Assembly: GCA_963664815.2 (NCBI GenBank) | Contig: CAXXHB010000003.1 | Location: 1-64,000 of the forward strand | DNA from: Spirochaetota bacterium | GTDB taxonomy: Bacteria; Spirochaetota; UBA4802; UBA5550 | Direction of reading: 5' to 3' | Length of the DNA stretch: 64,000 nt | Shown here: piece by piece, positions 1 to 64,000 of the stretch | Position numbering within the stretch: position 1 is the stretch's first letter | How the letters are laid out: every line of letters starts with the position of its first letter | Made by a program: the position numbers and the translations under genes | The notes under the pieces: model-generated | The model's input: the letters and a program-made list of their open reading frames with translations, nothing else | Databases searched by the model: none | Told to the model about the DNA's origin: nothing

Positions 1-297
1 CTTATATTATATGAAGTATATTTTGTTATTTTCAGGTAAAGTCAATTCAAAAAAATGAAGGGAATTTAAGATTTTAATCTGGTGTAATATTGAATGCTTT
101 TTCTTCAAAGGTATTAAAGCGGGTGATGAACAGGCCTGGGCGGGTTAATTGATCAGAAAGAAATGAGATGTAGATTATTTAATGATTGATTTTGGCTGAA
201 AAAAAGTGTATAATTCCTTGACAAAATATATGAAATGGTATTTTTTTAAATTCTTGCTTTAAAAACGTTTTATAATTCTGGAAAATCAGGGTATTTT

Positions 298-1023
298 ATG
301 CGTATTATAAAGTTTATATATTTGATTTTATTTATTATGTTTTCAGCAGCTCTTCATGCAGGAGAGACTTCAGGTTTTGATATTGAGAAAGTTGTGGAAT
401 ATAAAGGTTTTAAGGGTGAATGGGTTTTAAATGATGATCCTCAGAAACTTGAAATTTTCATAAAGACATATGGTACCGGATTAAAGGATGTAATTGATCT
501 TAACGGACGTAATTATAAAAAAGAGAAAACTGTTTTCATCCCATTTTCTGAAGTTTATATTGAATATCTGAAATCGAAAGAAAATGCCCCCTCTGCTAAT
601 TCAGAAAATGATTTTATCTGGCCTATAGAAAAGTTTGACAGGATAACCTCCACCTTTGGAAGGAGATGGAGTACTTTTCATGAGGGTATAGATATCCCTG
701 CAGCACGTGGAATTCCTATTTATGCGGCCTGCAATGGAAGGGTTGTTACATCAAGATTTCTGGATAACTATGGAAACTCGGTTTTAATTGAGCATAGAGA
801 TAATTTATTTACAAGATACTGTCACGCCTCTGAATTATTTGTAAAAGAGGGGGACATAGTAAAAAAAGGGCAATTGATAGCTAATGCAGGGAGTACAGGA
901 AATTCAACAGGTAATCATCTTCATTTTGAAGTAAGATACGGGGATTTCCCGCTTAATCCCCTGGATTTTTTACCATTTAATCCAAATGTAAAAAAAGCAC
1001 AATATATCAAAAAAACGGATTAA
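298..1023 (+). CDS. M23 family metallopeptidase (murein endopeptidase, NlpD/MepM-like), secreted
   Basis: N-terminal signal peptide; HEGIDI (HxxxD) and GNHLHFEVR (HxH) M23 motifs. Confidence 0.9.
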   Translation: MRIIKFIYLILFIMFSAALHAGETSGFDIEKVVEYKGFKGEWVLNDDPQKLEIFIKTYGTGLKDVIDLNGRNYKKEKTVFIPFSEVYIEYLKSKENAPSANSENDFIWPIEKFDRITSTFGRRWSTFHEGIDIPAARGIPIYAACNGRVVTSRFLDNYGNSVLIEHRDNLFTRYCHASELFVKEGDIVKKGQLIANAGSTGNSTGNHLHFEVRYGDFPLNPLDFLPFNPNVKKAQYIKKTD

Positions 1024-1089
1024 TATTTTATCATGTAATCAGTGCTGACGGTGAAGGTATTAATTTCTGATACTATAATATAATCCAGG

Positions 1090-1133
1090 CATAAATAAAA
1101 AACCTGCCCGTAAAGGCAGGTTTTTTATTTATG
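1090..1133. terminator. Bidirectional intrinsic terminator between convergent genes
   Basis: Perfect 19-bp inverted repeat CATAAATAAAAAACCTGCC / GGCAGGTTTTTTATTTATG with 6-nt loop and A/T tracts on both sides. Confidence 0.9.
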
Positions 1134-1148
1134 TAAATTATTTTTGTC

Positions 1149-2078
1149 TTACTTTGTATCTTTTGAATCTTTTAGAATTTTTTCAGTTTCAGAATCCATT
1201 TTTATTAAATTATCCATAAGAGTTGGTATCTCTTTATCAAGCTGATCAAACTGCTTATTGATTATTTTCTCTTCTTCAGGAGTCCCCTCATATGCCTCTT
1301 TCGTAAGTGAACCAATCATGGTTTTGATATTTTCCTGTTTGTTCTTCAGAATAAACAGAATGTTAGGGCCGGAGTTTGATCCCCAATTGAATCCATCAGG
1401 AAGATCGACATAAAATGTTTCTGTTATCCCGTCACCATCCGCATCTTCTGCATAATAGACCTGCCCATCTTTTGTTTTAGCAGATACATATGTAGAGTAC
1501 TTAATTGGACCATCATCTCTTATCCGTTTAGGAATTGGAGTCCTGTTCATTTTGAAATCAGAGTCTTTTCTGTTTATCATAAGACCTCTGAATATATTAA
1601 CATGTTTCTGAATAAATGAATCTCTCATTTTTGCATAGAAGTCTGAATATCTCTGGCCCAGGTTTTCATTTTTTTCCGCGACAATGAATTTTTTAAGAAT
1701 CTCTGTCCTTCTGTCAGTAATTACAAGATAATCTGGCTTACCATCAATTGCCCTTGCCCACATATCATTTAAAACAAGACGGTTTTCCATCTCTCTTATC
1801 AGGCGGTTCTGTTCAACAACCTTCGGATCGTCATATCCGTCTTTGAAGAGGTACATATTTTTATCTTTAATTATTAAAAGAGATGCCGTGGAAGTATCCT
1901 GTTTCTGATGCACCTCGGGATCAATTACTTCCTCAACCTGCTGATATGCCATTCTATCTTCATTATATCTGGATACTCCTTCCAATGTTATCTCCAGATA
2001 TGGAAAATCCTTTGAGTAACCTGTTGCTACCATAACAAGAAGCAGGTAAAGCACTAATGCAGATTTCCTTTTATACAT
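1149..2078 (-). CDS. Hypothetical secreted protein
   Basis: 309-aa ORF with signal peptide, GGAGG RBS and a DADGDG Ca-binding-like loop; no family recognised. Confidence 0.75.
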   Translation of the reverse strand: MYKRKSALVLYLLLVMVATGYSKDFPYLEITLEGVSRYNEDRMAYQQVEEVIDPEVHQKQDTSTASLLIIKDKNMYLFKDGYDDPKVVEQNRLIREMENRLVLNDMWARAIDGKPDYLVITDRRTEILKKFIVAEKNENLGQRYSDFYAKMRDSFIQKHVNIFRGLMINRKDSDFKMNRTPIPKRIRDDGPIKYSTYVSAKTKDGQVYYAEDADGDGITETFYVDLPDGFNWGSNSGPNILFILKNKQENIKTMIGSLTKEAYEGTPEEEKIINKQFDQLDKEIPTLMDNLIKMDSETEKILKDSKDTK

Positions 2079-2241
2079 TTACACCCTCCATGACGCTTAT
2101 GTCCTTGCTAAAAAACCTGAAGTAATATTGCCTGTGGTTTCTTAAGCAGTTACATGCATATTCATTATATATAATTTACAATAATTGCAGTAAAAATATA
2201 ATATTATAATTATTATTTTTCAGAACATTTTGTCAAATATT

Positions 2242-3495
2242 TTATGAATTCTCTTTTTTCCGTTCCTTTTTCCATTTAGCTTTATCCAGTTTAGTCCAGC
2301 TTTCAACAACATGTTTTGATAATTCTGATTCAAATTCATTCCTGGATTTCTCTTTTTTTCCTGTTTTTGACCGGGGTATATTTTTGTTCCTTGCTCTATA
2401 TTCTTCCAGTTCTTTTGCCGTTAATCCGGGCTCTGTTTCATAAATTTCTTTGATAATCGATGTTCTGTTTTTATCTTCTGAGATTATATCGATAATTGTA
2501 CTTATTTTTTTCTTATTAACAAAATTGTTTTTTAAATTCTCCGGGATATGTATACCGCAGCAGGCCGTTGTAATTGCTGCTGATAAAGCTGTGAGTGATG
2601 AAGATGCACCCCCCTCCTGTGCTGCAATATAAAAGATCTTTTCAGGAACAGAGCAATGGTCTGAAAGAATTACCGCCATAGGAAGAATTGTCTCAGGAAG
2701 GTTCACGTTACCTCTGATAATAGTACCTGTCTTTTTTTTATCTGCATGAGTACATATTATTTTTTCATAATCAGCAGGATCAGTATTATTATTCAGATCT
2801 TTGAAAAGATCAATCAGATAATCTGAATCTGATATAATATAATCGGGGTTATGTCCTGAGTCAAATATTATGTTCTGGTTATTTATAATTTCTGTTTTTG
2901 TTTTTTCGGCTGAACAGAGAGCTGTATTCAGAATCCCTTCATTATAATTTAAAATAAGGTCTTTTAACAGTTGCAGAAGAAATATAGAACAGGTGATTGT
3001 TATACTGCTTGTTGTGTAAAGGGATATATATCTGATGGTAGTAATGAGCAGTTCTTTCTCGTTTTTAATAAGAAGAAGCGGAATAACATGCGGTAGCAGT
3101 CTTGAACAGGGCAGTTTATAATGATGTAAGGAATTATCACCGTTTTTAACTCTGAAGTAAAAATTCTTCTCCGCTTCACCAGGATCTCTGAAAATGCCAT
3201 AATCTGTTCCGGGAACATCCGGAGAATCTTTAATATATTTCAGGTATTGGTCAAGGTTCAGAGATTTTTTATCGATGCAGGCTGCTGTGATCAGCATTTC
3301 CTGGCTTATGGAAGAATAAAGTCCCGGTTTTTTCCATCGCTGCATGTTGTCTTTCAGGGCCGGCGCAGGATCTGTATAACCGTTAATCTCTTTTAAAACA
3401 GCTTTAATGTGGTTTTTTTTCATTCCGTTCAGTGTGTAACCTGCAGCATCTCCGATAATGGCTGAAAAAACTATATCTGCAACGGTTTTATTCAT
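2242..3495 (-). CDS. ADP-ribosylglycohydrolase-fold protein, catalytic aspartates apparently lost
   Basis: N-terminal IIGDAAG motif typical of ARH/DraG; PGLYSSISQ where YS/TDDT is expected and GGASSS where GGDTDT is expected. Confidence 0.65.
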   Translation of the reverse strand: MNKTVADIVFSAIIGDAAGYTLNGMKKNHIKAVLKEINGYTDPAPALKDNMQRWKKPGLYSSISQEMLITAACIDKKSLNLDQYLKYIKDSPDVPGTDYGIFRDPGEAEKNFYFRVKNGDNSLHHYKLPCSRLLPHVIPLLLIKNEKELLITTIRYISLYTTSSITITCSIFLLQLLKDLILNYNEGILNTALCSAEKTKTEIINNQNIIFDSGHNPDYIISDSDYLIDLFKDLNNNTDPADYEKIICTHADKKKTGTIIRGNVNLPETILPMAVILSDHCSVPEKIFYIAAQEGGASSSLTALSAAITTACCGIHIPENLKNNFVNKKKISTIIDIISEDKNRTSIIKEIYETEPGLTAKELEEYRARNKNIPRSKTGKKEKSRNEFESELSKHVVESWTKLDKAKWKKERKKENS

Positions 3496-3744
3496 AAAAC
3501 TTGCCTTTTCTTTTTTGTTGTCTATATTTAGTTATAAACGGTAATGTCATGAATGGGCCGGAAAAGGTTTATTTCCCATATTTTCCCGGGTTAAATTATC
3601 TGAACAGATGACATACCAGTTTAAATGCATAGCATATAGTTGATAATGCAATAATTATATGTAAAGAAAATATAAGATAAATTTATTGATTTAATTGAAA
3701 TTTTTTTATTATAATCTTTCGATATGGTATATGTGAGGTAAAAA

Positions 3745-4842
3745 ATGAAAAAGTATATTGTTGCCATTTCAGTAGTAATGACTGGAGTTCTTATTGGTGG
3801 CTGTTCATTAAAAGAAGTGGATGAGTATGCCATGGTAACCTTCATGATTGGTGATGTAAAGAAAAACAGCGTTGAAGTACAGATGGGTGATATTATAAAG
3901 GAAAATGATATAATTGTTACTGCAGATAATTCTTTCTGCGATGTGAAGATAGGTGAATCGATTATCAGGATTAAATCGCTTACCAATGTAAAAATTTCCA
4001 CGCTCTTTAAAAAAGGGAATGTGGAAAATACAACTCTCGGTCTCGATTCGGGGAAAATGCTCTGTAAGCCTAAAAAGCTTTTAAAAGAAGAAAATTTTGT
4101 TGTTAAGACACCAACAGCAGTTGCCGGTGTCCGGGGAACGCAGTTCAGCATTGAAGCAGATAAAGAGCAGACAACAAGGATAAAAGTTTTTAAGGGGGAA
4201 GTGAAAGTTGCCAAGAGGGTAAAGCAGCTTGAGTCGAGCATGGAGAAAGTTTTAAACTTTGCCCCCTCTATTCAGAAGGAAGAGAAAGCTATAATCACGG
4301 CTGACGAAGTGAAGAAAGCTGAAAAGATAGTTGAAAAATCTCTTAAAAAGGAGACGGCAGGTGAAACTCCAACTGATGTGGTGATAGATAAGGTAATAAA
4401 TGATACAAAAAAAGATGTGGTTCTTAACAATGCTTCAATAGTAAAATTTGAAGCAAAGGATTTTACAAAGGAGAATAAGGAGATCATTGAAGTTGAGCAG
4501 AAGCCGAAAGAGGATATGGTAAAAATCACACATATAATAAAAGAGCAGAAAGAGAAACCTGTACCCCAGGGTAGGCTTCTTGTCACCAGGTATGATATAT
4601 ATTTCATCAAAGATGGAAAAATTATCTGGGATGGAACGGTAGTAAATGAAGCAGTAAAGACAGGGGATAAACTCTATATTGCGTCAGGGGAGTATGTATT
4701 CTGCGCGCTGAATGACGGGGAGGTAATCTGGAAGGCTGAAGTTGTAAATGATGGAAAGCTGGAGGTACAGGGGGAAGAGGTAAGAGTAATTTCTAAAGGG
4801 AAGACTGTTATACTCGATTCAGAAACGGGGAAAAAACTGTAA
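3745..4842 (+). CDS. FecR-domain lipoprotein (LipL45-like)
   Basis: Lipobox LIGGC; FecR motif VKTPTAVAGVRGTQF. Confidence 0.8.
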   Translation: MKKYIVAISVVMTGVLIGGCSLKEVDEYAMVTFMIGDVKKNSVEVQMGDIIKENDIIVTADNSFCDVKIGESIIRIKSLTNVKISTLFKKGNVENTTLGLDSGKMLCKPKKLLKEENFVVKTPTAVAGVRGTQFSIEADKEQTTRIKVFKGEVKVAKRVKQLESSMEKVLNFAPSIQKEEKAIITADEVKKAEKIVEKSLKKETAGETPTDVVIDKVINDTKKDVVLNNASIVKFEAKDFTKENKEIIEVEQKPKEDMVKITHIIKEQKEKPVPQGRLLVTRYDIYFIKDGKIIWDGTVVNEAVKTGDKLYIASGEYVFCALNDGEVIWKAEVVNDGKLEVQGEEVRVISKGKTVILDSETGKKL

Positions 4843-4882
4843 GTATGTATTAAGATTCCGGCATAAATATAAGATTGCTTTC

Positions 4883-4907
4883 AGCCCCGCAGGAATGCGG
4901 GGCTTTT
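4883..4907 (+). terminator. Intrinsic terminator
   Basis: AGCCCCGCA/TGCGGGGCT stem followed by T tract. Confidence 0.8.
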
Positions 4908-5176
4908 AATTTGAAAATTCCAAGAGAAGCTTCCTGCAAATCCTTTAAATTAATAAAAAAATGCTTGTACATATATGGTGTTTTTATGGTTCAGTAAAAA
5001 AGTTAAAATTTATGAAAGATATTCGGTAATTATACTTAAAAAAGGCATTTATACACAGATTCTGTATTTTTCCTCTTAAAACCTCCGGGATATGAAAGAT
5101 GATATTAAGTAGTACTGGTACAGGCCATATTTAGTTATAATAACTGATAAATTATATTTATTTCAGGAAACGGGTA

Positions 5177-6988
5177 ATGAAAAAAATCAAGAATATTGCA
5201 ATAATCGCTCATGTTGACCATGGCAAAACAACTCTTGTTGACGGCATGCTGCGTCAGTCGGGAATTTTCAGAAGCAACCAGCATATTGAAGAGAGGGTTA
5301 TGGATTCCAACGATCTTGAAAAGGAGAGGGGAATTACAATTTTTTCCAAGAATGCATCAATCCATTATAAAGATTTTAAAATAAACATTGTTGATACTCC
5401 TGGACATGCTGATTTTGGCGGTGAAGTTCAGAGAATTATGAAGATGGTCGATTGCGTCCTTCTTATAGTTGACGCGTTTGAAGGGCCTATGCCGCAGACC
5501 AAGTATGTTTTAAAAAAATCTCTTGAGATTGGATTAAGCCCGATTGTTGTAATAAACAAAATAGACAGGCCAAACAGCAGACCTCACGAGGTTCTTGATA
5601 TGATATTTGACCTTTTTGTGGAGCTCAACGCAACAAATGAGCAGCTCGATTTTCCGGTTATTTATGCGTCGGCCAAGCAGGGGATAGCGAAGTATGAGGT
5701 TGATGATCTGAATGAGGACCTGAAGCCGTTATTTGAAACCATAATAAAAAATGTCAAAGAACCTGAGGGGGAGATTGATCTGCCTCTTCAGTTCCTGGTA
5801 TCTGCAATAGATTATGATAACTACCTTGGACGAATCGGTACAGGTAAAATTCACAACGGGCAGATTACTGCAGGGGACATCATTACGCTGATGAAAAGGG
5901 ATGGAGAAAATATACAATCCAAGGTTTCAAAAATATTTGTATATGAAGGGTTAAAGCGGACAGAAATAAAGAAAGCTTACGCCGGGGATATTATATCAGT
6001 TGCCGGAATTGAAGGTATAGATGTTGGAGTAACACTTGCTGATAAGGACTTCCCTGTGGCGCTTAAGGCTATAGATATTGATGAACCGACTCTTGCAATG
6101 ACATTCATGCAGAACGATTCACCGTTTATGGGGCAGGAGGGGAAATATGTAACTTCAAGGCACTTATGGGAGAGGCTCCAGCGTGAAGTGCAGTCTAATG
6201 TTAGTATTGCCGTGGAAAGATCCGAATCCGGGGACGAGTTTGTTGTCAAGGGGCGGGGAGAGCTTCAGATGTCAATACTGATTGAGAACATGAGACGTGA
6301 AGGATATGAATTCCAGGTTTCAAAGCCTGAGGTTATTTTTAAAGAAAAGAACGGGAAAAAGACCGAACCGATAGAGCTTGCCGTTGTTGATGTTGCTGAT
6401 GAATTTGTCGGTGTTGTAATTGAAAAGATGGGTGTCCGTAAGGGTGAAATGATAAATATGAAGCAGGGGGATGACGGCTATACCAGAATAGAATTCAAGG
6501 TTCCCTCCAGAGGGCTTATCGGTTTCAGGGGACAGTTTCTGACAGATACCCGCGGTACCGGAGTACTGAATCAGAGCTTTTATGAATATGATTTTTACAA
6601 GGGAACTATCCCCGGGAGAGGTAAGGGAGTACTTCTTGCCATGGAACCTGGTTCCTCTGTACCTTTTGCCCTTGATAATCTTCAGGAAAGAGGGGAATTG
6701 TTTATTCCCTCGGGTGTAAACGTTTACGAGGGGATGATTGTCGGAGAGAACAGCCGGGAAGGGGACATGATTGTTAACGTCTGTAAAAAGAAGGCGTTAA
6801 CCAATATGCGGGCTTCAGGATCTGACGATGCTGTAAGGCTTATCCCTCACAGGGAGTTCAGTCTGGAGCAGGCCCTTGAATATATTGCAGATGATGAACT
6901 ACTTGAAATTACACCTCTTTCCGTCAGGATGAGGAAGAAGATCCTCCGGGAGCTTGACAGAAAAAGAACCAGCAGAAGATCGGAATAG
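5177..6988 (+). CDS. typA: Translational GTPase TypA/BipA
   Basis: [22 protein letters not shown] motifs; C-terminal [11 protein letters not shown] and [18 protein letters not shown] signatures. Confidence 0.97.
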
Positions 6989-7016
6989 AATATATTAGAA
7001 TATAATAGAATATAGT

Positions 7017-7068
7017 AAAAAAGGGAATGTGCAGAATTCCGTCAGGAATTGCTGTTCATTCCTTTTTT
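7017..7068 (+). terminator. Probable terminator after typA
   Basis: Long imperfect hairpin GGAATG...AATTCC/GGAATT...CATTCC followed by T6. Confidence 0.65.
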
Positions 7069-7283
7069 CTCCACGCAAGATAAACCGCAAAGATCAGAAA
7101 CATAAATATTACTACAGACATCGAAACTGAAAACATAAAGCCCCCCTGATCCAATGTTAATTCCTTAACATATATTTTAGCATGTAACAAAATACAATAA
7201 ATTTAATCATTTATTGTATATAATGATTTGATCAGAAAGAATAACAGGGCATTTGTTTTTTAAAAAGCCGGAAGAGGTTAATA

Positions 7284-9479
7284 ATGAACGATTCTGATAA
7301 TACTGAAAAACGTTTCACCTTCGGCATTGAGGGTATGACCTGTGCCTCCTGCGTCAGGATTGTTGAAAGGTCTTTAAAAAAGATGGATGGGGTTCACTTC
7401 GTATCAATAAACCTGGGAACAGAAAAGGGATATGTTATCACTGATCCGGATATAACATTTGAAGATATAAAGGAGCGGATAGACAGTACCGGGTATAAAG
7501 GAGTTCAGAATGTACCCGATGCCGAAAAAGTGGAGAAGGATTTCAAATCCGCGAAATTGAGAATGATCGTCTCACTGGTTATTATGATCCCATTGACAGC
7601 AGCCATGATTTTTCACATGAGCGGATTTCATCTCCCATGGTTTGCAGCTGTTGAGTTTGCTGCCGGTGCAGTTGTTCTTTTCTGGCCCGGCAGATATATA
7701 TTTAAAGGCGCATACATTGCCGCGTCACATGCACATGCAAACATGGATACACTGGTTGCAACTGGTGCGCTAGCCTCATGGGTTACCTCTTTGCTTTTTC
7801 TGCTTGGAGTAGATATAAATTCTTTCGGTTCTCTTTCTGTGATGCTTGTATCAATTCATCTGACGGGGAGATATATTGAGTCACGGCTGAAATACAGCGC
7901 CTCGGGGGAGATAAGGGCACTCCTGGCAATGAGGCCTAAAGAGGCTTCAATTCTTATCAATGATGAAATAGTGAAGGCGCCGGCAGAGAGTATACCCATA
8001 GGCGCAATGATGATAGTCAGATCGGGGGAGAGCATAGCCCTCGACGGGGTGATAACTGACGGGAATGGTTTTGTTGATGAATCCATGATTACCGGTGAGG
8101 CTGACAGGGTTTTCCGGAAAAGCGGGGATGAAGTTACAGGCGGTACTGTTCTTGAACAGGGATATCTGAAGGTTGAAGTACTCCGCGCGGGTGATGATAC
8201 CTTTATGTCAAGAATGATAAAACTAGTTGAAGACGCACAGTCCTCATCAGTTCCGATTCAGGCATTTGCTGACAGAATCACAGGTGTATTTGTACCGGCA
8301 ATATTTATCATCGCAGTTATTTCCGCATTTATCTGGGGTTTTAATTATGATTTTATGAGGGGGATTCTTCTGAATCTTTCAACTTACATCCCCTGGGTCA
8401 ATCCGGACGCCGGGGCGTTATCCACGGCTGTATTTATATTTATCGCCGTTCTTGTTATTGCCTGTCCATGCGCCCTTGGCCTTGCAACGCCGATGGCTCT
8501 TATCGCCGGAAGCGGCCTTGCTGCCAAAAACGGGCTGCTGATAAAAAACGGGGAGGCAATTCAGAAAGCGGGAAAAATAGAGGTTGTATTTTTTGACAAA
8601 ACAGGTACTATCACTGAAGGTAAACCTGCAATGAACGGAACATCTCTTGATGATGAGTCTCTCGGCGTGGTTCTGGCTCTTGAAAATGTTTCAATACACC
8701 CCATTGCTGAGTCGGTTAAGAAGTACTGCTCGGGGAAAAATATCTCTCCGGACAGCAGCGTCACTGAAATTGAAGAGAAAGCGGGAACTGGAATCTTCGG
8801 CATTATTAACGGAGAGCCTGTAAGCGTTGAAAGACCGGCAGATACTGAAAAGTATTCATCTCTGATGAATGCAGGGGAGACCATTGTTGAATATAAACGG
8901 AACGGTGCTGTACAGGGCTATATCTCGGTGTCAGATCCTGTGAAGGACGATTCGGCTGCTGCTGTAGCTTTAATAAAAAGTCTGGGAATAGTTCCTGTTA
9001 TGCTGACAGGAGACAGTGAGCGTACGGCTAAAGCGGTTGCGGCTAAAACAGGTATTGACCGGGTTATAAGCGGAGTAAGGCCTGAGCAGAAGCTCTATGC
9101 CGTACAGGAAGAGCAGAAGAGGGGAGCAATGGTCTGCATGGTCGGCGACGGAATAAACGATGCAGCTGCCCTTAAGGCTGCCGATATAGGTATTGCGCTT
9201 GGTACAGGGACTGATCTCTCCATAGAGAGCGCCGATATAATCATCACCGGCGGTAAGCTTTTATCGGTTCCATCGGCAATAAATATATCAAAAATTACCT
9301 TCAGGAAGATAAAACAGAATCTATTCTGGGCCTTCTTCTACAATATTGTGGCAATACCCGCTGCATTTCTTGGTGTACTACATCCGGCTATTGCAGAGCT
9401 TTGCATGATTTTCAGTTCTATTAATGTTATATTAAATTCGATAAGCATAAAAAATATCAAAACAGGAGAAAAACTATGA
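7284..9479 (+). CDS. copA: Cu(I)-translocating P1B-type ATPase
   Basis: GMTCASC metal-binding domain, CPC, DKTGT, HP, GDGIND and YN motifs. Confidence 0.95.
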   Translation: MNDSDNTEKRFTFGIEGMTCASCVRIVERSLKKMDGVHFVSINLGTEKGYVITDPDITFEDIKERIDSTGYKGVQNVPDAEKVEKDFKSAKLRMIVSLVIMIPLTAAMIFHMSGFHLPWFAAVEFAAGAVVLFWPGRYIFKGAYIAASHAHANMDTLVATGALASWVTSLLFLLGVDINSFGSLSVMLVSIHLTGRYIESRLKYSASGEIRALLAMRPKEASILINDEIVKAPAESIPIGAMMIVRSGESIALDGVITDGNGFVDESMITGEADRVFRKSGDEVTGGTVLEQGYLKVEVLRAGDDTFMSRMIKLVEDAQSSSVPIQAFADRITGVFVPAIFIIAVISAFIWGFNYDFMRGILLNLSTYIPWVNPDAGALSTAVFIFIAVLVIACPCALGLATPMALIAGSGLAAKNGLLIKNGEAIQKAGKIEVVFFDKTGTITEGKPAMNGTSLDDESLGVVLALENVSIHPIAESVKKYCSGKNISPDSSVTEIEEKAGTGIFGIINGEPVSVERPADTEKYSSLMNAGETIVEYKRNGAVQGYISVSDPVKDDSAAAVALIKSLGIVPVMLTGDSERTAKAVAAKTGIDRVISGVRPEQKLYAVQEEQKRGAMVCMVGDGINDAAALKAADIGIALGTGTDLSIESADIIITGGKLLSVPSAINISKITFRKIKQNLFWAFFYNIVAIPAAFLGVLHPAIAELCMIFSSINVILNSISIKNIKTGEKL

Positions 9480-9679
9480 ACCATACATTTAATGTACCGG
9501 GAATGTCCTGCAATCATTGTAAAATGAGAATAGAAAAAACAATGAGTGAATCGGGAAAAGTAAAAAGCGTTAACGTGGATCTCCAGACTAAAAAGGTTTC
9601 TCTTGAGTCTGAACTCCCTGAAGGTGACCTGATCAAGCTTTTCGACAAGGCGGGTTACGATGCTGAGGCGGCGAAGTAG
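9476..9679 (+). CDS. copZ: Copper chaperone (HMA domain)
   Basis: GMSCNHC motif, 67 aa, ATGA overlap with copA. Confidence 0.9.
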   Translation: MNHTFNVPGMSCNHCKMRIEKTMSESGKVKSVNVDLQTKKVSLESELPEGDLIKLFDKAGYDAEAAK

Positions 9680-9864
9680 CGCCGCCCGGCTTTTGTGCCG
9701 ATCTGCATTTCAAAAGTATTCATTCCATGAAGAGGAATACCTTTCCTATTAAAAAACCCCACCAGGATTTCCAGGGTGACGCAAAAGCCAGTCTGGAAAC
9801 AACTCTGATATATATTTAAACTGTCATTCCACGCTTACAGCTGAATATGTAAATATTCCGGATA

Positions 9865-10122
9865 GTGTACATTTTATCGGTTGATTTCAACGTACCTGCC
9901 GGCGCAGTACACCTTATGGTTATTCTGCAGGTGATATCGGGCGGCCTTGGCACACCGGAGATTACTGTAAGACCGGATGTATATACCGGGACAAAGCCTG
10001 TACAGATAACAGGTCTGACAGGCGGTTCAGAACTTTTTGTATACTGCATAAGGACGGACGCGCCCTATGCCGGAGCGGTAAAGGTTTCTGAATCGGCAGG
10101 CTTCAAGGTTACTGTTGCTTAA
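9865..10122 (+). CDS. Small ORF, possibly the 3' remnant of a beta-rich surface-protein gene
   Basis: Protein-like G/T/V-rich composition and a strong terminator downstream, but GTG start with no clear RBS. Confidence 0.35.
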   Translation: MYILSVDFNVPAGAVHLMVILQVISGGLGTPEITVRPDVYTGTKPVQITGLTGGSELFVYCIRTDAPYAGAVKVSESAGFKVTVA

Positions 10123-10196
10123 GGTTGTTTGACAATCCGGGTGAGCGCTCACCCGGCATTAAAAATTAAAGCGGAATATAGGAGAAGCGGATAAAG

Positions 10197-10235
10197 ATAA
10201 AAGCCCCGCCGGCGGCAAACCGGCGGGGCTTTTAT
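10197..10235. terminator. Bidirectional intrinsic terminator
   Basis: ATAAAAGCCCCGCCGG / CCGGCGGGGCTTTTAT inverted repeat. Confidence 0.85.
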
Positions 10236-10337
10236 TATGGAGATTGCAGATAATGTTATTAAAAAAATATTACCACAAGCCCTTGCCGGACGTATTAATC
10301 TTAAACAGCATGCGCTGTTAAAAAAGGGGGATTATAT

Positions 10338-10772
10338 ATGGCAAAAGTAGTTTTCAGTAAAGAAGTGGATGTTGAAGAATTGAGGAGGAGGGGGGTAAGG
10401 ATTTTTAAAAGGGGCGGAAACATATATCTCAATTCAGCGCCGTCAGAGACGTTTCTGAATATTAAAGGCCGGCCGGGTGGTACCGGTGAAGCGAGAGGGG
10501 ATAGGTATTATCTGCTCTGCCCTTATTGCGGTGAGTATTTAACGGTTATGGACCCGTTTTTATCAATGACCGAAAGGGATCTTATCTGCAGCAACAGAAG
10601 ATGCGAAAAGAGTGTAAGCCTTTATGAACTGTTTAATTTCAATAAAGATGTTATAGAAACGTTTATAAGGGATAAATACAAATCCACCAGGAAATTTCCT
10701 GTTATTGACCCTGAAGCTGAATTTAAAAAGCTGCTAAATGAGGTTGTTAAGAATAATGGGGATATAAACTGA
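10338..10772 (+). CDS. Hypothetical protein with putative zinc ribbon
   Basis: AGGGGG RBS; CPYC-x17-CSNRRC. Confidence 0.7.
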   Translation: MAKVVFSKEVDVEELRRRGVRIFKRGGNIYLNSAPSETFLNIKGRPGGTGEARGDRYYLLCPYCGEYLTVMDPFLSMTERDLICSNRRCEKSVSLYELFNFNKDVIETFIRDKYKSTRKFPVIDPEAEFKKLLNEVVKNNGDIN

Positions 10773-11111
10773 AGTTTATCTTTTTGAAATGTTTTAAATA
10801 AAGCCTGCTTTTTACCTGCACGTTTATAACTATCAACAGCTGTTATTTTTCTGTCATCTATCTTATGACCGGAGGGAGGATATATCCTCCACCGGTTATG
10901 GCCGGGTTAAGGTATTTTTTAGACACAATAAGTTTTATGTGCAGCGTTATGCTGTGATTTAAGTCTGATTGGACGGTTTTTTTGGGGGAGACAGGTTTTA
11001 GTATTTGACAATGGGGTTTTTATTTGTATAGGGTTATGTGTAATTATAATGTTTAAATACCGGTGAACCGGGTATCCCGGTATACAGATTCAGGGCAGGA
11101 TTTTTAGCTAC

Positions 11112-11220
11112 GAGCCGGGCATCTCGATAAGATTCCGGTGCCTCGATACACCGACGAGGTCGGCACTCGGCAACCGGAATCACACATTCGACTGGGCTCA
11201 GTGCGGCGCTCGATGACCGG
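11112..11220 (+). repeat. REP-like composite palindrome A1
   Basis: 109 bp, 8 differences from 11887-11995; outer CGGGCATC...GATGACCG stem with nested hairpins. Confidence 0.9.
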
Positions 11221-11346
11221 TGGATTGTATCGAGGGGCCCGAATGGAGCAAAGTGATTACCAGGTTCCAATACTTGAAGTGGCGGGATCGTCGAGTACGG
11301 TTGATGATATACTGAAGATGGAAGCACTGTCAAAAGATAAGCTGCA

Positions 11347-11422
11347 GAGCCGGGCATCTCGGTACACCGCCTTGTAGCGGCTCATAAAACTTGAAGTATT
11401 TCAGGCGGCACTCGATGACCGG
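11347..11422 (+). repeat. REP-like palindrome C
   Basis: GAGCCGGGCATCTCGGTACA-CCGCCT...AGGCGG-CACTCGATGACCGG, same termini as A1/A2. Confidence 0.85.
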
Positions 11423-11467
11423 ACTTATTGTGAGAAGTACAGTAGTGGCATTTATTGGTTTGCGTTG

Positions 11468-11545
11468 AGGCGGTCATCGAGTGACAGCGCGAAGAAGTGA
11501 GGGCTATTGCGGCGAGTTTATTGCGCTGTTGTATCGAGATGCTCG
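11468..11545 (-). repeat. REP-like palindrome B1, inverted relative to A/C
   Basis: CGGTCATCGAGTG-ACAGCGC...GCGCTGT-TGTATCGAGATGCTCG. Confidence 0.85.
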
Positions 11546-11592
11546 CATGCAAAACATAAGGTTTTGACAGTGCCGCATGGAGCAATATAATT

Positions 11593-11874
11593 ATGGCTTA
11601 CATGTACATACTTAAATGTGACGATGGAACGTTTTATACAGGCAGTACTGTTGATCTGGCTAAACGTTTTGAACAGCACCAGGCAGGTGAAGGTGCAAAT
11701 TATACAGCAAGACGTATTCCGGTTGAACTTGTTTACTATGAAGTTTATGAATCTGTTGCTGATGCTTTTAAAAGAGAGAAGCAAATTCAGAACTGGAGCC
11801 ATGCTAAAAAGAGGGCGCTGATAGAAGAAAATTATTGTGATCTGAGTATTCTGGCGAAGAAGAAGTTTGAGTGA
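11593..11874 (+). CDS. Small stand-alone GIY-YIG nuclease (UPF0213/YhbQ-YazA-like)
   Basis: YMYIL...FYTGST, catalytic Arg (KRFEQH), GANYT, REKQIQNWSHAKK; GGAG RBS. Confidence 0.92.
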   Translation: MAYMYILKCDDGTFYTGSTVDLAKRFEQHQAGEGANYTARRIPVELVYYEVYESVADAFKREKQIQNWSHAKKRALIEENYCDLSILAKKKFE

Positions 11875-11886
11875 AATTGATGCGGT

Positions 11887-11995
11887 GAGCCGGGCATCTC
11901 GGTACGATTCCGTTGCCTCGATACACCGACGAGGTCGGCACTCGGCAAACGGAATCACACATTCGGCTGGGCTCAGTGCACCGCTCGATGGCCGG
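11887..11995 (+). repeat. REP-like composite palindrome A2
   Basis: Direct copy of 11112-11220 with a compensatory stem change. Confidence 0.9.
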
Positions 11996-12040
11996 ATTTT
12001 TAGTATCAAGTTAATGAATCACCTTTACTTGTTTAAATTA

Positions 12041-12118
12041 AGGCGGTCACCGAGTGACAGCGCGAATGAGTAAAGGTTATAGTGGTGAGTTCGGTGCGCT
12101 GTTGTACCGAGGTGCCCG
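12041..12118 (-). repeat. REP-like palindrome B2
   Basis: Same length (78 bp) and same stems as B1; loop diverged. Confidence 0.85.
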
Positions 12119-12415
12119 AATGAGAACAGAATGAGTTTTGAGTTTTATAAAAAGTGTGGATTTTTTCCTGCAGGAAAGCAGATTGATGAGAAGATGGGGG
12201 AGTGGAGATATTGATGAGGTTGACGTATCAGGTTTTATCCAAAAGCAATAATTGAAAAAGCATGCGGTTCTTTAAAGGGGAGCAGGTTTAATACAGATAC
12301 TTTATTAAAACAAAAAGCAGATAGATAAGGAGCTTGAACGTTGAAGGAAGTATATTTTCTTGATGCCTGTTCCGTTATCACCTGAAGAATCTGTAATATA
12401 ACAAAGGCGGTTAAA

Positions 12416-12745
12416 ATGATTTCAAACGAAATGATTATACAGAGAATGAAAGAATCAATCATATCAGCCCTTGGAGGCAGAATAAAAAAAGTATTATTAT
12501 ATGGTTCTGTGGCTCGGGGTGATAATACGGCAGAATCTGATGTCGATTGTATTCTGATTGTTGATGATATAGATACTCATGTTAATGATGCCATCGATGA
12601 ATTCTCCGCGAATATGCTGATTAATTATAGCACAGTATTTTCCATTGTACCGGTTAAAGAAGAAAACTTTGATAACTGGAAATATAATCCTTTGTTTATT
12701 AATGTAAACAGGGATGGAGTGGTCTTATGGCAGAAATCAGCCTGA
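12416..12745 (+). CDS. Minimal nucleotidyltransferase (MNT) antitoxin
   Basis: LYGSVARGD...SDVD motif; C-terminal INVNRDGVVL. Confidence 0.88.
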   Translation: MISNEMIIQRMKESIISALGGRIKKVLLYGSVARGDNTAESDVDCILIVDDIDTHVNDAIDEFSANMLINYSTVFSIVPVKEENFDNWKYNPLFINVNRDGVVLWQKSA

Positions 12746-12905
12746 AAGAACAACTTACACTTATAGAGAACGTCATATCGGAGATTACGATTTTATAAGC
12801 ATGATAAGCCGTGAAGATGCAGAAAAGGATTTTGAAGTAGCAACTGAGCTTGTAACATCAATTAAGAAGTTTCTTGATGATCAAGAATATATTACATCGA
12901 ATTGA
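12727..12905 (+). pseudogene. HEPN toxin, internally deleted and frameshifted
   Basis: ATG at 12727 overlapping the MNT end (MAEISLKEQLTL); HEPN C-terminus RHIGDY...EDAE...IKKFL follows in another frame with the middle missing. Confidence 0.7.
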
Positions 12906-13160
12906 TGAAAACGCATTATATATTCCACCTCCAAACAATTCGTGAATATAATCATATATCTCCCGGTGACTGAGTGTGTGATGACAGTGATATACTCTAT
13001 CATGATTTAATTTTCGATACTGGCCGGTAAATCCTGCTCATCCTGTAATCATGAAAATCATGGTTAAGACAGTATAAAACATTAAGGAAATTGTTGACGA
13101 ATCTGAAGATACGGGTGATGATCCAGGTATTGCTGAATCCATTATAGGGGATGTTGTTTA

Positions 13161-14624
13161 ATGGTTTTTTTAAATGAATCGGAACTTGTAAGCCTTTTTA
13201 AGGAACTCAGAATGCTCCCATCTGAAGCAGAATGGGTTGAGTTTAAACAGGACAATACCAATCCCGTAGAGATCGGAGAATACATTTCCGCATTGTCCAA
13301 TTCCGCTGCAATGTGTGGTAAAACCTCGGCATACCTTGTATGGGGCATTGATGATAAAACGCATGAAGTTACAGGCACCACTTTTAAGCCTGCTTTAAAA
13401 AAAACCGGCGGCGAGGAATTAGAAAACTGGCTGCTCAGGCTGCTTTCCCCCAAGATCAATTTCAGGTTCTATGAAGCCGAAGTTGAAGGTAAAAATGTGG
13501 TGGTTTTAGAGATCGCCAGGGCTTTTCGTCACCCGGTGCAATTCCAGGGCAATGAATACATCAGAATCGGATCATATAAAAGAAAATTGAAAGACTTCCC
13601 TGATAAAGAGAGAGAACTCTGGCGGATTTTTGATTCCATAACCTTTGAAGAGGATATAGCATCATCAAATCGTTCTGCCGATGAGGTGCTGCAGCTTCTT
13701 GATTATCCCTCCTACTTTGATCTTCTTGGTATTCATCTCCCTGATAGAAAAGAGGGTATTCTTGACGCCCTGTGCATCGAAAGGATGATAAATAAGAATG
13801 ACAGGGGCTTGTGGGATATTACAAATCTTGGAGCAATACTTTTTGCAAAGAAGATTGAAAATTTCGATTCGATTAAAAGAAAAGCTGTCCGCGTAATTGT
13901 ATATAAAGGTTCAGGCAGGGTTGATACAATAAGGGAACAGAAGGGTAACAAGGGGTATGCCTCCGGTTTTGAAGGTCTTATTCAGTTTATTAATACACTG
14001 CTCCCGATGAATGAAGTGATTGAAAAGGCTTTAAGGAAAAATGTAACAATGTATCCTGAAATTTCTGTCAGAGAACTTGTGGTCAACGCAATAATACACC
14101 AGGATTTCTATATTACAGGGGCAGGTCCAATGATTGAGATATTCGACGACAGGATGGAGATTACAAATCCCGGCAAACCTCTGGTCGCTACAGACAGGTT
14201 TCTTGATAGTCCTCCGCGATCGAGAAATGAAATGCTGGCGTCATTTATGCGGAGAATCGGTGTCTGCGAGGAGAGAGGGAGCGGTATTGATAAAGTTATA
14301 TTTCAGACTGAGCTGTATCAGCTTCCGGCGCCAGTATTTGAAACGACTGATGATAATACGCGGGCAATACTTTTTTCCCATAAATCCTTTTCCGATATGA
14401 ATAGAGAAGACCGTATAAGAGCATGTTATCAGCATTCCTGTCTCAAGTATGTTTCACGGCAGTATATGACAAATACCAGTCTACGTGAGCGCTTTGGCAT
14501 AAAAGAGCAGAACAGTGCTATGGCATCACGTATTATAAAAGATACTGTAGAGAAAAATCTCATACATCTGTCTGATCCTGAAGCATCAAGGAAATACACA
14601 AAATATGTGCCGTACTGGGGTTAA
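13161..14624 (+). CDS. AlbA_2 (Schlafen-like) + HATPase_c_4 (RecG-C-like) + HTH protein
   Basis: EWVEFK...ISALSN...LVWGIDD; RELVVNAIIHQD, EITNPG, SRNE, CEERGSGIDK; C-terminal MTNTSLRERF...YVPYW. Confidence 0.88.
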   Translation: MVFLNESELVSLFKELRMLPSEAEWVEFKQDNTNPVEIGEYISALSNSAAMCGKTSAYLVWGIDDKTHEVTGTTFKPALKKTGGEELENWLLRLLSPKINFRFYEAEVEGKNVVVLEIARAFRHPVQFQGNEYIRIGSYKRKLKDFPDKERELWRIFDSITFEEDIASSNRSADEVLQLLDYPSYFDLLGIHLPDRKEGILDALCIERMINKNDRGLWDITNLGAILFAKKIENFDSIKRKAVRVIVYKGSGRVDTIREQKGNKGYASGFEGLIQFINTLLPMNEVIEKALRKNVTMYPEISVRELVVNAIIHQDFYITGAGPMIEIFDDRMEITNPGKPLVATDRFLDSPPRSRNEMLASFMRRIGVCEERGSGIDKVIFQTELYQLPAPVFETTDDNTRAILFSHKSFSDMNREDRIRACYQHSCLKYVSRQYMTNTSLRERFGIKEQNSAMASRIIKDTVEKNLIHLSDPEASRKYTKYVPYWG

Positions 14625-14854
14625 ATCTTATTTGATGGCATTTTGACTGAAGCAGGATAATATGTGTGCAATTATTGTTAAAATGTACAGAAAATGGCAT
14701 GTTTAAACCATATTTTGCAGGTTGCTTATTTGATTGTCATTTGATTCAACGGGAATAAGAGTTTTTCATGATTGAATATCCAGAAAATGATCTTCTGAAA
14801 TCCAATGCGCATCCATGTGCCATACCTGTTGCCTTCAAAAACAAATCAGGCATT

Positions 14855-15214
14855 TCAGTTTGTTGAATTTTTATCATTAAGCAGATGAATTGAAGGTATC
14901 CGCTTAATCTCCTCCGGAACATCCGGGTTGTTATAAATAAAATCTTTCAGATTTTCCCTGGCCATTCTGTCCCCGGGGAGATATTCCAGAGCTTTTTCCC
15001 ATGCCGGCTTGGCATTAATATAATCCTTCTGATAATAATATATCGAACCGAGATTGTTCCATACTTCATTAAGGTGAAATCTGTCGCCATCCGGATAGTT
15101 GTCGATAGCAATCCTGTAATGCTTTATTGAATCATCATAGCTGCCGGCATCTCTAAATTGTATACCTTTGATATAGTTTGCGCGCGTTCTTCGGCATGCA
15201 TCGGAACTGAGTAG
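14855..15214 (-). pseudogene. TPR-protein 3' fragment lacking a start codon
   Basis: 119-codon open frame missed by the ORF track: ANYIKGIQFRDAGSYDDSIKHYRIAI...EVWNNLGSIYYYQKDYINAKPAWEKALEYLP. Confidence 0.7.
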
Positions 15215-15517
15215 CTATGACTGCTGTTTTTTAAAATGTAATACAACAGAACCGATGATATCCTTTTTGTCAATGGCGCCTATTTTTTCTGTAGTCAGGC
15301 TTAAAGGATTGGTACCTTTAAAAAAATATTTTTTGTCAGTATGGTCAATCTCTGCAACCTTTTTTATTAAAAGACCATATCTCTGCGATTTAAAAACAAG
15401 CACGGAGTTTACCTTTACCATCCCCATCAGTAAAGGCAAACGGCTTGTTATTACATAGTCTCCGTTATGGTATTCAGGGGACATGCTGTCCCCTTCTACT
15501 TTTATTATCCTGAACAT
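15215..15517 (-). CDS. sodX: Ni-SOD maturation peptidase (S24/S26 family)
   Basis: VEGDSMSP...GDYV and LIKKV catalytic Ser/Lys motifs; translationally coupled to sodN. Confidence 0.88.
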   Translation of the reverse strand: MFRIIKVEGDSMSPEYHNGDYVITSRLPLLMGMVKVNSVLVFKSQRYGLLIKKVAEIDHTDKKYFFKGTNPLSLTTEKIGAIDKKDIIGSVVLHFKKQQS

Positions 15518-16014
15518 TAAAGCTCGGGATAGATAAATTCCATGTTCGGAGCATACGGGGCTTTAGCCCTCTTTGTCTTTATCCCCTTTATCTCCCAGAA
15601 GATTTCTGCAAACCTGTTTACCCTGTCCAGCAGTTCAACAGCTGTGCCTTTATCTGATTTCTGCTTATCGGCTGAGCCAAGCTGCATGATCTTATGAAAA
15701 AGCAAAGGGAGTTCGGGGAATTTTTCAAGATGTTCACCTTTCATAAAATCGCCGTATATAACCCGGATTTCATGCTTTACTTTTTCAGAATGCTCCTCTT
15801 TTGCATTGATCAGTCTCACAAGGCGATTGTAAAACTCTTTATCCTGAACTGTACTGTGCGAGAAATGTTCGTCAATAAGGTCAGTCATCCGTATTACTGT
15901 CAGTGCGGCTATTTGAGCAGTAATTGGATCGTATATTCCGCAGGGTATATCACAATGTGCTTTCGCAGAGGTGAAGTTAAATATTTTGTTGAGAAAATTA
16001 ATAATATGGTACAT
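15517..16014 (-). CDS. sodN: Nickel-containing superoxide dismutase precursor
   Basis: Leader followed by Ni-hook HCDIPCGIYDP; KEEH and FAEIFW motifs. Confidence 0.96.
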   Translation of the reverse strand: MYHIINFLNKIFNFTSAKAHCDIPCGIYDPITAQIAALTVIRMTDLIDEHFSHSTVQDKEFYNRLVRLINAKEEHSEKVKHEIRVIYGDFMKGEHLEKFPELPLLFHKIMQLGSADKQKSDKGTAVELLDRVNRFAEIFWEIKGIKTKRAKAPYAPNMEFIYPEL

Positions 16015-16243
16015 GATAAAGCTCCTTTTAAAGATATTTAGATTTTAATTAAATATACATAAAAATTACTATTTAGGGGAGTATTTTATTTTTTAAAAGC
16101 ATTTTTCAGAAATTTTATAATATCATGATCTGTCTTTGTATAAAATAAAAAGCCTTGATTTTTTTATATATTTTTTTATTCTAAATAAATAAAAATACAT
16201 AAAGCGAGTAAATATTAATGTCATACTTGTGCAGAAGTAAAAT

Positions 16244-16690
16244 ATGAAAGATGCATTTTTTCCCGGGCTGGTGCTTTTTCTGCAATTCTCACTTTTTGTA
16301 AATATCCAGTTTATTAAATCTTATATAACCACAAGGAAAGATGAGAATTACAACAGACTGATAACAATAACTGTCTTCAACCTTCTTTTAGGAATGGTTA
16401 TTCTTTTTATCATGATGTATTCTCCGGATATTGTGACAAAATTCAGAATGCAGTCCATGATGGTTCCTGAATCCGGACTTATATTTTTACTCCTTGTATT
16501 TATTAAAACACGTATTGCAATAGGAATTATCAAAAGGTCTAAAGACCCGGAATTCTTTGATATAAGTTTTTTCGGGAAAAAAGTATACAAACCCGGGATT
16601 GTCAAAAAAAGCGAGGTTGCGATATATATATTTACTATGCCCTTTACTCTGATAACCGGGGCGTATTTTCTTGCCAATGTTTTTGTCTGA
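16244..16690 (+). CDS. Hypothetical membrane protein
   Basis: Four hydrophobic segments; 3' end overlaps the convergent receptor gene. Confidence 0.7.
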   Translation: MKDAFFPGLVLFLQFSLFVNIQFIKSYITTRKDENYNRLITITVFNLLLGMVILFIMMYSPDIVTKFRMQSMMVPESGLIFLLLVFIKTRIAIGIIKRSKDPEFFDISFFGKKVYKPGIVKKSEVAIYIFTMPFTLITGAYFLANVFV

Positions 16691-18935
16691 TCGGGTCTTC
16701 TGCGGATTTATTGTTAAGGTACTTGGTAAGCATTACATGATTACCTTTTTTATTATAAGTTACATCATCGAAAGCGTTTTTTGTCATAGTGATACCCCTT
16801 CCATGAGCAAGGTAATTCCCATTAATTACATCGTGATCTGCATTGATATATTGTTCATGGTTGAAGCCCTCACCTTCATCGGATATAATGTAAATTACGC
16901 GCTCGCTGTTTACTGAATATTCTATATGCACCTTTTTGTTAATATTCTGAGCCTCAAGCTGCCTCTTCTTGATAATATCAAAGTAGTTGTCATTTAACAT
17001 TGAATTTGTTTTATCTTCAAATGTTACGCCAAGATTACCATGCTCAATGGAGTTTATAATTATCTCCCTGAGAGCTATCTGTATCATTTTGATGCTTCCT
17101 GTATCAAGATACTTTTTAAGATTTCTTGTAATACGATGTGTTATTTCGTCGGCTGTAATAAGATAGTTCCCGATAGAATATCTCTGTTTTTCAGATTCAA
17201 AGTATTTAAGCAGGGAGTCATCCAGGATGTTTGATGCTTTTCCGAGTATTTCATTTTTGCCTGAAAGGTTTATGTATTCAAGATGAACCTGCATTTCCTT
17301 AGGCTCAGTGATGATGGGAGAGTAAAATGAAGTTTTAAAAACAATCGGTTTTTTTTCTTTTATAAAATCATCGAGCTTCTCCTTAACTAGCATTGACGAA
17401 ACATGCTGCTCTCTTTCATCCTTGTATATAAGCTCAAGAAAATTCAGGCCCTGTATTCTGTCAGGGTTTAATCTTAGCTCATTTGCTATAGCATAATTTG
17501 AAGTGATGAAGTTCAGATTTTCATCAAGGGTGAAGATGATATCGCTGGAACCTTCAACCAGCAGGCGGTATTTTTCCTCTGAAAGGGAGAGGAGCCTGTG
17601 GGCCTCTTCTATCTCCTCTTTGGATTTATTAAGACTTGAAACCATAATCTGCTGTGAATTTATAACTTCCTGCTGGGCATCCTCTTTTTCCTTTTTCATT
17701 ATGTTTATTTTGTCGGCAAGGGCTATAGACAGGAGAATCATCTCAAGCCCGGAACCAATCTGTAATCCGTATTCTGTAATAAAGTTATGAGGGAGAAGTC
17801 CCATTACGCGAAGAGTGGAGAGAATCACTCCGACAAAGAAAGCGGTCCAGGCGATCAGGTAGAATCTGGCTGATCTGTTTCCGCGTTTCAGGCATATTAC
17901 AGCAGCGGGGATTCCGGTAAAGATCATCACAAGTGGCAGAATCTGCCCGGCAAGGATTGTTATGGAATAATCAACAAAAAGAGAGCATACAACAAGAAGA
18001 AAACTTGCACCCATAAGAGACTGCATAATTTTATTAATACGCGGAATGATAACCGGCATGTTTAAAAATTTTATCGAAAAATACGATCCGAACAGGGCAC
18101 TCATCCCTATGAAAAAAGGATTAGCATGTATTCCCCACCATGGATAATCAGGCCAGAGATACTGCACAGCAAGCCCGTTCATTGCCATCTGGAACAGACC
18201 GAAGAAAGCTATGTATAAAATGTAGATCAGATAATTCCTGTCCCTTGTAAAAATGAAAATAAAGAAGTTATAAAGAATCATCACCAGTATAATTCCGTAA
18301 TAGATACCGAACAGGAAGTGTTCTATCTGTATTCTCTCGTTCAAATAATCAGTATTCCATATATTGATAGGAAATATCATTCCATCGTCAGTTTCTATTC
18401 TTAGCAGGACTGTTAGTTTTTCATCTGGTTTTATTTTAAAGGGGAATATAAAATTCCTGTGTTCAACAATGCGGTTTTTAAAAGAGAAGTTCCGCCCCGA
18501 AATTTCATGCTGTATAAGATCATGATGCCCGTTGTTGATTGAAAAAATGTAAAGCTGAATATTATCCAGCAGAGGAAAAGCGACTTCAAGAGCTTTTGAA
18601 AAGTCATTCAGAGTATTGTTGTTAAGATTGAATCTTACCCAGTATGCAGATTTAGTAAATCCGTAATTGGGTATCATGCTTTTTACAGACTTAAAGCTTT
18701 TATCATAATCCCCCGAAAGAATTGAATAGACATTAATATTCCCTGCCTTGTCTTCGAGGGTTTCGCATCTGTTTCCTAAAAAAATTTTTGCATCATTGTT
18801 TTTAATTGATAACTCTTCCACGGCGGAAAGGGGTGTGGTTAAAAAAAGTATAATAAAAAGCATTGAAAAGGAACAGAGCTTTTTTAATAATCCGGGAATA
18901 TCAGAAATCATAGAATTTATCCATAAATAAATCAA
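16644..18935 (-). CDS. 7TM-DISM receptor with PAS and anti-sigma-factor-type ATPase (HATPase_c_2) domain
   Basis: NYGFTKSAYW DISMED2 motif, 7 TM helices, EEKYRLLVE PAS entry, EIIINSIEHGN...DEGEGF...HGRGI; no H-box. Confidence 0.85.
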   Translation of the reverse strand: MIYLWINSMISDIPGLLKKLCSFSMLFIILFLTTPLSAVEELSIKNNDAKIFLGNRCETLEDKAGNINVYSILSGDYDKSFKSVKSMIPNYGFTKSAYWVRFNLNNNTLNDFSKALEVAFPLLDNIQLYIFSINNGHHDLIQHEISGRNFSFKNRIVEHRNFIFPFKIKPDEKLTVLLRIETDDGMIFPINIWNTDYLNERIQIEHFLFGIYYGIILVMILYNFFIFIFTRDRNYLIYILYIAFFGLFQMAMNGLAVQYLWPDYPWWGIHANPFFIGMSALFGSYFSIKFLNMPVIIPRINKIMQSLMGASFLLVVCSLFVDYSITILAGQILPLVMIFTGIPAAVICLKRGNRSARFYLIAWTAFFVGVILSTLRVMGLLPHNFITEYGLQIGSGLEMILLSIALADKINIMKKEKEDAQQEVINSQQIMVSSLNKSKEEIEEAHRLLSLSEEKYRLLVEGSSDIIFTLDENLNFITSNYAIANELRLNPDRIQGLNFLELIYKDEREQHVSSMLVKEKLDDFIKEKKPIVFKTSFYSPIITEPKEMQVHLEYINLSGKNEILGKASNILDDSLLKYFESEKQRYSIGNYLITADEITHRITRNLKKYLDTGSIKMIQIALREIIINSIEHGNLGVTFEDKTNSMLNDNYFDIIKKRQLEAQNINKKVHIEYSVNSERVIYIISDEGEGFNHEQYINADHDVINGNYLAHGRGITMTKNAFDDVTYNKKGNHVMLTKYLNNKSAEDPIRQKHWQENTPRLSE

Positions 18936-19134
18936 ATTAATATCAATTTATTTTAATTTTGGATTATGTAAAGATTTTTTTATGTTAAAGAAACAATGCG
19001 GTTTTTTTCAGCACAATTTTACAGAAAAAGGGATGCGGCAAAATATAAGTCTCATTGGCAGTGCTTTTAATAATTTGTTATACTCTAAAAAGCATTTAAA
19101 ACTGTCTTACTCTGTACGAAGATCTTTATTTACT

Positions 19135-20238
19135 TTATTTGACTGTTTCAATCAATGAAACAGCCAGTCTGGTTCCGTTTACAAGATCCTTTATCATGAT
19201 AAACTCATCTGTGCTATGTATCTTTTGCATTCCGCAAGAGAGGTTTATGGCCTTGATTTTTGAGCTATTAATAATGTTTGTATCACTTCCACCCCCCATT
19301 GCAACAAACTCCGGTTTCAGCTTTATTTTTTTCATTGCCTGCGAAGTAAAGAGGGAGACAGGATCGTTTTCACTGATTACAAAGCCTGCATACTCCAGAG
19401 TCCTTTCAATCCTGGCCCTGGCCCCGTATTTTGAACATATTTTTTTTACAATCTCCCTTACGTTCTTTTCGGCATCAACCATTTTGTTTTTTACTATTGA
19501 TCTTACTTCGAGATCGCAGAAAGCTTCTTCCGCAACGATATTAGTCGCCCGGCCGCCTGAGATGACTCCTACATTGAGAGTCGTCTCTTCATCAATTTTT
19601 CCATTAGGAAGAAGAGTGATAATTTCCGAAAGAACCCGTATTGCATTAATTCCCTTCTCCGGGGCCATTCCGGCGTGAGATGCACGCCCTTTAATATGGA
19701 TCTGCATGTTGGAATGATATGGGGCTTTTATAATGATGCGCCCTATGTCCCCGCTGCTGTCAAAGACAAATCCGTATTTTGATTTCAGAAGGTTGAGGTC
19801 AAAACCCTTAATGCCTTTAAGGCCAAGCTCTTCAGCACAGCTGAGAAGAATCTCAATATTTCCGTGAGAGATCTTTTTCTCTTTAATATATTCAATGGCT
19901 TCGATGAATATGGCTATCGCTGCTTTATCATCACTTCCCAGAACTGTTTTCCCATCGGTTGTAATTTTTGTGTCTGTAACAATTGCCCTTATATTTTCAC
20001 AGGGAACAACCGTATCCATATGCCCGGACAGAAGTATTGGAGTTCTTTTATTATCGCCGGAAATTTTAACAAGCAGGTTATGTGATTCTCCGCATGGGTA
20101 TTGAATACATTCAGCATTTAAAGATTTAAATCTTTTTATAATATAATCCATGACCGGTTTTTCATGCCAGGATGGTGATGATATCTCAACAAGATCCACA
20201 AAAGTTTTAATCAGTTTTTCTTTATTAATATCGTACAT
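19135..20238 (-). CDS. M20 family peptidase T-like protein
   Basis: HMDTV, GSDDKA, EELG, GGGSD, HSTDE motifs. Confidence 0.9.
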   Translation of the reverse strand: MYDINKEKLIKTFVDLVEISSPSWHEKPVMDYIIKRFKSLNAECIQYPCGESHNLLVKISGDNKRTPILLSGHMDTVVPCENIRAIVTDTKITTDGKTVLGSDDKAAIAIFIEAIEYIKEKKISHGNIEILLSCAEELGLKGIKGFDLNLLKSKYGFVFDSSGDIGRIIIKAPYHSNMQIHIKGRASHAGMAPEKGINAIRVLSEIITLLPNGKIDEETTLNVGVISGGRATNIVAEEAFCDLEVRSIVKNKMVDAEKNVREIVKKICSKYGARARIERTLEYAGFVISENDPVSLFTSQAMKKIKLKPEFVAMGGGSDTNIINSSKIKAINLSCGMQKIHSTDEFIMIKDLVNGTRLAVSLIETVK

Positions 20239-20392
20239 AAAAAACCTGCCAATTTGTATTCCGGATTATTGTTAATTCTTTAACATATGTTTTAGTGTAA
20301 AAGAAACGATCAGCCCCCACCGCCTCCGGCGGCGAGAACAGAGCATTTTATATTATAATAATAAATAACAGGTAGAGTTATTTTTCAAATAA

Positions 20393-20929
20393 TTATTCGT
20401 TAAGAAATGCATGAAGTATTTTCATTACCTCCGGCATCATTTTTTCAATTTCATCCATCTCTTCGGGGGTAAATTTAGAAAGCACATGGTCAGATACTGA
20501 CATCGCTTCGTTTTCCGGTCTGCCTATCCCAAACCGGATGCGGTGAAAATCTGCACTTCCAGTTTCATCAATAATGGACCTTATTCCGTTATGACCTTTG
20601 TGCCCCCCTCCGAATTTTGTTTTCACATTGCCGAATTTTAATTCAAGTTCATCATGGAAGACTATGATACTGGAGGGATTTTCGCCGTAATAATCCATTG
20701 CTTTTTTTACAGCCTTGCCGCTTTCGTTCATATAGGTTTGTGGAAACAGAAGAAGTACATCTTTATCTTCTATCTTCCCGATGCCGGTTTCTGAGAGAAA
20801 TGACTTTTTATTGATCTTTATATTATTAATCTGAGCGAACATTTTTCCGGCCATAAATCCTATATTATGTCTTGTGCTGTTGTATTTTAGACCGGGATTT
20901 CCTAGGAAAACGAGAATTTTCACTGGCAT
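20393..20929 (-). CDS. pth: Peptidyl-tRNA hydrolase
   Basis: LGNPG...TRHNIGF, PQTYMNESG, HDELE, GHNG. Confidence 0.96.
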   Translation of the reverse strand: MPVKILVFLGNPGLKYNSTRHNIGFMAGKMFAQINNIKINKKSFLSETGIGKIEDKDVLLLFPQTYMNESGKAVKKAMDYYGENPSSIIVFHDELELKFGNVKTKFGGGHKGHNGIRSIIDETGSADFHRIRFGIGRPENEAMSVSDHVLSKFTPEEMDEIEKMMPEVMKILHAFLNE

Positions 20930-20941
20930 GGTTCCTGAAAT

Positions 20942-21295
20942 TTAATTATTTAAATTAAGAGTTTTAACTGCTGAATCGAGGTTGTCGAAAATTTTTATTC
21001 TTTTATCAAGGCCGGTGATTCTAAACATCTGCATTATATCGCCATTAATATTGATCAATGAAAAGTATTTGTTGTTTTTTTCTGATTTTGTATAATAAAC
21101 AACAATTATTCCAAGAGATGAGCTGTCTATGAAAGTCATTTCAGACAAATCAATAAGGATATGAGTTTTTTCATCTACATATTTATTCAGAAGAGTTTCA
21201 AATGGAGATATATTTTCAATAGAAAGCGTCCCTTTTACGCTGATTAATACAAAATTATCTTTCATTTCAGTTGTTATTTTCATTCGCATGACCAT
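20942..21295 (-). CDS. STAS-domain anti-sigma factor antagonist
   Basis: IDLSEMTFIDSSSLG phosphoacceptor motif; ITGL. Confidence 0.9.
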   Translation of the reverse strand: MVMRMKITTEMKDNFVLISVKGTLSIENISPFETLLNKYVDEKTHILIDLSEMTFIDSSSLGIIVVYYTKSEKNNKYFSLININGDIMQMFRITGLDKRIKIFDNLDSAVKTLNLNN

Positions 21296-21817
21296 TTCGT
21301 TTTTTATATCTCTAATGTATTATCGGAAAACAGACTAAAAAAATTCGTTAAAATGTTTAATGGAATTATTTTTATTAATCATTTTAAAAAACAATAATTT
21401 CAACAAAAAAACAGTAATTACTTAATAATAAATTCTATGATCAGAATTTCCAATATAATTACTCTGGCAGGTTCAATCAATACACGAACCTGTTATATTT
21501 AAACTATTGATATTCAGCTTTCTCATTTATGTATTATCCATAATAATTTGATCGGAATAATGTCAATGTAATAAATTTTTTAACAATAATTCCTTTATAT
21601 ACATTTATTATAAATTTATTGCAGAATTTTTGTCCCTTTACCGATGCGAGCATGGTGATTTTAAAATATTATGCCTCCCTGCTGCTTATGGCGGCCGGTC
21701 GGTAAGTTATGATTATTGTTTTTTTAAAAATTCACATGCTAATAATAAAGTTGACATCTGAATTTAGCGATTTAACCTGCCAGAGTCGTTTAAATTCATA
21801 TATAACGGAATAATACT

Positions 21818-22294
21818 ATGCCTAGAGCAAAATTCTGGGGTTTCCTGGCGGTTTTACTGTCTGCAGGCCTTTTCGGATTGAGTATATTTTCAGTTTTTGT
21901 TATAAACTATCATGATTTTACAATATTCAATATCGTTAATCTTAAAGAACTCAGTTCAATGACGTTCTATTCGGTATCGATACCTATTGCCCTGGTGGCG
22001 GTTTTTGTGCTATGTACAGGATTCTGGATCGGGTGGATAATATTGACTATAAAGGTGGTACCTCCAATGCCTGAAATTGTTGAAAAAAAAGATAATTCGA
22101 AGATTAAGGCTTTTTTTCTTTGTCTTATTACTGCATCACTGGCTGTTCTGATGATATATGGAGTATATGTCAGGAGTTTCTGGGCTCTTGCAGTCCCGGC
22201 GCTCATCATATCAGCCGTTGTTCTTGGAGCTGTTTTCTGGGTTGGAATGGCTATTATTACAACCAGATCAACTCTGATAGTTAATAAAAAATAA
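21818..22294 (+). CDS. Hypothetical 4-TM membrane protein, first gene of the glycosyltransferase operon
   Basis: Four TM segments with internal repeat (GFWIGW / VFWVGM). Confidence 0.75.
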   Translation: MPRAKFWGFLAVLLSAGLFGLSIFSVFVINYHDFTIFNIVNLKELSSMTFYSVSIPIALVAVFVLCTGFWIGWIILTIKVVPPMPEIVEKKDNSKIKAFFLCLITASLAVLMIYGVYVRSFWALAVPALIISAVVLGAVFWVGMAIITTRSTLIVNKK

Positions 22295-22313
22295 CAATCA
22301 CAACAAGTATAAG

Positions 22314-23555
22314 ATGAGAGTTTTAATTCTTGGTTACAGGGGGAATCCCTATTGCGGAGGGCAGGGGATTTACATTTATAATCTTTCGAAAGAACTGGCT
22401 AAACTCGGGGTAACAGTTGATGTTATGGTGGGTCCTCCATATCCCGATCCGCTTGAAGAGTGGGCGACTGTATATAAGATAGAAAACCTGAATATCTGGT
22501 CTATCAAGACAAAAGATATACCATACGAAAATCTTAAAAGAATATTTTCACCATGGAACTTCCTTGATTATATTCTTACACGGCTTCATATGTTTCCGGA
22601 GATGGAAACTTTCAGCTTCAGGGCATTCTTCGAGCTTGAAAAAATACTGAAAACCAAAAAGTATGACCTCATCCATGACATTCAATCGCTCGGATGGGCA
22701 ACTGTTCCTATGAAGGGTTACGGAATACCCATTATAACAACAGTACATCATCCCCTTACCAAAGACAGAGAAGCCGATCTCCAGAGAAACTGGGGGTTAT
22801 GGGACAAGACGACAACCATTCTTTTTTATCCGCTTGTTATGCAGGGATTTGTCATAAGAAGAGTTGACAGGATCATTACCTCTTTCAAAGAAGGGGTTGA
22901 CGAGCTTCAGAAGGCTTTCAGAGTCAAGAGAGAAAAAGTTTCTGTTGTCTATAACGGAATGGATGTGGATATGTTTCAGAACACCGGAGAGGCCCGCGAG
23001 GAGAATGCGCTTCTTTTCGTAGGCAATACGGAGGATACCAAGAAGGGGCTTGTTTATCTTTTTGAAGCAATGACGATGCTTCCGGAAGAGGTGACCCTTA
23101 CAATTGTTGATGACGGTCCACCTAAAAAGATGACAGCCGGAGATCTTGTAAAAAAATACAACCTTGGACGCAGGGTTAAATTTACCGGCAAGGTAACTTA
23201 TGATGAACTGGTCAGCCTGTACAGCAGAAAGACCATACTTGTTATGTCATCCCTTTTTGAGGGATTCGGACTCCCTGCCGTTGAGGCAATGTCCTGCAAA
23301 ACTCCTGTTGTTGTGACGACAGCTGGTTCGCTTAAAGAGGTCGTTTCTCCTGAATGTGGAATTCTGGTTCCACCGCAGGACCCGAAAGCTTTAAAAGATG
23401 CGGTTATGAAGCTTCTCAAAAACAAAAAGCTTCGTGACAAAATGGGGAAAAACGGAAGGAAATGGGCAGTAGAAAATTTTTCATGGCCCGTTGCTGCGAA
23501 AAATACCCTAGATGTCTATAAAAAAGTAATCAAAGAGTACAGGAGCAGAGGATGA
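22314..23555 (+). CDS. GT4 family glycosyltransferase
   Basis: YRGNPYCGGQG N-terminus; SLFEGFGLPAVEAM. Confidence 0.92.
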   Translation: MRVLILGYRGNPYCGGQGIYIYNLSKELAKLGVTVDVMVGPPYPDPLEEWATVYKIENLNIWSIKTKDIPYENLKRIFSPWNFLDYILTRLHMFPEMETFSFRAFFELEKILKTKKYDLIHDIQSLGWATVPMKGYGIPIITTVHHPLTKDREADLQRNWGLWDKTTTILFYPLVMQGFVIRRVDRIITSFKEGVDELQKAFRVKREKVSVVYNGMDVDMFQNTGEAREENALLFVGNTEDTKKGLVYLFEAMTMLPEEVTLTIVDDGPPKKMTAGDLVKKYNLGRRVKFTGKVTYDELVSLYSRKTILVMSSLFEGFGLPAVEAMSCKTPVVVTTAGSLKEVVSPECGILVPPQDPKALKDAVMKLLKNKKLRDKMGKNGRKWAVENFSWPVAAKNTLDVYKKVIKEYRSRG

Positions 23556-24790
23556 AAATCTGCCTTCTCACATACCGGGGAAATCCCTACTGTGGTGGCC
23601 AGGGAATTTACACCATGTATATTGCCCGTGAACTTGTGAAGCTGGGGCATGAGGTTCATGTTATTCAGGGGCCCCCTTATTTTCCTCCAATGGATGGAGT
23701 CCATATCCATTATGTAAGCAATCATAACTATTTTAATAACAAAGATAATTATATAAAACCTCACAAGCCTTTTGCTACACTAAAACCTCTGAATTTTTAT
23801 GAATTTGTTGCGTCAAAATTCGGAATATTTCCTGAGATAGAGACATTTTCTTTCAGGGCATATTATAAACTGAAAGAATTGCTGAAAACACACAGGTTTG
23901 ATATAATACACGACAACCAGAGTCTGGGATATGGTTTTTTACTTATAAAGAATTTCGGTATTCCTTTCATTTCAACAATACATCACCCCCTCTCAATTGA
24001 CCGTACTACCTGGTTTGAGTATCCCTCGGAGTTCCTTTTAAAGGTCAAGAGGGTTCTTTATTATCCTCTCATTATGCAGGGCTTTGTTGCAAGAAGGATG
24101 GATCATATACTTACAGTTTCTCATGATTCCGCGAAGGAGATTGCCAGGGCATTCGGAGTAAAAGCAGAAAAGATGAGCGTCGTTTACAACGGGCTTGATA
24201 CGGAGATATTTAAGCCGATACCGGGAATTAAAAAGAGGGAAAACAGCATAATATTTGTCGGTAATGTTGAGGACAGGAAGAAAGGAGTTGTGTATCTTTT
24301 AAAAGCGCTTACCCTTACAAAAAACAAGGTCCATCTTACTGTTGTTGATGGCGGCGCGCCGAACAGGCGTTATGTTACAAAGTGGATTGACAACTTCGGG
24401 CTCAATGACAGAATACATTTTACCGGTAAGATCCCGGGCGATAAACTTATAGAGCTTTATTCGCAGCACCAGATTGCCGTGTCCCCGTCTCTTTATGAAG
24501 GATTCGGTTTCCCCGCAGCGGAAGCCATGGCGTGCGAGCTTCCCCTTATATCTTCAGACGGCGGAGCGCTGCCTGAAGTTGTCGGAGAACATATGAAGAC
24601 CGGGTATGTTGTTAAATCAAGGGATCCGTATGCTCTTGCGGAGGCCATAGATTTTTTTATAGATAATCCTGATATAAGGGAAAAGATGGGGAAGGCTGCC
24701 CGTAAAAGAATTAAAGAGGTTTTTACCTGGGAGAACGCAGCGCGTGAAATGGAAGTGATGTACAGGGAGGTCATGGATGCTTACCGTTGA
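23552..24790 (+). CDS. GT4 family glycosyltransferase (paralog of upstream gene)
   Basis: YRGNPYCGGQG; HDNQSLG; SLYEGFGFPAAEAM. Confidence 0.92.
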   Translation: MKICLLTYRGNPYCGGQGIYTMYIARELVKLGHEVHVIQGPPYFPPMDGVHIHYVSNHNYFNNKDNYIKPHKPFATLKPLNFYEFVASKFGIFPEIETFSFRAYYKLKELLKTHRFDIIHDNQSLGYGFLLIKNFGIPFISTIHHPLSIDRTTWFEYPSEFLLKVKRVLYYPLIMQGFVARRMDHILTVSHDSAKEIARAFGVKAEKMSVVYNGLDTEIFKPIPGIKKRENSIIFVGNVEDRKKGVVYLLKALTLTKNKVHLTVVDGGAPNRRYVTKWIDNFGLNDRIHFTGKIPGDKLIELYSQHQIAVSPSLYEGFGFPAAEAMACELPLISSDGGALPEVVGEHMKTGYVVKSRDPYALAEAIDFFIDNPDIREKMGKAARKRIKEVFTWENAAREMEVMYREVMDAYR

Positions 24791-25481
24791 TTTTGACAGA
24801 CTGGCGGTACAGAAGGGCAATATAGTTCTTGATGCCGGTTGCGGGCTGGGCAGGCATTCCATAGAGTTTATGAGGCGCGGGGCTTCCGTTTTCTGCATGG
24901 ATCTTGATCTGGATTCACTTTTAAAAACCAGGTATACGCTGGCAAGCATGAAGCAGAGAGGGGGATCTCCCGAAGGGAGCAGTTACATTACACATGTAGG
25001 AGATGCTCTCAACCTGCCGTTTAAAGAGGGAACGTTTGACAGAATTATATGTTCCGAGGTGATGGAACATGTTGATGATGACTTCAAGGCATGTTCCGAG
25101 CTTGCAAGGGTTCTGAAAAAAAACGGAAGAATTGCAATTACAGTGCCGACCTTTTTCAGCGAAATAATATATGATACTCTTACCTTTGAGTATTTTACCT
25201 CTCCCGGCGGCCATGTAAGAAAATATTTTCCGTCAGAGCTTGCGGACATCATGAGAAAAAACGGTCTGGAAGTCTATGCCGTGGGGTTCAAACATTCGTT
25301 TCATACAATATGGTGGATGATACGAAGTGTTGTGGGGCTACACAATGCAGAGCATCCATTTACAAAAGCCTACCACAAATTTCTTACGCTTGGGCTCTCC
25401 TCAAAGTTTATGAGGAAAGCTGAACTTTTCGTGAATTATTTTTTCCCGAAGAGTGTTGTAATCTACGCCTGGAAAAAGTAG
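24777..25481 (+). CDS. Class I SAM-dependent methyltransferase
   Basis: VLDAGCGLGRH, GDALNLPF, SEVMEH, GGHVR. Confidence 0.9.
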   Translation: MLTVDFDRLAVQKGNIVLDAGCGLGRHSIEFMRRGASVFCMDLDLDSLLKTRYTLASMKQRGGSPEGSSYITHVGDALNLPFKEGTFDRIICSEVMEHVDDDFKACSELARVLKKNGRIAITVPTFFSEIIYDTLTFEYFTSPGGHVRKYFPSELADIMRKNGLEVYAVGFKHSFHTIWWMIRSVVGLHNAEHPFTKAYHKFLTLGLSSKFMRKAELFVNYFFPKSVVIYAWKK

Positions 25482-25623
25482 AACATCAGTTAAAGAACCT
25501 GAAGGAAAATGTAGCTCATCAGACTTTAATGTCGATGAGATTTGTCATTTCATATCTTTTAAAAAACATTGAAAATTTTGTTGCCGCTGAACTGTAAAAA
25601 AATTATTTGAAATTTTTATAGAT

Positions 25624-25652
25624 GGAACCATCTGTAGCTATTTTGGGTCAAA
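25624..25652 (+). promoter_or_regulatory. ECF (sigma-E-like) promoter
   Basis: GGAACC-N15-GGGTCAAA; identical motif and spacing at 35904-35932. Confidence 0.6.
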
Positions 25653-25734
25653 ATAAAGGAACTGTACATAAAATGAATTACTGTTAAGCCGATCAGTACA
25701 AATTAAATTTCTTTAAAAAACATTTAGAAAACAG

Positions 25735-26649
25735 ATGAATTGGAGAGATTATATGAAACATAGAATAAAAGTTATTCTGGCTTTAATAGTGTTTTTAACA
25801 ACAGAAGGTTTTCTCTATGCAAAAGATGGCATGTATATCGGGAAAATACATTCATTAAACCGCGGAAGCAGGGAGTTGGTTGTAAACGTAGAAAATGGTA
25901 ACAATTATCATATTGGAGATACTATATACGTTCGAACAGAGGACAGCATAGCAGTAATGGAAGTAACCTTCCCGATGATGACTGTTTTAAAATGCAGATT
26001 GCTGAAAGATTATCATAAATCATTTAATAAAATTGAAAAGGGGATGAGCGTATTTTTATATGATGAAAAAGCCCTTGAAGAAAAAGATAATACAGCTGAT
26101 ATTGAAATAATGAGAAAAAAAGAGTTTGAAGAGTCAGAAAAGAAAAAAGAGATGGAAGAAGAAAAAGCTGACAAATCTGATAATAAACAGCAGCATTCAG
26201 TTCATTCCCCCATGCTGGGTTGCTGCGTATCTTCCTGTCTTTTTTACAGTGGAAGCTGGAATGCCGGAAGCAATACTTGGGGCAAAATCTTCGTCGCCGG
26301 TAAAATCGGCGGAATTGCAATATCGGCTGTTTCAGCAGGATTAATAATAAATTGGGATAACAAATACAACGACGATGGAGAAAAAACTGCACCTGACAAA
26401 TATTATATTGGATACCTCGGAGGTTTTCTTCTTTGCGGTGTATCTATTGTCTGTGATATGATCTATTCATATAATTATATTTCAAATCACAATAAAACTG
26501 AGAGCAGTAATCAATCTTATAACAATCCGGTACAGAACAGCGTAACTATCTCTTTATTTCCGAACTTTAAAGGTAACCAGGCAGATAAAAGCAGCATGCA
26601 AACTCCTGAGCTTGATGGTGGAGCTATCGGTATTGTCTATAATTTCTGA
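25735..26649 (+). CDS. Hypothetical exported/membrane protein
   Basis: Signal peptide, charged linker, two hydrophobic segments, terminal aromatic (YNF); true start probably the second Met. Confidence 0.7.
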   Translation: MNWRDYMKHRIKVILALIVFLTTEGFLYAKDGMYIGKIHSLNRGSRELVVNVENGNNYHIGDTIYVRTEDSIAVMEVTFPMMTVLKCRLLKDYHKSFNKIEKGMSVFLYDEKALEEKDNTADIEIMRKKEFEESEKKKEMEEEKADKSDNKQQHSVHSPMLGCCVSSCLFYSGSWNAGSNTWGKIFVAGKIGGIAISAVSAGLIINWDNKYNDDGEKTAPDKYYIGYLGGFLLCGVSIVCDMIYSYNYISNHNKTESSNQSYNNPVQNSVTISLFPNFKGNQADKSSMQTPELDGGAIGIVYNF

Positions 26650-26939
26650 TTTAACCCGGTAAGTGTCCACCCCGGAGTGGAACCTTATACGGGAAGGTCT
26701 TCTAATATCAGAAAAAGTGAAGTGAAAAAATATTGAATTAAGAGTCTTGAAGCGTGAATTATAAATATAATTAAACGTACATTCAAAATAATTCTTGCCA
26801 AATAAAAATTAAATCCTGAAAAAATACATTCTGTGAAAATTTAACTGAAAAGGTTTTTGCTGTATATTAAGCGGATTGTTATGCGTATTATTCCGCAAAA
26901 AATCACAACATAAACCGTCAGATATTAAAAGGAGTAAAA

Positions 26940-28499
26940 ATGAAAGGTGATACAGTACAGATTTTTATTGCCATGTTTACCTATATGCTCGTGGTAATAG
27001 GGATTGGTCTCTATTTTGCAAAACGCGCCAATGAAAATTCAGATAACTATTTTCTTGGAGGAAGAACTCTCGGACCATGGATAGCTGCCATGAGTGCTGA
27101 GGCTTCTGACATGAGCGGCTGGCTTCTTATGGGTCTGCCAGGTGTGGCGTACTGGTGCGGATTGGCCGATGCTGCATGGACGGCTATAGGGCTTGGAATA
27201 GGAACATATCTTAACTGGCTTATAGTTGCAAAACGGTTGCGCCGTTATTCAGCTGTAACAGACAATGCCATTACTATACCGGATTATTTCAGCAACCGCT
27301 TCCACGACAGGAAAAAGATACTGATGACAATAGCCGCTATATTTATCCTTGTGTTTTTCACAGTGTATGCTGCTAGCTGTTTTGTCACATGTGGCAAGCT
27401 TTTCAGTACTTTGTTCGGATTTTCCTATCACAGTATGATGATTGCCGGGGCACTGTTTGTTATTATTTACACATTCCTTGGCGGGTTTCTTGCAGAAAGT
27501 ACTTCAGACTTTCTGCAGAGCATAGTGATGATCATTGCGCTTGTAGCTATTTTTATTGTGTCCACCATTGCTGCAGGCGGCATTGACATTATTATCGGAA
27601 ATGTTAAAAAAATACCGGGTTTCTGGGAGTTTTTCGGAATAGCACAACCGTCAATGGCTAATGGCGCACAGCAGATACAAAATGGTGCAGCACAGTTTGG
27701 TTCTGCCGGTACTTATGGAGTTTTGACTATAATATCCACAGTGTCATGGGGCCTTGGATATTTTGGTATGCCACAGGTGCTTTTACGTTTCATGGCTATC
27801 CGTAAGGCCGATGACCTTAAAAAATCCAGACGCATCGCGACAATATGGGCTGTTATTGTTATGTTTGCGGCAGTGATGATAGGAATAATTGGAAGGGAAC
27901 TCTATCCGACAGATTTGACTACATCGGGTGCAGCGGAAAATATTTTTATACTTATGTCATCAAAATTGCTGCCACCGCTGCTGGCCGGTCTTGCAATGGC
28001 AGGGATACTCGCCGCAACAATAAGTTCATCAGACTCGTATCTGCTTATTGCGGCCTCTGCATTTTCAAAGAATATGTTTCAGAATGTAATAAAGAAAGAT
28101 GCTACAGATAAACAGGTTATGACAATATCGCGCATAACACTTATTACTATAACCATACTGGGAATAATCATAGCCATGGATGAGACCAGCATAATTTTTA
28201 AGGTGGTGTCTTTCGCATGGGCGGGCTTTGGTGCAACGTTCGGTCCAATAATGCTGTTTTCCCTGTTCTGGAAACGGACTACAATACAAGGAGCAGTCGC
28301 CGGAATGCTTGCCGGGGGAATTGGTGTATTCATATGGAAGCTTGTACTTCGTCCAATGGGGGGAGTTTTCGGATTATATGAGCTTGGGCCGGCATTTCTT
28401 ATCTCCTGTATATTTATCGTAACAATATCCCTTCTTTCGGAGAAACCGTCTGAGGAGATGCAGCAGGAATTTGAAAGAGCAAAGACTTTTGATTGTTAG
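26940..28499 (+). CDS. putP: Sodium/proline symporter
   Basis: YFLGGRTLGP, SAEASDMSGWLLMGLPG, WGLGYFGMP, FAWAGFGATFGP. Confidence 0.93.
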   Translation: MKGDTVQIFIAMFTYMLVVIGIGLYFAKRANENSDNYFLGGRTLGPWIAAMSAEASDMSGWLLMGLPGVAYWCGLADAAWTAIGLGIGTYLNWLIVAKRLRRYSAVTDNAITIPDYFSNRFHDRKKILMTIAAIFILVFFTVYAASCFVTCGKLFSTLFGFSYHSMMIAGALFVIIYTFLGGFLAESTSDFLQSIVMIIALVAIFIVSTIAAGGIDIIIGNVKKIPGFWEFFGIAQPSMANGAQQIQNGAAQFGSAGTYGVLTIISTVSWGLGYFGMPQVLLRFMAIRKADDLKKSRRIATIWAVIVMFAAVMIGIIGRELYPTDLTTSGAAENIFILMSSKLLPPLLAGLAMAGILAATISSSDSYLLIAASAFSKNMFQNVIKKDATDKQVMTISRITLITITILGIIIAMDETSIIFKVVSFAWAGFGATFGPIMLFSLFWKRTTIQGAVAGMLAGGIGVFIWKLVLRPMGGVFGLYELGPAFLISCIFIVTISLLSEKPSEEMQQEFERAKTFDC

Positions 28500-28610
28500 T
28501 ATAAAGAGAATATCTTATTAAATAATCCCGCCGGCTGATCTATGAGCATTTATCAGTCGGCTGAGTCTGATACCTCCATATGGTTGGCGTTAAGTCCTGT
28601 GGAGGTATTT

Positions 28611-29726
28611 TTATTTTTTTAATGATGTAATCCGGCGGTACTCACGTGGAGAACATCCGACTATACGCGTAAAAACAGTAGTGAAAGATGAAACAGCGTT
28701 AAAACCGACAGCAGTTCCTATCGAGATGATAGATCTGTCCGGCTCGTTAATCAGCATTTCTTTTGCCTCGTTGATCCTGTAATCGTTAATGTAGCTGTTG
28801 AAGTTTTTACCCAGCTTTTTATTAATTATTTCGGAAAGCTGGTGCACCGAAAGTCCAAGTTCGTCTGCCGTATTCTTCAGCGTTATACTCTCAGCGGCGA
28901 AAGCCTTCTCCTGCTCCATTATATACGTAAGCTTGTTGATAATAAAATCAATGTCGAGTGATTTTATTTTTGATGATGACTGCCGGACCTTGTCTATTTC
29001 AAAGCGCAGGAGTTTGTTGTATATAGGGTATTTAATGCTGTTCTGAAAAGTTGAAAAGAGAGCCAGTGCGCAGTAAATAAGGCTTATTTTTAAAAGAAGC
29101 AATGAAAAGATATCCCCGATTAAAATACAGAACAGTGAACCGGTAATCAAAGACAGGGTTTTAAAAGCCTCATGTGAAACCCTGCTCTGCGGTTCACTTG
29201 AATGCTCCCTGACCGCCGCTGAATTACGTATAAGAACTATTGAAGCGAGAATTATCTGGTATAAAACAGCAAGAGGGAACAGCAGCTGAACTATTATATA
29301 ATACGGGGGCAGCTTCATGAACTTGCCAGTAATTAAAGGATAAAACCTGATGTAATCCAAAATCTGTGAACAGGGATGGAGAAATACCGGAACAAGGTAG
29401 ATTGCCGACAGAAAAAACGGGATATAAAACAGGTAGTATTTCCTGTCAAGATGGTACCCTGTCTGAATAAGCCATTGATAACGCAGCGGGTTTGATGCTG
29501 CAGCAAAAAAAGATACAGGAATGAGAAAAACACATGCTATTTCGTAGCCGATAACAATGTGCGTAGAGTAAAGAGCTATCTGAAGACCCCACAAACCGAT
29601 GGAGAAGATTGCAATTATAAAAAAGAAACTGAGACTGCTGGTTATTTTTTTAAATACCTGGGTAAGGCTGATTGTAAGTCCGAGGAAAAAGACCCAGAAG
29701 ACAAAAACATCGAAAAAGCTGACCAT
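28611..29726 (-). CDS. Membrane-anchored AraC family regulator
   Basis: N-terminal TM helices; HQLSEIIN...NFNSYINDYRINEAK...VGFN...SPREYR. Confidence 0.9.
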   Translation of the reverse strand: MVSFFDVFVFWVFFLGLTISLTQVFKKITSSLSFFFIIAIFSIGLWGLQIALYSTHIVIGYEIACVFLIPVSFFAAASNPLRYQWLIQTGYHLDRKYYLFYIPFFLSAIYLVPVFLHPCSQILDYIRFYPLITGKFMKLPPYYIIVQLLFPLAVLYQIILASIVLIRNSAAVREHSSEPQSRVSHEAFKTLSLITGSLFCILIGDIFSLLLLKISLIYCALALFSTFQNSIKYPIYNKLLRFEIDKVRQSSSKIKSLDIDFIINKLTYIMEQEKAFAAESITLKNTADELGLSVHQLSEIINKKLGKNFNSYINDYRINEAKEMLINEPDRSIISIGTAVGFNAVSSFTTVFTRIVGCSPREYRRITSLKK

Positions 29727-29850
29727 GGTCTCACCTCCTGTGTGTCCTGATTCTATTGTGTACGGCCATCAGGAAAATTCCCGTTACAGACTTAGTCAAT
29801 AATAAATAATTCTGAATGTCAAGTCTACAGATTTTCTGCACAGAAATCAT

Positions 29851-29905
29851 CAGTATTTTTATAATCTATAGATATTAAAATCTGCAGTATTTGTAATCTA
29901 TAGAT
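29851..29905 (+). promoter_or_regulatory. Direct-repeat operator candidate between divergent araC and CoA-ligase genes
   Basis: CAGTATTT-n-TAATCTATAGAT twice (29851-29873, 29885-29905). Confidence 0.5.
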
Positions 29906-29971
29906 CCGGTTGAAACGACCGGCGGAATATGATAGATATGATTTAAATCATTTTATAAGGAGGAATGCATT

Positions 29972-31564
29972 ATGGATTTTAACGGTAAACAGCCGGGTAA
30001 AAAAACCGCAACGAGTACAGGGAGCAGCACAGTCAGAGGACATGTAAAAAATTATCCTGAAAGAATTGCTGTTATAAATGGTGAGATTACCATGACCTAC
30101 GCGCAGTTATGGACACGTGTAATAAAACTGGCCAATTCAATGTTAGACATGGGAATTACTAAAAATGACCCTGTTATCACATATATGCCCAACACGTTTC
30201 ATTATATTGAGATTATGCTGGCATCGGAGATGATTGGATGTCCTATCACCCTGGGTAACTACAGGCTGACAGGTGAAGAGATAGCATATCAGGTGAACGA
30301 CTGCCGGGCAGCGATGATATTTGTTCACCCGGATCTCTATCCTGCAATATCGGGGATGAGAGATAAACTTAAAACTGTCAGGCATCTGGTTGTTCTCAAT
30401 GATTCAAATCCGGATGATGCAGAGACTTACGAAGCATTCCTTGCAAAGGGAAGTGATCAGGAACCAAAGGTTGTGGTTGATCCGGAAGACCTGTGTATGC
30501 TGTTTTATACATCCGGAACGACAGGCAAACCTAAGGGCGCGGTAAGGACGATGTACTGTAATTACAACACTTCCATATCAACTGCCATCGAACTTGGACT
30601 CAGAAGTTCAGACAAACTGCTTGTTGTAGCTCCTATGTACGCGGCTGCAACTACAGGATATGTAATAAGTACTCTGATAACAGGGGGAACTTTGATAATC
30701 GCACCCGCATTTGTTCCCGAAGAAGCACTTAAAATGATTCACTATCACCGGCCGACATTTGTATTCATGGTTCCGGTAATGTTTGACTGGATGCTTTCGC
30801 TTCCACACGATACGATTGCAAAATACGACCTCTCTCCGGTAAGGCTTGCTGTTTCCTGCGGAGCACCGATGCATACTTCAATATTTCAGAAAATGTATGA
30901 CAATTTTAAAAATGCGGCAGTGATTAATATGCTCGGGTGTTCTGAACTGGGATTTGTCACAAAAATAACAGCAGACGAATGGCTGAATAAAGGGAAGGAA
31001 AACAGTATAGGAAAACCGATATTTGATATGGAACTGAAAATAGTATCGGAAGAAGGCATAGAGATGAAGAGTGGAGAAATAGGTCTTCTTTACAGCCGCA
31101 GTCCTCAGAATTTTGACGGTTACTGGCATAACCCGGAGGGGACAAAAGAGGCATTCCTTGACCATGAATGGGGAACGGTAGGCGACATGGCTAAAAGGGA
31201 CGAAGATGGTTACTATTACCTCGTAGACAGGGCAAAGGACATGATATTAAGCGGCGGGACAAACATTTATCCGGCTGAAATAGAGACTGTAATCCTTCAG
31301 ATGGAAGGGATTTCAGATGTTGGTGTTATAGGTGTACCGGATGAAAAATGGGGCGAACAGGTTAAAGCTATAGTGGTTCTTAAAAAGGGTTACACCCTTA
31401 ACGAGGATGAGATTATAAACTTCTGCCGGGAGAAGCTCGCAGGATTTAAAGTACCAAAATCAGTTGATTACATAGATGCAATTCCGCGGAATCCCATAGG
31501 CAAAATGCTGAAAAAGGATCTGCGTAAAAAATACTGGGGTGAGAGAGATATTTTCATCTCCTGA
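29972..31564 (+). CDS. Acyl-CoA synthetase / AMP-binding enzyme
   Basis: YTSGTTGKPKG, GDMAK, DRAKDMILSGGTNIYPAEIE, PRNPIGK. Confidence 0.93.
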   Translation: MDFNGKQPGKKTATSTGSSTVRGHVKNYPERIAVINGEITMTYAQLWTRVIKLANSMLDMGITKNDPVITYMPNTFHYIEIMLASEMIGCPITLGNYRLTGEEIAYQVNDCRAAMIFVHPDLYPAISGMRDKLKTVRHLVVLNDSNPDDAETYEAFLAKGSDQEPKVVVDPEDLCMLFYTSGTTGKPKGAVRTMYCNYNTSISTAIELGLRSSDKLLVVAPMYAAATTGYVISTLITGGTLIIAPAFVPEEALKMIHYHRPTFVFMVPVMFDWMLSLPHDTIAKYDLSPVRLAVSCGAPMHTSIFQKMYDNFKNAAVINMLGCSELGFVTKITADEWLNKGKENSIGKPIFDMELKIVSEEGIEMKSGEIGLLYSRSPQNFDGYWHNPEGTKEAFLDHEWGTVGDMAKRDEDGYYYLVDRAKDMILSGGTNIYPAEIETVILQMEGISDVGVIGVPDEKWGEQVKAIVVLKKGYTLNEDEIINFCREKLAGFKVPKSVDYIDAIPRNPIGKMLKKDLRKKYWGERDIFIS

Positions 31565-31644
31565 AAATACTTATTACAGGCCCGGCAGACCGTACGTGCC
31601 TGTAACTCCTGTTTAACCTGAAAAACTGTTGCGCCGGGTATATT

Positions 31645-34350
31645 TTAATGTGCTTCTTCCCAGTTTTTGCCGGTGCCTATTTCAACAAATACCGGGACGT
31701 TAAGCTTAACAGCGTTTTCCATTTTATCACGGACAAGACTTTCCATAATCTCTTTTTCATCAGGGCGAATTTCAAAGACAAGTTCATCATGAACCTGCAT
31801 GATCATACGCGAACGGAGCTTTTTTGCTGACATCTCGTTAGTAATATTTATCATTGCGATTTTTATCATGTCGGCGGAAGTCCCCTGTATTGGCGTATTT
31901 ATGGCTACTCGTTCGGCTCCCTCTCTCATGAATGATTTTCCAGATGTAATTTCCGGTACCGGACGTTTTCTGCCCATAAGGGTTTCAACATATCCATGTT
32001 CCCTTGCAAATGCGATTGTAGTATCTATATAGTTACGGAAGCCGGGATAGGTTTCAAAATATTTTTTTATAAACTCAGCGGCCTCTTTCATCCCTATTTC
32101 CGCCTGCTGCGACAGACCGTAAGGGGATACTCCGTATATTGTGGCGAAATTTATTATTTTTGCCTGCCTTCGCATGTCGGGAGTTATCTGGTCAATGGAA
32201 ACCCCGAACACCGATGAAGCGGTCATGCTGTGAATGTCAATTTTGTCCTTAAATGCGGAGATCATGTTTGCATCATTTGAGTAGTGAGCAGCCAGGCGTA
32301 ATTCTATCTGTGAGTAGTCCGCCGACATAAGCAGGAATCCCTTTTCTGGAATAAAACCTCTCCTTATTTGTCCTCCAAATTCATCCTTTATCGGAATATT
32401 CTGCAGATTAGGATCTGAAGATGAAAGCCTGCCGGTGGCAGCGATCGTCTGGTTATAAGAGGTGTGGATACGGCCGGTTACGGGATTTATAAGCTTGGGG
32501 AGTGAATCAATATAGGTGCCGTGAAGCTTGCTGAGAGTCCGGTAATCAATGAGGTAGCCGATTATTTCATGCGTTCCTTTCAGTTTTTCAAGTACCGTTA
32601 TATCGGTAGAGAAGCCGGTTGAGGTCTTTTTTGCTGTTTTTAGCTTAAGTTTTTCAAAGAGTATCGTTGCGAGTTCCCTGGTCGAGTTAATGTTGAACTT
32701 CTGGCCGGCGAGAGAATATATTTTTTTTTCTGTTTCCTGAACTCTTTCAATAATTATTTTTTTCATGTTTTCAAAATGGCTTGTTTCAATTCTTATACCG
32801 ATGTATTCCATATCCGCAAGAATTGGAAGAAGAGACATCTCCATGGTTTCAAAGAGTTTAGTCAGGTTCTGTTCATCAAGCATCGGTTTAAATATTTTAT
32901 ACAGCCTGAATGTAATATCTGCATCTTCAATGGCATATTCTGCAAGCCTGTCAAGGGGAACTTCTGAAAGAGGTACAGCGTTTTTACCTGTTCCGGTCAG
33001 TTCTTTGTAGGTAATAGTTTTATAGTTAAGATATATTTTCGCGAGATCATCCATGTTATGCCTTCTCTCGGAAGGATTGAGGAGGTAAGAGGCTATCATC
33101 GTGTCGAAGTATATTCCACGAAGTTCAATATTCGCACGCTTGAGTACAAGCATGTCATATTTTATATTCTGGCCGATTTTTTTTATATTTTCATTTTCAA
33201 TAAGCGGTTTTACAAGCGGCAGTGAAATTGCAGGATCGGGATATTCATCGCTGAAAAGCCCCTTACTCTGGAGAGGAAGGAACCATCCGCTGTTCTCTTT
33301 AATTGAAAATGACATTCCCACGAGATTAGCTTCAACCGGATGTATCGAATCGGTTTCAGTATCGAATGATACAACTTCTGCCCGGGTGATCTCTTCTATC
33401 ATAGCTTTCAGCTCTTTTTCTGTATGTATTGTTATATAATTTCGTGCTGCATCAGAAATAGAAGTAAAGTTCTCAGGTTTTATACCAGGGAAAAAATCGT
33501 TTGAAATGGACTGCATCTCTAATTTATTAAAGTATTCAACAGCAATATAAGGATTTATACCATTAAATATCATTTGTAAAAGATCTGCTTCGAGGGGAAC
33601 GTCTTTTCTTATAGTCACAAGATCGCGGCTGAGGAAGGCCATCTCTTTCCCGGTCTTAAGAAGCTCACCGGTTTTACCTTTTATTGAATCGGCATTTTCA
33701 TAAATTTTTTCCAGCGTACCGTATTCAGTAATCAGTTTCAGTGCAGTTTTCTCTCCGATTCCCTTAACCCCGGGAACATTATCCGCAGTGTCGCCCATCA
33801 GCGCCATGTAATCTATTATACTCTCCGGGCCGAGACCGGTTTTGTTAATAACACCCTGAGTGTCATAAATTTCGTATTCAGAGACACCTTTGGTATTGGC
33901 ATATATCCTTACATTATCCTTTACAAGCTGGTAGGCATCCTTATCTCCTGTTACCAGATATACTTCAAGCTCATCGGAAGAAAACTTTTCCGAGACTGTT
34001 CCAAGCACATCATCTGCTTCATAGTCGTCATGTTCGAGAATTGTAATTCCGAGGGTCTTTACCAGGTGCTTAATCTCGTCAATCTGGCTTCTCATCTCAT
34101 CGGGCATTTTTTCTCTGTTTGCCTTGTATTCCCCGTATAGTTTAAACCTGAACGATTTTTTCGGAGGATCAAAAGCTACCGCAAGGTAATCGGGAGACTG
34201 ATCTTTTATTAGTTTAAGGAGCATCCTTGAGAATCCGAAAATCGCTGAAGTATTCTGACCGCTGGAATTTTTCAGAGGTTTTTTAATAAATGCAAAATAC
34301 GCCCTGTAACAAAGGGCGTGTCCATCAAGAATATATAATTTTTTTTTCAT
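31645..34350 (-). CDS. polA: DNA polymerase I
   Basis: 5'-3' exonuclease (YKANR, EADD), 3'-5' exonuclease (FDTET), TGRLSSSDPNLQNIP, DYSQIELR, QVHDEL. Confidence 0.98.
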   Translation of the reverse strand: MKKKLYILDGHALCYRAYFAFIKKPLKNSSGQNTSAIFGFSRMLLKLIKDQSPDYLAVAFDPPKKSFRFKLYGEYKANREKMPDEMRSQIDEIKHLVKTLGITILEHDDYEADDVLGTVSEKFSSDELEVYLVTGDKDAYQLVKDNVRIYANTKGVSEYEIYDTQGVINKTGLGPESIIDYMALMGDTADNVPGVKGIGEKTALKLITEYGTLEKIYENADSIKGKTGELLKTGKEMAFLSRDLVTIRKDVPLEADLLQMIFNGINPYIAVEYFNKLEMQSISNDFFPGIKPENFTSISDAARNYITIHTEKELKAMIEEITRAEVVSFDTETDSIHPVEANLVGMSFSIKENSGWFLPLQSKGLFSDEYPDPAISLPLVKPLIENENIKKIGQNIKYDMLVLKRANIELRGIYFDTMIASYLLNPSERRHNMDDLAKIYLNYKTITYKELTGTGKNAVPLSEVPLDRLAEYAIEDADITFRLYKIFKPMLDEQNLTKLFETMEMSLLPILADMEYIGIRIETSHFENMKKIIIERVQETEKKIYSLAGQKFNINSTRELATILFEKLKLKTAKKTSTGFSTDITVLEKLKGTHEIIGYLIDYRTLSKLHGTYIDSLPKLINPVTGRIHTSYNQTIAATGRLSSSDPNLQNIPIKDEFGGQIRRGFIPEKGFLLMSADYSQIELRLAAHYSNDANMISAFKDKIDIHSMTASSVFGVSIDQITPDMRRQAKIINFATIYGVSPYGLSQQAEIGMKEAAEFIKKYFETYPGFRNYIDTTIAFAREHGYVETLMGRKRPVPEITSGKSFMREGAERVAINTPIQGTSADMIKIAMINITNEMSAKKLRSRMIMQVHDELVFEIRPDEKEIMESLVRDKMENAVKLNVPVFVEIGTGKNWEEAH

Positions 34351-34368
34351 AATTGATTGCTCCCGGAG

Positions 34369-34764
34369 TTAAATAGCCTGAGTCTGTTTGATCCTGTTCA
34401 TTTCGCTTATTTTTCCTATGAGTATCTCATCAGTTTTTGCGAGCCTCTGTGCAAGAATCTGTACCATTTTCGCAGCAAATTGCGGATTTAAGATAAGGAA
34501 AGATTTAAGTTGTGTAACATTATCTATATATGCCAGCTTTACGTCGCCGAGAGCCCGCACAGTTGCACTTCTCGGATGATCGGTAAAGAGCGATATCTCT
34601 CCGAAAAAATCACCCTCCTGCATGGTTGCCACTACAATATTTTCTTCACCACTTGAAAGAAACACACTTACACGACCTTCAAGGATTATATACATTCTCT
34701 GTTCCATCTGGCCGATTTTAATAATATTCTCGCCATTCTGGAAATACATAATGTTCTTTGACAT
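34369..34764 (-). CDS. Stand-alone cyclic-nucleotide-binding domain protein
   Basis: GDFFGEISL...PRSATVRA. Confidence 0.9.
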   Translation of the reverse strand: MSKNIMYFQNGENIIKIGQMEQRMYIILEGRVSVFLSSGEENIVVATMQEGDFFGEISLFTDHPRSATVRALGDVKLAYIDNVTQLKSFLILNPQFAAKMVQILAQRLAKTDEILIGKISEMNRIKQTQAI

Positions 34765-34906
34765 TGTTCCTCCGGAGACATTGTTATTCTTCTATTATCG
34801 GCGTTTCATGCTTTTTCATCAATGAAGATTCAGGCGATTTTTTGATTTACAGAGCAGATATAGCAGGTTTAATATTGATCATCTCATATCGTAATTTATA
34901 AAATGC

Positions 34907-34934
34907 TAAAAAATAGAGTATTAATTGCCGATAA
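34907..34934 (+). promoter_or_regulatory. Sigma-28 (FliA)-type promoter
   Basis: TAAA-N16-GCCGATAA upstream of ORF 35065. Confidence 0.6.
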
Positions 34935-35064
34935 GTAACAGATAATAGGTTATTAAATTTGCCTGGTTTTGACAGAATTTTTATGTAATAAAATAAGGGT
35001 TTATAGCTTTTGAAAAATAAGAATGGATAAAAACTATCTTTTAGTCTGAAATTTTTAAGGAGCT

Positions 35065-35874
35065 TTGATGATTACCTCAGAAATTAATAAGAGAGAAGAC
35101 CTGTTCCAGTCTGACAACTATATTGGAAGTATTCTCCATGGTTCAAAAAATGTTTTCATAAAAAAACGTTATTTGAATTCTAAAAGAGATTATCAAAGCT
35201 ATTTTGTAATTAACACGGGTAAAGAAATTGTAAAATCCTTTACAGTTCTTTATAATAATACATCTGCATTGAGAAGATTCTATTCAGGAATTCCCCCGTT
35301 TTTTCCGGATGATGATAACAGAGAAAGAGTGGAAAATTTCAGGACATATTTAACGGTTTTAAATGAAGATGTAATTAATTTTCTGTCACAAAGAATTACA
35401 GTTCTGAAAGAACAGGATAATCCCCTCGCCTTGTATGTAATACCTGAATTAATATGTAACGGGGTTAAAGCTAATTATATAATAGAAAAAAAAATCTCTG
35501 CCGATACAGGAAAAACATTCAAAGAGCATAATTGTATGCTTGAGATTGTCTGTCTCTCCAACAGGAGAAAACCGGATCACATAGATTTAATAATGCGGAA
35601 TTACGCACGGTATCATGAAGGTGTTGAAAAAAGTATTGAAGATGCATTAAGCAGCCGCTGGACAAAAAGGGTAAAATTCAGGAATGAAAAAAATCATAGA
35701 GAAAATACCGAGAGTTCTGAATATGGTCTCCCTTCAATTCATAATGTAATAAGAAAATATTATAATGGCAATCTGTTTTATGATGGATATGATGATTCAT
35801 TTCCTGATTTCGGTGCTTATCAGTTTACAATGCGCCTCCCGAAAGGTGAAGCTTACGATGTATCCCCTGTCTGA
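35065..35874 (+). CDS. Hypothetical protein with degenerate GHKL/anti-sigma ATPase-like C-terminus
   Basis: PELICNGVKAN N-box-like and SSEYGL G-box-like segments; AAGGAG RBS. Confidence 0.55.
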   Translation: MMITSEINKREDLFQSDNYIGSILHGSKNVFIKKRYLNSKRDYQSYFVINTGKEIVKSFTVLYNNTSALRRFYSGIPPFFPDDDNRERVENFRTYLTVLNEDVINFLSQRITVLKEQDNPLALYVIPELICNGVKANYIIEKKISADTGKTFKEHNCMLEIVCLSNRRKPDHIDLIMRNYARYHEGVEKSIEDALSSRWTKRVKFRNEKNHRENTESSEYGLPSIHNVIRKYYNGNLFYDGYDDSFPDFGAYQFTMRLPKGEAYDVSPV

Positions 35875-35903
35875 AATTTAAAAAAAATATTAAAATATAT
35901 TAT

Positions 35904-35932
35904 GGAACCTTTTATCCTCTTGCCGGGTCAAA
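35904..35932 (+). promoter_or_regulatory. ECF (sigma-E-like) promoter
   Basis: GGAACC-N15-GGGTCAAA, same as 25624-25652. Confidence 0.6.
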
Positions 35933-35937
35933 GTTAA

Positions 35938-36033
35938 ATAAAGAGATGAGTAAAATCATTGATATAGTATAACTGTAAATGGTCTCCTTTTTTTAGTCCA
36001 AGGCCCGGATTTTTAAATCCGGGCACCGGGACT
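35938..36033 (+). ncRNA. Candidate ECF-dependent small RNA
   Basis: Follows the ECF promoter; no sizeable ORF; TCTCCTTTTTT anti-SD tract; closing hairpin GCCCGGATTT/AAATCCGGGC. Confidence 0.35.
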
Positions 36034-36111
36034 TAAGCTGAAACAGCAGAAAATAATGCAGAAGTATTGATGTATTACATAAGTGATTAATAGGTGTAAG
36101 CATTGATAAAT

Positions 36112-36594
36112 TCAGCTTTTAAATCTTCCATCTGAAGTTTTACCGGCAATTTCCTTCTCTTTTCCGGAAAACCATCCTGTACGTATCTCTTTTATGTCCT
36201 CAAACATCGGGACAAAGGGTTTAATGTCAATTAATGGTGTTCCATCAAGAATATCAATACCCTGAATCTTCAGAATATTCCCGGTCACAGACAGCAGCTT
36301 TACAACCGATAAACCTACAGGATTGGGTCTTACAGGGGATCTGGTTGAAAATATTCCTCTTTCTTCAGTATCGAGGAATGGGACAACCTTCAATTTGTAA
36401 TCAGTACATTTATGAAGATGGAAAATAAGGTATATGTGGGAGAAGCCTTCAAGATCAGCCAGACCGTCCGTGAATTCATCAAGAATCTCAATCCATCCAT
36501 TTGTGTTGTTATCCGCAGCAGGTTGTATAGGTACATTTTCAGCTGTCATAAACGGAGTGTGTATTATACCAATTGGTGAAAATTCTATCTTCAT
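36112..36594 (-). CDS. tsaA: tRNA m6t6A37 methyltransferase TsaA/TrmO
   Basis: PIGIIHTPF, GIFSTRSPVRPNPVGLS, DGTPLIDIKP. Confidence 0.92.
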   Translation of the reverse strand: MKIEFSPIGIIHTPFMTAENVPIQPAADNNTNGWIEILDEFTDGLADLEGFSHIYLIFHLHKCTDYKLKVVPFLDTEERGIFSTRSPVRPNPVGLSVVKLLSVTGNILKIQGIDILDGTPLIDIKPFVPMFEDIKEIRTGWFSGKEKEIAGKTSDGRFKS

Positions 36595-37019
36595 AATGTT
36601 TTTACCTCATATAGTCAGGCATAATAATAAATAATTATTTAAGATGATTTTAATCAATTCAAAAAATTGATATCAGCCCCCTACTTTTGTAAGCAATAAA
36701 ATATTTCAATCCCCTCGTCTGTATCTGTATCGGAAGATGCAGCATGTATTTAAATCAATAATAATTCCAAAGCTTTTATATAATAAAAATGCACTACTAT
36801 CACCGCTGCCTTCGGTGGTGGTGATGCATAAACGTTTATTTACATTAAAGCATATGTTCAGGATCTTTTGCTGAAATAAAATGAAAAGATTCAGGCTTTA
36901 ATGTAGAATAAAACTGTTCTTTGAGATATATTTTATCTATGTGCTGTAGTAATTTCCGGATTGTCAATCAACAGGATGCCGAAATAAAGAATTCTTTATT
37001 TTAAAACAGGAGGATATAA

Positions 37020-40000
37020 ATGCCTGGTATGTTTGAGTCTGTCAGGAAAATTGTGTTTCATATCAGATATACCTGGAAGTCTTTACTTGTTGGAATGCTG
37101 TTATGTGCAATGGCAATTGCTTTATGGGTAGCCCTTGACTGGAGAGAGAAAAGCAATCTGCAGTTTAAAATAAGATCGGAGGCAGAATTTCTATCCTCCA
37201 ATATTGAAGCAGATCTGCGCAGCCGTATCCCGTCTTTGCAGCGTATCGTAAAAGAATGGGAGAGTCATCATTACATGTCCAGGGATGAATTTTTAAGTGA
37301 ATCAACTTCATACCTGATTGATGTTCCAGGTTTTCAGGCGCTGGAATGGGTGGACAGGAATTATTATGTGCGATGGATAGTACCGTTTGAAAAGAATAAA
37401 CAGGCGCTCAACCTGAATCTCGCCTTTGAAAAAAACCGTAAAAATGCGATGGAAAAGGCAAGAACTCTGAAATCTTCAACAGTAACATCTCCGGTAGATC
37501 TTGTTCAGGGAGGAAAAGGTTTCCTGATGTTTTTCCCTGTATATGTTCACAACAGTTTTGAAGGATATATTCTGGCTGTTTTCCGTATTAATGAATGGCT
37601 TGATTTTGTTTTCAACATGAAGAGTAATAATGATCTGTCCGAGAATTATATCATCAGTGTTTTTTTTGACGATATTCCGGTCTACCTGAAAGGGGATTTA
37701 CAACCGGTACAGAAATATGACTACAATGCGATTTCTTCAACACAGATCATCGATCATAATATATATGTTCATGTATATCCGACAGAAAAATTAATCAGCA
37801 AATATAAAACAGTTATCCCGGCAGTGGCGGTAATTTTCGGAGTTTTGTTATCTTTTCTTCTTTCTTTTATTGCCGGTCTTCTTCAGAAGGCAAACCTTCA
37901 GACATTGAAAATGCATGAGGCGAAATTGGCGCTTGAAACTGAAATAGATGAACGAAAGGCCATTGAGGAAAAGCTTCAACGCTCCCTGGTGCGTATTGAT
38001 CTTGCAACAAAAGCGGGCGGGATGGGTATCTGGACATGGGATTTGTCCAGTGACAGTCTTACATGGAATGACCGTATGTTTGATTTGTTTGATATTCCTT
38101 CCGAGACAATACTGACATACGAAACATGGCGGAAAACTGTTCATCCTGATGATTTATCTGCAACTGAACGCTTACTTATGAATTCAGTTAAGAGGGATGT
38201 TGTTTTTAATACTGAATTCCGTATTGTACTCAGGGATGGTTCCATAAGAAATATACGGGCTGCTTCAAGGACTGTAATGGATATTGATCATAATCCGCAA
38301 TATGTGACAGGACTCAACTGGGATGTTACCGACAACAGGAGAGCGAAGGAGTCATTGAAGGAAAGGGAAGAGCAGGTACGCCTGCTGCTCAATTCCACTG
38401 GAGAGGCAATTTACGGTATAAATATGCAGGGTGACTGTACATTTGCAAACCCGTCATGTGCAAGAATGCTCGGGTATTCTGACCCGGGATTGTTAATTGG
38501 TAAAAATATGCACACCCTAATACATCATTCCTATGCGGATGGAAAGCCGATGGTTGTTGAAAACTGCAGAATTTACTGCGCCATTAATCAGGGGAAAAGC
38601 ATGCATGTCGATGATGAAGTATTGTGGAGGGCAGATGGAACCAGTTTTCCGGTTGAATACTGGTCTTATCCTCAAAAGGCAGGAGATATAATTACAGGTG
38701 CTGTTGTAACCTTTATCGATATAAGCGAACGAAAAAAGGCTGAAGAATTACTGGCCATGGAGAGACGCAGGTTGTCATATATTCTCGAAGGAACAAACGC
38801 CGGTACATGGGAATGGAATGTTCAGACCGGGGAAACATTATTTAACCGCAGGTGGGCAGAGATTGCAGGTTATACTCTGGAGGAACTCAGTCCGGTTACA
38901 ATAAAAACCTGGGAAAATTTAATACATCCGGAGGATGCAGTGATTTCCAGGAAATTGCTTGAAAAACATTTTAATCATGAATCGGACTATTATGAATGTG
39001 AAGTAAGGATGCACCATAAGAATGGAACCTGGGTGTGGATATTAGACAGGGGAAAGGTTGCCACATGGGATATGGATTACAAACCGCTGCTTATGGCCGA
39101 GACACATACTGATATCACTGAGAAGAAGGAGGCGGAGGAGCGGATCTTAAATGCCAGAGATATGGCCGAAGCAGCAAATAATGCCAAAAGTACATTTCTG
39201 GCAAATATGAGTCATGACTTGCGGACTCCCATGAACGCGATAATCGGGATATCAGGCGTTCTTGTAAAAAAATATGATAACAGCAATAAACGTTTTAAAG
39301 AAGGGCTTCAGCTTATTCATGAAAGTGGTGAACGGCTTCTCACTCTTATAAATGATCTGCTTGACCTTTCAAGAATTGAATCTCAGAAGATGGATGTTTC
39401 AAACTCATGGTTTAAAGTACAGGATTTTGTACCTGGTATTTATGCGACAATGTCTGCATTGATAGGGAAAAGGAAAATTACTTTTGCTTTTGAAACGGAA
39501 GACATGGATAAATATATTTATAATGACAAAAATAAAATTTACCGTATATTAATGAATTTACTTGGCAATGCTGCAAAGTTTACAAGAGAGGGATCGATAC
39601 TTCTAAAGGTAAAAATTGATTCTGAGAAAACTGTTTTTGAGGTAATTGATACCGGGATCGGAATTAATGAAAAACAGCTCCAATATATCTTTGAGCCTTT
39701 TTATCAGGCGGATAATTCAATGACAAGGGAATATACAGGATCCGGGCTTGGCCTTGCCCTGTGTAAAAGCATGGCTGAACTGATGAACGGTATTATTGAG
39801 GTTGAAAGTGAGCCGGGTAAAGGTACAACAGTTTGTCTTTTACTGCCGGTGATCCGGAGTCAAAACATGTATTATGATGAAATGAATACCGGCAAAGGAA
39901 TTTGTGAAGATTCAGGCAGTCGCCTTACAATAAGCAGTAAGCGTATATTGATAGTTGATGATGAATCAATGGGAAGAGAAACTCTTAAATATATGCTGGA

Positions 40001-40286
40001 AAATATATATAAACTGTCACTTGCAGAAAACGGTAGTGACGCTGTAGAACTTTTTAAGAATAATAATTACGACATTGTTCTGCTTGATATTATTATGCCA
40101 GGTATGGGCGGGTACAAGGTTTTTGAGGAGTTCCGTAAAATAAATATAAATATACCTGTTATTGCAGTTACAGCAAGAGCCATGCCGCAGGATAAAATAA
40201 AAATTCTTGAATGCGGATTTGCCGCTTTTATATCAAAACCGGTAAATCAGGATGAACTTATTGAAACTATCGAGAGTTTTAATTAA
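37020..40286 (+). CDS. Hybrid sensor histidine kinase (CHASE-3xPAS-HisKA-HATPase-REC)
   Basis: DLVQGGKGF CHASE motif; FLANMSHDLRTPMN H-box; NLLGNAAKFT, DTGIG, GSGLGL; C-terminal receiver. Confidence 0.93.
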   Translation: MPGMFESVRKIVFHIRYTWKSLLVGMLLCAMAIALWVALDWREKSNLQFKIRSEAEFLSSNIEADLRSRIPSLQRIVKEWESHHYMSRDEFLSESTSYLIDVPGFQALEWVDRNYYVRWIVPFEKNKQALNLNLAFEKNRKNAMEKARTLKSSTVTSPVDLVQGGKGFLMFFPVYVHNSFEGYILAVFRINEWLDFVFNMKSNNDLSENYIISVFFDDIPVYLKGDLQPVQKYDYNAISSTQIIDHNIYVHVYPTEKLISKYKTVIPAVAVIFGVLLSFLLSFIAGLLQKANLQTLKMHEAKLALETEIDERKAIEEKLQRSLVRIDLATKAGGMGIWTWDLSSDSLTWNDRMFDLFDIPSETILTYETWRKTVHPDDLSATERLLMNSVKRDVVFNTEFRIVLRDGSIRNIRAASRTVMDIDHNPQYVTGLNWDVTDNRRAKESLKEREEQVRLLLNSTGEAIYGINMQGDCTFANPSCARMLGYSDPGLLIGKNMHTLIHHSYADGKPMVVENCRIYCAINQGKSMHVDDEVLWRADGTSFPVEYWSYPQKAGDIITGAVVTFIDISERKKAEELLAMERRRLSYILEGTNAGTWEWNVQTGETLFNRRWAEIAGYTLEELSPVTIKTWENLIHPEDAVISRKLLEKHFNHESDYYECEVRMHHKNGTWVWILDRGKVATWDMDYKPLLMAETHTDITEKKEAEERILNARDMAEAANNAKSTFLANMSHDLRTPMNAIIGISGVLVKKYDNSNKRFKEGLQLIHESGERLLTLINDLLDLSRIESQKMDVSNSWFKVQDFVPGIYATMSALIGKRKITFAFETEDMDKYIYNDKNKIYRILMNLLGNAAKFTREGSILLKVKIDSEKTVFEVIDTGIGINEKQLQYIFEPFYQADNSMTREYTGSGLGLALCKSMAELMNGIIEVESEPGKGTTVCLLLPVIRSQNMYYDEMNTGKGICEDSGSRLTISSKRILIVDDESMGRETLKYMLENIYKLSLAENGSDAVELFKNNNYDIVLLDIIMPGMGGYKVFEEFRKININIPVIAVTARAMPQDKIKILECGFAAFISKPVNQDELIETIESFN

Positions 40287-40364
40287 ATTGTTTTCGCATA
40301 TGCCTGGTTTATGATGCAGCATGGCCGGTTTTTGTTTAAGATTGAAATCTGTTGAGGTCAGGAG

Positions 40365-40745
40365 ATGAAAAAGAAAATATTAATTGTTGATGATCTTTAT
40401 GCAAACCGTTATCTGCTTGAAGAAGTACTGGATGAATATGAAGTGTTCGGTGTATCAGATGGTGGTAAGATGCGGGAATATTTAAAATCATCTATCCCGG
40501 ATGTTATACTGATGGATGTTAACCTCCCTGAACAGGACGGATTTGAGATTACAAAAGAGTTGAAGAATAACCCTCTGACAAAGAATATTTCTGTTATTTT
40601 TTTAACCGTTCACAACACAAAATCAGATGTCATGCATGCTATCAAGGCGGGAGGTTCTGATTTTATTGTAAAACCTTTTGATGAAATTGATCTGAAGAGT
40701 CGTATTGAGAAAGTTTTAAAGGAAAAGGAGTTCAGGGATATATAA
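40365..40745 (+). CDS. Single-domain response regulator
   Basis: ILIVDD, LMDVNLP, FLT, KPF. Confidence 0.92.
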   Translation: MKKKILIVDDLYANRYLLEEVLDEYEVFGVSDGGKMREYLKSSIPDVILMDVNLPEQDGFEITKELKNNPLTKNISVIFLTVHNTKSDVMHAIKAGGSDFIVKPFDEIDLKSRIEKVLKEKEFRDI

Positions 40746-40763
40746 AAATCCTGCGGAGAGAAT

Positions 40764-41245
40764 GTGGAGAAATTTACAATACTCGTAGTTGATGATGAGC
40801 CGGCGAATATTTTCCTGCTGGAAGAGGTTTTATATAACTATAATGTAGTATCAGTAAAAAACGGCATGGAGATGTTTGATGTACTTGAAAAAACGTTACC
40901 CGACCTGATGCTGCTCGATATAATGATGCCCGGGATTGATGGATTAACGCTTGCTCGTCAGTTTATGATATACTCGCCAGGTATGGGGGAGAGGAGTTTA
41001 TTTTTATCATTGACGGGATATTAAAAGATAAGGCTTCACGAATACTGGACAGGATCAGAGAGGAGATTGCAGTGACAGAACTTGACCCTGAAAACCATAT
41101 TGCTGTTTCATTCAGCTGCGGGATAACAGATAATACTGAAATTGAAGATCAGGGTGATGTAATTGATTTACTTATAAAAATTGCTGACAGGAGACTATAT
41201 AATGCAAAATCAGGAGGGAGAAACCTGGTAATCAGTAATGATTAA
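40764..41245 (+). pseudogene. REC-GGDEF diguanylate cyclase, internally deleted and frameshifted
   Basis: First about 65 aa of a receiver domain, then in another frame from about 40961 YDILARYGGEEF...SFSCGI...ADRRLYNAKSGGRN to stop at 41245. Confidence 0.85.
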
Positions 41246-41452
41246 TATTATCAGAATATTTTATATTTAAATTGTATAAAAAGGTGATCTTAATTTCCGG
41301 ATAATAAAACCCCGTCAGATTGTAAAGGGGTGATTATTTTGAAAATCAAACAGCATATCGTTTAATACCTTGGTTTGATAAACATGTCTTTAACAGGAAA
41401 ATATGATGTAAGTAAAAAACATGTAATGAAATAAAGAAGTTTTATAAGGCAA

Positions 41453-41709
41453 GGAACAGATGTTTCTCACCTTCTGCCGATTGTACTGACAGGTGTATTT
41501 GCAGCAGTATTTCCGATGCTTTTAACATATTGGGACTGGACTGTATATAAATATAGCAATTTTTTTTTCATATTCTTGTTAACATCGGAATGGTTATAGG
41601 GATTATGCCTGTTACAGGTCTTCCTCTTTGTTTTATTTCTTACGGAGGCTCCAATCTTTTCATGATTATGATGGGGGTCGGTATTCTCAATAATATCTAT
41701 AAGAAATGA
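41453..41709 (+). pseudogene. rodA: SEDS (RodA/FtsW) gene remnant
   Basis: 41566-41709 reads FHILVNIGMVIGIMPVTGLPLCFISYGGSNL; a TM fragment GTDVSHLLPIVLTG...PMLLTY lies upstream in another frame. Confidence 0.75.
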
Positions 41710-41889
41710 TCTGCATGTCTCAGTTTGTTCATAAACTGTAACTGGCAGGCTGTCTCTGCTTATTTTCCGACCAATGAGTCAGAATTAAAAAATTTTAGTG
41801 TATTTTAAAAAAATATTTGACAGGTTTCTCTTAAAAGAAACTTATAGCTTATTATAAATTCAGTGTGAAGGAAACATTTTAAAAGTTTT

Positions 41890-42003
41890 ATGAAATCTCT
41901 GGCAAAAAAATCATTTAATGTAATCTATGCAGTAAAAGAACTGAAGTCTGCAGGCTTCGGATATTTCTATTTTTATTTTTACGTAAGTGACATATTGAAC
42001 TGA
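41890..42003 (+). CDS. Phe/Tyr-rich attenuator leader peptide (37 aa)
   Basis: MKSLAKKSFNVIYAVKELKSAGFGYFYFYFYVSDILN*, directly upstream of a terminator and the aro operon. Confidence 0.85.
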   Translation: MKSLAKKSFNVIYAVKELKSAGFGYFYFYFYVSDILN

Positions 42004-42005
42004 AA

Positions 42006-42069
42006 GAGTTTTATCATAAGAATATACGCGTAAAAAGCCCTTTGATAAAAACTCAAAGGGCTTTTTTTT
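42006..42069 (+). terminator. Attenuator: terminator with overlapping antiterminator
   Basis: AGCCCTTTGA/TCAAAGGGCT stem plus T8 tract; GAGTTTTATCA (42006-42016) complementary to TGATAAAAACTC (42043-42054). Confidence 0.85.
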
Positions 42070-42099
42070 GGTTAATCATTCAGCAAATGGAGAAGAAAG

Positions 42100-42924
42100 A
42101 TGAAAAATCTTAAGTTAGTAAAAATCAATGGTGATAATCTCAGAAGTACCTTTAAAGTCGGCAACTCGGTTATAGGTAAAGACTTTGTCATTGTAGGTGG
42201 ACCATGCTCTGTTGAGAGTGAAGAGCAGACAATGAAAACAGCGGAAGCTGTGAAAAAAGGGCATGGTAATATGCTTAGAGGCGGGGCATTCAAACCCAGA
42301 ACCTCACCCTATGACTTCCAGGGCTTAGGGCTTAAAGGGCTTAAAATCCTTGAAAAAGCAAAGCAGAAGACAGGATTGCCGATTGTCACGGAGGTCATTG
42401 ATCCCAGGGATGTTTCATGGGTATGTGAATATGCGGATATATTACAGATAGGCGCCAGGAACATGCAGAATTTCTCTCTTCTTAAAGAGGTTGGAAAATC
42501 AAACAAACCTGTCCTTCTGAAAAGAGGGATGTACTCAACTCTCAGAGAATGGCTTAATTGTGCGGAATATATTCTTGCAGAAGGAAATCCGGAAGTTATT
42601 TTATGTGAAAGAGGAATAAGAACTTTTGAAACATACACAAGAAATACACTCGACCTGAGTATTGTTCCTGCCGTAAAGGAGTTGACTCATCTTCCAATTA
42701 TGGTGGATCCCTCACATGGGACAGGTAAACTGAGTCTTATTGAGCCTATGTGTCTTGCAGCAGTTGCCGCCGGTGCTGACGGGCTTCTGCTTGAAGTACA
42801 TATCAATCCGGCAGAAGCAAAAAGCGATGCAGATCAGCAGCTAACACCGGAACAATTTTATGCAATTACGGAAAAAATTCTGAAACTTAAAAAATTTATG
42901 GATGCCGAGATTTTCAACTCATAA
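42100..42924 (+). CDS. aroF: DAHP synthase type I-beta, no regulatory domain
   Basis: [34 protein letters not shown]; only 274 aa. Confidence 0.95.
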
Positions 42925-42936
42925 CGGGTAATAAAA

Positions 42937-44013
42937 GTGAAAGAGATAAGAATAAATACAGGTGACCGTACATCGGTGGTTTTAATCGGGGAATCTATAA
43001 GGAATATACGGCAGTTCGTCCCGCCGGAGAATACTGTGATCGTAACTGATGAGAACCTTCACAGGTATTATTCATCAGTATATTCCGGCTATCCGTTGAT
43101 TGTAATCGGCACCGGTGAGAGTATTAAAACTCTGGCAACAGTTGAGACGATTATAAGAGGGCTCATAGAATTCAGGGCGCACAGGAAGACTTTTCTGCTT
43201 GGTATAGGTGGCGGAATTATCAGCGATATTGCGGGGTTTGCCGCATCGGTTTATATGAGAGGCATTCCTTTCGGGTTTATATCTACATCTCTTCTCTCCC
43301 AGGTAGATGCCAGTGTAGGGGGGAAAAACGGAGTAAATATTGACGGACTGAAAAATATGGCGGGAGTTATAAACCAGCCTCAGATTGTTATATGCGATCA
43401 CGAAATGTTAAGTACGCTTCCTGAAGAAGAATATATAAACGGCATGGCGGAACTTATTAAAACTGCATGCCTGGATAAAGAAGGACTTTTTAATTTTATT
43501 TCAGAAAACAGAGAAAAACTTTTAAAACGTGACAGCGATGCAGTTTCTGAAGCTGTGTACAGATCGGTAAAGTTCAAAGCCGGTATAGTTGAGGAGGATG
43601 AGATGGAGGATAATGTAAGGAGGATACTCAATCTCGGCCATACACTGGGTCATGCAGTGGAAAAGGTTAAAGGTGTTAAACATGGATTTGCCGTGAGTGC
43701 CGGTATCGGATTTGCATTGGAGTTTTCCGGACATTATGGAATGATTGACCCTGCAACCGGAAATGAAATAAAAGAAGTGATGAAGTATTTCGGCCTTCCG
43801 GACAAGATAGGTGATGTAGCGGAAATTGAAGATCTTCCGGAGATTCTTAAAGCAGTAGAGAGTGACAAGAAAAAGGGGGGCGCTGAGATAAACTTTGTTC
43901 TTTTAAAAGGCATCGGCAATAGTGTAATTAAAAGTATTAATCGGGAAGATCTTAAAGAATTTATATATAATTATAGTAAAAATAATATTGGTAAAAGGAA
44001 AATTAATGTATGA
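42937..44013 (+). CDS. aroB: 3-dehydroquinate synthase
   Basis: GGGIISDIAGF, VDASVGGKNG, LNLGHTLGHAVE. Confidence 0.95.
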   Translation: MKEIRINTGDRTSVVLIGESIRNIRQFVPPENTVIVTDENLHRYYSSVYSGYPLIVIGTGESIKTLATVETIIRGLIEFRAHRKTFLLGIGGGIISDIAGFAASVYMRGIPFGFISTSLLSQVDASVGGKNGVNIDGLKNMAGVINQPQIVICDHEMLSTLPEEEYINGMAELIKTACLDKEGLFNFISENREKLLKRDSDAVSEAVYRSVKFKAGIVEEDEMEDNVRRILNLGHTLGHAVEKVKGVKHGFAVSAGIGFALEFSGHYGMIDPATGNEIKEVMKYFGLPDKIGDVAEIEDLPEILKAVESDKKKGGAEINFVLLKGIGNSVIKSINREDLKEFIYNYSKNNIGKRKINV

Positions 44014-44651
44014 TATGTGTAAGTATTGCAGACCTGTCTGTAACTGAAGCGGTAAAAATTATAGAGAGTAGTGAACTTTCGGAAGTCAGGCTGGACAGAA
44101 TCAGTTTCGGTGACGGTGATATCAGGAAACTGTTTTCAACAGGGAAGATGACAATAGCCACATACAGGCCGGTAGATACTGTTACAGACAGTGAGAGGAA
44201 GAAAACCCTTGTTGAAGCGATTAATGCCGGGGCATCATACGTTGATATTGAAGTTGAGAATGATGATGATTATAAAAATGAAATTATTAAAACAGCTCAG
44301 ATAAAACAATGCAAAACAATTGTTTCGTATCATAACTATACTAAAACACCGGTTATCCGTGAACTTGAGCAGATAATGAGATGGTGTTTTGAGTGTAAAG
44401 CGGACTTCGCAAAGATAGCCTGCTATGTTGATTCGGCTGAAAGTTGTTCCAGGCTTCTTTCCCTTTACAGTTATGGAAAACCGGTTATTTCCATAGGGAT
44501 GGGACATGGCGGCAGGATCACAAGAATTGCTGCAACGCTTCTGGGGGCTCCATTTACTTATGCGTCAATTAATGAAAATAAAAAAACTGCTCCAGGGCAG
44601 TTTGATTCGGATAAATTAAAAACAATAATAGATATGATCAGGAATTCATAA
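44010..44651 (+). CDS. aroD: Type I 3-dehydroquinate dehydratase
   Basis: EVRLD, VSYHN, AKIA, MG...TR, TAPGQ. Confidence 0.92.
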   Translation: MICVSIADLSVTEAVKIIESSELSEVRLDRISFGDGDIRKLFSTGKMTIATYRPVDTVTDSERKKTLVEAINAGASYVDIEVENDDDYKNEIIKTAQIKQCKTIVSYHNYTKTPVIRELEQIMRWCFECKADFAKIACYVDSAESCSRLLSLYSYGKPVISIGMGHGGRITRIAATLLGAPFTYASINENKKTAPGQFDSDKLKTIIDMIRNS

Positions 44652-45953
44652 ATGAAAGATGATAATCATATACTTCTGGGAGTGGCCGGGTCACCTGTTT
44701 TTCACAGCAAGAGCCCTGCAATTTTCAGATCAATTTTCCGGGAAAAGGGAATAGATGCGTCGTACATCAGGATTGCTGTAAGCTGGGCTGACGAGGCGGC
44801 GAGATTATGCAATGAACTCGATTTCCGGGGCATGAATGTTACGGCGCCCTTTAAATACAGCATAATTTCTCATCTTGACAATATCTCTGATGAAGCAGAC
44901 AGAATGAAAAGTGTAAATACTGTGGTAAACAGGTACGGAAAACTCACCGGATACAACACCGATCATTACGGTGTAACGTCGCCGCTTGAGAACAGGCTCG
45001 GGTCATTGAAGTATAAAAATGCCGTAGTTGCCGGAGCCGGAGGAGCCGGGGTTTCTGCCGCTTTCGGGCTCTCGCGTTCCGGATGCAATGTTACCGTATT
45101 GAATATAACAATTAATGAAGCGAAAAACTGCGCGGATAAATTCGGCTGCAGATATGACCTCCTTGCAAATATAAAAAATTATATTTCAGCTGCAGACATT
45201 TTTGTGTCCGCTCTTCCATATGAGGCAGATCCGCTGGATATCTCCTCCATGAAAAAAGGTTCCACGGTTATGGATGCATCGTATAAAAAATCCCATTACA
45301 GGGAGCAGGCAGAGAAATGCGGATTAACATTTATTCCAGGGGAAGAGTGGCTGGTTTATCAGGCAATTTATGCATGCGGGCATTTCCTTGATTTTAATCC
45401 GCCGGCTGAAACTGCATATTCAGGAGTAATTGAGCCGCGAAAAAAAAGCGATCTTATCTCCCTTATAGGATTTATGGGTTCCGGGAAAACTTCTGCAGGG
45501 ATGGAAATCGCACGTATCAGGAAGATGGATTTCATTGATCTTGATGAACTTATTGAACTGAAAGTACAAAAGTCAGTAAATGAAATATTCCGGACTATGG
45601 GTGAAGAAAAATTCCGTGAAATTGAAACGGATATGCTTTATTCACTTAAAAATAAGAAAAATTTAATTATATCATGTGGAGGGGGTATAGTTCTTGGAGA
45701 AAGAAACAGGGAGTTTCTCAGAAATGAAACAGAATGTATCTGGCTTTATTGCGGCATGGACACAATGCTGGAAAGAGTACATGACGGGAAAAGACCACTC
45801 ATAAATGCAATGAACGATCCAATTGAAGCAGTGGAGCTTTTCAATTCGAGAAAAAAATTTTATGCTTCATCGTGCGAATCAGTTGTCTTAACAGAAACAA
45901 CACCGGAAAAAACTGCGGAGCTTATAAATGAAGAAATACGTTTATCCTTCTAA
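44652..45953 (+). CDS. aroE: Shikimate dehydrogenase-shikimate kinase fusion (AroE-AroK)
   Basis: HSKSP, NVTAPFK, VNT, GYNTD, GAGGAG, then IGFMGSGKT, GEEKFREIE, GGG, RPL. Confidence 0.9.
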   Translation: MKDDNHILLGVAGSPVFHSKSPAIFRSIFREKGIDASYIRIAVSWADEAARLCNELDFRGMNVTAPFKYSIISHLDNISDEADRMKSVNTVVNRYGKLTGYNTDHYGVTSPLENRLGSLKYKNAVVAGAGGAGVSAAFGLSRSGCNVTVLNITINEAKNCADKFGCRYDLLANIKNYISAADIFVSALPYEADPLDISSMKKGSTVMDASYKKSHYREQAEKCGLTFIPGEEWLVYQAIYACGHFLDFNPPAETAYSGVIEPRKKSDLISLIGFMGSGKTSAGMEIARIRKMDFIDLDELIELKVQKSVNEIFRTMGEEKFREIETDMLYSLKNKKNLIISCGGGIVLGERNREFLRNETECIWLYCGMDTMLERVHDGKRPLINAMNDPIEAVELFNSRKKFYASSCESVVLTETTPEKTAELINEEIRLSF

Positions 45954-47175
45954 ACTCAGCGGAACAATAGCGGCGCCCGCTTCAAAGAGCATGATGCAGA
46001 GAGCCGTTGCTGCGGCTCTTCTCGCTCAGGGTGAAAGCATTCTGTTTCATCCTTCATTCTGTAACGATTCCATGGCTGCCATGAGAGTTGCAGAGGGACT
46101 TGGGGCAACGGTTGAGAAAACACCTGATAAGGTGATAATACACGGAGGAATTAATCCTGCAACAAACATACTTAACTGCGGTGAGTCCGGTTTGTGTATA
46201 AGAATGTTTACTCCTATTGCAGCGCTCACGGGTGAAAAAATTATTCTTACCGGGGAGGGATCACTTCCAGGAAGGCCGGTGTCCGGTATAGAAAACGCAC
46301 TTGAAAAACTTGGAGTTTCTGTTAAATCGAATAACGGTTTATTGCCGGTTGAGGTATCTTCAATACTTAAAGGAGGGATAGCTGAAATTGACGGAAGTTT
46401 AAGCTCCCAGTTTCTCACGGGTCTTCTTATGGCTCTTCCTCTTGCGGAGAATGACAGCATTGTCCATGTTAAAAATCTGAAAAGCAGAGAGTATATTGAT
46501 ATTACAATTGATGTGCTGGAAAAATTCGGAATTACAGTGAAAAATGAAGAATATAATGAGTTTAGAATTAAAGGCGGGCAGAGATTTAAACCCGCACAGA
46601 TTGATATTGAGGGAGACTGGAGCGGAGCAGCCTTTCTACTCTGCGCAGGAGCAATTTCAGGGAGTATAGGCATAACAGGTTTAAACCCTGAATCATGTCA
46701 GCCAGACAGGGCGATAGTAACAGCTTTAAGAAAAAGCGGTGCTGATGTTGATATAGAAAAAAATATTATACAGGTACATTCAAAAAACCTTTACGGTTTC
46801 GAATTTGACGCAACTGAGTGCCCGGATCTTTTTCCACCTCTTGCTGCTCTTGCTTTTTATTGTAAAGGGGAAAGCCTTATATGGGGAGCTGAAAGGCTGA
46901 AGCATAAAGAGAGCGACAGAGGTTTGGCTATAATATCTGAATTTAAAAAGATGGGGGGCTCGGTGAAGATAGAAAATGACTGCATGGTTATACGCAGCTC
47001 AGCTCTTACAGGCGCAAAAATTGATCCTCATGGAGACCACAGAATGGCCATGGCGTGTGCTGTGGCAGCAACCGGTTGCTCCGGGAGAGTGGAGATTGAC
47101 GATGCCGGGTGTGTTAACAAATCGTATAATGAATTTTATGACCATATGATAAAACTGGGAGTAGAAATAAAATGA
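45928..47175 (+). CDS. aroA: EPSP synthase
   Basis: PASKS, GESG, SSQF, KESDR, DHRMAMA. Confidence 0.96.
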   Translation: MKKYVYPSKLSGTIAAPASKSMMQRAVAAALLAQGESILFHPSFCNDSMAAMRVAEGLGATVEKTPDKVIIHGGINPATNILNCGESGLCIRMFTPIAALTGEKIILTGEGSLPGRPVSGIENALEKLGVSVKSNNGLLPVEVSSILKGGIAEIDGSLSSQFLTGLLMALPLAENDSIVHVKNLKSREYIDITIDVLEKFGITVKNEEYNEFRIKGGQRFKPAQIDIEGDWSGAAFLLCAGAISGSIGITGLNPESCQPDRAIVTALRKSGADVDIEKNIIQVHSKNLYGFEFDATECPDLFPPLAALAFYCKGESLIWGAERLKHKESDRGLAIISEFKKMGGSVKIENDCMVIRSSALTGAKIDPHGDHRMAMACAVAATGCSGRVEIDDAGCVNKSYNEFYDHMIKLGVEIK

Positions 47176-48152
47176 ACAGTTTCGGAAATATTTTCAGAGT
47201 ATCTATCTTTGGTGAATCGCATGGACCGGTTATCGGCATAACTATTGACGGGTGTCCGCCCGGAATAGATTTTAATGAATCCGACATGGCGGATGATATT
47301 AAAAGAAGAATGCCCGGCGCCGCAGGGACTACTAACCGCAGAGAGTCAGATGATCCGGAAATAATCAGCGGAGTATTCAACGGAAAAACAACCGGTGCGC
47401 CTCTCGGCATAATTTTCAGAAACAGTGATATGAAATCGGATGATTATAAAAAACTGAAAAATCTGCCAAGGCCGGGGCATGCGGATCTTACCGCAATGCA
47501 GAAATATAAAGGGTTTAACGATCCACGGGGCGGAGGGCATTTTTCTGGCAGGATTACTCTTCCGCTTGTTGCAGCCGGTTCTCTTGCAAAGAAAATTATT
47601 CATAATGTATCGATTGATTCAAGGATAGTTGAGATAGCCGGAAAAGAAGATTACCATAACATTCTTGAAGAAGTGATAGCGGCAGGTGACTCGGCGGGTG
47701 GAATAATTGAAGTAAAAATGTCAGGGATTCCGGCGGGACTTGGAGAACCTTTTTTTAATTCATTTGAGTCATATGTGAGTCATATTATATTTTCTGTACC
47801 AGCAGTAAAAGGGATTGAGTTCGGGTCAGGTTTCGCTTCTGCAGGGATGCTCGGAAGTGAACATAATGACATAATAATTTCACCGGACGGGAAAACGGAA
47901 ACCAACAATGCCGGAGGTATAAACGGAGGTATAACAAATGGTAATGATGTTATCTTCAGGGTTGCTGTAAAACCTACTCCAAGCATCAAAAAGGAGCAGA
48001 ATACCGTAAATATAGAAACAGGGGAAAAGGAGAAACTTGTCGTACATGGGAGACATGACGCATGTATTGCTTTACGGACGCAGGTAGTGTTTGAGGCATG
48101 CGCCGCAATTGCAGCGGCAGACCTTTATCTTGTCAGCAAATCATGTAATTAA
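47172..48152 (+). CDS. aroC: Chorismate synthase
   Basis: GESHG, RPGHAD, GGINGG, KPTPSI, GRHD. Confidence 0.96.
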   Translation: MNSFGNIFRVSIFGESHGPVIGITIDGCPPGIDFNESDMADDIKRRMPGAAGTTNRRESDDPEIISGVFNGKTTGAPLGIIFRNSDMKSDDYKKLKNLPRPGHADLTAMQKYKGFNDPRGGGHFSGRITLPLVAAGSLAKKIIHNVSIDSRIVEIAGKEDYHNILEEVIAAGDSAGGIIEVKMSGIPAGLGEPFFNSFESYVSHIIFSVPAVKGIEFGSGFASAGMLGSEHNDIIISPDGKTETNNAGGINGGITNGNDVIFRVAVKPTPSIKKEQNTVNIETGEKEKLVVHGRHDACIALRTQVVFEACAAIAAADLYLVSKSCN

Positions 48153-48209
48153 TATCATGCTGCCGGAAACAGCTGGCAAAAAGAAAAATATTTAAACGGA
48201 GTAAATTTA

Positions 48210-49292
48210 ATGAAGCTTGAAGAAATAAGAACAACTATTGATCAGATCGATTCAAAAATATTGAAACTTCTAAATGACAGAATGGAGCAGGCAATTCTTG
48301 CAAAGAAATTTAAAAATTCAATTGAGGATCCTGAACGGGAAAGAGATATTATGGAAAAGCTTAAAAATACTCCCAATTCTCTGCTCGATCCGATATTGAC
48401 CGAATCGATTTATAAACTGATAATTTCCTGGAGCAAGAAACTTCAGGCGAAGGATTGCATGGTTATAGGCTTTCAGGGGGAACATGGAGCGTATAGTGAA
48501 GATGCTGCAAGAAGGTGGAACAAAGAGCTTCTTACGATACCATGCACAACTTTTAACGGTGTTTTTGAAGGTGTACATACCGGAATGTTTGATTTCGGTG
48601 TTGTGCCTGTTGAAAATACTCTCGGTGGAATAGTCGGGCCTGTGAATGAGCTTCTTATCAATACCGAACTTTTTATAGTCGGAGCTGTGGATATGCCTAT
48701 TCATCACAATCTGCTGATTCTGCCTGGAACTGATCACAGAGAGATACGTGAAGTATATTCACATTCTCAGGCATTGTCACAATGCAGGAGGTTTCTATCG
48801 AGAAATAATCTTGTTCCTGTGCCGTTTTATGATACAGCCGGAGCAGCAAGGATGCTGACCGAAATGAAGCCGAGAGCCGCGGCCTGCATAGCGGGGAGAC
48901 TTGCGGCAGAGCTTTACAACCTTGAGGTTATAAAGGAGAATATACAGGACTCTGACATAAACAGAACGAGATTTCTGATACTTGCCCGGGAAAGGGATAA
49001 CAGGGATGGAAATAAATGTTCCATAACATTCACGACAGCCCACAAATCGGGGACTCTTTTTGGTGTACTTGAGATATTCGCCACCGCCGGAATAAACCTG
49101 ACAAGAATTGAGTCTATCCCGACAGAACCGGGAAGCTATTCTTTTTTCCTCGATTTTGACGGTTACGATAAAGATCCGGTTGTAATTGCTGCCCTGGAGA
49201 AAGCCGGAAATTCCACTATAGATCTGAAACTTTTGGGGTGTTACGTTGAAAAATTTATCGATAACCAGACGATTAAAGAGGAGGAAGAATGA
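48210..49292 (+). CDS. pheA: Chorismate mutase / prephenate dehydratase (P-protein)
   Basis: R...ID.ID..I..LL..R chorismate mutase start; PVEN, NRTRF, ACT domain NLTRIES. Confidence 0.93.
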   Translation: MKLEEIRTTIDQIDSKILKLLNDRMEQAILAKKFKNSIEDPERERDIMEKLKNTPNSLLDPILTESIYKLIISWSKKLQAKDCMVIGFQGEHGAYSEDAARRWNKELLTIPCTTFNGVFEGVHTGMFDFGVVPVENTLGGIVGPVNELLINTELFIVGAVDMPIHHNLLILPGTDHREIREVYSHSQALSQCRRFLSRNNLVPVPFYDTAGAARMLTEMKPRAAACIAGRLAAELYNLEVIKENIQDSDINRTRFLILARERDNRDGNKCSITFTTAHKSGTLFGVLEIFATAGINLTRIESIPTEPGSYSFFLDFDGYDKDPVVIAALEKAGNSTIDLKLLGCYVEKFIDNQTIKEEEE

Positions 49293-50062
49293 AAATATTT
49301 ATTATTGGCGCAGGTCACATGGGAAGCTGGCTTACAGAAGAATTATGTCATGATCATGAAGTAGCGGTCTTTGATAAGGATCCGCGGAAGCTGAAATATT
49401 TTATAAATGTGCAGAGATTTCTCTCTGCTGAGGAAGTTAAAGATTTCAGGCCGGAACTCATTATCAATTGTGTAAGCCTGAATAAGACGGAAGAGGTTTT
49501 TAATATGCTCATTCCACTGGTTCCCGAAGATTGTATACTCGCAGATATTGCATCTGTTAAAAACGGAATTCATGATTATTATGAGAAAACAGGAAGGCGG
49601 TTTGTTTCAACACATCCAATGTTCGGGCCGACATTTGGGAATGTAAGGAATCTCAGCAGTGAGAGTGCAATCATTATAACTCAATCTGACATGGAGGGGA
49701 AGAAGTTCTTTAATGATCTTTTTTGCAGCCTTAAACTAAAAATTTATGAATACACATTTGAAGAGCACGACGAGATTACAGCATACTCGCTTTCCACTCC
49801 TTTTGCTTCATCTCTTGTGTTTGCGGCATGTATGAAAAAAATTGATGCACCCGGCACAACATTTAAGAAGCATATGGAAATAGCCAGGGGGCTTCTGTCT
49901 GAGGATGATTATCTTTTATCTGAAATTCTTTTCAATCCATATACCCTGAAGCAGATAGAGAGCATAAACTCACAATTATCATATCTTACCCATATAATCA
50001 AAGCAAGGGATTTTGAAGAGATGGAAAAATTTCTTACCAGACTCAGAGAAAATATTAAATAA
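49289..50062 (+). CDS. tyrA: Prephenate dehydrogenase
   Basis: GAGHMG, DIASVK, HPMFGP, EEHD. Confidence 0.92.
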   Translation: MKIFIIGAGHMGSWLTEELCHDHEVAVFDKDPRKLKYFINVQRFLSAEEVKDFRPELIINCVSLNKTEEVFNMLIPLVPEDCILADIASVKNGIHDYYEKTGRRFVSTHPMFGPTFGNVRNLSSESAIIITQSDMEGKKFFNDLFCSLKLKIYEYTFEEHDEITAYSLSTPFASSLVFAACMKKIDAPGTTFKKHMEIARGLLSEDDYLLSEILFNPYTLKQIESINSQLSYLTHIIKARDFEEMEKFLTRLRENIK

Positions 50063-50130
50063 AAAAAGGGATCTGACTGATCCCCTTTCCTATACTTACT
50101 GATGGTAAAAGGGCCTGGTCCCTTTTACTG
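50061..50130. terminator. Tandem terminator hairpins between convergent tyrA and rlpA
   Basis: GGGATC/GATCCC and GTAAAAGGG/CCCTTTTAC stems with T tracts. Confidence 0.7.
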
Positions 50131-50139
50131 TATTCAGAA

Positions 50140-51204
50140 TTATTCCACTTCAAAAGAAGTTACGTTGTCTTCGCTGAGCATATTTCTCAATTTGCTCATT
50201 TCCTTCTTGTCTTTTAAGCCTTCAACACGGACTTTAAAAAAGTTATTATCCTGAATTATCCTTACATTACGATTGGTCATACTCTCAATTTTTAATTTTA
50301 AATTTTCAGCATTTTTTCTTGAATAGAATGCACCTGCCTGAATTTTCATACTGTTGCTGTTAGCGTTGCTGCTGCTGTTATAATCATCCGGACTTTCACT
50401 TTTAACATTCATATAATTTTCATCATCAGCAACAGGTTCAATATATTTTTTATTTTTATTGGAAGCTGAATTGCTGTTTATTTTTTTAATTATTTTTATC
50501 CCGACATTTGCTTCACCGGTTTTCACTATGCCGATTTCTTTTGCACCGGCATATGAAAGGTCTATAATGCGGTTTCCTCTATAAGGACCTCTGTCATTGA
50601 TTTTAAGTCTGACAGATTTTCCGTTTGAGAGATTTTTTACTTCAACTATTGTTCCAAAGGGCAGAGTTTTATGAGCTGCTGTCATATCATTCATATCAAA
50701 TACTTCCCCTGATGCGGTAGTTTTCCCGTGAAATTCTCTTCCGTACCATGATGCAGAACCTTTCTGGTAGAATTTTTCTGATTCATTTTCCTGATTTTCA
50801 GAATCATCTTCGTAGTTGTTATTATTTTTTACTGGTTTAGAATAGGACTCATCATTATATTCTTCAGGATCCTTATATTTTCCTTTAGTTTCTTTATACT
50901 CATCAGCTCCGGATTTGCTGTTTTCCCCGTTAGACTTTACGCGCATTTTTTTGTTATCATAATCCTTGCTATTATTTGCGTATTTATCCCCGGAATATGA
51001 GGATTTAGCCTTCTTATTCATTGCCGGAATTTCATCATCATTTGAGCTGTTATCGTTGTCGAATGCTTCAAATTCTTCATTCTGAAAGCTTCCTTTATAG
51101 TCGTTATTTTTGGTTTGAGCTTTTCCCGGCGTGCATCCCATAAAGAACATAATAACCACTGCGCCGACGAGAGATATTAACATGCTTTTCAGCAAATTAT
51201 ACAT
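50140..51204 (-). CDS. rlpA: Septal ring lytic transglycosylase RlpA (lipoprotein, DPBB + SPOR)
   Basis: Lipobox FMGC; ASWYG..FHG.TTASGE, TAAHKTLPFGT, INDRGP, RIIDLS; IQAGAF SPOR domain. Confidence 0.93.
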   Translation of the reverse strand: MYNLLKSMLISLVGAVVIMFFMGCTPGKAQTKNNDYKGSFQNEEFEAFDNDNSSNDDEIPAMNKKAKSSYSGDKYANNSKDYDNKKMRVKSNGENSKSGADEYKETKGKYKDPEEYNDESYSKPVKNNNNYEDDSENQENESEKFYQKGSASWYGREFHGKTTASGEVFDMNDMTAAHKTLPFGTIVEVKNLSNGKSVRLKINDRGPYRGNRIIDLSYAGAKEIGIVKTGEANVGIKIIKKINSNSASNKNKKYIEPVADDENYMNVKSESPDDYNSSSNANSNSMKIQAGAFYSRKNAENLKLKIESMTNRNVRIIQDNNFFKVRVEGLKDKKEMSKLRNMLSEDNVTSFEVE

Positions 51205-51239
51205 ATTGGTACCTCCGAATATATAAACACCTGTTTATC

Positions 51240-51266
51240 TTATCGGAAAGGTGTATTTTATCTTTA
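51240..51266 (-). promoter_or_regulatory. Sigma-28-type promoter upstream of rlpA
   Basis: Minus strand TAAA-N15-TCCGATAA. Confidence 0.5.
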
Positions 51267-51329
51267 ATAATAATTTAATTTTATGTCGCAAAAATCCTTG
51301 ACCACTTCAACACATGGTATAATTAAAGA

Positions 51330-51502
51330 AAGATGCTGAATAGCCGTTATGCAGCGATTTGCGCAACCTGTCTGGGCATACTCGCAACGAGTATTGATAA
51401 ATAAAAATCTGAATAAACTGATTTTTATAATGATATCAAAAAGACGGTTACTACATCCCGCAGGTCTTCTTATTCGGACGTAAAAATGGAGGTTTTACGA
51501 CC
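51330..51502 (+). ncRNA. Candidate structured leader or ncRNA, family not recognised
   Basis: Extended -10 TGGTATAAT at 51315-51323; five stems and a possible pseudoknot. Confidence 0.35.
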
Positions 51503-51544
51503 ACCATGAATTATTAAAAAAATATTTATATAGAGAAGAGATAA

Positions 51545-52579
51545 ATGAAAATATTATCGAGCAAACCTACAATAACAAGAAAAGAGCTTGAAGGTGTCCT
51601 TGACTGCCTTATTCAGGATGAACTTAATACCGGGAGTACTGTAAAAGCTTTTGAAACAGCTGTCTCTGAATTGACAGGCTTTAAGTATCCACTTGCGCTG
51701 AATTCCCTTGTTTCAGCGTACCTGCTGGTTTTTAAAGCGCTGGAAATAGGGGTTGGGGATGAGATCATAATTCCTTCATTTTTTAATATTGCTGCGCTCA
51801 GTGCACTGAAGTTGACAGGCGGTATTCCGGTAATAGTTGATTCTGATTCAAATTCAATTTTCCCCTCAACAGTACAGATCAGGGAAAAAATTACAGTAAA
51901 GACAAGAGCCATTATAGCAGGAGATGTATTCGGTTTTCATTTTGATGGAGAGGAACTAAAAGATTCAGGAATCCCTCTTGTGGCAGAGATTTCACATTCA
52001 GCCGGCACAGAGTTTAATGAGAAACCTGCAGGTTCGTGGGGGACTTTTGCTGTTGCATCATTTGCTCCTTCGATGATTATTACTACCGGAAATGGAGGGA
52101 TGGTGCTTACAAACAATTCCAAGTATTTCTCCGTGATGCGGGATCTCAGGGGATATAGTGATGAGTCAATTAACTATGATCTTACAATGACTGATCTGCA
52201 GGGTGCCATGGGTATAACACAGATTATGAAACTTAAAGATTTTTTAAAAAGAAGACGTGAAATAGCAAAAAAATATTATGAGGCAATCAGAATTACAACT
52301 CACAAGCCGCTCTTCCCGTATAATGATTCTTTTAGTTATCAGAGTTTCCCGGTAATATTTGACGCTCCGCTGGAACGGGTGGATAAGTACTGGAAAAAAT
52401 GCGGTATCGATGCATCAAAAGCCATTTTGTCACCGCTGCATATTATTGCAGGATTGAAGGGTTTTGATTATCCTAACGCCGACAGGCTCTCGAAGAAACT
52501 TCATTCAATACCTCTATATCCGACTCTGACAAAAAAAGAGATAGATAAAATTTCAAAATCTCTTGGTGCTTTTATATGA
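51545..52579 (+). CDS. DegT/DnrJ/EryC1/StrS family protein lacking the PLP lysine
   Basis: GDEIIIPSF, SFAPSMIITTGNGG (Lys replaced by Met), MTDLQGAMG, IPLYP. Confidence 0.85.
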   Translation: MKILSSKPTITRKELEGVLDCLIQDELNTGSTVKAFETAVSELTGFKYPLALNSLVSAYLLVFKALEIGVGDEIIIPSFFNIAALSALKLTGGIPVIVDSDSNSIFPSTVQIREKITVKTRAIIAGDVFGFHFDGEELKDSGIPLVAEISHSAGTEFNEKPAGSWGTFAVASFAPSMIITTGNGGMVLTNNSKYFSVMRDLRGYSDESINYDLTMTDLQGAMGITQIMKLKDFLKRRREIAKKYYEAIRITTHKPLFPYNDSFSYQSFPVIFDAPLERVDKYWKKCGIDASKAILSPLHIIAGLKGFDYPNADRLSKKLHSIPLYPTLTKKEIDKISKSLGAFI

Positions 52580-52634
52580 TTGAATGGAATAGCGTGTCTG
52601 GTTTTATCCATTTTTTGTCTACACCATTTTTTAT

Positions 52635-52794
52635 GGGGGAGATGTCGCGATAGCGACAGAGGGGGAGGAAGTTTTAGAACAGATGCTGTATTTTAATGAC
52701 AGTAAGAATTATATACTTTGCTCCACATCTGCCTCCACATCCGCCTCCCCATCCGCCCTCTGGGCACCTTCCCCATGATAAGATGGGGAAGGGG
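52635..52794. repeat. GC-rich REP-like palindrome pair with 12-bp tandem repeat
   Basis: GGGGGAGATGTCGC-GATA-GCGACAGAGGGGG; 3x (C/G)CTCCMCATCYG; CCCCATCCGCCC-TCT-GGGCACCTTCCCCAT...ATGGGGAAGG. Confidence 0.7.
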
Positions 52795-52826
52795 TTTTGT
52801 ATAAGTATTTGTTAAAGGAGAAAGCT

Positions 52827-53231
52827 ATGTACTTGTTAACAATAGAAGATCACTTTGCTTCAGCTCATCAGCTCAGAGGATACAGGGGAAAATGTGAAAA
52901 TATTCATGGGCATAACTGGAAGATTGTGCTGAATGTACAGGGTGAGAAACTTAATGAGATAGGCCTTCTTATAGATTATAATGATCTGAAAGATATTTTG
53001 AAGAAAATTACTAATTATCTTGATCATAAAAATCTGAATGAGACAGAGCCTTTTAATGTTATTAATCCAAGTTCTGAAAATATCGCAGAATACATTGCTC
53101 TTGAGGCTCAAAAGGAATTAACTGAAATTAACCCCGGGCTTTTTGTCGAATCAGTAACAGTATGGGAGTCCGATACTTCAAGATGCACTTTTTATCTGCA
53201 AAGAGGCTTCTCTAAGAGAGAAGTTCATTAA
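52827..53231 (+). CDS. queD: 6-carboxy-5,6,7,8-tetrahydropterin synthase
   Basis: FASAHQL..Y.GKCENIHGHNW, LDH, NPSSENIA, VWES; AAGGAG RBS before ATG 52827. Confidence 0.93.
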   Translation: MYLLTIEDHFASAHQLRGYRGKCENIHGHNWKIVLNVQGEKLNEIGLLIDYNDLKDILKKITNYLDHKNLNETEPFNVINPSSENIAEYIALEAQKELTEINPGLFVESVTVWESDTSRCTFYLQRGFSKREVH

Positions 53232-53571
53232 TCTTTTTCTTTAACTCATCAAGATTTGAAGATTTTGTCAGGTATGCATCAGCAGTCCATGTCATGAAAT
53301 TGCTCTTGTAGTTGGAATAGGCTGTATAAATGATTACAGGAATCTTTTTCTCCATGGTAATTACTTTTCCGAGAGTTTCTATGCCATCCATTTCGGGCAT
53401 TCTTATATCCATTATAATCAGATCAAATCCCCCCTTCCTTATAAGTTCAATGGCTTCTTTACCGTTAGAGGCTTTTGAGACTTCATACCCTGAATCAATC
53501 AGATCCTCCTCGTAAAGATCGCGCAGATTTTCTTCATCTTCAACGATTAATAATTTTGGCATAAGGGTCAC
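53212..53571 (-). CDS. Single-domain response regulator
   Basis: LIVEDE, MDIRMP, YTAY. Confidence 0.9.
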   Translation of the reverse strand: MTLMPKLLIVEDEENLRDLYEEDLIDSGYEVSKASNGKEAIELIRKGGFDLIIMDIRMPEMDGIETLGKVITMEKKIPVIIYTAYSNYKSNFMTWTADAYLTKSSNLDELKKKINELLS

Positions 53572-53688
53572 CCGCTCTTTTAATATTTTAATTTATATTT
53601 ATAATATATATTTATAATATATCATTTTCTGCGGTTATAAAGTAATTTACACTATAATATATTTAATGTAAGTCACAATCAACAATTG

Positions 53689-55791
53689 TTAAATAAAAAT
53701 TTCATTATCAGTATTTTTTTGATCGGATGAAGGGATTGGGAGATGTATAGTAAACTCAGCTCCTCCATCTTCATTATTTAAGGCTGAAATTTTCCCTCTG
53801 TGATCCTTTACAATTTTTTTAACATTTGCAAGTCCAAGTCCCACACCTGTTACTTTTGTGGTAAAAAACGGTTCAAATATAATTTCCGGATCTTCTGCCT
53901 TAATCCCTGTTCCACTGTCAATTATTCTTATAACAACATATGAGTCTTCAGATTCAGTTATAATTGATAAAGTCCCCCCTGATGGAGTTGCCTCAATGGC
54001 ATTCTGGAATAAATTTAAAAATACCTGCTTCATCTGGTTAAAATCTGATTTAACATTAGGGAGATCTTCTGACAAATTTAGATTTATTTTAATATTTTTT
54101 TCAAGGAGAACATTTTTAAGGAGCCTGTAGGTATCTCTTATTATATGATTTACATCATTGAATTCTTTTATATATTTTGAGGGTTTGGTGAAATCCATCA
54201 CGTTTGAAAGAATTTTTTCAAGTCGTTCTGATTCTTTTAATATTATATCTGCCGATTTTATTACCTTTTTTATATCGAGCATGTTTTCAGAAGTATATTT
54301 AAGTATTCTTTTGGAATAACCACCCATCGTGACAAGAGGATTTCTTATTTCATGTGCAATATGAGAAGCAATTCTGCCTACAGCAGCCATTTTTTCAGAT
54401 TCAATGATGGCATCCTGTCTCTCCTCAATTTTTTTCATCTCCTTTTTTACTTCAATGAGATTAAGGTAGTTTTCTATAAGAAAAGCTGACTGAAAACAGA
54501 AAATGGAAAGAAGATCAATACTCTGCGTTGAAATTCCTGTCATATTATATTTATTATCTGCTATAATAATACCTATTGTTTTTTTAAATGAAATCATCGG
54601 CATTATCAGAAATTCATCGACTTCCATAAACTGCTTTATTTCCTCACTGACCCTGTTGTCGGATCGGGCATTGCGGATATGGATCCTTTCCATATTGTTC
54701 ACTGCCTGTGTAAAAATATTTATTTCGGAAAGATTGACCCTGTAGGCCTGTACCTTTTTCAGAAGGATGCCTCTTTTTATTTCAATTGGATATTGTACTG
54801 TAACATCAACATCTGCCGCAGAAAGAGAATTCCATATTTCAATTGCCTCTTCAAAGGAATCAGGACCAACAGCCATCTTTCCCTGGAGCATATCATTTTC
54901 CACCATAAAAAGCATTGCCCTGTTGAATCCCAGGCCAGATCCGGAGGTAACTCCTGCGAGTATATTATAAAATGTTGTTTCAGTTTCGTTTTCGTCACCC
55001 ATTGTCTCTGAAAGATGGCTTAATATTGAGGCATGATAATCTTTACTGAACCTATCAGTTATATCATCAATAATAATTACAACCTGTTCTTCTCCATTTA
55101 AAACCATACTTGAAATTTTCAGATCTGATATTATGGATTTTCTGTTTACCGACATAAGATGAACGTTTTTCAGTACGACTGAATCGGTTTCCCTGTTTTT
55201 CAGAATCTGGCTTATCCCCATTTTCAACCTGGTGTTGACGAAGTAAAAAATGCTGCTTAAGCCCTTGCCTATTACCTTTTCCCCTTCAATATTAAATTTT
55301 TTACAGAAACTTTCGTTTGCGTAGAGAATTTTTTCGTTTTTATCAATAACTATAAAATGAGAATTAATTGAGCAGATAATATGGTTGTATAGTTCATGAA
55401 ATTTTTTTAGTTCGCCGCTTTGAGATGCAACTATGGATTCAAATTGTTTGCCAACAGTAAGCAGTTCTTTTAATATCTGCGAAATATTATCAGTAATATT
55501 AATATCTGATTCAGTAAGTATGAATTTACCCTTTTTAAACTCGTCAATTATTTGCCGTAGATTTTTTAAATTGTTCCATAGGAAAAATCCTATCCTGTAA
55601 TAATAAAAATAGAGCCTGGAAAAAAAATAGATAAGCATTCCGGCGATAAGGATGTAATATGTTGATTTTTTAACGTTTTCCGCGTAAGCCAGCAGTCCAA
55701 ATATAAATAATGCGAGGATAAGATTCGGAATAAATATTTTTAGTGTCCAGAATAAGACATTTTTAAGATTCTTGTTTTTTAAAGTAAACAT
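53689..55791 (-). CDS. Membrane sensor histidine kinase (PAS-GAF-HisKA-HATPase)
   Basis: GLGFNRAMLF GAF; IAHEIRNPL; NLFQNA, DSGTG, PFFTTK, GLGL. Confidence 0.92.
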   Translation of the reverse strand: MFTLKNKNLKNVLFWTLKIFIPNLILALFIFGLLAYAENVKKSTYYILIAGMLIYFFSRLYFYYYRIGFFLWNNLKNLRQIIDEFKKGKFILTESDINITDNISQILKELLTVGKQFESIVASQSGELKKFHELYNHIICSINSHFIVIDKNEKILYANESFCKKFNIEGEKVIGKGLSSIFYFVNTRLKMGISQILKNRETDSVVLKNVHLMSVNRKSIISDLKISSMVLNGEEQVVIIIDDITDRFSKDYHASILSHLSETMGDENETETTFYNILAGVTSGSGLGFNRAMLFMVENDMLQGKMAVGPDSFEEAIEIWNSLSAADVDVTVQYPIEIKRGILLKKVQAYRVNLSEINIFTQAVNNMERIHIRNARSDNRVSEEIKQFMEVDEFLIMPMISFKKTIGIIIADNKYNMTGISTQSIDLLSIFCFQSAFLIENYLNLIEVKKEMKKIEERQDAIIESEKMAAVGRIASHIAHEIRNPLVTMGGYSKRILKYTSENMLDIKKVIKSADIILKESERLEKILSNVMDFTKPSKYIKEFNDVNHIIRDTYRLLKNVLLEKNIKINLNLSEDLPNVKSDFNQMKQVFLNLFQNAIEATPSGGTLSIITESEDSYVVIRIIDSGTGIKAEDPEIIFEPFFTTKVTGVGLGLANVKKIVKDHRGKISALNNEDGGAEFTIHLPIPSSDQKNTDNEIFI

Positions 55792-55867
55792 GTTTAACCA
55801 TTCATATTAATGATAGACAGATAATGTCAGCACATTATTGTTTCCTTTGATTTTTATAAGAAAAAAA

Positions 55868-56034
55868 GTTTTTCTTTCCCGACCCGCCAGGGGTATAGGA
55901 AAATATAACAGTTTCTTTTAAGCTAATAAATAGAGTTGTTTCCGAACTGTCATTTGTAGTGCTCAATAAGCCTTGATGGTGCTTTTTTAAGGGGCTTCAC
56001 ACCTTATACCCTGAAAAAAATTGAGAAAGGAAAC
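55868..56034 (+). ncRNA. 167-nt rod-shaped inverted-repeat element, 6S RNA candidate
   Basis: Nested stems 55868-80/56023-34, 55888-99/56002-13 and 55910-23/55981-96 separated by internal loops. Confidence 0.35.
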
Positions 56035-56159
56035 AAGTCTAATATTAAGGAATTATTACTGATATAAGTATATAAATAAATAGAAGTAAATCAAAATAAT
56101 CTTTAAAATTTATTATAATCATTGTGACTTGAATAATTCATAAACAACAGAAGGATCGA

Positions 56160-56762
56160 ATGAAAATTGTAATAGCATCGTCAAACAAAAATAAAATTCT
56201 GGAAATTAAAGATAAATTTTCTTCTATATCCGGTTTAGAGATTGTACCATTGTCTGACTATAAGAATGTACCTCAGATTATTGAGGATGCAGATTCATTT
56301 AAAGGTAATGCCGTGAAAAAAGCAGAGATTATAAGAGACTTTACGGGAGAGGTATCGCTTGCGGATGATTCAGGACTTGTAGTAGATGCCCTCAATGGCG
56401 AGCCGGGGATATATTCCGCAAGATATGGAGGTGAAAATTTGTCTGATATAGAAAGGTATAATCTTATACTGAAAAAACTGAATGGTGTTGAAGAGAAGAA
56501 ACGAACAGCAAGGTTTGTCTGTGCAATTGCAATGGCATTTCCCGGCGGACAGAAATTTGTAACGGAGAGAGCGTGTGAGGGAATAATCACCTGTAAACCG
56601 CTGGGAAGTAAAGGTTTCGGTTATGATCCCGTGTTCTATATCCCGGAATTGAAATCTACAATGGCTGAAATTTCTCTTGAAGTAAAAAACCGTATCAGTC
56701 ACAGGGCGAAAGCTCTGGAGTCTGCTTATGAAATATTTGCAGGGATGAATTATGCCGGTTAA
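56160..56762 (+). CDS. rdgB: Non-canonical purine NTP pyrophosphatase (RdgB/HAM1)
   Basis: ADDSGL..DAL.G.PGIYSARY, GFGYDP, KNRISHR. Confidence 0.95.
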   Translation: MKIVIASSNKNKILEIKDKFSSISGLEIVPLSDYKNVPQIIEDADSFKGNAVKKAEIIRDFTGEVSLADDSGLVVDALNGEPGIYSARYGGENLSDIERYNLILKKLNGVEEKKRTARFVCAIAMAFPGGQKFVTERACEGIITCKPLGSKGFGYDPVFYIPELKSTMAEISLEVKNRISHRAKALESAYEIFAGMNYAG

Positions 56763-57402
56763 AATGACTAAATCCCGGTCAGATAAAATTTTATCACAGC
56801 TTTATGATTTTTATGGTGAGACTGTTCCGGATCTGAGCTTCAGGAATATCTATGAACTGACGATAGCTGTGGTCCTTTCGGCACAGACTACTGACAGGCA
56901 GGTTAATGGAGTAACCGGGCTTCTTTTTAAAAAGTATCCGGATTTTGAACATCTTGGGAATGCCGATCATGCCGATGTGGAAAAAATTATAAGGAGTACA
57001 GGCTTTTTCAGAACCAAGACAAAAAATATTATATCCCTGTCGCGCATGATCTGTTCAGAGTTTAACGGTGTGCTTCCGGATAACCTTGAAAGCCTTATTG
57101 AACTTCCCGGCATAGGGAGAAAATCCGCAAATGTAATACTCTCTATAGGATATGGTAAACCGGGGCTTGCTGTTGATACGCATGTATCAAGAATTTCAAA
57201 CAGACTTGGTTACAGCAGCAGTAAATCTCCCCTTGTGATTGAAAATATTTTATGCGATATAATTGATCCTTCTGAATGGAAAAAAACGCATCTTCTTTTT
57301 ATCAAGCACGGCAGGATGATCTGCAAAGCCAGGAATCCCGAATGTGGCCGATGCCCTGTCATAAAGGTTTGTATTTACTATGTGAGCCTGTTGAATAATT
57401 AA
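56752..57402 (+). CDS. nth: Endonuclease III
   Basis: LSAQTTD, LPGIGRKSAN HhH motif, VDTHV, C-x6-C-x2-C-x5-C Fe-S motif. Confidence 0.95.
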   Translation: MPVKMTKSRSDKILSQLYDFYGETVPDLSFRNIYELTIAVVLSAQTTDRQVNGVTGLLFKKYPDFEHLGNADHADVEKIIRSTGFFRTKTKNIISLSRMICSEFNGVLPDNLESLIELPGIGRKSANVILSIGYGKPGLAVDTHVSRISNRLGYSSSKSPLVIENILCDIIDPSEWKKTHLLFIKHGRMICKARNPECGRCPVIKVCIYYVSLLNN

Positions 57403-57425
57403 ATCATTCAGTCTCTTATCCGGGA

Positions 57426-58781
57426 TCAGCTTTTAATTTTTTTATGTATGTACATCAGTCTGTTTATCATTTTTGAAGCATAATCTCTGAAGAAGAGTAC
57501 TACCTCTATATTGTATTTTTCTCTGTTTAAATCTTTTGCAGGGTCATGCCCGGTTATTTTTTTCAGAGATTCGTAAGCTCTATCTGATCGGGTTCTCTCC
57601 ACGTTTGTAAGCTTATCAATTAAAAAATTTATTGCAGCTATATCATTAGTATATGACAGTGATTCAAGAATAAATATTTTCATCGATTCATTACCTGTTT
57701 TGTAGAGATTATAGAATTCATCTTTATTTTCAACATAATAAGAGCTGAAATAACTGGTAAATTGTGTTAACTTAATTAAATCCGGTGGATTATTCAGCAT
57801 TTGAGAAACGGTGTAGGTTTTTAAAGTTTCAAAATTAAGTTTTATATTTTTTCTGTTAAGATGTATGAATATATATTCAATATTGTTAAGTTTGTTTTTC
57901 AGAATGATATTTTCCCATTCTCCAATAGAATAAGATGTGTCTTTCCCGTATTTTTCTACAAACTCAAAAAAAGCGGTCGTATCATCCGAATTTCCGTTTT
58001 CAAGAATATTCTTTTGCAATTTATCAAGGGTGAAAACAAATCCGGATTTGAGAAGAATACGCCCGGTAACAGAGAGAGTTGAGCTTCCAAAGGGGGCTAT
58101 ATAAAAGGAAAAAATAATAAAAGAAAGGATCAGCATAAATAAAAAAGACCCGCCGAAAACGGATAATAATACAGACCGCAATAAACCCAGATGACTTTTA
58201 ACATATCCGTAAGTAAGTATAAATATAAAGAAAAAATACTTTATTAGTTTAATGAAGTTAACGCCAATACCAGGTTCAAGAAGAGCATAAAGCGCATGAT
58301 CAGTTACAAAATATATAATTGAAAAGATTATGAATAATGGAATTGATATGCGGGGTCTTCTCCCCTGCCTGAGTACAACGAACAGTATAAGCGAGTAAAA
58401 AATTGTATTGGAATACCTTCCGTCGAGTAGTTTGTATGCCGGTTCAAAAGGCCAGTTCGGAGCTTTCAGGTAATTTATCATTGTGAAAACAATTGTAAGA
58501 AAATATATAAACAGAAAAGGGAATATCCGTATTGTAAAAAAGAGATAGTATTTACCTTTCCAGCCATAACGTGTGGTATAGTCATTCCGGTAATCATCGG
58601 GATTTATCTGTGAAAAAATGAATATCAGATAAAAGGAGAGAACCATTATATAAACTCTGGCAATTGCAGAAACACCGCCCCAGTTGTAACTGAGATTAAA
58701 TATGGCATTTACTATAAATAGCGGAATCATAATTATAAGAAAATGACTTATTCTTCCGAGTTGCTCTTTTAATATATGCAT
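57426..58781 (-). CDS. Hypothetical polytopic membrane protein with helical (HEAT-like) C-terminus
   Basis: Multiple TM segments, then AINFLIDKL...AYESLKKITG. Confidence 0.7.
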   Translation of the reverse strand: MHILKEQLGRISHFLIIMIPLFIVNAIFNLSYNWGGVSAIARVYIMVLSFYLIFIFSQINPDDYRNDYTTRYGWKGKYYLFFTIRIFPFLFIYFLTIVFTMINYLKAPNWPFEPAYKLLDGRYSNTIFYSLILFVVLRQGRRPRISIPLFIIFSIIYFVTDHALYALLEPGIGVNFIKLIKYFFFIFILTYGYVKSHLGLLRSVLLSVFGGSFLFMLILSFIIFSFYIAPFGSSTLSVTGRILLKSGFVFTLDKLQKNILENGNSDDTTAFFEFVEKYGKDTSYSIGEWENIILKNKLNNIEYIFIHLNRKNIKLNFETLKTYTVSQMLNNPPDLIKLTQFTSYFSSYYVENKDEFYNLYKTGNESMKIFILESLSYTNDIAAINFLIDKLTNVERTRSDRAYESLKKITGHDPAKDLNREKYNIEVVLFFRDYASKMINRLMYIHKKIKS

Positions 58782-59016
58782 AATTTCACCTGAACAATTA
58801 ATTTCTGAATTAGTAAATAATTCAATAATAAATTGTTGAATTATTTAAATGTTAATTACTAATTTTTATAAAATAGAAAATGATCTGTTTTTTTTCGCCA
58901 TCAAAGTCAGCAGGGATATAATATCTTTTTTTAATTAAAATATATTCAGGAACCATTACAAAAGATTTACTGTTTTTCTGTATATTTGCAATTGTTGTAA
59001 TTCAAAGGATTTGGTA

Positions 59017-59733
59017 ATGAGATTTAATCATATCGAATATGCCAGTTATTACCATGATCATATGATAGAAGCCGGATATCCCGGAAAGCTTCTTCCATTT
59101 ATTCTGGATGCGCTGGAGGGCAGCCTGACGGTTCTTGATATAGGAGCAGGAACCGGTTTCTTTTCTATACCTCTTGCTCAGGCCGGGCATCTGGTTACTG
59201 CTGTTGAACCATCAGAAGGGATGTTTCTTATCATGGAAAAAAATATACCTCCGGCAATTCACGCTTCAATAAAGATTTGCCGGGCAGAATGGGAAAGCTG
59301 GAATGGTGAATTCCACGATGCAGCGATCTGTGTTCATTCTCTCTATCCAATGAATAATCTGCAGCTTGCAATCAGGATGATTGATAATTCAGCTGCAAAA
59401 AAAATATTAATTGTCAGAGAAAATAAACTGATGAGAACTCTTCCCGGGATTATCAGGGAGAGATTTGGTATTTTGTCAAATCGTGATCTTAACAGTGAAA
59501 TCAGGGCAATTCTTAATGAAATTTCTGCTGAATGGAAGGTTTTTAACATCTGTGAGCAGAGGGAATATTTAATAAAGGATATTGGCCGCGAAGTTTCTTC
59601 AATTATTTACCAGTTGAGACTAAACGAAGATTCAAGAGATGAAGTCTGCAGAATAGCTGATGAGGAGATAAATTATCGCGGAGGAAGCTGTTTTTTTGAT
59701 GCAATTTATTCGGATAATGCTTATATTTTTTAA
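59017..59733 (+). CDS. Class I SAM-dependent methyltransferase
   Basis: VLDIGAGTG, VTAVEPS. Confidence 0.88.
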   Translation: MRFNHIEYASYYHDHMIEAGYPGKLLPFILDALEGSLTVLDIGAGTGFFSIPLAQAGHLVTAVEPSEGMFLIMEKNIPPAIHASIKICRAEWESWNGEFHDAAICVHSLYPMNNLQLAIRMIDNSAAKKILIVRENKLMRTLPGIIRERFGILSNRDLNSEIRAILNEISAEWKVFNICEQREYLIKDIGREVSSIIYQLRLNEDSRDEVCRIADEEINYRGGSCFFDAIYSDNAYIF

Positions 59734-59809
59734 TGAATGTATTTATTGTGCCTATATGTAATTGACTGATCAGGGTTAACATTTTTAATTAGTGCTGTGA
59801 GAGGTAAAT

Positions 59810-60166
59810 ATGGACAGTAACAATGTATTAAATATACAGGAACTTTCAGAAAGGCTTGATGGAGATTTTGATCTGTTTGTTGAGCTTTCAGAACTTTTTT
59901 ATGAAGATTCGTCATCTCTCCTTAATAAAATTGAAGATTCCATAAAAAAGAATGATTCCGAATCTTTAAGAAAATCTGCTCATACGTTGAAAGGTGCTGT
60001 TTCAAATTTTTCAGCACAGAGGGCATATGATGCTGCCTATGAACTCGAAATTGCCGGTAAAGACAAGGTGTTTGAAAATGCAGCGGAAAAATTCAATTCG
60101 CTGAAACATGAAATAGATAACGTAATAAACGCCATGAAGTCTTTAGTTATCAGAAAATCATTTTAA
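59810..60166 (+). CDS. Hpt domain protein
   Basis: AHTLKGA motif. Confidence 0.92.
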   Translation: MDSNNVLNIQELSERLDGDFDLFVELSELFYEDSSSLLNKIEDSIKKNDSESLRKSAHTLKGAVSNFSAQRAYDAAYELEIAGKDKVFENAAEKFNSLKHEIDNVINAMKSLVIRKSF

Positions 60167-60179
60167 AGCTGAAATATAA

Positions 60180-60992
60180 ATGGCAGGTACGGGAAGTATA
60201 GTTGAATCAGTAATTGAATTCTGCAGAAATGCCGGTGTTATTCTTATGTCCGGTTTCAGGTCGGATGACACAGTGATCAGTTATAAAAGCAGGACTGATA
60301 TTGTTACAAATATTGATAATGAATCGGAAGAATATATTGTTTCCGCTATACGTGACAGGTTTGCCGGTCATTCAATAGTTGCAGAAGAGGGGAGGGGAGA
60401 AAAGACAAATAATGAATTTATATGGTATATTGACCCTCTTGATGCTACTAATAATTTTGCCCATGGTATACCCTTTTTCTGCGTTTCGATCGGAGTTTAC
60501 TCCCGTGTGGAGAGAGGGATAATCTGTGGTGCGGTATTTGATCCGTATCACAGGGAGATGTTCCATGCAGAGAAGGGTAAAGGAGCTTTCTGTAATGGAG
60601 AGCGGATTAAGGTTTCCGGTATTTCAGGTCTGGGGAAGTCTCTTCTTGCAACAGGTTTTCCTTATGCGAAGGATGATATGGAGAGAAACAACCTGATTGA
60701 GTTCAACCGGTTTCTTCCCGGGATTCAATGCATCAGGAGAATGGGATCTGCCGCTCTTGATTTATGCTATGTCGCATCAGGGAGAATAGATGGGTACTGG
60801 GAACCTCTCCTGAAACCATGGGATACGGCAGCAGGAAGTCTGATTGTACAGGAAGCGGGCGGAATTGTTACAAAATACAACGGGGGGGATTATGATCCTG
60901 AATATCCCGAAATTCTTGCATCAAACGGGCTTCTTCACCGTGATATGATTGAAATTTTAACTTCCGGAGATTCTGTTATTCATGGAGTATGA
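60180..60992 (+). CDS. suhB: Inositol monophosphatase family protein
   Basis: WYIDPLDATNNF, RRMGSAALD, PWDTAAG. Confidence 0.9.
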   Translation: MAGTGSIVESVIEFCRNAGVILMSGFRSDDTVISYKSRTDIVTNIDNESEEYIVSAIRDRFAGHSIVAEEGRGEKTNNEFIWYIDPLDATNNFAHGIPFFCVSIGVYSRVERGIICGAVFDPYHREMFHAEKGKGAFCNGERIKVSGISGLGKSLLATGFPYAKDDMERNNLIEFNRFLPGIQCIRRMGSAALDLCYVASGRIDGYWEPLLKPWDTAAGSLIVQEAGGIVTKYNGGDYDPEYPEILASNGLLHRDMIEILTSGDSVIHGV

Positions 60993-62268
60993 AGTAAAAC
61001 CACGGTTTTATACAGTTGCCGAGATCAATGGTTTGATAAAGTCAGAAGTGGAAAACAATCCATATCTCGGAAGCATATGGGTTAAAGGAGAGGTATATAA
61101 CCTGACTTATCACTCATCAGGTCATATTTATTTTACCCTCAAGGATGACAACGCTTCTATATCTGCGGTTTTTTTCAAGTACGCTAATAAAAATTTAAAG
61201 TTCAGGTTTGAAGAGGGGATGAAGGTTCTCGTTTTCGGCGGTATAACTGTTTTTGAAAAAAGAGGGAGCTACCAGCTTAATGTTCTTCAGGCAAGGCCTG
61301 AGGGTGTTGGTGAGCTTCAGAAAAGAATAGAACAGCTGAGAAAAAAACTAAATGATGAAGGTCTCTTTGATAAGTCAAAGAAAAAGGAACTCCCGTTTCT
61401 TCCTGCCCGGCTTGGGATTGTTACATCTCCAACAGGCGCCGCAGTGCGGGATATAATAAAGGTCGCCCTGAGAAGATATCCTAACATCGAAATAATTATT
61501 TCACCGGCGAAAGTACAGGGTGACGATGCTGCCGAATCTATTGAAACTGCAATAAACGAACTGAATAAACCCGGGTGGAATATTGATGTAATCATTGCGG
61601 GAAGAGGAGGGGGGTCGTTTGAAGATCTTATGCCTTTTAATGAAGAGAATGTTGTACGGGCTTTTGCCGGATCAAGAGTCCCGATTATTTCCGCCGTGGG
61701 ACACCAGATAGATCATCCCTTATGTGACGATGCGGCCGATGTGGCTGCCCCGACGCCTTCAGCAGCGGCTGAACTTGCTATACCTGTGAAGACCGACATC
61801 ATCAGTGAAATTGAGTATATGAAAACAAGAATTAACAACTCGCTTTTAAACAGGTATACAGGTTACAGAACTTCATTACAGAATATAATGTCTAAAAAAA
61901 TATTCAGGGATCCCTATGAAATATTAAATTCCAGGCAGATGATCCTTTCAGACATAGAAAAAAGTATGCTTTACAGGATGAAACAACGGGTTTCAGGTCT
62001 CCGGGAAAAATTTTTAACGCTGCCGGATATCCCCGGACTTCATAAAAAAATAATCGTTGAGAAAAGTCACAATCTTGAGCTTCTTGTTCAGAAGCTGGAT
62101 AATCTCTCTCCGCTGAATATAATGCTGAGAGGGTTTTCTATTGTACTTGATAGAAATAAAAAAATAATAAAATCTGTTGAAAAAATAAAACATGGTGATA
62201 CAGTCAATATAAGATTTACTGATGGCAGCGCGACGGCTGTAATTGATTCAGTCAACAAGGAGAAATAG
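60982..62268 (+). CDS. xseA: Exodeoxyribonuclease VII large subunit
   Basis: SGHIYFTLKD, RGGGSFEDL, SAVGH, APTPSAAAE, LSP. Confidence 0.96.
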   Translation: MEYEVKPRFYTVAEINGLIKSEVENNPYLGSIWVKGEVYNLTYHSSGHIYFTLKDDNASISAVFFKYANKNLKFRFEEGMKVLVFGGITVFEKRGSYQLNVLQARPEGVGELQKRIEQLRKKLNDEGLFDKSKKKELPFLPARLGIVTSPTGAAVRDIIKVALRRYPNIEIIISPAKVQGDDAAESIETAINELNKPGWNIDVIIAGRGGGSFEDLMPFNEENVVRAFAGSRVPIISAVGHQIDHPLCDDAADVAAPTPSAAAELAIPVKTDIISEIEYMKTRINNSLLNRYTGYRTSLQNIMSKKIFRDPYEILNSRQMILSDIEKSMLYRMKQRVSGLREKFLTLPDIPGLHKKIIVEKSHNLELLVQKLDNLSPLNIMLRGFSIVLDRNKKIIKSVEKIKHGDTVNIRFTDGSATAVIDSVNKEK

Positions 62269-62565
62269 GTGGAGAAAGAGAGAAAAGTCCCGCAAAAAAC
62301 AAGTTTTGAAGATGCCCTCCGTGAACTGGAGGAAGTGGCAGATAAACTCGAGGGGAATGACCTGGGGCTTGATGAATCAATCAGGGAGTTTGAAAAAGGG
62401 ATAAAACTCGCGCGGTACTGTCAGCAAAAACTTGAAGAGGCGGAAAGAAAAATTGAGATTCTCCAGAAGGGGGATGATGGTGAAATAAAACCTGGCAGGG
62501 TTGCTGTTAAAAATGACACCGGAGAGATTGAAGACGGAGAGGAGCTCCAGGGATCGCTTATATAA
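62269..62565 (+). CDS. xseB: Exodeoxyribonuclease VII small subunit
   Basis: SFEDAL.ELE....LE...L.LDESI..FE.G. Confidence 0.93.
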   Translation: MEKERKVPQKTSFEDALRELEEVADKLEGNDLGLDESIREFEKGIKLARYCQQKLEEAERKIEILQKGDDGEIKPGRVAVKNDTGEIEDGEELQGSLI

Positions 62566-62578
62566 GAAAGGGAATAAT

Positions 62579-62956
62579 ATGAAAAAAATATTTATTTATT
62601 CAGTCATATGCGTGCTGATGGCTGGTTGCTCAAAAAGTGATGCTGTTAAATTCTGCGAAGGTGTTGATATTGACGGGAAAGGAGTCAGCTGCGGAAAAAA
62701 ATTTACTACAGGTGATCTTACCGGAGTAATTAAACAGAGTAAACCTTTTGAGACCGAACTTCTGGATTTGAAGGTTATGCGTATTGAAAAAAATTCAAAA
62801 ATTGTAGAAAAGATCATTCATCTTAAAGTAGAAAGGGACAAAAGCACAGCCAATACTCCGCTTTCATTTTATAACAGCGGGCAATATGTGGTTGAACTTT
62901 TTAAAGATAACGAAAAGCTTGGAGAAGGAAAAATAGAAGTAACTGATCTATACTGA
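62579..62956 (+). CDS. Hypothetical lipoprotein
   Basis: ATG 62579, MKK signal, lipobox MAGC. Confidence 0.8.
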   Translation: MKKIFIYSVICVLMAGCSKSDAVKFCEGVDIDGKGVSCGKKFTTGDLTGVIKQSKPFETELLDLKVMRIEKNSKIVEKIIHLKVERDKSTANTPLSFYNSGQYVVELFKDNEKLGEGKIEVTDLY

Positions 62957-62960
62957 TCAG

Positions 62961-63452
62961 TTACCCGTTTATATTTGCGAGTTTTTTCCTGTCCTCCATG
63001 TATACTACTATCACAAGAAGCAGAGCGCCGGCTATTATAACTGAATCAGCTATATTAAAGGTCGGCCACCTGTAAACGCCGTCGACTCCGATTGAGATAA
63101 AATCTACAACACCAGGCCTTCCCGGTATCAGCCTGTCATAGATATTTCCTGCTGCTCCGCCGATGATAAGTGCCATGGCGATTCTGAATAAGGCCGGCAT
63201 ATGCTTTTCATAAAAGTAGTAGGCAATCATTATAAGAAGAACAATGGCCGAAACGATCAGAAAAAAATGTTTGTACCCCTGCATTATGCCGAATACTCCA
63301 CCCTGATTGTAGGTAAGGTCAAAACGAAAAAACCCTCCTAAAAAATCGATCCTGTTATAAAAACCGAGGTGCCCTAGAGCCATATTTTTTGTTATAAGAT
63401 CTGCGGCAAATGCGGCAGCAACGGTAAATGCGGGTATAATATGCTTTTTCAT
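62961..63452 (-). CDS. lspA: Lipoprotein signal peptidase II
   Basis: N.GG.FG, GNIYDR, VVDFI, WPTFNIADS. Confidence 0.95.
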   Translation of the reverse strand: MKKHIIPAFTVAAAFAADLITKNMALGHLGFYNRIDFLGGFFRFDLTYNQGGVFGIMQGYKHFFLIVSAIVLLIMIAYYFYEKHMPALFRIAMALIIGGAAGNIYDRLIPGRPGVVDFISIGVDGVYRWPTFNIADSVIIAGALLLVIVVYMEDRKKLANING

Positions 63453-63464
63453 TTTTTTTCCTGG

Positions 63465-64000
63465 TTAAATTTTTTTTACAACAGTTGTACATCTTTCACA
63501 AAGTTCCGGATGTTCAGCATCGCTTCCCAGCTTTTCGAAAAAGTTCCAGCATCGGATGCATTTCTTTCCTTCACTTTTTGATGCGGCTATTGATGATGAA
63601 TCGTAAGGAGTAAGCCCGCTATCAGAGTCAGTTAATATAACCTTCGCCACCTGGAGGAATCTGCGGAGCTCATCCCCCATCCCTCTCATCAGAGCCCGGG
63701 TTGATTCATCCTTTACGAAAATCTTTATATCAGCTTCAAGAGATGCTTTAATTGTCTTGTCGCGTCTCAGATCTTCAAGGGCTTTAAGGACATCTTTTTT
63801 TATTTCAGCAATCTGGTTTATACGGTCATGGATTTCAGCATTGTTATATTTCTGATCAAGCTGGTAATACTTTTCCATATGCACAGAACCTTTTGATCCC
63901 ATAAATGTCCATATCTCTTCAGTAGTAAATGAAAGGACAGGGGCGATAAGTCTTACTATTGTATTGTAAATCTCGCTTAATACAGTGAGATTCGCCCTTC
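63465..64000 (-). CDS. ileS: Isoleucyl-tRNA synthetase, 3' end (runs off window)
   Basis: APVLSFTTEEIW, KCIRCW...LCERC zinc finger; ileS-lspA order. Confidence 0.93.
   Translation of the reverse strand, partial: RANLTVLSEIYNTIVRLIAPVLSFTTEEIWTFMGSKGSVHMEKYYQLDQKYNNAEIHDRINQIAEIKKDVLKALEDLRRDKTIKASLEADIKIFVKDESTRALMRGMGDELRRFLQVAKVILTDSDSGLTPYDSSSIAASKSEGKKCIRCWNFFEKLGSDAEHPELCERCTTVVKKI

Follow-up and report, generated by a model that had tools for sequence, protein, structure and literature searches.

Why does a very small nuclease gene lie between inverted pairs of palindromic repeats, and does its product act on them? The question is raised by a locus of a Spirochaetota bacterium, located in a 64,000-nt stretch of genomic DNA (the window). 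REP/REPIN elements reportedly belong to RAYT (TnpA-REP) transposases of the HUH Y1 type, work associated with Nunvar in 2010 and with Bertels and Rainey in 2011, and a first-pass annotation had assigned the RAYT role to the nuclease, knowing of no characterised system of this kind. That statement has been overtaken by the Ssn/SRM systems published in 2025 (Chenal et al. 2025, PMC11893778). According to the accessible text of that paper, Ssn proteins are single-domain GIY-YIG ssDNA nucleases encoded by genes with hairpin repeats (SRM/NTS) on their flanks, and SsnA of Neisseria meningitidis and three homologues bind and cut the flanking hairpin only as ssDNA (PMC11893778). We regard it as reasonably probable that the present locus is a horizontally acquired cassette of a GIY-YIG nuclease gene and its own cognate hairpins, a sister variant of the Ssn/SRM systems whose enzyme would act like SsnA and whose two components would travel together.

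Organization of the locus

An intact gene for a 93-aa GIY-YIG protein is surrounded by five full elements and a half copy (Table 1), as the first-pass annotation had described, with the inverted doublet C/B1 upstream of the gene and A2/B2 downstream. The core of B1 was 47 bp from the ATG, and A2 started 12 bp after the stop codon. A1 and A2 shared 93% identity across 109 nt, and alignment of the C-end-to-B1 stretch with the A2-end-to-B2 stretch gave 73% identity over 139 nt. The terminal stems are paired, and the outer stem of B2 contains a compensatory change (CACC/GGTG versus CATC/GATG in the other copies). The shared 5' end motif CGGGCATCTCGRTA occurred nine times in the 64-kb window with up to two mismatches, seven of them within 11069-12118, against a mean of 0.43 in shuffled sequences, and none of 100 shuffles reached nine. 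The GC-rich patch in AT-rich surroundings was likewise confirmed (0.47-0.56 at 11000-11600 and 0.51-0.52 at 11800-12100, against 0.30-0.40 in the flanks). The CCCC/GGGG subfamily of type-1 elements, to which the half copy belongs, is dispersed elsewhere in the genome, and other, unrelated repeats lie close to the locus.

Table 1. Features of the GIY-YIG locus, numbered from the first nucleotide of the window
Feature	Position	Strand	Description
Element A1	11112-11224	+	Composite type-1 hairpin; outer stem CGGgCATC/GATGaCCG
Nested module of A1	11135-11177		Complete type-1 module; top match of model R1 (E 6.8e-7)
TTCGACTGGGCTCAG segment in A1	11187-11201		Resembles the type-2 loop; not matched by the 4-bp-stem descriptor
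Half copy	11226-11244	-	5' half (CGGGCCCCTCGATACA, minus strand) of a CCCC/GGGG-subfamily type-1 element
Element C	11347-11425	+	Type-1 hairpin; left arm of the upstream inverted doublet C/B1
Element B1	11465-11549	-	Type-1 hairpin; right arm of the upstream doublet C/B1
Promoter-like site	11564-11591	+	TTGACA-16 nt-TATAAT, 12/12 consensus positions; consensus matching only
GIY-YIG gene	11593-11874	+	Intact ORF, 93 aa
Element A2	11887-11999	+	Composite type-1 hairpin, nested module 11910-11952; left arm of the downstream doublet A2/B2
Element B2	12038-12122	-	Type-1 hairpin; right arm of the downstream doublet A2/B2

Because the -10 hexamer of the promoter-like site ends 1 nt upstream of the ATG at 11593, a leaderless nuclease mRNA beginning at the second ATG (11602, M4) is possible, with a predicted transcript start near 11598-11602; M4 is nearly invariant in the aligned homologues. 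No canonical terminator was found at the cassette.

The nuclease

The 93-aa protein matched PF01541 over residues 2-73 (E 3.1e-17), and no second domain was found. The structure model (pLDDT 90.4) consisted of a single GIY-YIG fold and a short C-terminal helix, and the C-terminal tail reads LAKKKFE. Y5, Y15, R25, H29, and E62, which we take to correspond to the catalytic Tyr, Tyr, Arg, His, and Glu of I-TevI, were invariant in 15 of 15 sequences. Sequence matches in the PDB were 1zg2 (BH0048; E 6.7e-14, 39% identity) and 1ywl (EF2693; E 2.8e-11), and the fold matches of the model comprised both of these, HIGLE, Slx1, UvrC-N, and I-TevI, with an rmsd of 1.6-2.4 Å over about 72 residues for Slx1 (6sei). 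The protein is a single-domain GIY-YIG nuclease of the UPF0213/Slx1-like type, and the top PDB entries bear the UPF0213 name. No NCBIfam family scored above its own cut-off for this protein; the group I intron endonuclease family was rejected at 17.9 bits against a cut-off of 56. At least 581 loci of this GIY-YIG branch, from more than 10 phyla, were detected in one scan.

The best matches in both sequence and fold are thus stand-alone domains of the UPF0213/YhbQ/Slx1 kind, and no report of cognate repeats for such proteins was found. Slx1 is a structure-specific nuclease on branched DNA; unlike the present protein, it requires Slx4 and has a RING domain. The GIY-YIG homing endonucleases (I-TevI, Seg) are similar in being selfish single-gene nuclease cassettes, but the protein studied here has no separate DNA-binding domain, and its gene stands in a chromosomal intergenic setting with no intron, intein, or phage context.

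The hairpin family

Two types of hairpin were distinguished. In type 1, a stem surrounds the conserved internal loop TCGATAC/(Y)ACTC, inside which lies an inner hairpin of free sequence; in type 2, the stem ends in a TCGA..CTC apical loop. The elements are 75-113 nt long in this genome and 33-54 nt in relatives. Homologous nucleases also carry flanking hairpins: at 80 homologue loci from many phyla, type 1 or type 2 was present within 600 bp of the gene at 70 and neither type at 10. Type-1 matches at these loci numbered 140 in the near-gene sequence (up to 600 bp away, 90.7 kb) and 11 in sequence more than 800 bp away (97.8 kb), with 0.5 in shuffles, a 14-fold near-gene excess that is partly circular in the genomes concerned, since model R1 and the descriptors were built partly from the same loci. 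A type-1 match occurred at 36 of the 80 loci and on both sides of the gene at 21. The median position of the closest element was 62 bp upstream of the ATG and 17 bp downstream of the stop codon.

The inner helix, which is not demanded by the hairpin descriptor, was 75% paired, with double-sided changes at four of four pairs, and its covariation score was 0.588 compared with 0.231 in shuffles and 0.07-0.18 in slid registers. Because a helix that was not demanded both pairs and covaries, the hairpin fold is, as judged from the alignment, under selection.

The hairpins could instead be RNA-level structures (terminators, mRNA stabilisers, or regulators) that travel with the gene and are not recognised by the nuclease. 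REPs in general have been reported as RNA elements and terminators, according to the accessible text of Di Nocera et al. (2013, PMC3733652), and the A2/B2 doublet begins directly behind a gene with no canonical terminator. However, the two orientations were about equally common on either side of the gene (upstream, 43 minus and 40 plus; downstream, 40 plus and 28 minus), so that the conserved loop would be present in the transcript only half the time, and the upstream elements would be outside the mRNA if the promoter at 11564-11591 is used. An RNA-level role also leaves the match between hairpin type and protein tail (see below) unexplained. At gathering score, no Rfam family matched in the window, with only chance-level scores at 10700-12500, and the sole match at 20 related loci was an unrelated Flavo-1, 1 kb from the gene. 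This makes an RNA-level role quite improbable, and hairpins cognate to the nuclease remain the preferred reading. The Pedo-repair motif may adjoin small GIY-YIG genes; the main text of its source paper gives it only as a table entry, and no Rfam match to it occurred. A tRNA-linked cassette was rejected, with no tRNA genes in the window or in nine tested loci.

Repeat type and the C-terminal tail

The repeat type follows the C-terminal tail of the nuclease. With an AKKxF tail, type 1 was present in 38 of 38 rows; with an ECxN tail, type 2 was present in 24 of 28 and type 1 alone in none. The same was seen at 76 loci outside the class definition, where type 1 accompanied AKKxF in 29/29 and type 2 accompanied ECxN in 20/24, with type 1 in 0. 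Ssn-type genes of the same order, which have an NPxWxDL tail, carried SRM/NTS-like repeats at 21 of 30 loci and type 1 at one, and the clade of the window nuclease carried SRM/NTS-like repeats at 5 of 91 loci. The expectation that repeat type co-varies with nuclease sub-type was therefore upheld for three pairs, AKKxF with type 1, ECxN with type 2, and NPxWxDL with SRM-like repeats. This genome also encodes a paralogue at C3:216571 that has an ECxN tail and belongs to the type-2 group. In an independent-contrast test, tail and repeat type switched five times on a poorly resolved tree and once on a supported branch, and with so few independent switches a sign test cannot reach significance.

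Relation to Ssn/SRM and other repeat systems

In the accessible text of the Ssn paper, membership is defined by cd10448 (GIY-YIG_unchar_3) or by blastp to SsnA with E<1e-10 and 75% coverage, and an SRM is a simple hairpin of 20-50 nt that has a 5' (C/T)GTC tag and the degenerate motif HGTCWYN(0-2)YYVSBRHN(0-5)WNVSBRGN(0-2)RNCYNB (PMC11893778). UPF0213, cd10456, cd10449, and YhbQ are not mentioned in its main text. No SRM motif occurred within 1 kb of any GIY-YIG gene in this genome, which contained 14 matches in total against 14-17 in shuffles. Four of the 80 homologue loci had a match; the positive control L025, an SRM-flanked Ssn-type locus of the same order, contained five. The protein of L025 was about 38% identical to the 93-aa protein (E 8.4e-12).

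The two systems share a single-domain GIY-YIG protein (about 94 aa in Ssn, 93 aa here), hairpin repeats that border the gene at either end and are found again elsewhere in the genome, a wide and patchy phyletic spread, and repeat sequences that co-vary with the enzyme. They differ in that the repeats of the locus lack the SRM motif and are two-tier hairpins with the internal loop TCGATAC/ACTC, whereas the SRM is a simple tagged hairpin; the tail is LAKKxF instead of NPxWxDL, and the nearest structures are of the UPF0213/Slx1 type. On these sequence comparisons, in which the protein was compared through L025, the locus is a variant of the Ssn/SRM systems and not a plain member. To our knowledge, site-specific cleavage confined to ssDNA is known only for the Ssn enzymes, which are under development as tools.

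The CGTC-tagged REP super-family consists, in the accessible text of Di Nocera et al. (2013, PMC3733652), of tagged palindromes that likewise occur across phyla with no HUH transposase. It is this super-family that has since been linked to Ssn; it differs from the present family, whose unpaired motif is a TCGA..CTC internal or apical loop instead of a terminal CGTC tag. No description of the present family was found in the searchable literature, where its motif strings matched only primers by chance and two 14-mers matched nowhere. No literature joining GIY-YIG with repetitive extragenic palindromic elements was found, and the Ssn paper was the only relevant work from 2023 on concerning hairpin-flanked mobile GIY-YIG genes.

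The locus suggests that the logic of a tiny nuclease with a hairpin address exists in a second, very widespread GIY-YIG branch, with two further hairpin designs. It is possible, and we put it forward tentatively, that stand-alone UPF0213/Slx1-like nucleases are the dedicated enzymes of a third palindromic-repeat super-family with the TCGA..CTC loop, recognising, cutting, and so propagating the hairpins, and that the tail of about 10 residues (LAKKxF, ECxNxTH, or NPxWxDL) is a swappable specificity module. Such a cross-phylum super-family would be distinct from the GTAG/RAYT and CGTC/Ssn repeats, and a partner enzyme would be assigned to its repeats. It would also provide a non-HUH route to the spread of REP-like repeats and a natural set of very small ssDNA nucleases, each addressed by a hairpin, for use as tools. 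The three-way match of tail and hairpin is a handle on how a 93-residue protein reads DNA structure.

Genomic distribution and mode of spread

At least 22 elements were found at 11 loci of this genome. A gene-less counterpart of the doublet C/B1 (11347-11549) lies at C3:1804036-1804238, with 87% identity that extends through the spacer, and many elements lie in tandem arrays, for example six at a 141-bp period. A truncated second copy of the gene with its B element, which precedes the remnant, was present at C2:659902-660077.

Gene and repeats were present or absent together in related genomes. All 11 genomes of the same order with an AKKxF-tail gene had at least three R1 matches, compared with none of seven with other tails and 20 of 104 without the nuclease clade, many of the latter being incomplete MAGs. 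In one further genome of the order, G062, the gene has an ECxN tail and a type-1 element lies upstream of it. The gene was found in none of seven congeners, of which five had no R1 match and two had one weak match each. The top protein match (68%) was from a Bacteroidales MAG, the best within the order being 64%, and cross-phylum protein pairs reached 81-87% identity with no flank similarity. Gene and repeats thus appear to bear signs of horizontal movement. No empty site or excision junction was found at the loci compared. The congeners had only the copZ part in common with the window locus, none contained the gene-less doublet at 1.804 Mb, and the flanks of two solo elements matched at 65% identity or had no match; divergence is too great for insertion boundaries to be defined.

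Independent selfish or neutral elements gathering in permissive accessory regions might produce a similar picture. The neighbouring genes are of an accessory kind (a nucleotidyltransferase gene of the toxin-antitoxin-pair kind and a Schlafen-AlbA_2/ATPase gene here; RhuM and HigB genes at the C2 remnant), unrelated repeats are nearby, and the 20 of 104 genomes mentioned above have repeats without the gene. We nevertheless consider such hitch-hiking very improbable, as the spacing is tight across phyla, both in its medians and in the near-gene excess, and three repeat types pair specifically with three nuclease sub-types.

Another reading, that of the first-pass annotation, is a strict RAYT analogue, in which the GIY-YIG protein is a transposase that excises and re-inserts the doublets and its own gene. 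As with REP/REPIN-RAYT systems, inverted palindromic doublets flank a single-copy gene of the presumed cognate enzyme, gene-less doublets such as the one 87% identical to C/B1 occur elsewhere, and the repeats occupy 11 loci while the congeners lack nearly all of them. No HUH transposase gene is present: RAYT/IS200 genes (PF01797) numbered 0 in this 96.2%-complete genome, in line with the first-pass proposal of a system lacking a RAYT, and the same search was positive in 6 of 14 control genomes. The Ssn authors themselves draw the analogy with IS and REP/RAYT (PMC11893778, Discussion). However, the copy number is low, with about 22 elements, tens and not hundreds; the elements have no terminal GTAG tag and exceed the 20-40 bp of REP palindromes; neither target duplications nor empty sites or circle junctions turned up at the loci compared; and the tandem arrays point to recombination or replication slippage. 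GIY-YIG enzymes (I-TevI, UvrC, Hpy188I) hydrolyse DNA and, unlike HUH Y1 transposases, are not known to form a covalent 5'-phosphotyrosine intermediate, so strand transfer by such an enzyme alone would be impossible. IS200/IS605 TnpA recognises DNA hairpins in ssDNA, as would the present enzyme, which has no HUH domain. We therefore regard a true transposase as unlikely. Of the RAYT role proposed in the first-pass annotation, the REPIN-like doublets tied to the gene stand, whereas the supposed transposition of hairpins and gene by the nuclease would be chemically awkward.

For the cassette of nuclease and cognate hairpins, we infer the action of the enzyme from SsnA and its homologues, which act on their flanking hairpins and belong to a clade only about 38% identical. 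By this analogy, the 93-aa enzyme would bind one strand of the hairpins when the DNA is single-stranded and nick near the hairpin, and the short C-terminal tail (..LAKKxF here) would help to choose the hairpin type. Gene and repeats would move together between genomes, and within a genome the repeats would reach moderate copy numbers as doublets and arrays, most likely through break-induced copying or repeat-to-repeat recombination and not by true transposition.

Some minor observations concern contigs of the sequencing runs X3 and X4 and an Ssn-type gene of this genome. Stretches of X4 with no coverage were not counted as evidence; one X4 contig departs from the gene at 11656 into sequence located at C3:3973690 in this genome. 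The joint of an X3 contig that goes back 775 is as expected from an assembly loop through the A1/A2 repeat. A separate Ssn-type gene in this genome is accompanied by nine (T)GTCATTCC..GGAATC repeats at C3:3053722-3054018.

Organization of the nuclease locus

The product of the 93-aa gene consists of a single GIY-YIG domain (PF01541, E 3.1e-17), and its closest solved structures are the UPF0213 proteins BH0048 (E 6.7e-14) and EF2693. The predicted structure was confident (pLDDT 90.4), and the model matched the folds of UPF0213, HIGLE, Slx1 (rmsd 1.6-2.4 A across about 72 residues), UvrC-N, and I-TevI. All 15 clade members compared have Y5, Y15, R25, H29, and E62. A promoter-like TTGACA-16-TATAAT, agreeing with the consensus at 12 of 12 positions, ends one base 5' of the ATG, and thus the transcript may be leaderless, with a start at M4. 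No terminator-like site was found at the cassette.

The layout proposed in the first-pass annotation, five full repeat elements and a half copy bracketing an intact ORF, was borne out, as was its GC-rich patch (GC 0.47-0.56 vs 0.30-0.40 around). By comparison within the window, A1 and A2 were 93% identical, and identity was 73% between two stretches, one running from the end of C to the far side of B1, the other from the end of A2 to the far side of B2. The common 5' end motif (up to two mismatches) occurred nine times in the window, seven of them inside the 1-kb patch, against a mean of 0.43 in shuffles; nine or more were reached in 0 of 100 shuffles. In the folded elements, the outer stem pairs CGGgCATC with GATGaCCG. 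It closes on an asymmetric internal loop of conserved sequence, whose 5' strand reads TCGRTAC(A) and whose 3' strand reads (C)ACTC, and beyond this loop lies a stem-loop of free sequence. C/B1 and A2/B2 are each an inverted doublet whose spacer is conserved, and are therefore REPIN-like.

Positions of the nuclease gene, its flanking elements and other GIY-YIG reading frames
Feature	Position	Strand	Description
Element A1	11112-11224	+	Full element, composite; contains a small, complete hairpin module built the same way (11135-11177)
Half copy	11226-11244	-	5' half of the sister subfamily with CCCC/GGGG outer stem
Element C	11347-11425	+	Full element
Element B1	11465-11549	-	Full element
GIY-YIG nuclease ORF	11593-11874	+	93 aa, intact
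Element A2	11887-11999	+	Full element, composite; contains a small, complete hairpin module built the same way (11910-11952)
Element B2	12038-12122	-	Full element; compensatory CACC/GGTG pair in the outer stem
hsdR-embedded GIY-YIG	L068:550-3276; L085:547-3270; L090:595-3276; L111:2-2212		Four loci
GIY-YIG fusions	L020:1504-2487; L022:1513-2409; L023:1286-2323		One group
GIY-YIG fusions	L024:763-1731; L027:703-1734		Other group

Hairpins beside homologous genes

Matches at E<=1e-10 were found in 32 of 122 genomes of the order and in 0 of 7 congeners. When one genome per species was scanned with a profile, at least 581 loci were found, the best 80 of which (55-70% identity) came from Bacteroidota, Chlorobi/Ignavibacteriota, Chloroflexota, Cyanobacteria, Actinomycetota, Spirochaetota, Fibrobacterota, Nitrospirota, Verrucomicrobia, and others. 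In these 80 loci, an unbiased 8-mer count placed TCGATACG within 400 bp of 30 genes, vs 3 of 80 in far flanks. The descriptor of type 1 (a stem, the internal loop TCGATAC/ACTC, and an inner hairpin) gave 140 matches within 600 bp (90.7 kb) and 11 beyond 800 bp (97.8 kb), and that of type 2 (a stem capped by a TCGA..CTC loop) gave 209 and 22, with 0.5 in shuffles for each. Type 1 occurred in 36 of the 80 loci; in 21 it lay both before and after the gene. Thirty loci had type 1 only, 34 type 2 only, and 6 both; flanking palindromes, as expected of close homologues in the first-pass annotation, were thus found in all but the 10 with neither. Four of the 80 overlap loci of the order, and were kept in these descriptor counts and dropped from the tail, held-out, and SRM/NTS counts.

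The repeat unit in relatives measures 33-54 nt, and the window elements, at 75-113 nt, are elaborated versions of this short unit. In the element alignment, 75% pairing was seen in the inner helix, which is no requirement of the descriptor, with double-sided changes at 4 of 4 pairs. In the outer stem, pairing of the four inner pairs is imposed by the descriptor itself, and the four outermost were about half paired.

Repeat type and the C-terminal tail

Within the clade, the C-terminal tail of the nuclease predicts the repeat type. Among all 92 rows, the AKKxF tail, that of the window protein (LAKKKFE), occurred with type 1 in 38 of 38, and the ECxN(x)TH tail with type 2 in 24 of 28, with no repeat in 4, and with type 1 alone in 0. 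The tail classes were set post hoc from 15 sequences, so the count at the 76 held-out loci matters: type 1 in 29 of 29 for AKKxF, and type 2 in 20 of 24 and type 1 in 0 for ECxN(x)TH. Repeat type co-varies with the enzyme, a check proposed beforehand, with few independent switches (five on a weakly resolved tree, one on a supported branch), so that no significance can be claimed. This testable link between tail and hairpin type is one of the main points of interest of the locus.

The covariance model R1, built for type 1 from 46 seed elements (45 from other genomes), gave at least three matches in 11 of 11 genomes of the order that carry a gene of AKKxF type (or, for G062, one beside type-1 elements), most of which had contributed a few seed elements, compared with 0 of 7 genomes with other tails and 20 of 104 without the clade. 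Both element orientations were found on either side of the gene in relatives' loci. Action of the hairpins at the RNA level is quite improbable, since both orientations are used equally and the tail pairs with repeat type.

Relation to known systems

The first-pass annotation knew of no characterised system of this kind, a statement overtaken in 2025. As described in the main text of Chenal et al. 2025 (PMC11893778), SsnA of N. meningitidis, like three homologues, is a single-domain GIY-YIG enzyme (CDD cd10448) that binds and cuts its flanking hairpin (NTS/SRM) as ssDNA only; SRM lies near 71% of homologues, on both sides in 42%, and the likeness to IS elements and REP/RAYT is already drawn there. 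That main text does not name UPF0213, cd10456, cd10449, or YhbQ; its supplementary tables may list the clade. The published SRM motif does not match the window repeat, which also fits neither tag of the GTAG (RAYT-linked) and CGTC (no known transposase) REP super-families, as these are set out in Di Nocera et al. 2013 (PMC3733652). Literature searches for TCGATAC/ACTC-type motifs found no printed description.

Among GIY-YIG genes of the order with the Ssn-type tail NPxWxDL, 21 of 30 loci had SRM or NTS-like repeats, 1 of 30 had type 1, and 1 of 30 had type 2; locus L025, of this Ssn type, holds five near-canonical NTS copies (TGTCATTCCCGCGCAGGCGGGAATCC). In the window clade, SRM or NTS-like repeats were present in 5 of 91 loci.

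With moderate confidence, we regard gene and repeats as an Ssn-like cognate pair. The nuclease would recognise the TCGATAC/ACTC hairpins in ssDNA and nick nearby, the cassette would move horizontally between genomes, and the repeats would multiply via break-induced copying or recombination. With this locus, the Ssn logic would hold for a second branch of GIY-YIG enzymes as well, one that is very widespread.

Copies in the genome and possible mobility

The window's own genome (5.2 Mb, three contigs including C2 and C3, 38% GC) carries at least 22 elements at 11 loci, including a C2 copy missed by the structural descriptor (4-bp stem, TCGRTA, up to 120 nt, CTC, stem complement); this was the genome-wide count proposed in advance. 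The descriptor gave 61 matches, 23 of them clear family members, vs 22-28 in shuffles, and R1 recovered 14 known copies at E<=0.01. The CATC-stem subfamily (A, B, C) is confined to the window, C3:1804036-1804238, and C2:659902-660077. The C3 copy is a C/B doublet without a gene (87% identity to the window doublet over 203 bp); at the C2 copy, a B element is followed after 14 bp by a truncated gene remnant of 25 codons. The CCCC/GGGG subfamily lies at C2:313607 and at C3:1361190-1361932 (six type-1 hairpins, one per 141-bp tandem repeat unit), 2570458, 2570696, 3212606, and 3700481, with a longer form of the element at C3 940680, 1033376, and 3498961.

No PF01797 (RAYT/IS200) gene was found in this genome by a search that matched 6 of 14 known genomes as control. 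That the nuclease itself is a strict RAYT-like transposase is unlikely. GIY-YIG enzymes are not known to use a covalent intermediate, which argues against that role. Mere hitch-hiking of gene and repeats is very improbable.

The evidence on horizontal movement of an Ssn-like cassette is indirect throughout. The gene distribution is patchy, and the closest among the matches listed belongs to another phylum (68% vs 64% within the order). Among protein pairs at least 80% identical, 28 of 39 shared no flank similarity, cross-phylum pairs at 81-87% included. A second, decayed copy and a doublet lacking the gene also exist in this genome. It has the gene together with the repeats, and its congeners have neither, apart from one weak R1 match in each of two of them. 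The search for empty sites in related genomes that had been proposed, widened to target duplications and excision junctions, yielded none in congeners, element flanks, or run contigs. In run X4, from another study, a contig identical to window 11286-11656 departs from the gene past codon 21 and runs on into sequence found at C3:3973690 in the window's genome, which may point to another junction within the gene in a different population.

Three further small GIY-YIG genes were found in the genome. The protein at C3:216571 is 64% identical to the window protein, with type-2 flanks (stem capped by TTCGACTCCGCTCA); the gene at C3:3053722-3054018 has nine flanking (T)GTCATTCC..GGAATC hairpins, and that at C3:678557 has no obvious repeats beside it. 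The type-2 hairpin CGTTTCGACTCCGCTCAACG also forms large tandem arrays (C3:2746791-2758021, period ~43 bp), with more copies at ~25 other loci.

Neighbourhood and related loci

The neighbours of both the cassette and the C2 remnant are accessory genes: in the window, a nucleotidyltransferase of the kind seen in toxin-antitoxin pairs (12416-12745) and Schlafen AlbA_2 with HATPase_c_4 (13161-14624); near the remnant, RhuM and a HigB toxin gene (L166:2273-2947, 5876-6166). Window stretches 9873-9979 and 10825-11059, separated by a 144-aa ORF without a Pfam family (10338-10772), are matched by two neighbouring paralogous copies (C2:655629-655737 and 655779-655997), which lie 3.9 kb upstream of the remnant; both loci may therefore share a larger common backbone.

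Three other short repeats lie directly 3' of the cassette: 12123-12221 (copy C3:1803145-1803244, 82%, ~890 bp from the gene-less doublet), 12240-12378 (copy C3:2756119-2756256, 91%), and 12998-13071 (copies at four loci, one, C3:940600-940641, adjoining a long CCCC element). An unrelated ~120-bp repeat (L038:46-166; C3:1802581-1802701) has dozens of copies in this genome and was found in most congeners, with 37-45 matches each in four. In Leptospira, an Rfam Flavo-1 match (L083:437-515; 44.7 bits, gathering score 42) lies ~1 kb upstream of a GIY-YIG gene, and its sequence is unrelated to type-1 hairpins.

At four loci spread over four phyla, a clade GIY-YIG domain lies in frame within type I restriction hsdR as a single uninterrupted ORF, where it is flanked by the ..FQTFMSG segment and the DECH helicase motif; the linkers appear to be translated from type-2 repeats (peptides e.g. 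PELVEG, FDFAQGRP). More distant GIY-YIG domains (~37-41% identity) carry fused C-terminal regions of ~200-270 aa, which by eye looked HsdS-like in one group and were a different region in the other.

Follow-up and report, generated by a model that had tools for sequence, protein, structure and literature searches.

The aromatic operon and its leader region

Within the 64,000-nucleotide stretch of DNA from an uncultured member of the Spirochaetota analyzed here (the window, to which plain coordinates refer), eight open reading frames spanning 42100-50062 follow an intrinsic terminator, overlapping or separated by gaps of at most 57 nt, the ATG of the first lying 31 bases beyond the terminator. 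The preliminary description of this DNA had proposed that a leader controls eight shikimate-pathway genes, and Pfam assignments bear out all eight, from DAHP synthase to tyrA:

42100-42924, + strand: DAHP synthase, type I family, 274 aa (Pfam PF00793, E 1.5e-81), preceded by GGAG at 42089-42092
42937-44013, + strand: 3-dehydroquinate synthase (Pfam)
44010-44651, + strand: type I 3-dehydroquinase (Pfam)
44652-45953, + strand: shikimate dehydrogenase-shikimate kinase fusion, 433 aa (PF08501, PF01488, PF01202)
45928-47175, + strand: EPSP synthase (Pfam)
47172-48152, + strand: chorismate synthase (Pfam)
48210-49292, + strand: chorismate mutase-prephenate dehydratase-ACT, pheA type (Pfam)
49289-50062, + strand: prephenate dehydrogenase, tyrA type (Pfam)
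50059-50093, readable on both strands: terminator-like hairpin (terminator scan) at the operon end, before a convergent gene

The DAHP synthase consists of the core alone, Pfam detecting no further domain, and it is the only one found in the genome (96.2% complete), where PF00793 has this single match over cut-off and PF01474 has none. The operon is kept in the same order in all four genomes of four other genera that were checked, and it ends in pheA and tyrA in each of the five genomes looked at.

Ahead of the terminator lies a short reading frame with a dense aromatic run, itself preceded by a promoter-like hexamer:

41817-41822, + strand: -35-like hexamer TTGACA of the putative leader promoter, 68 nt upstream of the leader start
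41890-42003, + strand: leader ORF, ATG start, 37 codons and a stop; product MKSLAKKSFNVIYAVKELKSAGFGYFYFYFYVSDILN
41956-41982, + strand: regulatory run F-G-Y-F-Y-F-Y-F-Y, encoded TTC GGA TAT TTC TAT TTT TAT TTT TAC
42001-42003, + strand: leader stop TGA, 6 sense codons downstream of the last Tyr codon

Translation and coordinates agree with the 37-residue leader, the aromatic run and the stop position as originally described. The run comprises four Phe and four Tyr codons in nine positions. When the 5.2 Mb genome is translated in all six frames, uninterrupted stretches of at least seven Phe or Tyr residues occur 15 times, and among these the leader run is the only one at this operon; this rarity, together with the recurrence of the ORF, the run and both RNA helices in relatives, places the leader beyond chance expectation. 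No Shine-Dalgarno sequence stands at normal spacing before the leader ATG (an AAGGAAA ends 15 nt upstream of it), and comparison of upstream sequences shows that several relatives lack one too, which is the weak point of the case for a translatable ORF.

Both the window and 13 of the 14 relatives with the same leader type whose 300 nt of upstream sequence reached far enough to be counted have TTGACA about 65-75 nt ahead of the leader start (two of these relatives, L042 and L043, are identical; the exception is L036). The hexamer is missing from the promoter-scan list because no good -10 element follows it at 16-18 nt. Directly 3' of the hexamer lies an inverted repeat, GTTTCT-N6-AGAAAC (41824-41841), in place of which relatives carry other palindromes such as GACCGATCGGTC and GACTTTGAAGTC; it could be an operator or a structural element at initiation. 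Further upstream there are only gene fragments (40764-41024, 41072-41245 and 41590-41709) and no intact gene that the terminator at 42032-42069 might serve. One remnant is a truncated response-regulator receiver domain matching profile positions 1-64 of 111, and another is the last 39 residues of an FtsW/RodA-family protein, the rest of which is absent before it. The leader region as a whole is A+T-rich, with a GC fraction of about 0.30.

Alternative helices and ribosome position

Three RNA helices can be drawn between the regulatory run and the first gene or just ahead of them, two of which compete for the same nucleotides:

41941-41960, + strand: hairpin P1, 8 pairs, loop UGCA, ending within the first Phe and Gly codons; -9.4 kcal/mol
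42006-42020, + strand: antiterminator 5' strand, GAGUUUUAUCAUAAG, with its partner at 42040-42054
42032-42069, + strand: intrinsic terminator, G+C core stem 42037-42045/42053-42061, A/U extension, U-tract 42062-42069
42040-42054, + strand: antiterminator 3' strand, comprising the terminator loop in full, flanked by the final 6 nt of the 5' arm and the initial 2 nt of the 3' arm

The strong terminator initially placed at 42036-42069 is real in these analyses, with the stem start refined to 42032: the terminator scan returns a stem of 14 pairs at 42032-42066 with 5 G-C pairs, a loop of 7 and a T-run to 42069, ranks it as the top terminator-like site in 41000-51500, and its folding energy is -18.0 kcal/mol. 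Over an alignment of 19 sequences it is paired in 98.2% of cells, with two pairs altered on both sides. The pairing of 42006-42016 with the terminator that had been proposed likewise holds, as a duplex with 42043-42054 that extends to 42020/42040 and comprises 14 pairs, one bulge and one mismatch; the corresponding hairpin (42004-42056) has an energy of -8.5 kcal/mol. The antiterminator and the terminator stem have 8 nt in common, in addition to the terminator loop. From this geometry we take the two structures to be mutually exclusive, as their coexistence would require a helix of 11-14 bp to be bridged with linkers of 0-1 nt.

Comparison among the 19 sequences supports the antiterminator in several ways. 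The best duplex between the region past the stop and the terminator falls at the antiterminator position in all 19, starting at stop+0 to +6 (for most of these relatives, 3-6 nt past the stop), with energies of -10.3 to -17.6 kcal/mol; in 16 of them at most 7 of 300 shuffles did as well, and in the remaining three 10, 12 and 17 did. Aligned antiterminator columns are paired in 95.4% of cells, versus 28-52% in controls with the 3' partner displaced by 1-3 columns. Telling for both helices is a three-way compensation in L047 (identical to L137), in which three positions have changed together so that an antiterminator A-U becomes G-C and a terminator U-A becomes C-G, with both pairs kept; register-shifted compensations are found in the antiterminators of L037/L040/L041 and L045. 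Formal covariation in the antiterminator is weak, as so little of the element varies: one pair is altered on both sides, and 461 of 500 shuffles reach the covariation score. From this column count the outermost G-C pair, 42006/42054, was omitted, as MAFFT misplaces one column beside a gap, and the duplexes computed for each sequence are to be preferred. The antiterminator hairpin loop carries AUAUA(C) at 42021-42027, three bases of which (A125, T126 and A127 in alignment A1) are invariant in the 19 sequences; no pairing partner was identified for it.

Hairpin P1 is paired in 88.8% of cells over the same 19 sequences, with changes from U-G to C-G and to U-A, and L047 has in its place a hairpin of different sequence, displaced by about 6 nt. 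Followed as it is by the U-rich run, P1 makes, by analogy, a plausible RNA polymerase pause signal. It does not contact 42006-42020, and no protector helix (1:2) joining the regulatory codons to the antiterminator strand was found. Two other pairings were considered and set aside: pairing of the leader start region (41886-41900) with the antiterminator strand, seen in the first fold, appears fortuitous and by eye is lost in L037 and L047; and the weak pairing 41968-41976/42016-42024, a possible 1:2 protector, appears in the full-length fold only and loses to the antiterminator in nascent RNA.

Ribosome position was modeled by constrained folding, keeping unpaired the segment from 15 nt upstream to 12 nt downstream of the A-site codon; a ribosome's footprint extends about 12 nt beyond its A site. 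Nascent RNA ending at 42054 has the antiterminator as its minimum-energy structure if no ribosome is present, or if one occupies the third aromatic codon or the last Tyr codon; placing the ribosome on the stop codon abolishes the antiterminator. In the full-length RNA the terminator wins in every case (-18.0 versus -8.5 kcal/mol), that of a ribosome at the final Tyr codon included, so that read-through must be kinetic, as antitermination likewise is in the E. coli trp operon. Since the free RNA folds as the antiterminator and a 1:2 helix is lacking, an untranslated leader is predicted to read through; the broad class of attenuators still fits, because a 1:2 protector is not present in all attenuators of this kind.

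The locus thus combines a short ORF, a cluster of cognate codons, a terminator, an exclusive antiterminator helix and a geometry in which a ribosome would mask one strand of that helix, and the comparisons and folds above establish these parts of the predicted switch, their conservation and geometry and, by that geometry, their mutual exclusivity. Both the constrained folds and the conserved spacing agree with the trp/pheA logic put forward at the outset, in which a ribosome at the stop masks the antiterminator and one stalled among the Phe and Tyr codons frees it. We conclude that the element is very probably a ribosome-mediated (leader-peptide) transcription attenuator of the aroG-aroB-aroD-aroEK-aroA-aroC-pheA-tyrA operon, which would report the charging of Phe-tRNA, Tyr-tRNA or, as we infer, both.

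In the mechanism that we propose, transcription would start upstream of the leader and RNA polymerase would probably pause after P1 until translation of the leader begins. With Phe-tRNA and Tyr-tRNA plentiful, the ribosome would reach the stop at 42001-42003 and cover about 42001-42013, hence most of the antiterminator 5' strand; with that strand covered, the terminator at 42032-42069 would fold and transcription would end ahead of the first gene. Were either charged tRNA scarce, the ribosome would stall in the run at 41956-41982, with no fewer than 20 nt still separating it from the antiterminator strand, which would then be free to pair with 42040-42054 as soon as the latter is transcribed. 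The apical half of the terminator would in that case be occupied before its 3' arm emerges, and the polymerase would continue into the eight genes. Of these steps, we infer the pausing, the sensitivity to Phe and Tyr supply and how large the effect would be. A search of sequencing runs for window 41700-42700 listed no RNA run with this stretch and four runs of unspecified kind, in contig form, that contain it.

Leaders in relatives and in the same genome

Relatives were gathered through DAHP synthase homologs, and their upstream DNA was screened for leaders. Looking for Phe/Tyr-rich upstream ORFs before homologous operons, as the preliminary description had suggested, recovered leaders in relatives of the family: a homologous leader ORF precedes the DAHP synthase gene at all seven loci of the same genus and at the three close orthologs from other genera of the family, as well as at all 16 loci L032-L047 of the named collection. 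A covariance model (R1) built on the segment from P1 to the terminator matches once, and only once, in each of 24 of the 64 family genomes, representing 6 of 25 genera, and the R1 matches and named loci together make up 23 distinct sequences. In every one of the 23, the run has between 2 and 6 Phe codons and between 2 and 7 Tyr codons, Trp codons being absent, and the spacing from run to stop is 5-7 codons in 22 of them by the script's definition of the run. Codon changes inside the run are synonymous or swap Phe and Tyr. The proposed pattern survives in part: a dense Phe/Tyr mix without Trp is kept in 23 of 23 copies, while strict alternation is lost (FFYFYFY, YYYFYFY and others), the proportions drifting from 6F:3Y to 2F:6Y. 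The reading frame, the aromatic run, the stop spacing and the distance from stop to antiterminator are conserved; the N-terminal residues vary. In several same-genus relatives (L033, L005, L003 and L035), the distance from the attenuator terminator to the DAHP synthase start is lengthened by inserts of 50-150 nt, which include G+C-rich hairpins and repeated units resembling AGATGAAAAT.

The first upstream screen, which called for at least 5 F/Y/W in 9 residues within 450 nt upstream, found no leader at L013-L015, L019, L030 and L031, and the ORFs that it flagged at L023, L028 and L029 were rejected, each being the end of an upstream gene. A second screen of 80 loci (at least 6 in 9, 600 nt upstream) flagged 35 and left 45 unflagged; none of the 15 loci labeled Syntrophomonadaceae, Bacillota or Firmicutes, at 76-82% identity, was among those flagged, and the hits at L088 and L101 look spurious. 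Small aromatic-rich ORFs were also seen before DAHP synthase genes 72-76% identical to that of the operon, in metagenome-assembled genomes whose labels, as given, read archaeon or Micrarchaeota, Desulfobacterales/Deltaproteobacteria and Clostridiales (L075, L084, L085, L090, L102, L103, L105, L107; L076, L080, L083; L089).

A second class of leader accompanies a different DAHP synthase. In other genera and families of the order, the class 2 enzyme is 50-63% identical and has an N-terminal extension of about 80-90 residues, for which no Pfam match was found. Ten of 14 class 2 loci (L016-L018, L020-L022 and L024-L027) carry an unrelated leader with Phe, Tyr and exactly one Trp codon (for example YFYFWYFYF), which has a conserved end (...SRS or ...ARL, then the stop) whose last codons and stop lie within a strand complementary to the following terminator. 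Eight of these loci extended by about 12 kb (L140-L147) showed no other aro, phe, tyr or trp gene downstream, barring one aroE-like match. Class 1 leaders, with Phe and Tyr and no Trp, precede aroG...pheA-tyrA in five of five genomes. On these related genomes, the tracking of gene content by leader codon content is suggestive; that the codon make-up of aro leaders is matched to what their transcript encodes, within one spirochaete family, is a reading that we hold tentatively, as a distinct possibility short of a probable one. If it were true, such leaders would be natural multi-input OR gates whose inputs are set by codon choice alone. The class 1 attenuator would moreover be the main control of pathway entry, given that the 274-residue DAHP synthase has no extra domain in the Pfam scan; to our knowledge, short type I DAHP synthases lack feedback control.

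The same genome holds other leaders. A genome-wide screen for small ORFs with amino-acid runs that end just before a terminator gave 78 candidates, of which ten were inspected, with Pfam run on three downstream genes; among those inspected, only the leuA leader is convincing. A further leader stands before a trp cluster:

G000:C3:3739613-3739746 (in L112), - strand: Leu-rich leader MKSLNHKSLLLGLLLLSLLKAGVIS, preceded by TTGACA and followed by a strong terminator
L115:9445-9549 (about G000:C2:817444-817548), - strand: Trp leader ...FSMIWWWHNI, preceded by TTGACA and followed by two terminator-like hairpins

The gene after the Leu-rich leader encodes 526 aa with HMGL-like and LeuA-dimer domains, identifying it as leuA; this leader begins MKSL, like the aro leader. 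The Trp leader precedes the ORF that heads a trpD-trpC-trpF-trpB-trpA cluster (L115 4996-9324, - strand), in which trpA was assigned by PF00290 and trpD, trpC, trpF and trpB were named from gene order and size. Since the trp cluster has its own WWW leader, a Trp codon in the aro leader would be superfluous for the Trp branch, even though the DAHP synthase of the operon is the only one found in this genome. A 17-bp perfect palindrome covers the putative -10 region and start codon of the Trp leader. Small ORFs with an Ile/Thr/Ala or Ile run followed by a terminator were also seen before a class I/II aminotransferase gene (G000:C3:1867474-1867613, - strand; L114) and a GNAT acetyltransferase gene (G000:C3:1346547-1346672, - strand; L113).

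Of the alternatives to the proposed attenuator, the least credible, to which we give practically no weight, takes the ORF for a frame arisen by chance in T-rich DNA and the hairpin for the terminator of an upstream gene: the A+T-richness of the region is in its favor, but upstream there are only gene fragments together with a conserved TTGACA, and the ORF and helices are conserved over six genera, in one copy per genome and always before the aro operon. It is also very improbable that a genuine terminator and competing helix are switched by something other than ribosome position, be it a protein, an uncharged tRNA acting as in a T-box, a small-molecule riboswitch or arrest by a nascent peptide that senses the free amino acid. 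The leader's want of a well-placed Shine-Dalgarno would suit such a switch, as would the palindrome in the promoter spacer (41824-41841), through which protein control at initiation may coexist with attenuation. Against it, no T-box, riboswitch or protein-binding leader family reaches the Rfam cut-off here, and conservation of the frame, the run, the 5-7 codons to the stop and the stop-antiterminator distance, while N-terminal residues vary, favors the position of the ribosome over a peptide or an aptamer.

A nearer rival, unlikely in our view but less so than the other two, accepts the leader-peptide attenuator and holds that it senses one amino acid in practice, for example Phe, the other codon being tolerated as filler because TTY and TAY are one base apart. 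The drift in Phe and Tyr proportions among relatives is compatible with this, and in a review's account of Corynebacterium glutamicum, the F-Y-F leader aroR answered Phe limitation, the only one effective, and was unaffected by Tyr supply (PMC11802643), so that dual Phe/Tyr sensing is not assured. On the other side, Phe and Tyr are each present at least twice in all 23 distinct copies, the operon closes with genes of both branches, pheA and tyrA, wherever it was looked at, and the sister leaders that stand before a solitary DAHP synthase gene contain, in addition, exactly one Trp codon, a hint of selection on codon content. We retain as the preferred reading the ribosome-mediated attenuator, with Phe and Tyr codons as putative joint inputs.

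The element is to be regarded as a real, well-conserved cis-regulatory one, very probably a textbook mechanism in a lineage for which we found no report: the literature searched contained no aromatic-leader attenuator in spirochaetes, in keeping with the preliminary description, whose author knew of no such example. The known mechanism of attenuation is unchanged by the finding. What is extended is its range, as classical leader-peptide attenuation would now reach the Spirochaetota, with at least three pathways in this genome (aromatic, Trp and Leu), and the growing, uncatalogued set of aromatic leader attenuators before DAHP synthase genes is enlarged by an element that has no Rfam family. 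In genome annotation, the element can serve to mark where the entire Phe/Tyr pathway of this lineage begins on the promoter side and how it is probably regulated, and it offers a natural test case for whether one leader can report two amino acids.

Comparison with known systems

A permissive Rfam search of 41650-42200 gave no family at its gathering score. The best leader-type matches were Thr_leader (22.7 bits) and Phe_leader (RF01859; 21.1 bits, E 0.46), the cut-off being 55 for both, so that the element is not a member of Phe_leader; no T-box matched in the same interval at E up to 10.

In the E. coli trpL-trpEDCBA system, the antiterminator strand is masked once the ribosome has reached the stop codon and stays free while the ribosome is at the regulatory codons, and a 1:2 helix that includes the regulatory codons enforces termination when the leader is not translated. 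The spirochaete element would follow the same logic of ribosome position, and here too the antiterminator is weaker than the terminator. It differs in that P1 lies upstream of the run and has no contact with the antiterminator strand.

Among the closest cases is E. coli pheL-pheA, which as described (PMC3082878) shares an aromatic codon run, an intrinsic terminator, alternative helices and control of a chorismate mutase-prephenate dehydratase. That system, in the same account, uses Phe codons only and controls one gene, whereas the spirochaete element has codons for both amino acids, precedes eight genes and is without a 1:2 protector helix. In Acholeplasma, the uORFC-13-1 motif is a predicted Phe-coding uORF just before a terminator and upstream of aroF (PMC8632094), and so presents the same order of Phe-codon uORF, terminator and DAHP synthase gene; as reported there, it is a prediction with at least one Phe codon and no Tyr run, confined to Acholeplasma and environmental sequences. 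An older comparative study reports no such element for Phe or Tyr in Actinobacteria (PMC1262725).

Another of the closest cases is the C. glutamicum aroR leader (F-Y-F) before aroF, which a review and a transcriptome paper report to act by ribosome stalling (PMC11802643, PMC4046766), and the spirochaete element resembles it in having a short Phe/Tyr leader ORF before a DAHP synthase gene and, on our reading, attenuation through a stalled ribosome. The resemblance across phyla is functional only. Where aroR offers F-Y-F alone, the spirochaete leader has eight aromatic codons in nine, and where descriptions of the C. glutamicum operon name only aroF, the spirochaete transcript would carry all seven steps of the shikimate pathway together with pheA and tyrA.
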